Positions 1 to 31,386 of a stretch of 31,386 nt of DNA are shown piece after piece. The translations under genes and the position numbers were made by a program. Under the pieces are notes generated by a model. It was not told the origin of the DNA, searched no databases, and saw only the letters and a program-made list of their open reading frames with translations. Source of the DNA: a virus (taxonomy: Duplodnaviria; Heunggongvirae; Uroviricota; Caudoviricetes); the IMG/VR virus record IMGVR_UViG_2713896900_000011; one strand, written 5' to 3'. Position 1 is the stretch's first letter. The number at the start of each line of letters is the position of its first letter.

Positions 1-219
1 TCACATCCACATAATTTGCTGCCCTGACGGCAACGGGTGCGGCCTTACGGCGTGGACTTCTCCCGGCTTCACGATGTATCGCTGTACCGACTCATAAGTG
101 ATGAACGTGGCGCTGCAATTCACGTTCTGACACTGGTGATAACGCTCTTTTGTCGTGTCAGTGATATAGCGGCTTGTACGCGCATGTGCGGCATTCTGGC
201 ATAAAGGACAATGAAACAT
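1..219 (-). CDS. ogr: Late transcription activator Ogr (C4 zinc-finger, 72 aa)
   Basis: Translation from the ATG at 217-219 gives MFHCPLCQ...CQNVNC...QQIMWM, which I recognise as near-identical to P2 Ogr with its four-Cys zinc finger. The ORF track's 93-aa version (1..282) adds an upstream extension that I do not think is translated. Confidence 0.9.
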   Translation of the reverse strand: MFHCPLCQNAAHARTSRYITDTTKERYHQCQNVNCSATFITYESVQRYIVKPGEVHAVRPHPLPSGQQIMWM

Positions 220-300
220 CGCGAGCACCTCTTCCGGTTTTGTTGATGTTGCCATTTTAGTTAATTTACCCTTATAAAACAAATAGATAAATAAAACACA

Positions 301-1464
301 TCACTCTTCATCTTCTGTTTCATACTCCACATCAGAAAGCCTGACCTCAAGCTCTAAGGACGTCGTGAAGCCGCTATTATTCAGAAAATGTGTCACCTTA
401 GTGATTGTCCAGTCCTGCTCGTCTATGACGCGCTTAAAGCCTGACACTCTGACCGGCGTTTCCGTGTAAATATCAGCCCGACCAGTGGCAAGGCTGATGG
501 AGAACTCCGCAACGCCCCGTTGCAGTTTGTCCCACTTCGCCTGAGCGGCGCGCATTGCCTGCGCTTTCGTGGCATATACCGTGGTCAGGGCAAAAACGTT
601 GTCAGCCCCACCGACCATGTATTCACCTTCGCGCGCTTCCGGTACTTTTGGTGCTTTCTTCTGCGTGACCGGTTTCGCTTTCGGGTGCTCCAGTGCGCGC
701 AGGTGTTTCTCTTTCTTTTTGCGTTTCAGTTTTACCTTCTGCTTTTGCGGCTTCGGGTCTTTGGTGTGTAACCACTTTGCCGTTACGCCGGTATAGGCTC
801 CACGGTCAGCAATCGCAAAATGATGACGGTCGCCGTCGCTGCGGGTGATGGTAATCTGCGGGATTTTTTTACCGCTGGACGTCACCCCCTGCCCCGCTTT
901 GAGAAACAACAGTTTTCCCATTTTTACCGACACCTCACCGCCGTTGCGTTCAGCAAGGCGGGTCAGGAATTTCGCATCAGACTCCTGCGACTGGTCGATG
1001 TGCGGGATTTTAATTCCGGCCAGTGACGGAGCAACACTGGCTTCCAGCCTGTTACGGGAGGCTATCGCCTCAACAATCGCACCGAGCGTGGTGTCATGCC
1101 AGGAGCCTTCCCGGCGGGAATTGAGCGTCCCGCGAAAATCTGCACTCCGGGCGCGGATGGTAACCACATCCGGTGCGCCCCGGTGTTCAACCTCATCAAC
1201 GGTGAATTTCCCTTTGCATACCAGGGCAAAACCTTTCCAGCCGATATACACCGTCAGGACAGCGCCACGAACCGGCAGCCCGACCTGCCCGTCGGCATCG
1301 TTCAGTTCAATATCAAGCTGGTCAGCCTCAAAGCCCCGGTTATCCGTCAGGGTCATGCTCATCAGACGGTCGCTGATATTGCCGGTAATATCCCTGCTGT
1401 CGAGCATCAGCATGTAATCCGGCGTCAGCGTACTGCCTGCATCAAATGTCAGCGCATCCAGCAT
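301..1464 (-). CDS. D: Tail protein D (387 aa)
   Basis: Size and position match P2 gpD (last gene of the FI-FII-E-T-U-D tail operon, next to ogr). Its start overlaps the U stop in an ATGA arrangement. Confidence 0.88.
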   Translation of the reverse strand: MLDALTFDAGSTLTPDYMLMLDSRDITGNISDRLMSMTLTDNRGFEADQLDIELNDADGQVGLPVRGAVLTVYIGWKGFALVCKGKFTVDEVEHRGAPDVVTIRARSADFRGTLNSRREGSWHDTTLGAIVEAIASRNRLEASVAPSLAGIKIPHIDQSQESDAKFLTRLAERNGGEVSVKMGKLLFLKAGQGVTSSGKKIPQITITRSDGDRHHFAIADRGAYTGVTAKWLHTKDPKPQKQKVKLKRKKKEKHLRALEHPKAKPVTQKKAPKVPEAREGEYMVGGADNVFALTTVYATKAQAMRAAQAKWDKLQRGVAEFSISLATGRADIYTETPVRVSGFKRVIDEQDWTITKVTHFLNNSGFTTSLELEVRLSDVEYETEDEE

Positions 1465-1943
1465 TATCCCGCCCCCGTCATACCCGTGAATTTAGTCGCC
1501 ATACTGCCAGCCTTACCGATGAGCGATTCTGCCTGTTTACCGATATCGCCATAAAGCGCGGCCAGTGATTCATCCACGCGGGTGAGCGACAGCGTAAAAT
1601 CAATTTTCCGGGGTGTGCCGTCTGCAAAGAAAATACTCCCTGTTTCACTCACACTGCTGATGACATACATGCCGTAAATCATGCCGGTGCCATCCAGCAA
1701 CGGCCACGCCCGGCCTTCCTCTGCCATCAGCCTGAGCGTGGTCATCGTCAGCTTCCCGCCGGTCAGTTCGGGATAAAGCACGCCGGCAAGCGTCATGTTT
1801 TCCTCACCCACACCGAGAAACTGGTAGGCATCCCGTTTACCGATACGGGAATTTGACGGCCAGCGATAATCTGATTCACGCTGCATGGTCTGGTGTGGCA
1901 GCGTCTGGCGCATAAAAACAAACATACCTAACGCGAGCATCAT
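1464..1943 (-). CDS. U: Tail protein U (159 aa)
   Basis: Size and synteny match P2 gpU, between the tape measure gene and D. Confidence 0.85.
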   Translation of the reverse strand: MMLALGMFVFMRQTLPHQTMQRESDYRWPSNSRIGKRDAYQFLGVGEENMTLAGVLYPELTGGKLTMTTLRLMAEEGRAWPLLDGTGMIYGMYVISSVSETGSIFFADGTPRKIDFTLSLTRVDESLAALYGDIGKQAESLIGKAGSMATKFTGMTGAG

Positions 1944-1957
1944 TTTTCGTCACCTCC

Positions 1958-4405
1958 TTAACCGTCATGCATCATGCTGGCACGGGCGCGCGCACGTTTA
2001 TCCCGCTCGTATTTTTCGAGCGCATCCTGTAACTGGCGGTCAAGCTGTGTCCCCGGCGCAGTACCACCCGTAAGGCTGATGTGATATTCGTTTTTACTCT
2101 GGTCCACATAAGAGCGACCAGCCGGTGCCGTGACCGGCTGATAAGCCTGATAGCCTGCATAAGAGCTGGTCGCCGGAATATAACCACTGCTGCCATACGT
2201 GGCGGCTTGAGTTCTGGCGGCGGTCTGGTCAAGTGTGTCTGACTCTTTGTTGATAACACCGAGTTTTTCCAGTACCCAGTCAATACCACTGCGCAGTTTG
2301 TTGAACGCATTAAGCGGCAGCATCAGCGCGTCAGCCAGTGCCTGCCCGAACATGACACCCGTGTCACGGCAACGGTTCAGGGTGTCCTGGGTGGCTTTAA
2401 CCGGGGCAGTCAGGTTTTTAAACCACTGCCACGCGGCCTGTAACTTTTCGCCCAGCCAGTCAAACACCGGCTTCAGTGGCGTGAACAGCTCCCCCACCGG
2501 CGCAAATGCCGCTTTCAGCCCTTCAACCACACCGCCAAAGAATGCGCTGACAGGCTCCCAGTATTTACGGATAAGCAACGCTCCGGCGACAATGGCGGCC
2601 ACCACGGCCACAACCGGCCAGCTAATCGCCCCGATGGCCGTCATAACGGCACTGCCAACCGTCGTGAAGATTGCCCCCATTGCGCCTGCTGCCGCTATGA
2701 TGGCATTGATGCCGGTGATAACCGGCCAGGCTACAAGACCAATGGCACCGATGATGCCAGTAAGCGCCAGTGCGCCACCGGCAATGATGCCGATGGTTGA
2801 CGCCAGTGATTTGTTTTTCTGTATCCAGCCGTCGAGTTTTAACACATACTTTGTGGCCGTCTGCGTGAGCTTACGCAGCGCGCCTTCCTGCTGGTCAAAC
2901 AGGTCAGTCCCCACCGCCTCATAAGCGGACTGAAACTCCTTAAAGTCACCGCCGAGGTTGTCCTGCATGATATTTACCAGCTCGGCGGTCTTCCCGTCTG
3001 AGGCTTTAAACGCAGCGGTCAGTTTGTCCAGCTTTGCGGTTGAGGCGGCAGTCATCAGCACGGCGGCGGCTGAGCTGGCCTCCTCCCCGAAAATGGTTTT
3101 CATGTATTCAGCCTGCTGGGCAGTACCGAGCCGGTTTTTCTCAAAACTGGCCTGCATTTCTTTCAGAATGGTAAATACTGGTCGGGTATTCCCCTTACTG
3201 TCTGAGGTTTTCACGCCAAGCTCTTTGAGTGCATCCCATGCTTTTCCCGTCGGTGCCTGCAGGCGACTTAACACGGCACGGCTTCCCGTCCCCGCCATTG
3301 AGCCTGTGATTTTTGCATCATGCAGCGCCCCGACCATTGCGGCGGTTTCTTCAATGCTGACACCGGCATTTTTTGCCACTGGTGCGGCATAGGTCAGCGC
3401 ATCGCTCATGCCGTCAAAATCGGCGGCGGTTTTGTTCATCGTCATGGAGAGAACATCCCCGATATGAGCGACCTTATCGTTTGAAAGCTGAAAGGCAGAT
3501 TTCATCCCCATCAGCAGAGCGGCGTTTTCTTCCATCGTGCGGCGGTTCGCCAGCGCCATATTCAGTGTGACCGGCGTTGCCGCCTGAATGGCATCAACAT
3601 CCCCACCGGCTTTCGCAATAATAATCTGCGCGCCGGCCGCATCATCCGCTGAGGCGGCGGTGTTGTCACCGAGCTGGCGCGCCTGCTTGCGTAGTGCAGC
3701 CATTTCGGCGGAGTCTTTTGCCACACCGAGCACAGCCTGCAATTCTGAGTTTTTCTGCGCAAACTCATAACCGGGCATCAGCAACTTAACTCCGGCCATC
3801 GTTCCCGCCGCCGCAATCCCCACACCGGCAGCGCCCACCGAGGCCATATTTCCGGCCAGCTCCTTTCCGGCCTGATAACGCTGTTTTACTGCGTTAAGTT
3901 TTGCCTGTTGTGCACTGACACGCGCCAGCGCGTCACGCTGACGGTTAAGCTGTGCGGTGGTTTCACTGATACGGTTTTTCAGTCCCTGCTCATCATGTGC
4001 AAGATTGCGGGTATTAATTCCCACAGCGGCCAGTTCCCGCTGCTGGCGTTTAACGGAATCCGTCAGGCGGTTATATTTCGCCTGTAAGTCCTCCGCCGCT
4101 CGCTTTGCTGATTCCAGCACTTTCGCCTGAGCACGTGTCGGACGTTCGGTGTTTTTAAACTGTGTGGCAAGGGCTTCGGCCTCCTGCCGTGCCTTTTCAA
4201 GTGCATGACCAGTCACGGCGAGCTGTGCACTGGTCTTGCGAAATCCCTCAATACGGGATGCCTGACCGTTCAGCTCGCGCAGTGATTTTTGTGTTTCCCG
4301 GATATCCCCCGACAGCGATTTGCTCGCTGTACGGATGGATTTAAACGGGCGGGATGCCTGGTCAACAGCCCTGAGCAATACCTGTAATTTTACATTGTTA
4401 CTCAT
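1958..4405 (-). CDS. T: Tail tape measure protein T (815 aa)
   Basis: An 815-aa protein with long coiled-coil-like Ala/Gln/Arg-rich stretches and a central hydrophobic Gly/Ala-rich segment, placed right after E/E'. This is the expected tape measure position and size for P2. Confidence 0.9.
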   Translation of the reverse strand: MSNNVKLQVLLRAVDQASRPFKSIRTASKSLSGDIRETQKSLRELNGQASRIEGFRKTSAQLAVTGHALEKARQEAEALATQFKNTERPTRAQAKVLESAKRAAEDLQAKYNRLTDSVKRQQRELAAVGINTRNLAHDEQGLKNRISETTAQLNRQRDALARVSAQQAKLNAVKQRYQAGKELAGNMASVGAAGVGIAAAGTMAGVKLLMPGYEFAQKNSELQAVLGVAKDSAEMAALRKQARQLGDNTAASADDAAGAQIIIAKAGGDVDAIQAATPVTLNMALANRRTMEENAALLMGMKSAFQLSNDKVAHIGDVLSMTMNKTAADFDGMSDALTYAAPVAKNAGVSIEETAAMVGALHDAKITGSMAGTGSRAVLSRLQAPTGKAWDALKELGVKTSDSKGNTRPVFTILKEMQASFEKNRLGTAQQAEYMKTIFGEEASSAAAVLMTAASTAKLDKLTAAFKASDGKTAELVNIMQDNLGGDFKEFQSAYEAVGTDLFDQQEGALRKLTQTATKYVLKLDGWIQKNKSLASTIGIIAGGALALTGIIGAIGLVAWPVITGINAIIAAAGAMGAIFTTVGSAVMTAIGAISWPVVAVVAAIVAGALLIRKYWEPVSAFFGGVVEGLKAAFAPVGELFTPLKPVFDWLGEKLQAAWQWFKNLTAPVKATQDTLNRCRDTGVMFGQALADALMLPLNAFNKLRSGIDWVLEKLGVINKESDTLDQTAARTQAATYGSSGYIPATSSYAGYQAYQPVTAPAGRSYVDQSKNEYHISLTGGTAPGTQLDRQLQDALEKYERDKRARARASMMHDG

Positions 4406-4825
4406 TCGTGTTTCCGCTTCGCCGGAGCGCCTTTTCGCGCCATGTGATGAGTTCGGTCAGGCTCATGGGATACAGTTCTGATGGCGGCCAGTGAAATATC
4501 ACTGCCACATCCGCCATCAGGTCATCGACCGAGAGATTTTTCGGGAACGTCACTGCACCGAGTTCGGCGACAAAAAACCGACCACCTTACCGGCCAGCGC
4601 CACAAGGTCAGGCAGTTCCAGCGCGGCGACTTCCTGCTCGGTCAGCATCGGTGCCGTCATGCGCGGCAGCACTTTAATCAGTGCATCGACTTCGGAGTTT
4701 GCAACCGCAGCCAGACTGACACCGCGCAGCGTCCCGGCACTGGGTTTCATCAGCGTGACCTGTTCGATAACCTGCTCACCACGTTTGACCGGATTGTCCA
4801 GGGTAATGACATTTTCTTTGTTCAT
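4398..4825 (-). CDS. E': Tail assembly chaperone E+E' (about 141 aa), made by a programmed -1 ribosomal frameshift
   Basis: The slippery heptamer T-TTT-TTG sits at 4571-4577 (minus strand, codons G-F-L of E). Hand translation of the -1 frame from there reads VAELGAVTFPKNLSVDDLMADVAVIFHWPPSELYPMSLTELITWREKALRRSGNTNE and ends at a TAA at 4398-4400, overlapping the T start. The length agrees with P2 E+E' (142 aa). Confidence 0.75.
4550..4825 (-). CDS. E: Tail assembly chaperone E (91 aa, in-frame product)
   Basis: A 91-aa ORF ending ...VGFLSPNSVQ, in the P2 gpE position between FII and T. Confidence 0.85.
   Translation of the reverse strand: MNKENVITLDNPVKRGEQVIEQVTLMKPSAGTLRGVSLAAVANSEVDALIKVLPRMTAPMLTEQEVAALELPDLVALAGKVVGFLSPNSVQ
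4571..4577 (-). other. -1 frameshift slippery site (TTTTTTG)
   Basis: Read directly: the minus strand gives GGT TTT TTG near the 3' end of E. Confidence 0.75.
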
Positions 4826-4881
4826 GGTTTTCTCACTTCTGAATCGGGGTTAACCGGTCAGCCAGGCTGACCGGATGAAAA

Positions 4882-5400
4882 TCACAGGCCGATATTGCGG
4901 CGGTGTTGCTCCAGCCGGTCGACGCCGTTCACCTTCTCAATCATGTTGATGGTGTCGATTTCGACCAGCTCCTTACCGTCCATCGTCAGCCGGAAATAGG
5001 TGCAGACCACGGAGATTTTCGACTCGGTGTCTTCTCCCTGTTTACCCTCGCCAGTGTCGATTTCTTTCTGACGTCCACGCATGACCACCTCGACGGCCAC
5101 CGTTTCGCCGGTATCGTCGCGCTGGTAAGAGCCTGCAAAACGAATCGGTACGGCATCCACACCGGTTGCGGCGTAAAGCTCCCAGATAACCGAATCCGGG
5201 AAGCCACCGAGCGACCACTCCATTGACAGCGCATCGTCATCAAGGCCGAGGTCTACCGGTGCGCTGCCGTTCATCCCCGCACCGCGATAGTTTTCGAGCT
5301 TACGGGTCAGTTTTGGCAGCGTGACGGACTTTGCAACGCCCTGATAGCTGTAGCCGTTCAGAAAGACGTTCATTAACTTGAGTTTGCGCGGCATTGCCAT
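4882..5400 (-). CDS. FII: Tail tube protein FII (172 aa)
   Basis: Size and synteny match P2 gpFII, immediately downstream of the sheath gene. Confidence 0.88.
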   Translation of the reverse strand: MAMPRKLKLMNVFLNGYSYQGVAKSVTLPKLTRKLENYRGAGMNGSAPVDLGLDDDALSMEWSLGGFPDSVIWELYAATGVDAVPIRFAGSYQRDDTGETVAVEVVMRGRQKEIDTGEGKQGEDTESKISVVCTYFRLTMDGKELVEIDTINMIEKVNGVDRLEQHRRNIGL

Positions 5401-5412
5401 CGGTCAGGCTCC

Positions 5413-6603
5413 TTAATTGCTGTTAACCGAGGTAACCAGACTTGCCAGGTATCTGGAAGTAATACGCTGGCGCAGGGTCAGGTTTTCGAGAGGAGGCACC
5501 GGGGTATAGTCGTAGTCGATATACAGTTTTCCGGCCTTGAGGGTTTCCGCATCATTGGCTTCTTCACTGAACCAGCATGTGCCATCCACGATATAACCGT
5601 TGTTTTTCAGTTCGCGGAATTTGGCATTAATGCCATCAATGATGTCACGAATCAGCGTTGCGGTAATTGGCTTATCAATAGCCCACATGTGCGCCTCGGC
5701 CATCGTGTCGGCCAGTACCTGCGCGGTGCGGGTGTAGCTTTCAAAGAGGAACAGCGGGTCATCAGAGCAGGTACGGTTACCCCAGAAGCGGAAGCCGTCG
5801 CGGCGAATCAGCGTAGTGATGCCTGACTCGTTAAGCAGGTCAGCATCAGTGCCGGACTTCTGCAAATCCCAGAATACAGAGGCGCTGATGCCGGTAACAC
5901 CATTTACCCCGACGTTGGACAGCGTTTTATGCCAGCCCTGCTCCTGGTCGATTTTGGCACGCAGCCCCAGCGCACGGGCGGTGGCATACGCGGTGGCAGT
6001 GGTACTGGTAACCGTATCCCATGCGAGGAAATCCGGCCAGATGACCATCAGCTCACGCTGGCTGAAATTCTGACGGTAGGCTTTTGCCTCGGAAATGGTT
6101 TTACAGCCCCATGCGCTAATATACCCGAATGCATTCAGTTCCTGGCATACCGATGCCAGTGCGACGGCAACCTCTTTGGTGTCCAGTCCCGGTACGCCGA
6201 GAATGCGTGGTTTAACGCCGGTAACCGACTCAGCCCCCATCAGGGCTTTCAGTCCGGTGTACTGACCGTTTTCGTCGGTGGTGCCGATGATATTGGAAAC
6301 GGTCTGCGCGAGTTTCGTTTCCTCGTCGTCGCCGGTGCCGTCTTCCACACGCACGACAACGGTGACCGGTTTTGACTGGTCGGCGATGGCCTGCAACGAT
6401 GCCGCCAGCGTGCCTTTTTTACCGGCCTTTGCAATTGCGCTCTGCACATTGGTTATCAGCACAGGTTTATTGAGGGGGAAGGTTTCCGCATCCGCATCGC
6501 TGGCCGTGCAGACCATGCCGACAATGGCAGTGGATACGGTGGAAATGACGCGGGTGCCGTCGTTAATCTCCAGCACCTGCACGCCGTGATGATAGTCACT
6601 CAT
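5413..6603 (-). CDS. FI: Contractile tail sheath protein FI (396 aa)
   Basis: Size and synteny match P2 gpFI, the first gene of the tail operon. Confidence 0.9.
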   Translation of the reverse strand: MSDYHHGVQVLEINDGTRVISTVSTAIVGMVCTASDADAETFPLNKPVLITNVQSAIAKAGKKGTLAASLQAIADQSKPVTVVVRVEDGTGDDEETKLAQTVSNIIGTTDENGQYTGLKALMGAESVTGVKPRILGVPGLDTKEVAVALASVCQELNAFGYISAWGCKTISEAKAYRQNFSQRELMVIWPDFLAWDTVTSTTATAYATARALGLRAKIDQEQGWHKTLSNVGVNGVTGISASVFWDLQKSGTDADLLNESGITTLIRRDGFRFWGNRTCSDDPLFLFESYTRTAQVLADTMAEAHMWAIDKPITATLIRDIIDGINAKFRELKNNGYIVDGTCWFSEEANDAETLKAGKLYIDYDYTPVPPLENLTLRQRITSRYLASLVTSVNSN

Positions 6604-6902
6604 CCGTTTAACTCCGTGGTTAATGGGTGCAACTATTTTCTGTTGTGCAGAGCATGAGACGCTATTTGACCTGACTGGTCAGTGGATGAAACAACAGATA
6701 AAGAAAAGGCGGACAATTCGCCCGCTATCCTGATTTGTACTCACTCATTTTCCAACTGACAGTTTACATAGCCCAAACGCTATCAAATCTGACAGCCTGC
6801 TTTGAGCGAACAGCAGACATTCATTAATATGTTTGTTAGGCTAACTTTATATGATGATTACTGAAATTGACCTTAGTTTGAGAATTGCATTAGGGGAATA
6901 AA
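6604..6902. promoter_or_regulatory. Divergent intergenic region: expected late promoter for the FI operon (- strand) and promoter/RBS of the cargo gene (+ strand)
   Basis: A 299-bp AT-rich non-coding gap between divergent genes. An AGGGGA Shine-Dalgarno lies about 7 nt before the ATG at 6903. A TGTTGT...ACAACA inverted repeat sits at 6641-6646 and 6691-6696. I could not place exact promoter elements. Confidence 0.4.
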
Positions 6903-8009
6903 ATGGATGTCAATGAACTTAGAGAGTTACTTATCAAGTATAATGGCCTTCAAAATACTGATGAAGTCTATACGTTTTATTATGATGAAACGAATAACAT
7001 TCGAAAACTATATTTAAAAGATTCTGGCTTTAATGTTGTAAAGGCGGATAACTTCATCCTTGCAGGAATACTACACAAAGGGTTAAGCACTGACAGCGAT
7101 TATTCAACCCTGTTTCAAAAGCTTAATCTTCAAAAAAGTGTCAATGAGTTAAAACTCAGATATATCGCTAAGGGTAGTTTTTTGGATATGCTTAAATCTG
7201 ATAAGCTTTTAATTATTCTAAACTGGCTTATCGAAAACAATTTCTACATCCATTATTTTAATCTTAATATCACATACTGGTCTATTATTGACATTGTTGA
7301 TTCTATTATTGGAGAGCTACACAATCCTTTTTATATCATGAACCACATGTCACTTAAGAGCGATTTTTATGAGCTTGCCAATAGCAATCCCGATGTTTTC
7401 CTGAATGCTCTACATAAATTTAACTACCCCGATATTCCAGAAGAAAAAATTTATGAGTTTTGCCTCTGGCTTATCGATTTTACATGCATGCACAGTTGTA
7501 TGCTGCCAGATTTTCGAGCACACGCACTCGAAAATTTGGTTAAAGAATCTCTAAAAATCGAAGAACTACCGTTCATATCGGGATTTCATGGTCGAAAACT
7601 GATCGATAGCTTTATGGTATTTTATTTAAGAAACTTGTATCTATTTAAAAATTCCGTTCACATATTTGATGAAGAAAAAAGCATTCAAGATGAAGTTAAA
7701 AACTTCCCGTTAACTGAAAATGGCATACCAATACAGAATCATGAATTCGTTAAATCCCACAACTCAGAGGCTATCCAACTATCTGATGTTATCGCAGGCT
7801 TTTTGGGTAAGTATTTTTCTTACTTAAAAGATGTAAATGACGAGCAATTAGCGATTGATAAGTCAGCCTTAACGAGCAAGCAATTTAAGACCCTTTCTGC
7901 GTTAAAACACATTATTGATGTTTCTGATGATGTTAGCAGAGGATTTTTTAATGAAGTTAGCAGCGAGGGAGAGCGACGGAGAAATAATCGTTTTTTACAT
8001 GGCGTATAA
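6903..8009 (+). CDS. AT-rich cargo protein (368 aa) at the Z/fun-equivalent locus; DUF3800-like motifs; candidate anti-phage/abortive-infection protein
   Basis: A visibly low-GC gene on the opposite strand to the flanking late genes, with a strong SD. The N-terminal motif YTFYYDETNN and the C-terminal motif AIQLSDVIAGFL resemble the conserved DESG and QxADxxAG motifs I associate with DUF3800. The family assignment is from memory, not a search. Confidence 0.6.
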   Translation: MDVNELRELLIKYNGLQNTDEVYTFYYDETNNIRKLYLKDSGFNVVKADNFILAGILHKGLSTDSDYSTLFQKLNLQKSVNELKLRYIAKGSFLDMLKSDKLLIILNWLIENNFYIHYFNLNITYWSIIDIVDSIIGELHNPFYIMNHMSLKSDFYELANSNPDVFLNALHKFNYPDIPEEKIYEFCLWLIDFTCMHSCMLPDFRAHALENLVKESLKIEELPFISGFHGRKLIDSFMVFYLRNLYLFKNSVHIFDEEKSIQDEVKNFPLTENGIPIQNHEFVKSHNSEAIQLSDVIAGFLGKYFSYLKDVNDEQLAIDKSALTSKQFKTLSALKHIIDVSDDVSRGFFNEVSSEGERRRNNRFLHGV

Positions 8010-8108
8010 TCGTAAGGGGTAAATTCTGCTTTTGGCACAGGGCGAACTGTCAGATTGGTTTTCACTCTGTGCCATAGATGTATAAACTCACATCAGAGCT
8101 AATACGAT

Positions 8109-8687
8109 TTATTGCGGCATTTCTGGCCATTCTATATCCGGAGTATTTTCCGACTGAACGCGATTCAGTAGCACACGGTATTTTTTCCAGTGTGTCAGGC
8201 TTAACCTTTCTTCCTCGGTAGCCATATCTAAATCGACAGCATCCTGCAGCGTGGCAATAATTTCACCTGCATATGCAATCAGCTCTTTCTTCTGAGAGTC
8301 AGCCGCTCTGACAAGCGCATCACGCTCTGCATTCTCATCATTCACCCACGCATTTCCGTTCCATTTCTGATAATCCCCATCCGGGGAAATGGCTGTCACG
8401 TCTGGAGGTAATGCGCCAAGTTCAGAAATATAAATGGCTGCTCCTGTTTTTGTTTCATAGACAGTCTTTCCACGATGGTCTTCCACCAGATCCCATTTCA
8501 TTTCATCTGCATTGAAAACGGCGGCAAAACCCACCGGAATATCTGGAGGTGCAATGTCTGTACTGTTTGCTGGAAGACCTGTATGCGGCGGAATATATGC
8601 GTCACTTTCGCCAATAAATTCATTGGTTCCATCAAGTAAATTGAAAACGCGGATAGTTTGTGTCTCTGCACTCATTCTGAAAGTCAT
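8109..8687 (-). CDS. G: Tail fiber assembly protein G (192 aa)
   Basis: Immediately downstream of H, with its ATG overlapping the H stop by one nucleotide. Size and position are typical of P2 gpG/Tfa chaperones. The true start may be the internal MSAETQ. Confidence 0.8.
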
Positions 8688-10504
8688 TATGCCAGCCTCA
8701 CAATATAGTTATACGCAACGTTTTTTACGGTGTTCTCTGAATTACCTGTGGCACTTACAGTGACGGTATGACTATGCGCGCCAATCGCAATGGAATGGCT
8801 GTGAGCACCAATGCCAACCGTGTGATTATGCTGACCAATGTCGACTGTATGGGCGTGTGCTCCCGCAGAGCTTGACACCTGGTTGGTTCCTGATACCTGT
8901 ACGCGTTGTTTACCCCCGATGGAGTCACCACCGTAACGACCACCGACAGTGTGCGTATGTGCTCCTGTATTGTTTGTCGTTTTTGTCCCGTGGTTAAACG
9001 TGCTAACCGTTTTTGTCCCGTAATCAAACGAGCTGGTCGTTTTCGTTCCCAAATCCGTACTGGATGCACTGGCACTGTGGGTATGCGATTTAATGCCATC
9101 CTGTTCCTGAGACAATACAGCGCGACCACTGGCGGGTTTGCCCTTGATTGTCCAGCCGCGCATATCTGGAATCACCCCTGACGGATAAGCTGCTGCAAGC
9201 AGGGGATAGGCTGCTTTATCAAAAGTCTGCCCCTGCATCAGGGCATAGCCTGTAGGTACTGAATCAGAAGGCCACGGGATTGGAGCGCCTACCGGAAATG
9301 AATCCTGCGGTGTCCATGGTGTCCAGCCACCCGTTGAATACTGGCTGCGGGTATAGCTTCTTGATGTGTTATAGACATAGTAAATTTGTGTTATTCCGGC
9401 ATTTCTAAGCACAACCAGAGTACCTGCAAGATTCTCCGGGTATTTCAGCGATGCGCTTGTATTCGCATTCAGTGGCTGATGGTACAGTCCCGGCGTTTTG
9501 TAATTATCCAGATTCTGGTTTGCACCAATCCCAATACTCTGACCGTTAAAAATATCCTGCGATGTAATATTGACATCATTGGTCAGCGGTTTGCCATTGA
9601 CCTTACGCTCACCAGGAACGCGCCCGTTTGCATTGTCATTCGCGGCTTTAACCGCTTTTGGAGTCGCGGCAAGTGTTTCAGAATCGCTGTTAGTGGCGCT
9701 GCTTAACTGAACAATCCCTTTTCGTGCCGTGGTGGCGTCCTGTGCAGTGTATTTGCCATTAGCAAGGTCATATGCTGTCTTAACCGCCTTTGGCGTTGCT
9801 GCGAGCGTCTCAGATTCGCTGTTGATGGCACTACTTAGCTGAACAAGACCTTTTCGCCCCGTGCTGGCGTCCTGTGCGGTATATTTCCCGTTAGCAAGGT
9901 CATAGGCGTCCTTTACCGCTTTCGGCGTTGCGGCCAGTGTTTCAGACGTGCTGTTGGTCGCGCTGCTTAACTGAGTAAAACCTTTTGCGGTCAGCGAGGC
10001 GTCCGGGTGACGTCGTGACTGTTCATGCTCTGCAATCTTGTCATCAACGTAATCCTGCGTTGCCATCACCGTTGTGGTGTCAATGGTCAGCTCCACTGAG
10101 GCCACACTGCTGACGATGATGACCATGCGGCAGGTCTGCGAACGCCCTGAGCCTTCGGCAAGGGCAGGCTTATAACTTTCGGCCATGTTCGCCACGGCAA
10201 TTAACGTTCCCGCATCATCGTACAGGCCAAGCTCACGCGTCCAGAAACCGCCCACCTCCGGCGGGATAACCAGCTCTGCGATAATATAATTACTGTGTCG
10301 ATTGCCCTGACTGATTTTATTCAGGGTATGTCGCCAGACCTCATTAACAAGTTTTGTCTGTCCGGCATCCGGGACAGGCAATTTACCACCACCATCCCCG
10401 ACGGCCATCGTGGTAATGTTGACCTTCCGCCCTCCCGGCGCGGTTGCCGCTGCCAGCTTTGCTGCACCGGCAGTGGTGATAACGGTTTTGAATTTTGTGC
10501 TCAT
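8687..10504 (-). CDS. H: Tail fiber protein H (605 aa)
   Basis: The N-terminal region matches the P2 gpH position after I. It contains three tandem ~40-aa repeats ([12 protein letters not shown]...) and a C-terminal His-x-His array. Confidence 0.88.
9634..10000 (-). repeat. Three tandem ~120-bp coding repeats inside tail fiber gene H
   Basis: The protein shows LSSATNS(T/E/D)[12 protein letters not shown](D/T/A)[14 protein letters not shown] three times; the DNA shows matching near-identical ~120-bp units. Boundaries are approximate. Confidence 0.7.
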
Positions 10505-10514
10505 TATTCCTCAC

Positions 10515-11045
10515 TTATCCGGGGTAAACCGTAATTACATCGCCGTCGTAAGCCACACCACCGGCGAACAGGTGGCCGGGAATGTCCTGGGTAATGTTCA
10601 GACCAATAAGGTGACGGCTTGCAGGTTTGGCATCAGCAATCAGCCTCTCCATTTCCAGATACATTTCCTCTGTGATGCCGCTTTCCAGTACACCAATATC
10701 AAGCCGGAAGGTGCCGGGCGGGTCACTGTTTTCCCACCACTCCGTCACGTTGATGAGATAGCCGAGCGGCTCCACCACACGCCGGATTGCACCTATAGTG
10801 CCTTTATGACAGTGGATGAAATAGGCATCGCGGATAACGGCGCGTTTTGTCGCTTCCGGCCACTTTTCATCCCACCTGTCGACCGAAAACGCCCACGCCA
10901 GCCACGGCAGCAGATTTGCCGGACAGGTGTCCGGGTTCCACAGCTCACGAATACTGACCGGCGTTTTTTCAATTTCCGCACAGGCTTTTGCGGCGGCAAC
11001 TTCAAGCGGTGATGAGCCGGTCGGCAGCAGTCGCGAATCACTCAT
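10515..11045 (-). CDS. I: Baseplate assembly protein I (176 aa)
   Basis: Size and synteny match P2 gpI. Confidence 0.85.
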   Translation of the reverse strand: MSDSRLLPTGSSPLEVAAAKACAEIEKTPVSIRELWNPDTCPANLLPWLAWAFSVDRWDEKWPEATKRAVIRDAYFIHCHKGTIGAIRRVVEPLGYLINVTEWWENSDPPGTFRLDIGVLESGITEEMYLEMERLIADAKPASRHLIGLNITQDIPGHLFAGGVAYDGDVITVYPG

Positions 11046-11946
11046 CCGAGCCTCCGGTCACGACGCGGTATTCGGTGCAGAAAGACGCCTGCGTACTGTT
11101 GAGCACAATGTCGGCCAGTGGTGCAGCCAGCTCGACACGCTGCACGCCTTCCACATGCAAAGCGGCATAAATAGCAGACAGACGGATGTCGCGCCCCAGC
11201 CGGTGCTGTGCCGTGATGTACGCTTCCAGTTTTTTCACGGCAGCAGCGCGGATGGGTTCGCTTTCGGGACCAGGGTAAAGGTAAAGCGTGGCGTTTATCT
11301 GGTATTCAACGATGGCGGCAGACTGCACGGTCACGCGGTCGGCCACCGGCCTGACGTCCTCACCATTCAGGGCGTTACGCACCACGGCCAGCAGGTCTTC
11401 GGATGCGACACCGTTATTTTCACGGGACAGCACGGAGATGGTGACGCAGGCCGGAGACGGACTGGTGACCGAGATATCCGCGACACGCCCGTCGGCACTG
11501 CGACCATGATACTGATAGGCTCCCACCGACCCGGCGACGCTTAAGCCCTCAAACGCCTGCTGAATACGCAGACGATAATCGGTGTCAGACTCCATCACTG
11601 CCGGTGTCGGCGGGATAGTCGAATCATCTGCCGGGGTGATAGTCAGGCGCGTGGTGTTGTAATTGGCACCAATCACATCAAGGTCATTACCGGCGGCACA
11701 GGCCAGCATTACCGCCCGTGCGGCCTCATTCACACGCTGACGCCAGATAAGCTCACGATAAGCATTTTCCTCCAGCAGTTTGACGAGAGGTTCGGATTCC
11801 AGCGTCAGGGTACGGGCGACCGCCTCCTGCTGGTCTTCCGGGTAAAGGGAAATCAGTGTCGCCTTGCGTTCAGCGAGAATGCTTTCAAAGTCCAGCTCCT
11901 CGACCACATCCGGTGCGGGTAGCTGGTTCAGGTCGATAATCGGCAT
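11038..11946 (-). CDS. J: Baseplate protein J (302 aa)
   Basis: Size and synteny match P2 gpJ. Confidence 0.88.
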   Translation of the reverse strand: MPIIDLNQLPAPDVVEELDFESILAERKATLISLYPEDQQEAVARTLTLESEPLVKLLEENAYRELIWRQRVNEAARAVMLACAAGNDLDVIGANYNTTRLTITPADDSTIPPTPAVMESDTDYRLRIQQAFEGLSVAGSVGAYQYHGRSADGRVADISVTSPSPACVTISVLSRENNGVASEDLLAVVRNALNGEDVRPVADRVTVQSAAIVEYQINATLYLYPGPESEPIRAAAVKKLEAYITAQHRLGRDIRLSAIYAALHVEGVQRVELAAPLADIVLNSTQASFCTEYRVVTGGSDE

Positions 11947-11950
11947 GGTT

Positions 11951-12298
11951 TCAACTCACAGGGATGGTTAATGAAAGTGGCTGGCCGGTGTCGTTGTGCT
12001 GGCCGGTTAACGTGACCGTCATTCGCCCGTCAAAACTGCGCTCAGTGGTGACGGATGACAGGGTGACGCGGGGTTCCCATTTCAGCACCGCCATGTAACA
12101 GGCGACCTTAATCTGCAACTCAAGCGCCGGGGTCTGCGGCTGGTCAATCATTGATGCCAGCAACGAGCCGTAATCACGACGCATCACCCGTGAGCCGACC
12201 GGTGTGCGCAGGATATCGCCGATACTCTGGCTGATATGCTCAAGGTCAGTGACAGTCAGGCCATCACTGCGATTCATTCCGAGATAACGCGCTGTCAT
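11951..12298 (-). CDS. W: Baseplate wedge protein W (115 aa, gp25-like)
   Basis: Size and synteny match P2 gpW. Confidence 0.85.
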   Translation of the reverse strand: MTARYLGMNRSDGLTVTDLEHISQSIGDILRTPVGSRVMRRDYGSLLASMIDQPQTPALELQIKVACYMAVLKWEPRVTLSSVTTERSFDGRMTVTLTGQHNDTGQPLSLTIPVS

Positions 12299-12930
12299 AA
12301 AGGACTCCCGGTTGTGCCGCCGCTGTCGCCGGGGTGTTTATGGGTATGCAGTACCTTCCCGTTTGATGAGAGCTCACCGCCGTTGTGTTCAATGTTGCCA
12401 CGCATCGTCCCGCCCTTCTGCACTTCCAGCGTGCCGGTAATCAGCCTGTTGGTGCAGACCACCTCCGGTGTGTCCAGTGTGATGCGGGTTGACGCTTTCA
12501 CCATGACCACCGGCACCGTGGCAGTAACAGAATCAGAAGCCGTCACGCTGGCCGTTTTAATTCCGCTTACCGTGAGTGCACTGGTTTCGGGTTCATACTC
12601 AATCACCGCCCCGTCAGGGAAACGGATATGCAGGGCATCCGCCGACGCAGACGGCGCGGGGTTATCGCCGGAATAAATCCCCGGCAGAACAAACGCCGTG
12701 TCAAGTTCACCGCCCACGGCCAGAATCAGCACCTGCTCCCCCACGGAAGGTGCCCACCATGTGCGCGAACGCCCGGCACGACAGGTCAGCCACTGAAGCC
12801 AGTCGGTGCACATGCCGCCGGTCTGCACACGGCAGCGACCGGATTTAAGGTTGGTTTCGACGACAAGGCCGGTGCGAATCATGTTGCGCAGTGCGCGCGC
12901 GAGTTCCTGGATATTTGCGAGAGTGTTCAT
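12295..12930 (-). CDS. V: Baseplate spike/assembly protein V (211 aa)
   Basis: Size and synteny match P2 gpV. Confidence 0.85.
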   Translation of the reverse strand: MNTLANIQELARALRNMIRTGLVVETNLKSGRCRVQTGGMCTDWLQWLTCRAGRSRTWWAPSVGEQVLILAVGGELDTAFVLPGIYSGDNPAPSASADALHIRFPDGAVIEYEPETSALTVSGIKTASVTASDSVTATVPVVMVKASTRITLDTPEVVCTNRLITGTLEVQKGGTMRGNIEHNGGELSSNGKVLHTHKHPGDSGGTTGSPL

Positions 12931-12996
12931 AACGGGAAGGATGCCGCCGGGTCATACCGGCGGCAATGTGACGATGAGGTGTCAGGAGTGGCACAA

Positions 12997-13449
12997 CTAA
13001 CGGTCGAGGTGAGCCAGGATAATCTCTTCAATCATCTGCACATCCTCACCGGTAAAGCCGAGCAGAGGACGCGCCGGATAATCAATTTTCTTACCGTCTT
13101 TCCGGGTTTCTTCCGACAGACCGAACTGATGCACACTGGCTATTTTCGGTGACTTCCCGCCGTAAAACTCCATTGACGCCTGTTCAGGGCTGGCGCGGAT
13201 ATGCAAAAAACGACTGGTGATAAGTTTCGCAAACATTTTTCGTTTAATGCGACCGGTCTTTTTTCTGGCGCTCTGCTGCTGGCGTGGTGCGTAGGGTGTG
13301 CCGTCCGGGGCTTTCTGTGCCATCACCCGACGCTGCTGACTCTGCCGCAGGCGTTTCGCCAGTTCGGCACTCAGTCGCCGACGCCCTGACGGTGACAGCG
13401 ACTCAATCAGTCCGGTCAGCCGGTCTTCAAAACGCTTAAACTCATTCAT
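12997..13449 (-). CDS. S: Tail completion protein S (150 aa)
   Basis: Size and synteny match P2 gpS. Confidence 0.85.
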   Translation of the reverse strand: MNEFKRFEDRLTGLIESLSPSGRRRLSAELAKRLRQSQQRRVMAQKAPDGTPYAPRQQQSARKKTGRIKRKMFAKLITSRFLHIRASPEQASMEFYGGKSPKIASVHQFGLSEETRKDGKKIDYPARPLLGFTGEDVQMIEEIILAHLDR

Positions 13450-13909
13450 CCCACTTACTCACCAGTTCACCATTGATATAAAGCTCCATCGGGCGGGTAA
13501 CCGGCTCCGGCGGCGGGGGTTCCGGGATATTCTTCACATGCAGTGCGCCGTCCACCTCACTGACCAGCGTGCGCTCGGTCAGCATCAGGCTGATGCTGAT
13601 ATCAAAGCTGCTGTCATTGTTGATGTCCGCATAAAACGTGAAGCCCTTTTTCTGGCCTTCGTCGGTGGTCATGATGTCGGGCTGATTTTCCCGCAGCCAC
13701 GCCAGCACCGGCACGATGAGCAGGTCAAAATCACCGGTAAAGTCGGTCACAATGACATTGAGCGTGTAACGCTTTTCGAATGACAACGACGTCGCCAGCG
13801 TGGAGGCAATACTCCCGTTATCCACGAATATCCGCAGCATATCGGGGTTAGTTTTCAACACCGTGACGGCATCAGTCAGCGCCCTGCGCAGGCTGTCGGG
13901 TTTGAGCAT
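13442..13909 (-). CDS. R: Tail completion protein R (155 aa)
   Basis: Size and synteny match P2 gpR. Confidence 0.85.
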   Translation of the reverse strand: MLKPDSLRRALTDAVTVLKTNPDMLRIFVDNGSIASTLATSLSFEKRYTLNVIVTDFTGDFDLLIVPVLAWLRENQPDIMTTDEGQKKGFTFYADINNDSSFDISISLMLTERTLVSEVDGALHVKNIPEPPPPEPVTRPMELYINGELVSKWDE

Positions 13910-14162
13910 CGTTTTCGTCCTGACAGTGTTTAATCATTTTTACCTGGCTGGCACAGCGTGCCAGCGCGTTCTCAAGCTGCCGGATATCGGCACTTAAATC
14001 ACCGTTCGTCTCCGGGTCACTGCCCGGCATCGGGCAAAGACTCACTTTCGGGCAGGCGTTGGCGACAATCACTGGCGTCGGTGCAGGCCGGGCGCTGGTG
14101 CAACCGGCGCACAGCATCAGGCAGGTCAGCACCGTACCAGCGGCGAAAATCTTCGTTTTCAT
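13872..14162 (-). CDS. lysC: LysC, Rz1-like outer-membrane spanin lipoprotein (about 96 aa)
   Basis: The internal ATG at 14160-14162 starts MKTKIFAAGTVLTCLMLCAGCTS, a lipoprotein signal with an LCAGC lipobox. The gene begins inside lysB in another frame and runs into R, as in P2. The track's 135-aa version begins further upstream. Confidence 0.75.
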   Translation of the reverse strand: MKTKIFAAGTVLTCLMLCAGCTSARPAPTPVIVANACPKVSLCPMPGSDPETNGDLSADIRQLENALARCASQVKMIKHCQDENDAQTRQPAQGAD

Positions 14163-14442
14163 TAAGTAACCTCGTGATGGTTTTCTCGCGCTGTGCTTCA
14201 CGCTTCGCGGCGTTCTCCAGTTCCTGACGCAGTGCCACCTGCGCCAGCTCGTTTTTGTCTGCTCTGGTGAGGGCAACATGAAGCTGATTTTTCAGCATGG
14301 TGATGGTCACCTGCTGTTCACTGGCGACGTTGTTCACCCTGTCCAGCGAGGCGCGCAGGCTGGCGTTTTCATGCTTCGCCAGAAACAGCCCCGCCACCGC
14401 CAGTGATAACAACACAACCAGCACAATCATCAGTTTTGACAT
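14017..14442 (-). CDS. lysB: LysB, Rz-like inner-membrane spanin (141 aa)
   Basis: An N-terminal transmembrane helix (MSKLMIVLVVLLSLAVAGLFLA) followed by a coiled-coil-like periplasmic domain, in the P2 lysB position. Confidence 0.8.
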   Translation of the reverse strand: MSKLMIVLVVLLSLAVAGLFLAKHENASLRASLDRVNNVASEQQVTITMLKNQLHVALTRADKNELAQVALRQELENAAKREAQREKTITRLLNENEDFRRWYGADLPDAVRRLHQRPACTDASDCRQRLPESESLPDAGQ

Positions 14443-14855
14443 GGTTCCCGCCCCTCAAAACGCTGACGGCAGGCCGTACGTATCAGCCGGAAGAACAGCG
14501 ACGCCACGAGGTAAATCAGCGCAGTAAAAATCCACCCGGCAGCGACCAGCGAGATAAACGTCGCCACCATCACCACCAGACCCACCGCCCGTCTGCACCA
14601 CGTCACCGGCTGCAAAAACAGCGACGTGACAATCTTCACGGCCTGCGATTCCGGCGGCAGCTCCCGCCCGTAGCGTTCCAGCACATACTCAGTGACATAC
14701 ACGCCGACACCACCGGCAACCACACAGATAACCGTCGCCAGAATCGCCCAGGTGGCGACAAAACTGACGGCCACGCTCTGCGGGTAAATCAGGGACAGTG
14801 CCAGCATCAGCGCCAGCGACACATTCAGCATCAGTGAAAGGGATAATTTCTTCAT
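14430..14855 (-). CDS. lysA: LysA, lysis-timing membrane protein (141 aa)
   Basis: A multi-pass hydrophobic protein between K and lysB, matching P2 lysA in size and position. Confidence 0.8.
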   Translation of the reverse strand: MKKLSLSLMLNVSLALMLALSLIYPQSVAVSFVATWAILATVICVVAGGVGVYVTEYVLERYGRELPPESQAVKIVTSLFLQPVTWCRRAVGLVVMVATFISLVAAGWIFTALIYLVASLFFRLIRTACRQRFEGREPCQN

Positions 14856-14869
14856 GGTGTTTACTCCGT

Positions 14870-15367
14870 TTAAGCCGGTACGCCGCCAGCGGTACGCCAG
14901 ACGGTGACCAGTTTTTCCAGTGAATGCTCACGCTGACCGTAACCGGCACCCGGCAGGGACGCCCAGATATTGCGACAGCGTGAAATGGCGCGCTCAATGC
15001 GTCCCGCCCGGATGTCGTCCAGCGCACCGCGTTCGCGGATCAACTGAATGGCGAGTCTGTCCTGTGACAACGGACTGAAATCCGGCAGGGCAAGCTGTTT
15101 GCGGTAGTGCGGCCAGAACAGGTAAAGCTGCTGATAGCGACCGGAGGCCGTGGATTTTTCACCGCGACGGTTAAACACCTTCGCCGGTCGGCCATGCGCG
15201 AACGGGTGGTCACTGTAGTCGGTGAAAATTTCCGGCTTTCCGTCCACTCCGGTGACTATCACGTCATAACCCCGGTTTTTCGTCAGCGGGTGATTCGCCG
15301 TCCCTTCGGAAACGGCCAGCATGTCGAGAAAGGCGGCGATATTCTGATGCGTGTTAATTACCGGCAT
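14870..15367 (-). CDS. K: Endolysin K (165 aa)
   Basis: Size and synteny match P2 gpK, right after the holin. The start overlaps the Y stop. Confidence 0.88.
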   Translation of the reverse strand: MPVINTHQNIAAFLDMLAVSEGTANHPLTKNRGYDVIVTGVDGKPEIFTDYSDHPFAHGRPAKVFNRRGEKSTASGRYQQLYLFWPHYRKQLALPDFSPLSQDRLAIQLIRERGALDDIRAGRIERAISRCRNIWASLPGAGYGQREHSLEKLVTVWRTAGGVPA

Positions 15368-15648
15368 TACTGTTTCCCCCTGCCCTTAAAGCGGCGCTGA
15401 ATGGCAATCTCAATCACCTGATAACCGGCGATACCCAGCATGGAGCCGATGCCGCACACCGCAGGCAGTGACAGGTCAGGAAACTGCACCAGAACAACAC
15501 CGGCAACCATCGAGACAAAACCACCGAGCAACATGCGCCCGATAAACAGACGTGGGGTGATGGGTTCACCACCGGCAAGCACCTTGCCGACAACAATCAG
15601 CACCCCAATCATGAAAAGCGACAGGACGCTTTTTTCTTCTGCTGTCAT
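15367..15648 (-). CDS. Y: Holin Y (93 aa)
   Basis: A small protein with hydrophobic helices and a charged C-terminus (RRFKGRGKQ), matching P2 gpY in size and position. Confidence 0.85.
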   Translation of the reverse strand: MTAEEKSVLSLFMIGVLIVVGKVLAGGEPITPRLFIGRMLLGGFVSMVAGVVLVQFPDLSLPAVCGIGSMLGIAGYQVIEIAIQRRFKGRGKQ

Positions 15649-15651
15649 GCG

Positions 15652-15855
15652 TTACTCCCACAGATTGACAGTTTCAGCCACGGGCGCGGTCTGAACGTCG
15701 GGCAGTTCGACGGCGGTGCCGTGTGGCAGCACCGCACCCAGTTCAGCCAGTCCCGGATTTGCGGCGAGCACGGTCTCAACCACGCCCTCAGTGCGCCCGT
15801 AATACCGGACACAGATGGCGTCGAGCGTGTCGCCCTGTAGCGCAAAGGTCTTCAT
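15652..15855 (-). CDS. X: Tail protein X (67 aa, LysM-like)
   Basis: The internal start MKTFALQGDTLDAICVRYYG... gives 67 aa, equal to P2 gpX. The track's 90-aa ORF has an upstream extension. Confidence 0.85.
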   Translation of the reverse strand: MKTFALQGDTLDAICVRYYGRTEGVVETVLAANPGLAELGAVLPHGTAVELPDVQTAPVAETVNLWE

Positions 15856-16364
15856 CAGATTTGACTCACGATGCAGCGCGGCTTGTCCTGGATGCGCGCC
15901 ACTGCCCAGCGCATATCCCGCCACAGCTCATCAATGGTGCTGTCAATGCTGTCGGCCTTCTTGTCGCCTTTCGCACTGGCATCCACGCCGCGATAACGCT
16001 CATAAAGCGATGCGGTTGCCATCGCACACACGGCGCGCTCGTAGTAAAAAACTTTGATGCTTTCACCGTCGATGTCGTCCGCCGGGACGTCCGCCAGACG
16101 CGTAAAACCGGCAGCAATTTTCTGTTCGCGGTACTCGTACAGCTCCGCATTCGTCTCCGCCATGCCTGACTTGATGGCCTCACGCAGACGGGCGGGGGCG
16201 ACGGTCTGCTCAAGGCGCATACGTTCCCGGACGCGCTTCGGGTCGATATCGGGAAAAAAGAACGTGTTTTTAATCACCGGCTCGTCGCCTGCCGGTTGCG
16301 GGATGACCACCGTACCCTCACCGGACACGGGAGCCTCCTTTCGCGGAATAATCAGCGTCATCAT
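15855..16364 (-). CDS. L: Head completion/stabilisation protein L (169 aa)
   Basis: The ATG at 16362-16364 (MMTLIIPRK...) gives 169 aa, equal to P2 gpL. The track's ORF extends 20 codons upstream. Confidence 0.85.
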   Translation of the reverse strand: MMTLIIPRKEAPVSGEGTVVIPQPAGDEPVIKNTFFFPDIDPKRVRERMRLEQTVAPARLREAIKSGMAETNAELYEYREQKIAAGFTRLADVPADDIDGESIKVFYYERAVCAMATASLYERYRGVDASAKGDKKADSIDSTIDELWRDMRWAVARIQDKPRCIVSQI

Positions 16365-16463
16365 GACTACCTCTGAAAAGTCGGGCGGTGGACGCCGGTG
16401 CAGTGTCAGGTGATTCACCCTCACTGACCGGCGTGCCGCCCTGGCGCGGGGCGCATTCGGTTG

Positions 16464-17207
16464 TTAACTGGCTTTCTTTTTCGGGCGTCCACGTTTTGCC
16501 GGTGTCACGCTCCGTGTCTTACGCGGGGCGCGGGTGACCGCTTTGGGCTGCGGCTCCGGCTTCGGTTTCAGCTCCCGCTCCAGTCGTTCAATCTCTTTTT
16601 TGACGCCTGCCTGACAGTCGAGCTGTGTCGCGCGTTGCAGGTGCGCCAGCGCACCGGCGGCATCACCACCGTCACGCAGAAACAGACCGGTGATTTTGTG
16701 CAGCTTTGCGCGCACTTCATCAGGCATGTCAGCAGCGGCAGTCAGTTCAAGGGTCTCCGTCAGCAGGCGGGTATCAACAGACTCACCGGCCGAGTGGGCG
16801 CGCATGGCCGCAAGCGCCACCTCCTCGGTGAACATGTACGGCGGGGTACGGCGGTGTTTACCCGGCATGGTCAGACCGTACTTCAGGGCATAACGGGCAA
16901 TCTCCAGCGCACCGGCAATATCGCCGGTATCCAGACGCCACAGCATGACCGTCATCAGAATGTCATCCTGTGCACCTTTGCCCTGCTCCAGCACGCCGTT
17001 CACCCACGGCAACCAGAACGGCAGCAGTTCGCGTTTTTTCGCGGCCTTAAGCTCTTTTGAATAAATCGCTTTCAGTGTGCGCTGGTCTGCGGCGAGCTTA
17101 ACCAGCATCTGCTCATAGACAGTTGCATGTCGCAGCGGGGCGGCTTCCCGCTGCGCGGTCATCGCTGCCGAGACCCGCATCATGTGGCGCTGTGCGGGAC
17201 TCGTCAT
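16464..17207 (-). CDS. M: Terminase small/endonuclease subunit M (247 aa)
   Basis: Size and synteny match P2 gpM; the C-terminus is basic and Lys/Pro-rich. Confidence 0.88.
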   Translation of the reverse strand: MTSPAQRHMMRVSAAMTAQREAAPLRHATVYEQMLVKLAADQRTLKAIYSKELKAAKKRELLPFWLPWVNGVLEQGKGAQDDILMTVMLWRLDTGDIAGALEIARYALKYGLTMPGKHRRTPPYMFTEEVALAAMRAHSAGESVDTRLLTETLELTAAADMPDEVRAKLHKITGLFLRDGGDAAGALAHLQRATQLDCQAGVKKEIERLERELKPKPEPQPKAVTRAPRKTRSVTPAKRGRPKKKAS

Positions 17208-17210
17208 CGG

Positions 17211-18284
17211 TTACGCTCCCGGCTCTGCGGTCGCTTTATCCGGTGTGGAAAAATCACCGACCTTAATTTTTTCCACCAGACAACCGGCGGCGTAGTCTTC
17301 CACCACGTAATCAATGTTCATTGACTCGTAGTTCTCCACGCGGTCGAGTTTCGGGTTTTCCACAATCACGCGGCGATGGCTGTCATCCATGTAGTAGATG
17401 GACAGGTTTTCCAGCTTCGTGATGAGCATCGCATCCGCCGGGAAGTACGGGACGCGTACCGCCGGCAGGTTGCCGATGCGTTTCTGGCTGATGATGACGT
17501 CAGCGGCCAGCATCTCGCTGTTGTCCTGCTCCTTGTTAACGATGGGGAAATACTTGTCCGCCAGTAGCTGACGCCCCACAATCACCACAAGGTCAGGGTC
17601 TTCCTGATACCACGGCTCAATCAGGTTGTTGGTCGCATCCATCACCAGTGCATCAAGGCTGGCATAATCACCACCCTTACCCACGCGGATGACCTCAGAG
17701 GTGGTGTGACCTTCCTCGTCAGTAACCTTGCTCATCACGCGCGCCGGGGCTTCATTGCGGTATTTCTGCAGCCAGCCGACCGCCACATCCTGCAGCATCG
17801 GGTTACTGCTGCGGTCAGAGGTTTCGGCACGCTTCACGCCGTTAAAACCGGCCATGATGAAATCAAGGGACTGGCGTTTGATAATGGCGTTACGGATACG
17901 GAGCTGGAAATCCTGATAACGCGCCCACAGGTCAAGCGTTTTGTAGCGGATATAAAAATCGAAGTTAATCTGGTCGCATTCGTACTTACTGGACGCCAGC
18001 TTCGAGAAGTCCTTCGGCTGACGCTCGGTGCCACCGGCGGTGTCGGTGGTGCTGGCGATGGAGCCGGTGACACCGATACCAATTTTTTCCCCTTTCATTT
18101 CGCTGACCGGCACAATGTTGATGCGGGTCAGAAAGTCAGAGGACTCCTGCATGGTGTTCATCAGGGTCTGGGTGACCGACGGTTCAACGGTGAATTTTTT
18201 CGACACATCACCGGCGTCGATGCCGTTCAGCTCGGCAACACGGGACAGGTAGGCATTAAATTTAAAGCGGGTTTCCTGGCGCAT
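17211..18284 (-). CDS. N: Major capsid protein N (357 aa)
   Basis: Size and synteny match P2 gpN. Confidence 0.9.
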   Translation of the reverse strand: MRQETRFKFNAYLSRVAELNGIDAGDVSKKFTVEPSVTQTLMNTMQESSDFLTRINIVPVSEMKGEKIGIGVTGSIASTTDTAGGTERQPKDFSKLASSKYECDQINFDFYIRYKTLDLWARYQDFQLRIRNAIIKRQSLDFIMAGFNGVKRAETSDRSSNPMLQDVAVGWLQKYRNEAPARVMSKVTDEEGHTTSEVIRVGKGGDYASLDALVMDATNNLIEPWYQEDPDLVVIVGRQLLADKYFPIVNKEQDNSEMLAADVIISQKRIGNLPAVRVPYFPADAMLITKLENLSIYYMDDSHRRVIVENPKLDRVENYESMNIDYVVEDYAAGCLVEKIKVGDFSTPDKATAEPGA

Positions 18285-18342
18285 AGTTTTTCCTGAAATT
18301 AAGGGTTAATCGTGAAGGTTTTCCCGGACTGACTGACGCCGG

Positions 18343-19197
18343 TCAGCAGTTCGTCATCAGGGCGTCACCGCCACCGCCGGTGGCCTTGCTGCGGCGCTGC
18401 TGGGTCAGACTTTCGGTGTGGTCGAGACTGTTTTTCAGGCGGGTGAATGCCTGGCTGGTTTCATCCGCCCTGTCAGCTACATCCTGCTTAAGTGCGGAAA
18501 AGGCGGTTTCCATCTCTGCGAGGCGCTGCTCAGTGGCGCTCAGTTTTTCCTGCACATGTTCAGCAACAGCGGTCACCGCTTCATGCACATCATTCAGACG
18601 GGCGTCATCGCTGGCCTGTTTGCGGCCAAAAATGGATTTCACCTTTTCAGTCAGGGCGGTGAACACGGTTTCAGGCAGGTCTTCAAATTCCAGCTCAACA
18701 GGCGTTGCCACTGAAATCAGGTTTTCAGGGCTTAATTTGAAGCGGTTCAGAGGGTTGTGTTTTGCCGTGCGGCAGAATTCCAGGTATTCCGTGCCGAGGC
18801 TTGCCGGGTCATCGGTGACGGCCAGACCCACCAGATAACATTTGCCTGTATTGGCAAAGTTCGGCTGAATTTCCATTGAGGTATAGACCTTCTGCGCGGC
18901 CTTGTTCATTGCGATAAGGTCATCGGTCGGGGTGATTTTCGCAAACAGCGCCCATTTGCCTTTCAGCGCCGAATCATCGTCAATCTTTTCGGCCTTCAGT
19001 TCGGCCACATCGCCATAACGCTTAAAAATACCGTCAGGCAGGATGCCGCGCAGATGTTCCAGGTTAATGCGGCAACCATAGACACGCGGGTCAAAGGTTT
19101 CGGCCATTTCCTGAATATCCTGCGCACTGATGACACGCCCGTCACAGGTGTCACCCTCAACGCCGATACGAAAGAATTTTGAGACTTTTTTTGCCAT
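18343..19197 (-). CDS. O: Capsid scaffolding protein O (284 aa)
   Basis: The ATG at 19195-19197 (MAKKVSKFFRIGVEG...) gives 284 aa, equal to P2 gpO. The track's 306-aa ORF has an upstream extension. Confidence 0.88.
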   Translation of the reverse strand: MAKKVSKFFRIGVEGDTCDGRVISAQDIQEMAETFDPRVYGCRINLEHLRGILPDGIFKRYGDVAELKAEKIDDDSALKGKWALFAKITPTDDLIAMNKAAQKVYTSMEIQPNFANTGKCYLVGLAVTDDPASLGTEYLEFCRTAKHNPLNRFKLSPENLISVATPVELEFEDLPETVFTALTEKVKSIFGRKQASDDARLNDVHEAVTAVAEHVQEKLSATEQRLAEMETAFSALKQDVADRADETSQAFTRLKNSLDHTESLTQQRRSKATGGGGDALMTNC

Positions 19198-19370
19198 TGT
19201 CAGGAGTCCTGAATAGTGATTAGAGGAGTCACATGTCGGCATCAGTTTCCCGACGATGCGCATCCTCCGCCATCAGTCCCGGATGGCTTATCACTGACAC
19301 AACAGCACCTTAGCGAATCGCGTGGCGCGACTCAGTAGCCTTGCCGTGTATTCATCACGGCGAGGTATTC
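19198..19370. promoter_or_regulatory. Divergent late promoter region between O (- strand) and P (+ strand)
   Basis: A non-coding gap between divergently transcribed late operons; in P2 this holds the Ogr-dependent PO and PP promoters. I did not find a perfect TGT-N12-ACA element by eye. Confidence 0.4.
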
Positions 19371-21143
19371 ATGACCATCACCACAGACACCACTCTTTTA
19401 CACGACCCGCGTCGTCAGGCGGCGCTGCTGTACTGGCAGGGGTTTTCCGTGCCGCAGATTGCCGCCATGTTGCAGATGAAACGCCCGACGGTGCAGAGCT
19501 GGAAACAGCGCGACGGCTGGGACAGCGTTGCCCCCATCAGCCGTGTCGAAATGAGTCTGGAAGCGCGGCTGACCCAGCTCATCATCAAACCGCAGAAAAC
19601 CGGCGGTGACTTCAAGGAAATTGACCTGCTGGGACGTCAGATTGAACGACTGGCACGGGTAAACCGCTACAGTCAGACCGGCAACGAGGCAGACCTTAAT
19701 CCGAACGTCGCTAACCGCAACAAAGGCGGGCGCCGCAAACCGAAAAAGAATTTTTTCAGTGACGAGGCCATCGAAAAGCTGGAGCAGATTTTCTTTGAGC
19801 AGTCTTTCGAATATCAGTTGCACTGGTATCGCGCCGGGCTTGAGCACCGCATCCGCGATATCCTGAAATCCCGCCAGATTGGCGCGACGTTTTATTTTTC
19901 CCGCGAGGCGCTGCTGCGCGCCCTGAAAACCGGTCATAACCAGATTTTTCTGTCGGCCAGTAAAACACAGGCGTATGTGTTCCGCGAATACATCATCGCC
20001 TTTGCCCGGCTGGTTGACGTTGACCTGACCGGTGACCCGATTGTCCTGGGCAATAACGGCGCAAAACTGATTTTTCTCGGCACCAACTCCAACACCGCAC
20101 AGAGCCATAACGGCGACCTGTACGTCGATGAGATTTTCTGGATCCCGAATTTTCAGGTACTGCGTAAGGTGGCATCAGGTATGGCCTCACAGAGTCACCT
20201 GCGCTCGACCTATTTCTCCACCCCGTCCACGCTGGCGCACGACGCCTACCCGTTCTGGTCGGGTGAACTGTTCAACCGGGGACGCGCCAGCGCCGCCGAA
20301 CGCGTGGAAATCGACGTCAGTCATAACGCCCTTGCCGGAGGTCTTCTCTGTGCGGACGGCCAGTGGCGGCAGATTGTCACCATTGAGGACGCCCTGAAAG
20401 GTGGCTGCACGCTGTTCGACATTGAGCAGCTTAAACGCGAAAACAGCGCCGACGATTTTAAAAACCTGTTCATGTGTGAATTTGTTGACGACAAGGCGTC
20501 GGTGTTCCCGTTCGAGGAGCTGCAACGCTGCATGGTCGATACGCTGGAAGAATGGGAAGACTATGCACCGTTTGCCGCAAATCCGTTCGGCTCCCGCCCG
20601 GTATGGATTGGTTACGACCCGTCACACCGTGGCGACAGCGCCGGATGCGTGGTGCTGGCACCGCCGGTGGTGGCCGGTGGCAAATTCAGGATCCTTGAGC
20701 GTCACCAGTGGAAAGGCATGGACTTTGCCACCCAGGCAGAATCCATCCGCAAACTCACCGAAAAATATAACGTTGAATACATAGGGATTGATGCCACCGG
20801 CCTCGGTGTCGGTGTGTTCCAGCTCGTGCGCTCGTTCTATCCCGCCGCGCGCGATATCCGCTACACGCCGGAAATGAAAACCGCAATGGTGCTCAAGGCA
20901 AAAGACGTTATCCGCCGTGGCTGTCTGGAATATGACGTCAGCGCCACCGACATCACCAGCTCGTTTATGGCTATCCGCAAGACCATGACCAGCAGCGGAC
21001 GCAGCGCCACCTATGAGGCCAGCCGCAGCGAGGAAGCCAGCCACGCCGACCTCGCCTGGGCGACCATGCACGCCCTGTTAAATGAGCCACTCACCGCCGG
21101 TATCAGCACCCCGCTGACATCCACCATTCTGGAGTTTTACTGA
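19371..21143 (+). CDS. P: Terminase large (ATPase) subunit P (590 aa)
   Basis: The start MTITTDTTLL... gives 590 aa, equal to P2 gpP. The stop overlaps the Q start (TGATG). Confidence 0.9.
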   Translation: MTITTDTTLLHDPRRQAALLYWQGFSVPQIAAMLQMKRPTVQSWKQRDGWDSVAPISRVEMSLEARLTQLIIKPQKTGGDFKEIDLLGRQIERLARVNRYSQTGNEADLNPNVANRNKGGRRKPKKNFFSDEAIEKLEQIFFEQSFEYQLHWYRAGLEHRIRDILKSRQIGATFYFSREALLRALKTGHNQIFLSASKTQAYVFREYIIAFARLVDVDLTGDPIVLGNNGAKLIFLGTNSNTAQSHNGDLYVDEIFWIPNFQVLRKVASGMASQSHLRSTYFSTPSTLAHDAYPFWSGELFNRGRASAAERVEIDVSHNALAGGLLCADGQWRQIVTIEDALKGGCTLFDIEQLKRENSADDFKNLFMCEFVDDKASVFPFEELQRCMVDTLEEWEDYAPFAANPFGSRPVWIGYDPSHRGDSAGCVVLAPPVVAGGKFRILERHQWKGMDFATQAESIRKLTEKYNVEYIGIDATGLGVGVFQLVRSFYPAARDIRYTPEMKTAMVLKAKDVIRRGCLEYDVSATDITSSFMAIRKTMTSSGRSATYEASRSEEASHADLAWATMHALLNEPLTAGISTPLTSTILEFY

Positions 21144-22165
21144 TGAGCAAGAAAAAAGGGAAAACACCGCAACCTGCGGCAAAAAAAATGACCGCCAGCG
21201 CCCCGAAAATGGAGGCATTCACCTTTGGTGAGCCGGTGCCGGTACTCGACCGCCGTGACATTCTGGATTACGTCGAGTGCATCAGTAACGGCAGATGGTA
21301 TGAGCCACCGGTCAGCTTTACCGGTCTGGCAAAAAGCCTGCGTGCTGCCGTACATCACAGCTCCCCGATTTACGTCAAACGCAATATTCTGGCGTCGACA
21401 TTTATCCCGCATCCGTGGCTTTCCCAGCAGGATTTCAGCCGCTTTGTGCTGGATTTTCTGGTGTTCGGTAATGCGTTTCTGGAAAAGCGTTACAGCACCA
21501 CCGGTAAGGTCATCAGACTGGAAACCTCACCGGCAAAATATACCCGCCGTGGGGTGGAGGAGGATGTTTACTGGTGGGTGCCGTCCTTCAACGAGCCGAC
21601 ACCTTTCACGCCCGGCTCCGTGTTTCACCTGCTGGAGCCCGATATTAATCAGGAGCTGTACGGCCTGCCGGAATATCTCAGCGCCCTTAACTCTGCCTGG
21701 CTGAATGAATCGGCCACGCTGTTCCGCCGCAAGTATTACGAAAACGGCGCACATGCCGGATACATCATGTACGTCACCGATGCCGTGCAGGATCGCAACG
21801 ATATCGAAATGCTTCGCGAAAACATGGTGAAGTCGAAAGGCCGCAACAACTTTAAAAATCTGTTTCTCTATGCCCCGCAGGGGAAAGCCGACGGCATTAA
21901 AATTATCCCGCTCAGTGAAGTGGCAACGAAGGACGATTTTTTTAATATCAAAAAAGCCAGCGCCACTGACCTGCTGGACGCGCACCGCATCCCCTTTCAG
22001 TTGATGGGCGGCAAGCCGGAGAACGTCGGGTCGCTGGGTGATATTGAGAAAGTGGCAAAGGTCTTTGTCCGCAATGAGCTTATCCCGCTACAGGACAGGA
22101 TTCGGGAAATAAACGGCTGGCTTGACCAAGAAGTTATTAAATTCAAAAATTATAGCCTAGACTAG
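21143..22165 (+). CDS. Q: Portal (capsid) protein Q (340 aa)
   Basis: Size and synteny match P2 gpQ, co-transcribed with P. Confidence 0.9.
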   Translation: MSKKKGKTPQPAAKKMTASAPKMEAFTFGEPVPVLDRRDILDYVECISNGRWYEPPVSFTGLAKSLRAAVHHSSPIYVKRNILASTFIPHPWLSQQDFSRFVLDFLVFGNAFLEKRYSTTGKVIRLETSPAKYTRRGVEEDVYWWVPSFNEPTPFTPGSVFHLLEPDINQELYGLPEYLSALNSAWLNESATLFRRKYYENGAHAGYIMYVTDAVQDRNDIEMLRENMVKSKGRNNFKNLFLYAPQGKADGIKIIPLSEVATKDDFFNIKKASATDLLDAHRIPFQLMGGKPENVGSLGDIEKVAKVFVRNELIPLQDRIREINGWLDQEVIKFKNYSLD

Positions 22166-22182
22166 GTATTTTAGATAATAGC

Positions 22183-22200
22183 GCCGCTAGTAATAGCGGC
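22183..22200. terminator. Candidate bidirectional intrinsic terminator hairpin between convergent Q and the cargo operon
   Basis: GCCGCTA-GTAA-TAGCGGC: a 7-bp perfect stem with a 4-nt loop, flanked by T/A-rich sequence on both sides, lying between the Q stop (22165) and the last cargo stop (22220). Confidence 0.4.
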
Positions 22201-22219
22201 TTATAGTTCAGAAAAACAC

Positions 22220-22867
22220 TTATTCCTTCGGTTCATGATAGAAGTTTATGGGATAATGAATCACTTCATAATCTAAATTTGATACAGAATGTTTATGAGT
22301 ACTATAAAATACTAGTGGATTCTTATCACACTGCTGAATATTTATTTCTCTAGACGCATGAATTTTGGGCGCATTTTTAGTCAAGTAGGCAATATACTGT
22401 TGCATTACAGCAGAGCAAAGCTTATTTTTTGTATAGATAATTACACCACCCGATGCACTATCAACAGTCCCTGTACTATATCGCTCAGTAAGTTGCGAAT
22501 ATCCCTTAAAAAGGTACGAATATCCTGATGAGTGTTTCTTGGCTTCGCCATGCCATGTAAAATCTGCTAATTGAATTGTAATATCGCAATGACCGCGCTG
22601 ATTAACTTCATGATAAGCTCTTATCCCTAAGAATTCGTTATCTATTATTCCCAGAAGATGAAGTGTCAATTGGTCTTCGGTAAGTTCAAAGCCCATTTTG
22701 TTTGCATTTTGCTCAATTTTTCTTACTGCATAATCAAGTAACTCACGAACAAAAGCCTTAAAGTTATTATAAGATTCCATAGCATATGTCACCGCTGTAA
22801 GAATCTTATTAGCATTATCTATTACGTTATTTTTACGAATATCTGCCAGACTGAAACGTTGGACCAT
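22220..22867 (-). CDS. Cargo operon gene 3 (215 aa): hypothetical protein with a possible PD-(D/E)xK-like nuclease motif
   Basis: AT-rich. Its ATG lies 1 nt after the gene 2 stop and is preceded by a GGGGAG Shine-Dalgarno. The segment GHCDITIQLADFTWHGEAKK has the D-x13-E-x-K spacing of a PD-(D/E)xK core; this is an inference only. Confidence 0.6.
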   Translation of the reverse strand: MVQRFSLADIRKNNVIDNANKILTAVTYAMESYNNFKAFVRELLDYAVRKIEQNANKMGFELTEDQLTLHLLGIIDNEFLGIRAYHEVNQRGHCDITIQLADFTWHGEAKKHSSGYSYLFKGYSQLTERYSTGTVDSASGGVIIYTKNKLCSAVMQQYIAYLTKNAPKIHASREINIQQCDKNPLVFYSTHKHSVSNLDYEVIHYPINFYHEPKE

Positions 22868-22868
22868 G

Positions 22869-23288
22869 TCAACTCCCCACTTTCTTTAAAGAAAAGAAGG
22901 GGAAAATGAAATCCTCATAATCAGTTAAAATATCACCTGTTACAGGATGTTCAAATATATGATTTTTTTCCGCATCCATAACCTCACCAACGGTTACCGG
23001 ATAAAAATCGTCATTTTCATCAACAAAAAAATACTCCAATCTTAAAAGACTTACTTTAGGATTACATAAAACCTGAATGGCGATATAAATTTTATCGTTA
23101 TTTATTTCATCCGTAAAAGAAAGATTACCACCATTCTCTTTGATATACAGATTAACAAGATCTGGATAGCTCATTAAACAGTTTTTTTTACATTGCGGGG
23201 AGAGCTTCATCAATGCATTATAGAGAGCGCATGCGATTTCACCGACATTCGCATCAGTAACGCATATTTCTTTAATAATGTCTGCCAT
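22869..23288 (-). CDS. Cargo operon gene 2 (139 aa): hypothetical protein
   Basis: AT-rich. I take the start as the ATG at 23286-23288 (MADIIKEI...), preceded by a strong GGGAGG Shine-Dalgarno. The track's start 5 codons upstream overlaps that SD. Confidence 0.6.
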   Translation of the reverse strand: MADIIKEICVTDANVGEIACALYNALMKLSPQCKKNCLMSYPDLVNLYIKENGGNLSFTDEINNDKIYIAIQVLCNPKVSLLRLEYFFVDENDDFYPVTVGEVMDAEKNHIFEHPVTGDILTDYEDFIFPFFSLKKVGS

Positions 23289-23316
23289 TGATTTCCTCCC
23301 CATACCTACTACCTTC

Positions 23317-24480
23317 TTAAACGATTAAACTCATTAAACGTTCAAAATCGTCCCGTCCCAGACAATTATTAATAATAGCATAGTTTACTGACGTGGAGCT
23401 AGAACCTCCGAGGTAACGGCGAAGAGAGCCGGGAATGATCAACTCAAGATCATCATCTAGTGATAGAAGCACATTCACTCTTGAAATTTTTATACCAATC
23501 TTGTAAAGACCTATCTGCCCTACTGCTTTAATTCCTTCTTGGTTAAAGATATCATCACGCAAATCTTTTTTTGCTTCTTTTTTCTTTTCCTGATGCGTAG
23601 TTCCCTCTGGAGTATAGAAAGATAATTCAAAAACTTGATAATCGCTTGCATTAAAAGGATAGGTGTTTTGAGCAAAAATTTGTTCAATTAGAGGGAAAAA
23701 GTCTTTTTCTGTCGAAACAAAATCAGCCCCCATATAATCGTATAATTTTCTAACAATTACGGTTTTAGAAAATGTAATTGTCTCTCCAATAACATTTTTG
23801 GGAGCATCAATAAGTATATTGATAGTGTTATCTTGTATATTTAAAATACAAACATCAAAACATTGTCTTCTAACTTTCTTTTTGGCTATGATTTCATCGT
23901 AGCTTTGATATTGTGGGATTGTTTGCGGTGAGACCTTTTCTTTTATTACTTGCTCCCTGACTGATGAAAAAAGGGCTATCACTTGATTGCTGTCAGTAGA
24001 GCAAAAGATTAGTTGAGGGCTATTTTTAGGTGTGGATAATAACTGTTGCTCATTAAGAATGTAACTTGATACATTTTGTAAAATAGTAGTGTTTGCCCAT
24101 TCTGTCTGAATGGCTAAGCTTAGCCCTGTCATGGTTGGAGCATCAATTGCCAAAGAAAAAATAGCCTTATCGCCATAGAAAAACTGACTAAAAAGAAGGT
24201 CATTAATTTTCTTTAACAATGAGTCAAATTTAACTCTGTCCGTGTCTCTAATTTCAATCAACTGCTCTTTAACTTTATTAAAAGTCGCATCCTTACCGCG
24301 ACCAAGAGAAAAACCTAATGACGACAAAACAGATTTTACTATAGACCAACTTATTCTATTAAATAGACAATTCAGACTTTTTAGTTCAATGTCAGACAGT
24401 GACGATTGTACTGTATTATTTGCTGCTAATACAGCCTGAGGGACAGATGAATTTACTGTTGTAGGGACAATGCCTGTCAT
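23317..24480 (-). CDS. Cargo operon gene 1 (387 aa): hypothetical protein
   Basis: AT-rich. The track ORF begins at a TTG at 24525; the first ATG (24478-24480, MTGIVPTT...) has a GGAG Shine-Dalgarno about 6 nt upstream. I recognise no domain. Confidence 0.6.
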   Translation of the reverse strand: MTGIVPTTVNSSVPQAVLAANNTVQSSLSDIELKSLNCLFNRISWSIVKSVLSSLGFSLGRGKDATFNKVKEQLIEIRDTDRVKFDSLLKKINDLLFSQFFYGDKAIFSLAIDAPTMTGLSLAIQTEWANTTILQNVSSYILNEQQLLSTPKNSPQLIFCSTDSNQVIALFSSVREQVIKEKVSPQTIPQYQSYDEIIAKKKVRRQCFDVCILNIQDNTINILIDAPKNVIGETITFSKTVIVRKLYDYMGADFVSTEKDFFPLIEQIFAQNTYPFNASDYQVFELSFYTPEGTTHQEKKKEAKKDLRDDIFNQEGIKAVGQIGLYKIGIKISRVNVLLSLDDDLELIIPGSLRRYLGGSSSTSVNYAIINNCLGRDDFERLMSLIV

Positions 24481-24598
24481 TGCAAACTCCAGTTCCGCTA
24501 ACAAAACCTCTAAGAATATTGGCAAGCAAGTATCTTCAAATATCAGGGAAAGTCAATCCAATAGCTCTCTTTTTGCGATGGGAAACTGTTAGCGCGCA

Positions 24599-24617
24599 GT
24601 GCTTTCCCCGCCTCGCC
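24599..24617 (-). other. cos site (19-nt cohesive-end sequence)
   Basis: The minus strand reads GGCGAGGCGGGGAAAGCAC, which I recall as the P2 19-nt cohesive end. Confidence 0.75.
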
Positions 24618-24944
24618 TGCCCGCTTTATGGGGCGGTTTTAATGCAGATGCACGAACACGCCGGAGGCGCGCCAGCACCGGCGGCGCTCACACGTGACTT
24701 GGAAGGAAAACGCATGCGATTCGATGCAATAATGCATGCAGAGCTAAAAATGGCAGAACATACTGAAAAAACGCATAAAAAAACGGCATTCAGGTTGCCG
24801 GTTTGAGTCGGCTTCATTGTGGTTACTGGCCGCGCTATGCGCCAATAATACCAGGAGTCAATCTGATAACCAGCTAACGCCTCGCTACGCTCGTTGTTCA
24901 ACCCCGCCAGCCCTGAAAACAAGTTTCACGACTGGCGGCGTTCT

Positions 24945-25163
24945 CTATCGTCTGCGTGGTGGTGGCGTAACTCTTGATTGACCGATATGATTAAACCGCC
25001 CGTAATTATCCCGGACTATTTCGGCACACCCGACTAGCTCATCGGGCGTCAGATTTTCGTTGACCATAATCCGCTGTAAACGCTGAACAATAGCCATCAG
25101 CTTGATATTTTTAGTTTTATGGTGTGGTATCTCACCTGGTATTCTGTGCATTATCCAAGCCAC
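24945..25163 (-). CDS. Hypothetical small protein (72 aa)
   Basis: An ORF between the ASCH-like gene and cos, with nothing recognisable; the call rests on coding context only. Confidence 0.3.
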   Translation of the reverse strand: MAWIMHRIPGEIPHHKTKNIKLMAIVQRLQRIMVNENLTPDELVGCAEIVRDNYGRFNHIGQSRVTPPPRRR

Positions 25164-25606
25164 CCGTTTTGCTGTGCACGCTCCATCTGTTCATCTGAAT
25201 AGTTCCATGCTCCATCCGTGGCAACCATTGCCCCGCCAGACATCCCCGTCTCTGGTTCATACATAACAGCAAGGCCGAGCTGATGCATAATTTCATGATT
25301 AATTCTGAATACCAGGCCACGCTCACTAAGTTCTTTCCAGTTCACAATCTTATATGCGCCCGTATTAAGCAGCTCAATACTTAGCAAGACATAATCTTCC
25401 AGCCAGTCTGACAGGTCAGTAACATCTGTTATCCGGGCTTCAACCTTTCGCCCCGTAAACACACCCTGCACCCATTCATGCAAAATCAACGTGTCCCCGC
25501 ACTCATAATTACGGTCATTTTTCCGAAACTCTGCGCGTTTCTTTCCTTCCAGCACAAGGTCAAAATATTTTGCGTGCAGCTTTACCTCGTGAATTTTGGC
25601 CATCAT
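25151..25606 (-). CDS. Hypothetical protein (151 aa) with an ASCH/PUA-like N-terminal region and an HExxH motif
   Basis: The ATG at 25604-25606 lies 2 nt after the A stop, with a GGAG Shine-Dalgarno. The N-terminal half (KIHEVKLHAKYFDLVLEGKKRAEFRKNDRNYECGDTLILHEW) looks ASCH-like to me; the C-terminal half contains INHEIMHQLG (HExxH). Confidence 0.5.
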   Translation of the reverse strand: MMAKIHEVKLHAKYFDLVLEGKKRAEFRKNDRNYECGDTLILHEWVQGVFTGRKVEARITDVTDLSDWLEDYVLLSIELLNTGAYKIVNWKELSERGLVFRINHEIMHQLGLAVMYEPETGMSGGAMVATDGAWNYSDEQMERAQQNGWLG

Positions 25607-25608
25607 TT

Positions 25609-27888
25609 TCACTCCATTACTGTTGAGAATCCCGGCCACTCATCAGCGACCGGATACGTGAATTTTTTCCCGTCATAATTTACGGTCGCGCCACGCGCCA
25701 GCGCCTCAAGCTCCCATCGCTGCGGCCTGATACCGTTCTGAGCAAGGTCAACGCGGATACGGGTAATTTGCATTCTTTCCGACCGGGTCAGTCTGGCCGA
25801 TGGTGCAATTTCATGTGGTTTTAACGGGCTTCCGTTTCTTTGCTGACGACTTGGCGTTCTCCGACCGTGTTTTAATGCACCTCTGAGCGCCCTCACGACC
25901 TCCGGGTCACTCCATTCGATAACACCGTCATCAACCAGATTAAGCACTGCTGCGGCGTGCTCAGAAGGTGTGGGAGCCGGTAACGAAGTATCACCACCGG
26001 TGAGTTTTCCACAGTTATTGACAGGACTCCGAGGCGCGGCGATGCCGCTTTTTAACGTCAAAGGCTCAACGACCGGCACTTTCGGAACAATGCGCCAGTC
26101 CGTCGTTCTGGTGATATGAATATGACGCGCGCCGAGATGCGGCGCGTAAATGCCGACCACTCTCTCGACTTCTTCCTCGTACTCGTTAACTTCATCCGAC
26201 GGGCTACGGGCGACTCTGACAGTCTGGCAATCACGCGGAACATTTGCCCCACCCTGCGCGCTGATATACAACGCAAAATCACCACTGTCTGCGGCGGCAC
26301 GTGCAGCCTCAACGCGTTCGTCAAACTCATCAGCAATGCTGACGCCGCGAGGCAATTTGCGTAGTTCACGGTAAGCCCCCATTGTCGGCAGACCAACCGT
26401 TTTAAATTGCGGAATGCGCCACGTTGACGCCCATGCGGTAACAGCAGCAGCTGTGTCTTTCAGCGGCCTGCCGGTATCGTTATCGAGCTGCCCATCCAGT
26501 GCATAGCCGTCGATGTTTTTTGAAATGTATTTCGCGATATATCCCGCTGCACCGCCCCGGTTAAGGTGTTTTGCCTGAAAACGGTTTCGCGCGGCTCCTC
26601 TTTCGTCGCCATCCTCTTTGAGCGCATAGCGACGCATGATTTCGATAATCTGGTTACGCTGGCGTGGATTACAAAAAAGCATCATATGCCAGTGCGGTGT
26701 TCCATCGTGGTGTGGCTCGACGACTCGCAAACCGTAGACCTGTAAATCATTATCCTTGAATGCCGTGCGCATCAGGCTCCAGATACGGCAGAGATAACGC
26801 TGCGCATCCTTTGGATTAAATGCCTCATCGTTCCAGCCGTGATTTAGCTGGACGGTTTTACTTTCGCCTTTTCCGACCTGACGTGTCGGGTGATACTTTG
26901 ACGGCGTGGTCAGCGTGATAAACATCCCCACATCGCCCTCTGCGGCGGCGTAACGCTCAATACCGGCAATGGTGTTCATCAGCTCCATCCGGCGAATTTC
27001 TGGATTAGAAATACTGCCCATCACCTTACTGATAAGGTCGATGCGCTCGCCGGTTTCCCTGTTTTCAAGGTCACACGATTTAAGAAATTCCAGATTTGCC
27101 TGGCGGCGTGCACGCACATCACGAATGGCATGTTTACTGGCATAAGGAGAACGGTCTTTATTGACCTCCCCGACAGCAATCAGTAACGCCTCATGCCAGC
27201 GCATACGCTGGCCTTTAAGCTGACTAATCCACCACTCATCGTTAAACAGACGGGCAATGGCAGAATATGCCTGCCTCGTGGTCATCTGTCCTTTACGGTA
27301 TTTTTTCCAGTAGAGAGGGGAAATATTGAAAGCACGTGCAGCGCCAGCAACATGACCATAGAGGTGAGCCTGCGCCTCATCCGTAAACAGCGATTCTTTT
27401 TCGCCATGCGCATCCACCCAGGCATCGCAGAGTTCCTCATACATCATGAAAAGCTGCGATGAAATACGGGCGGCAAACTTTTTCAGCTCCTTATCATTCA
27501 TCCCCGGCAGACGCGCATAATGGTCACGCTCTACCAGAAACAGCAACGACGCGTCGGTATTCATTTCATGGCGCTGATTCACGCGCTCAATGCGCGGCCA
27601 TAAACGACGCTGAAAAGTGGATGTGAGGAAATAAAACCCGTGCACCGGGCTTTTATTGCGCCGGATGTAGTCATAGCGTGAAGTAAACAGCGAACGCAAA
27701 AAGTAAGGCAGGCGGTTAATCGTGGATAAAACACCTTGCACCTGACGCATCTCGTCACGTGTAAGGGGTCTTTCGCGCCCGACGGCCTCGCGTGGCGCGT
27801 TCCATGCATAAGCACCGGTAAACGTCTTACCGGTGCCTGCGGCAAATGCTGACGGAGGGACAAAATGCCCGGAGGCTTTAACGGCCAT
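25609..27888 (-). CDS. A: Replication initiation protein A (rolling-circle initiator, about 759 aa)
   Basis: The start MAVKASGHFVPPSAFAAGTGK... matches my recollection of the P2 gpA N-terminus (P2 gpA is 761 aa). The track's ORF starts 14 codons upstream at 27930. Confidence 0.85.
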   Translation of the reverse strand: MAVKASGHFVPPSAFAAGTGKTFTGAYAWNAPREAVGRERPLTRDEMRQVQGVLSTINRLPYFLRSLFTSRYDYIRRNKSPVHGFYFLTSTFQRRLWPRIERVNQRHEMNTDASLLFLVERDHYARLPGMNDKELKKFAARISSQLFMMYEELCDAWVDAHGEKESLFTDEAQAHLYGHVAGAARAFNISPLYWKKYRKGQMTTRQAYSAIARLFNDEWWISQLKGQRMRWHEALLIAVGEVNKDRSPYASKHAIRDVRARRQANLEFLKSCDLENRETGERIDLISKVMGSISNPEIRRMELMNTIAGIERYAAAEGDVGMFITLTTPSKYHPTRQVGKGESKTVQLNHGWNDEAFNPKDAQRYLCRIWSLMRTAFKDNDLQVYGLRVVEPHHDGTPHWHMMLFCNPRQRNQIIEIMRRYALKEDGDERGAARNRFQAKHLNRGGAAGYIAKYISKNIDGYALDGQLDNDTGRPLKDTAAAVTAWASTWRIPQFKTVGLPTMGAYRELRKLPRGVSIADEFDERVEAARAAADSGDFALYISAQGGANVPRDCQTVRVARSPSDEVNEYEEEVERVVGIYAPHLGARHIHITRTTDWRIVPKVPVVEPLTLKSGIAAPRSPVNNCGKLTGGDTSLPAPTPSEHAAAVLNLVDDGVIEWSDPEVVRALRGALKHGRRTPSRQQRNGSPLKPHEIAPSARLTRSERMQITRIRVDLAQNGIRPQRWELEALARGATVNYDGKKFTYPVADEWPGFSTVME

Positions 27889-28153
27889 GTGAGCCAAAAG
27901 CCTCTGAACAACGCTTGCTGAGTTGCTCAACCTGCGCGTTTAAATCAGCAAAAGATTTTGCGCTTCCGGTCAGAATATCGTGATGCATCATGCCGGAAAC
28001 GAGCTGGCTTAATTTCGGGTAATAACCAACCACCGCCAGCCATTCCTGACCGGCGTTTTTACCGCTTTCCGCTCTCTTTTTCTCGTGGAGAATAAACTGA
28101 AAGCTGTCACTGGTAACGACATAACGTTCGCCAACTTCGATACGAATACTCAT
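27878..28153 (-). CDS. Hypothetical early-operon protein (91 aa)
   Basis: A small ORF directly upstream of A on the same strand, in the position of the P2 orf80-83 cluster. Confidence 0.5.
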   Translation of the reverse strand: MSIRIEVGERYVVTSDSFQFILHEKKRAESGKNAGQEWLAVVGYYPKLSQLVSGMMHHDILTGSAKSFADLNAQVEQLSKRCSEAFGSHGR

Positions 28154-28374
28154 GCCATTCTCCGGTAATGCTTGTTTTTTGCTTCAAAGACTGACTGGCA
28201 GGAAACACAACGCGTGGCTGACGGATAAGCCGCACGACGGGCAGCAGGTATTGGCGCATCACACTCTTCGCAAACCAGCGCAGAAGCACAGCAATGTTTT
28301 ACCCTTGCCGCGTTAATCTGGCGCTCCAGTAATTCAGCCTGTTGTTCCTGAATGAAATCTACGTTGTCCGGCAT
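28150..28374 (-). CDS. DksA/TraR-like C4 zinc-finger protein (74 aa)
   Basis: It has a C-x2-C ... C-x2-C arrangement (CEECDAPIPAARRAAYPSATRCVSCQ) typical of the TraR/DksA zinc-finger family, and sits in the early operon between B and A. Confidence 0.6.
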   Translation of the reverse strand: MPDNVDFIQEQQAELLERQINAARVKHCCASALVCEECDAPIPAARRAAYPSATRCVSCQSVFEAKNKHYRRMA

Positions 28375-28679
28375 TACCAGTTCCTTTTGTCGTTCAGTTT
28401 CTTAAATTCATCAGCGCAATAGCTGGCGATTTCTGTCGTTAATTTTGTCAGTTCATCCACGGAGGAAATTTGCTTGTGAAATACAGCGCGTTTAACAAGT
28501 AAATTGACCACATCAGACAGGAGGTTTAATTCATTCTGATAAATCGCGATAACAGATTCAGTTATGTCGCGTTTTTCTTTATCAAGACAAAGTTGAATAA
28601 GAGACAAATCGCCATTTTTCATAACGGCGATTTTTAAGGCGTTATTCAGTAATACAACTGAATGAGAACAGGACATCAA
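28374..28679 (-). CDS. Hypothetical early-operon protein (101 aa)
   Basis: A contiguous small ORF in the B-A interval with a start/stop overlap to its neighbour; it looks somewhat AT-rich. Confidence 0.45.
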
Positions 28680-28900
28680 AGCACCTCCCCGCGAGACAAT
28701 CCGATATTGTGAAATTTTTCCGACTCCTGACTGAGCAGCTCGACTATCTCCACGCGGGATAACTCCGCCTTTGTGATATGGCGAATCATGGCGTCAAGAT
28801 GAGAAGAAAAGCGCGTCGCAGCATCGGCCTGTGCTTCGGTTCTGGCCTGTTGCAGCAGTAATGCGTATTTACCGCACTGATTTTCAGAAACTGTATGCAT
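28676..28900 (-). CDS. Hypothetical early-operon protein (74 aa)
   Basis: A contiguous small ORF downstream of B on the same strand. Confidence 0.45.
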
Positions 28901-28963
28901 GACTTTCTCCAGGCAAAAAGAAGCCCCGCACGATTAAGTGCGTTAAAAACTCTGGTTAATTAC

Positions 28964-29464
28964 TTAATGCAGATATTGCTCTGGTTTTACCGATGTCAGA
29001 ATTGTCGGTGCATACTCAAACAGGCTGAATAATTCACGTAATGCACGGAATAAAGCATCACGCCAGTAACATGATTCTTCATTAATTCGCCAGTACGGCT
29101 GGTTGAATTCTTTTTCTGTCAGTCGAGCGTGCATAAATAAAGTACGACGCTGGCTGACTGTTAAAAAACTAATATATGCATACTCACTTGCACCAACCTG
29201 ACGGCGTTTTGAGAATGCGCCACGCAATTCATCAATTGCACAAACCAGTCGTTCACGTTCGACGTCGTTCATTTCTTCAAAACGCATCGTTGCGTGACGC
29301 TGTTTTAACTGTGCATGAAAGCAAACCGTTAGCCGTTCGCGCTCCATCATCTGATTATAATAATCACATGTATCCTGCCAGCGAGGGACGGCAAGATGCT
29401 TGCCAATTATCCGGCGCATAGCTGCTGGCTGTTTTTCAACGAGATTGAGCGTCATCACTGTCAT
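28964..29464 (-). CDS. B: Replication protein B (166 aa)
   Basis: Size and synteny match P2 gpB (166 aa), between cox and A. Confidence 0.85.
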   Translation of the reverse strand: MTVMTLNLVEKQPAAMRRIIGKHLAVPRWQDTCDYYNQMMERERLTVCFHAQLKQRHATMRFEEMNDVERERLVCAIDELRGAFSKRRQVGASEYAYISFLTVSQRRTLFMHARLTEKEFNQPYWRINEESCYWRDALFRALRELFSLFEYAPTILTSVKPEQYLH

Positions 29465-29658
29465 TTCCAGACCCTCCGGCTTTTCAGAAAGGTCAGAGCC
29501 TTTTTTAACGGACTCTGTTTTTTGGTGCGGATAATGATTCCCTTGCGTCCCTTCCCGTGGGTGATGGTGAAGTCAATCGCCCTTGGGCTTTCGTTACGCA
29601 ATAACTGAGCAATACAACGCGGCTCATTCATAATCACAACCCCATCCACAAAAGCCAT
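29461..29658 (-). CDS. Hypothetical small protein (65 aa) between cox and B
   Basis: A small basic ORF with start/stop overlaps to both neighbours, in the position of P2 orf78. Confidence 0.45.
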   Translation of the reverse strand: MAFVDGVVIMNEPRCIAQLLRNESPRAIDFTITHGKGRKGIIIRTKKQSPLKKALTFLKSRRVWK

Positions 29659-29921
29659 GCATCACGCTGTTCAACCGGTCGGTTATAAAACGCCTCACGT
29701 ACAGCGCGATTAAACTCAGGAATGAAAACCCATTTTTCACCGGCACGAGCCTTCGGTTTGCAAGGATCACGCAATTCAATAATTGGTAATTTATTTGCCT
29801 TCACCATTTCACTGACGGCTGTCTTTGGCTTCCCTAATAAATCAGCAAATTTATCCACATGAACCGCATCAAGCGGATACTGAATCACATAATTTTCAGC
29901 GTCCATATATGGTACCCTCAT
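29634..29921 (-). CDS. cox: Cox (excisionase / repressor of the lysogenic promoter), about 90-95 aa
   Basis: The C-terminal half (...GEKWVFIPEFN...RDAWLLWMGL) resembles P2 Cox (...GEYWVYLPAWN...RDGWLMWLGL) as I remember it. It is the first gene of the early operon, divergent from C. The start may be the internal MDAENY. Confidence 0.8.
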   Translation of the reverse strand: MRVPYMDAENYVIQYPLDAVHVDKFADLLGKPKTAVSEMVKANKLPIIELRDPCKPKARAGEKWVFIPEFNRAVREAFYNRPVEQRDAWLLWMGL

Positions 29922-30042
29922 AGGATCCAGCCCTTTCTAAACCACTCAAAACCGTTTAGACGCTGGTTTATTCTCAAATCAATGGAACCTATATAGGTTC
30001 CAGTTTTGAGGGAATTTAGTCCCTATATAGGCACCATGTCAA
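29922..30042. promoter_or_regulatory. Immunity switch region (divergent Pe/Pc) with two CCTATATAGG palindromes
   Basis: An 18-bp perfect palindrome GGAACCTATATAGGTTCC at 29984-30001 and a second CCTATATAGG at 30022-30031, 34 bp apart, in the 121-bp gap between divergent cox and C. Confidence 0.6.
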
Positions 30043-30336
30043 ATGAAATTAAGCGAAAAGATTAAGGCCTTGCGTGAGGCTGAAGGGCTAAGCCAATCAA
30101 AATTCTGTGAAATCATAGAGTTACCGCTAAGCACACTTAAAAAATATGAAGGAGGAAACTTTGAACCCGGTGGCACAGCTTTGCTAAAAATCACTATGCA
30201 TCCCACATTCCAAAAATATGCTCTATGGCTTATGACAGATAAAACCGCGCCGGACGCAGGACAAATCGCACCGGCTCTCGCGCACATTGGGCCAGAGTCA
30301 ACAGAGTCCAACCACTCCGCGAAAAGGATTGGCTAA
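30043..30336 (+). CDS. C: Immunity repressor C (97 aa)
   Basis: The size and the C-terminal motif (...FQKYALWLMTDKTAPDAGQIAPALAHIGPE...) match P2 C repressor (...FTKYTLWFMTNQIAPESGQIAPALAHFGQ...) as I remember it. It is divergent from cox and upstream of int. Confidence 0.85.
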   Translation: MKLSEKIKALREAEGLSQSKFCEIIELPLSTLKKYEGGNFEPGGTALLKITMHPTFQKYALWLMTDKTAPDAGQIAPALAHIGPESTESNHSAKRIG

Positions 30337-30405
30337 CTCTATATAAAGATTACATTTTCACCATTTGCTACCAAGATGGTGAATACAGCGCCGGAGGGCT
30401 TTCTT

Positions 30406-31386
30406 ATGGCAATTAAGAAGCTCGATGATGGTCGCTATGAAGTGGACATTAGACCTCGCGGTCGCGACGGAAAACGCATCCGCAGGAAATTCGAAAGAAA
30501 AGCTGAAGCACTAGCATTTGAGCGATACACAATCGCCAATGCCAGTCAGAAAGAATGGGGAGGCCAGCGAGCAGACCGCCGAACTTTGAGTGAGTTGCTG
30601 GACATCTGGTGGAAATATCACGGGCAAAACCACGAGCATGGAACAAAAGAGTTTAATCATCTACTCAAAACCATCAGCGGCATAGGTGATATACCAGTGA
30701 GCAGGATGAGCAAAAGGGCTTTGATGGATTATCGTTCCATGCGACTACGTGATGGTATCAGTGCCGCAACGATAAACCGTGACATGTACCGATTATCCGG
30801 CATGTTCACAAAATTAATTCAATTGGATGAATTTTCCGGGCAACATCCAATTCACGGACTGCCGCCACTGGCGGAGGCCAACCCTGAAATGACGTTCCTG
30901 GAAAAAGCAGAAATCGAAAAACTGTTAAATGTTTTGGCTGGTGATGACTTACTTGTCGCGCTTTTATGTCTGAGCACTGGAGGAAGATGGACGGAAGTTG
31001 CCACGCTAAAACCAGCACAGATTACAAATTGCAGGGTTACCTTCCTGAAAACCAAAAACGGTAAAAAGCGAACCGTGCCGATTTCTGAGGAACTGGAGAA
31101 AAAAGTTAAAGAGGAGGCCAGCGCCAAATTATTCAAAGTTGATTATGAGAAATTTTGCGGGATTTTACGCAGAGTGAAACCTGATATACCACCCAATCAG
31201 GCAACCCACATCCTGCGGCATACATTCGCAAGCCATTTCATGATGAATGGGGGCAATATAATCGCACTGCAACAGATTCTGGGACATGCGAGCATTCAGC
31301 AGACGATGGCCTATGCGCACCTTGCGCCTGACTACCTGCAAAATGCCGTCGCTCTGAATCCACTAAAAGGCGGAGTGACGTTATAA
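30406..31386 (+). CDS. int: Tyrosine integrase (about 326 aa)
   Basis: The C-terminus carries the tyrosine-recombinase catalytic region (...HILRHTFASHFMMNGGNIIALQQILGHASIQQTMAYAHL...). I prefer the ATG at 30406 (MAIKKLDDGRYEV...) because it has a GGAGGG Shine-Dalgarno; the track's start is 30376. The gene ends at the last base of the window. Confidence 0.85.
   Translation: MAIKKLDDGRYEVDIRPRGRDGKRIRRKFERKAEALAFERYTIANASQKEWGGQRADRRTLSELLDIWWKYHGQNHEHGTKEFNHLLKTISGIGDIPVSRMSKRALMDYRSMRLRDGISAATINRDMYRLSGMFTKLIQLDEFSGQHPIHGLPPLAEANPEMTFLEKAEIEKLLNVLAGDDLLVALLCLSTGGRWTEVATLKPAQITNCRVTFLKTKNGKKRTVPISEELEKKVKEEASAKLFKVDYEKFCGILRRVKPDIPPNQATHILRHTFASHFMMNGGNIIALQQILGHASIQQTMAYAHLAPDYLQNAVALNPLKGGVTL

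Follow-up and report, generated by a model that had tools for sequence, protein, structure and literature searches.

Introduction

For phages related to P2, operators of the immunity repressor C had as of 2007 been located experimentally only in P2, P2 Hy dis and WPhi (PMC1904268). In WPhi, the start of the early promoter Pe was mapped and the region reads TTGACA gtaacc TATTGGTGAC t TATATT cccgtcaaaaggttgtg TATTGGTGAC, i.e. a TTGACA-6-TATTGGTGAC-1-TATATT-17-TATTGGTGAC arrangement (PMC1904263, PMC1904268). The two half-sites of 10 bp each are 34 bp apart from centre to centre and flank the -10 element of Pe, and mutation of one half-site was tolerated, whereas mutation of both abolished repression (PMC1904263, PMC1904268). 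The transcripts of Pe and of the opposing promoter Pc overlap by 82 nt in this phage, with Pc starting about 60 nt beyond the second operator site, O2 (PMC1904263).

The repeats of P2 itself are direct and non-palindromic, and, more loosely put, all seven immunity classes 'seem to' be likewise (PMC2995052). The dimer formed by P2 C is symmetric and similar to proteins that bind palindromes, which was called surprising, and how such a dimer deals with non-palindromic direct repeats has been a puzzle since the crystal structure of 2010; it was proposed that one monomer of each symmetric dimer reads a repeat (PMC2995052). Immunity groups, in turn, are delimited by a C identity of at least 95% within the group (PMC3448106).

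Two other kinds of regulators are of interest for comparison. C.Esp1396I has a structure like that of P2 C and binds directly repeated palindromes as a tetramer with one dimer on each (PMC2995052). Compared by description, one dimer per palindrome is also the arrangement predicted for the locus presented here, but the centres bound by C.Esp1396I are 15 bp apart and not 34, and it is a restriction-modification controller and not part of a phage immunity switch. Operators of lambdoid phages (434, P22 c2 and lambda cI) are dyad sites of 14–20 bp, each taking a helix-turn-helix dimer, with cooperation between adjacent dimers and with an AT-rich centre that is not contacted and is read indirectly. 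Dyad-symmetric sites with an AT-rich centre are found at the present locus as well. Lambdoid switches, however, use three operators in tandem at each promoter, their promoters diverge and their repressors are larger proteins of two domains, whereas two sites, promoters predicted to converge and a single-domain repressor of 97 aa are found here.

The locus and its immunity type

The window, i.e. the whole analysed stretch of DNA, has a length of 31,386 bp, and the features of its switch region are collected in Table 1. The families of the open reading frames, the homology of C to P2 C and the 100% identity of C to gpC of phage L-413C identify the locus, at the level of sequence, as the P2-type (C/Cox) lysis-lysogeny switch of a P2-like prophage with L-413C immunity type. 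In a phmmer search against the PDB, residues 3–97 of C matched the P2 C structure (2XCJ/2L49) with E = 1.9e-21. Identity of C was 55.7% to WPhi C and 43% to P2 C, and Cox was 82% identical to WPhi Cox. About 1 kb around the gap between cox and C was 99–99.9% identical to several Peduovirus genomes, and the gene order cox / C-int was the same as in the annotation of L-413C. Over 151 positions, the spacer between C and cox shows 3 differences from that of L-413C and none from those of six other phages. Membership in the WPhi immunity group (class III) was rejected, as C identity was 55.7% where at least 95% is required and the half-site is not TATTGGTGAC, and so was the P2 Hy dis class, the C protein of which is 63% identical to P2 C as compared with 43% here. 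Of 5,426 complete E. coli genomes, 420 carry a 101-bp core of the switch (29960–30060) with an identity of at least 98%. The L-413C immunity type is therefore common in E. coli, and it always occurred as a single chromosomal copy.

Table 1. Positions of genes, promoter elements and putative operator sites in the switch region of the window
Feature	Position	Strand	Basis and remarks
cox, first early-operon gene	29634–29906 (longest ORF to 29921)	-	Pfam Phage_Cox, E = 1.2e-23
Extended imperfect dyad on O2	29970–30015		23-nt arms, 74% complementary
O2 (putative), 20-bp perfect palindrome TGGAACCTATATAGGTTCCA, core 29988–29997	29983–30002		about +5 to +24 of the Pe transcript
Pe -10, TAAATT	30013–30018	-	18 bp from the -35; aligns with TATATT of WPhi
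O1 (putative), CCTATATAGG core in the Pe spacer	30022–30031		16-bp quasi-palindrome 30019–30034
Pe -35, TTGACA	30037–30042	-	adjoins the C start codon; promoter scan 10/12; same place as the mapped WPhi Pe -35 (PMC1904263)
C, immunity repressor, 97 aa, helix-turn-helix	30043–30336	+	ORF, Pfam HTH_3, homology to P2 C
int, tyrosine integrase, co-transcribed with C	30376–31386, to the last base of the window	+	Pfam Int_N, Phage_integrase

Two palindromic copies in the gap between cox and C

When the longest open reading frame of cox (minus strand, start at 29921) and the C start at 30043 are taken, the gap extends from 29922 to 30042 and comprises 121 bp, which agrees with an earlier note on this DNA. 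The true start of cox is probably the ATG at 29906 (MDAENY...), because RefSeq annotates the 273-nt form in identical phages and other immunity classes have no upstream ATG; the gap would then comprise 136 bp. This ATG is preceded by GAGGG and yields a Cox protein of 90 aa as in RefSeq.

The sequence CCTATATAGG occurs exactly at two places, both inside the gap (29988–29997 and 30022–30031), with a distance of 34 bp from start to start and 24 bp in between, and the second 10-bp core that the earlier note had placed 34 bp further on was recovered as an exact match. The left copy forms the centre of TGGAACCTATATAGGTTCCA, the longest perfect palindrome of the window. The 18-bp perfect palindrome GGAACCTATATAGGTTCC described before does exist, but its full extent is 20 bp, and in first-order Markov simulations a palindrome of at least 20 bp arose in 6 of 200 runs. 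The right copy is embedded in a 16-bp palindrome with one mismatched pair. If up to one mismatch to CCTATATAGG was allowed, these two matches were the only ones in the window (0.29 expected). A chance origin of the pair was rejected on the grounds of this excess, of the position of both copies in the regulatory gap, and of the left one lying in the longest palindrome.

Promoters and operator layout

A promoter scan of positions 29700–30400 yielded a sole consensus promoter, the minus-strand TTGACA-18-TAAATT. Along the strand of cox, the sequence reads TTGACA tggtg CCTATATAGG gac TAAATT ccctcaaaactggaa CCTATATAGG ttcca, which corresponds to a TTGACA-5-CCTATATAGG-3-TAAATT-15-CCTATATAGG layout. 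TAAATT is thus separated by 3 nt from O1 on its upstream side and by 15 nt from O2 on its downstream side, and the core of O2 spans roughly +10 to +19 of the Pe RNA. Paired C half-sites of the P2 family are 8–10 bp long and flank the -10 or the -35 of Pe with 22–34 bp between their centres, and the two copies fall within this range. No promoter corresponding to Pc emerged from the consensus scan, and a search of the plus strand by hand led to weak candidates such as TACCCT at 29913–29918. Alignment of a conserved CTGGATC...GGGTA block with WPhi would place the start of Pc near 29925, in the ribosome-binding region of cox. Divergent promoters, as presumed in the earlier note, are at odds with a Pe that adjoins C and points at cox and with the position of the WPhi Pc start beyond O2. 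The genes are divergent, but the promoters would stand face-to-face, with Pe next to C firing towards cox, and both palindromes would be part of the leader of the C transcript, with O2 in the first ~25 nt of the cox transcript.

The likeness to WPhi is close. Two 10-bp copies are 34 bp apart, one in the spacer of Pe and the other ~17 nt past the -10, the -35 element TTGACA adjoins the start codon of C, and cox lies on the opposite strand. The WPhi half-site TATTGGTGAC, however, is non-palindromic and directly repeated, whereas the unit is a perfect palindrome here and O2 is symmetric over 20 bp. With P2, the locus has in common a homologous repressor, two repeats that flank the -10 of Pe, and the face-to-face arrangement predicted for Pe and Pc, but the P2 repeats GTTTAGAT are 8 bp long, non-palindromic and 22 bp apart, and C identity is 43%. 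The suggestion of a C operator with a geometry unlike that of P2 was thus right with regard to the length and distance of the units and to their dyad symmetry, but it was overstated by the restriction to P2, as WPhi, which had not been considered, has the same layout of 10-bp units spaced by 34 bp around the -10.

Because the layout matches the mapped operator of WPhi, the two copies of CCTATATAGG are most likely O1 and O2, the operator sites at which the repressor C of the L-413C immunity class would act, a prediction in which we have considerable confidence. Identity with a characterised operator was rejected, as the half-sites of WPhi (TATTGGTGAC) and P2 (GTTTAGAT) differ from CCTATATAGG. 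A full-text literature search for CCTATATAGG returned no phage paper; the work of Karlsson et al. from 2006 was outside its reach. That study reportedly compared the spacers of seven immunity classes and may already show these repeats.

In the proposed mechanism, each palindrome would be occupied by a symmetric C dimer, the recognition helices of which would contact CC/GG and flanking bases some 4–8 positions from the dyad on each side, across a flexible TATATA centre. The dimer on O1 would fill the spacer of Pe and the dimer on O2 would cover the first transcribed bases. The centres of O1 and O2 are 34 bp apart, which is about three helical turns, so both sites would be on the same face of the DNA. 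The two dimers might cooperate and bend the -10 DNA between them, by which RNA polymerase would be excluded from Pe. Consequently, cox, replication and lytic genes would stay off, and C and int would be made from the opposing Pc. The flanks of the O1 core are only weakly symmetric, so that the outer half-site offered to a symmetric dimer would be poorer at O1.

Conservation within the class and two lytic phages as exceptions

Variation within the class was followed over a stretch of 151 bp in 10 phage records, in 36 IMG/VR loci with the same C, and in five E. coli prophages that had been picked for being not 100% identical. Both 10-bp cores were invariant across these ~50 sequences except in phages L-413C and R18C. 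L-413C has an intact C and three private changes, of which one (30031) hits the outermost base of the O1 core, one (30014) lies in the -10, and one (29985) is located in the O2 palindrome, 8 bp from the dyad. R18C (L074/L027) also has an intact C and carries two private changes, one in the O1 core (30023) and one in the O2 core (29997). L-413C has been described as a mutant of the temperate L-413 that is lytic or forms clear plaques (PMC2893161, PMC3448106), and R18C has been called virulent (PMC6823313).

One change per site in phages that are no longer temperate is what the mutagenesis of WPhi predicts for half-sites, although the evidence is correlative. Likewise by correlation, L-413C and R18C have the appearance of temperate phages with vir-type mutations in both operators; no paper in the literature collection searched was found to state this for either phage. 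Their four site mutations lie at positions 4, 5, 5 and 8 from the dyads and spare the TATATA centre, which would fit major-groove contacts ~4–8 bp from the dyad and a centre that is deformable and not contacted.

Another route to the loss of immunity is seen in the Yersinia phage HQ103 (L009), isolated on Y. pestis, which has wild-type sites and a C that is frameshifted to 61 aa instead of 97. In the sampled prophages (L082–L086 and the IMG/VR locus L015), changes were confined to the spacer (30035), to the position after the -10 (30012), or to the -10 itself, which became TAAATC or TAAACC, and the cores were unchanged. This suggests a decay in some domesticated prophages that reduces the activity of Pe.

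Sites and repressors across immunity classes

For the comparison with other classes, 64 IMG/VR loci and 80 loci from species-representative genomes were gathered, which gave 78 distinct operator regions. All 78 had a -35 element beside the start of C and class-specific sequences at the same two positions. The sites differed in every class with a diverged recognition helix and were common to classes with the same helix. One of the latter is L046, in which C is 86% identical with an identical recognition helix (LSTLKKYE), the sites are CCCATATAGG and CCTATATGGG with the same core, and the first early gene is unrelated to Cox. Another is the Pseudomonas prophage L126, with the helix LSTYKKYE and again CCTATATAGG and CCCATATAGG as sites. 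The opposite case is P37, where Cox is 88% and C 66% identical and the sites are quite different. In L061 and L067, the first 50 residues of Cox are in common, and C and the sites differ.

Dyad symmetry recurred in this set. The two 15-bp sites of L046 are TGGAACCCATATAGG and its exact reverse complement. Symmetric sites of near classes are CTCCTAATTAGGAG and GCTCCTATATGGGAGC (L070), GCCTATATAGGC (L048) and TCCTATATAGGA (L055, L064), those of more distant ones are pairs of GTTC-N7-GAAC (L067), GTCACGAATTTGTGAC (ENT4), CTTCCTATATAGGAAG (L102) and CATCCTCAATTGAGGATG (L141), and GTTCCTCGCAAGGAAC and GGTCCCAATTAGGACC were found in Pseudomonas. At least seven of eight dyad pairs were matched at O2 in 20.5% of the 78 regions and in 2.5% of shuffles, and at O1 in 9.0% and 0.9%, respectively; strong symmetry at both sites was a property of ten classes. 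The orientation of the sites relative to each other was inverted in L046 and, for 16-bp sites, in P37, L056 and L062, and direct in WPhi, L066, L088 and P2.

The direct non-palindromic repeat described for P2 is not what is found in the window, where the unit is a perfect 10-bp palindrome and O2 a perfect palindrome of 20 bp. The recurrence of dyad symmetry, in about 20% of the 78 regions, argues for a symmetric C dimer on each site. However, L088 has the same recognition helix and direct-repeat sites of 16 bp of which one half only is like the core here, and this would keep alive a one-sided recognition as proposed for P2 C. With somewhat more doubt than confidence, we propose that the C proteins of the P2 family are ordinary binders of dyad-symmetric operators, with one dimer on each of O1 and O2 of 16–20 bp. 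The repeats of P2 and WPhi might then be the better-conserved halves of such sites, the orientation of the sites would be free, and the L-413C class would be the limiting case. If true, the plague-diagnostic phage L-413C and R18C would have arisen from temperate phages by vir-type mutation of both operator sites.

Other readings of the palindromes

It had also been suggested that the TATATA cores could be the -10 hexamers of both switch promoters. TATATA does match TATAAT at four of six positions and both copies lie in the regulatory gap, but we consider this very improbable. The single scanned promoter is homologous to WPhi Pe and its -10 falls between the two cores, leaving O1 in the spacer and O2 downstream. 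TATATA does not end in the conserved T of the -10 consensus, no usable -35 was found at the right distance from either copy on either strand (the best -35-like hexamers near the cores are 12–14 bp or 20 bp off), and the alignment with WPhi would put the start of Pc near 29925. Related classes, moreover, have sequences other than TATA at both positions, e.g. TATTGGTGAC or GTTC-N7-GAAC. The palindromes could also be sites for Cox, which represses Pc and acts as excision factor, or for a host factor, instead of C. Cox must indeed bind somewhere in the gap to repress Pc, and the recognition sequence of WPhi Cox was, reportedly in work by Liu and Haggard-Ljungquist of 1999, not evident. Across the classes, however, the sites vary together with C and independently of Cox, and the attP region, where Cox must bind too, is devoid of copies (no match to CCTATATAGG with up to two mismatches in the int-ogr region of L-413C). 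Both points argue strongly against Cox as the reader of the palindromes, and C fits. Furthermore, the palindromes overlap Pe and not the predicted Pc, and the known Cox/Apl sites are direct-repeat arrays spaced by about one helical turn (PMC7498355), whereas two palindromes 34 bp apart are present here. A role as sites for Cox or a host factor in place of C is, all in all, scarcely credible.

More weight has to be given to a function of the O2 palindrome in RNA, although it is unlikely that it acts mainly at this level. A stem-loop at the very start of the Pe RNA, and its antisense in the long leader of C, could affect mRNA stability, pausing or attenuation, instead of or besides the binding of repressor. 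A hairpin centred on O2 is predicted in the Pe leader (first ~40 nt) with -16.0 kcal/mol (z = -4.3), and a terminator scan flagged the O2 stem on the minus strand. The stem has four G-C pairs in eight, however, and its tail TTGATTTGAG has no proper run of T, which would make it a poor intrinsic terminator. An Rfam scan of 29600–30400 gave no match, and RNAalifold detected no consensus in an unanchored MAFFT alignment of 14 Pe leaders, the hairpins being out of register. A dyad-anchored count over 14 related, heteroimmune classes was used in its place. A dyad centred on O2, with arms of different sequence, was found in 14 of 14 when 16 positions on each side were considered, with 10–14 of the 16 mirrored positions complementary; position 8 was G:C in 13 of 14 classes, and positions 9 and 10 were paired in 13–14 of 14 with three or four types of pairs, which amounts to compensatory change. 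The outer arms AAAAGG / CCTTTT are common to heteroimmune WPhi-like phages with different inner sites and are therefore not determinants of C specificity. In WPhi, the replacement of the phage flanks (upstream of the -35 and downstream of O2) by vector DNA raised the activity of a Pe reporter almost 100-fold (PMC1904263). On the other hand, a function in RNA leaves unexplained the O1 copy, which lacks an extended hairpin and is located before the start of Pe, and the covariation of the inner sequence with the recognition helix of C. A role of the outer dyad in RNA or in DNA structure besides the binding of C is plausible and compatible with O1 and O2 being operator sites for C.

Relevance

The element is a known kind of switch, with spacing and placement like in WPhi and palindromic half-sites unlike those of textbook P2. 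Apart from these half-sites and the link to lytic phages, it is the expected part of a well-known switch. About 8% of complete E. coli genomes carry the L-413C class, to which the phage L-413C used for plague diagnostics also belongs, and a natural operator with identical halves in each site provides a clean substrate for a co-structure of C with DNA and for the mutagenesis of half-sites. The paired operator mutations are suggested as a genetic reason why L-413C and R18C behave as lytic phages. Both are in use or have been proposed for diagnostics and therapy, where the risk of lysogeny matters.

Further observations on the switch region

An alignment of 16 C proteins from different immunity classes showed hardly any variation in the C-terminal half, which begins at about residue 55, and a variable helix-turn-helix half, a pattern to be anticipated if new specificities arise through alteration or replacement of the N-terminal half. 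In L046/L047, L056, L062 and L063, C is 63–86% identical and the first early gene has no detectable similarity to Cox. Relatives of C that face early genes other than cox indicate that the module of repressor and operator has recombined with different regulators of the lytic side.

In the Pc-proximal half of the gap, an inverted repeat, TCTAAAC-N11-GTTTAGA, is located at 29936–29960. On the cox strand, TTTAGAAAGGGC in this region resembles the direct repeats CCTAGAAAGGAC and CCTAGAAGGGAC of WPhi. Because of this resemblance and the 82% identity of the two Cox proteins, the repeats at 29936–29960 are candidate binding sites for Cox.
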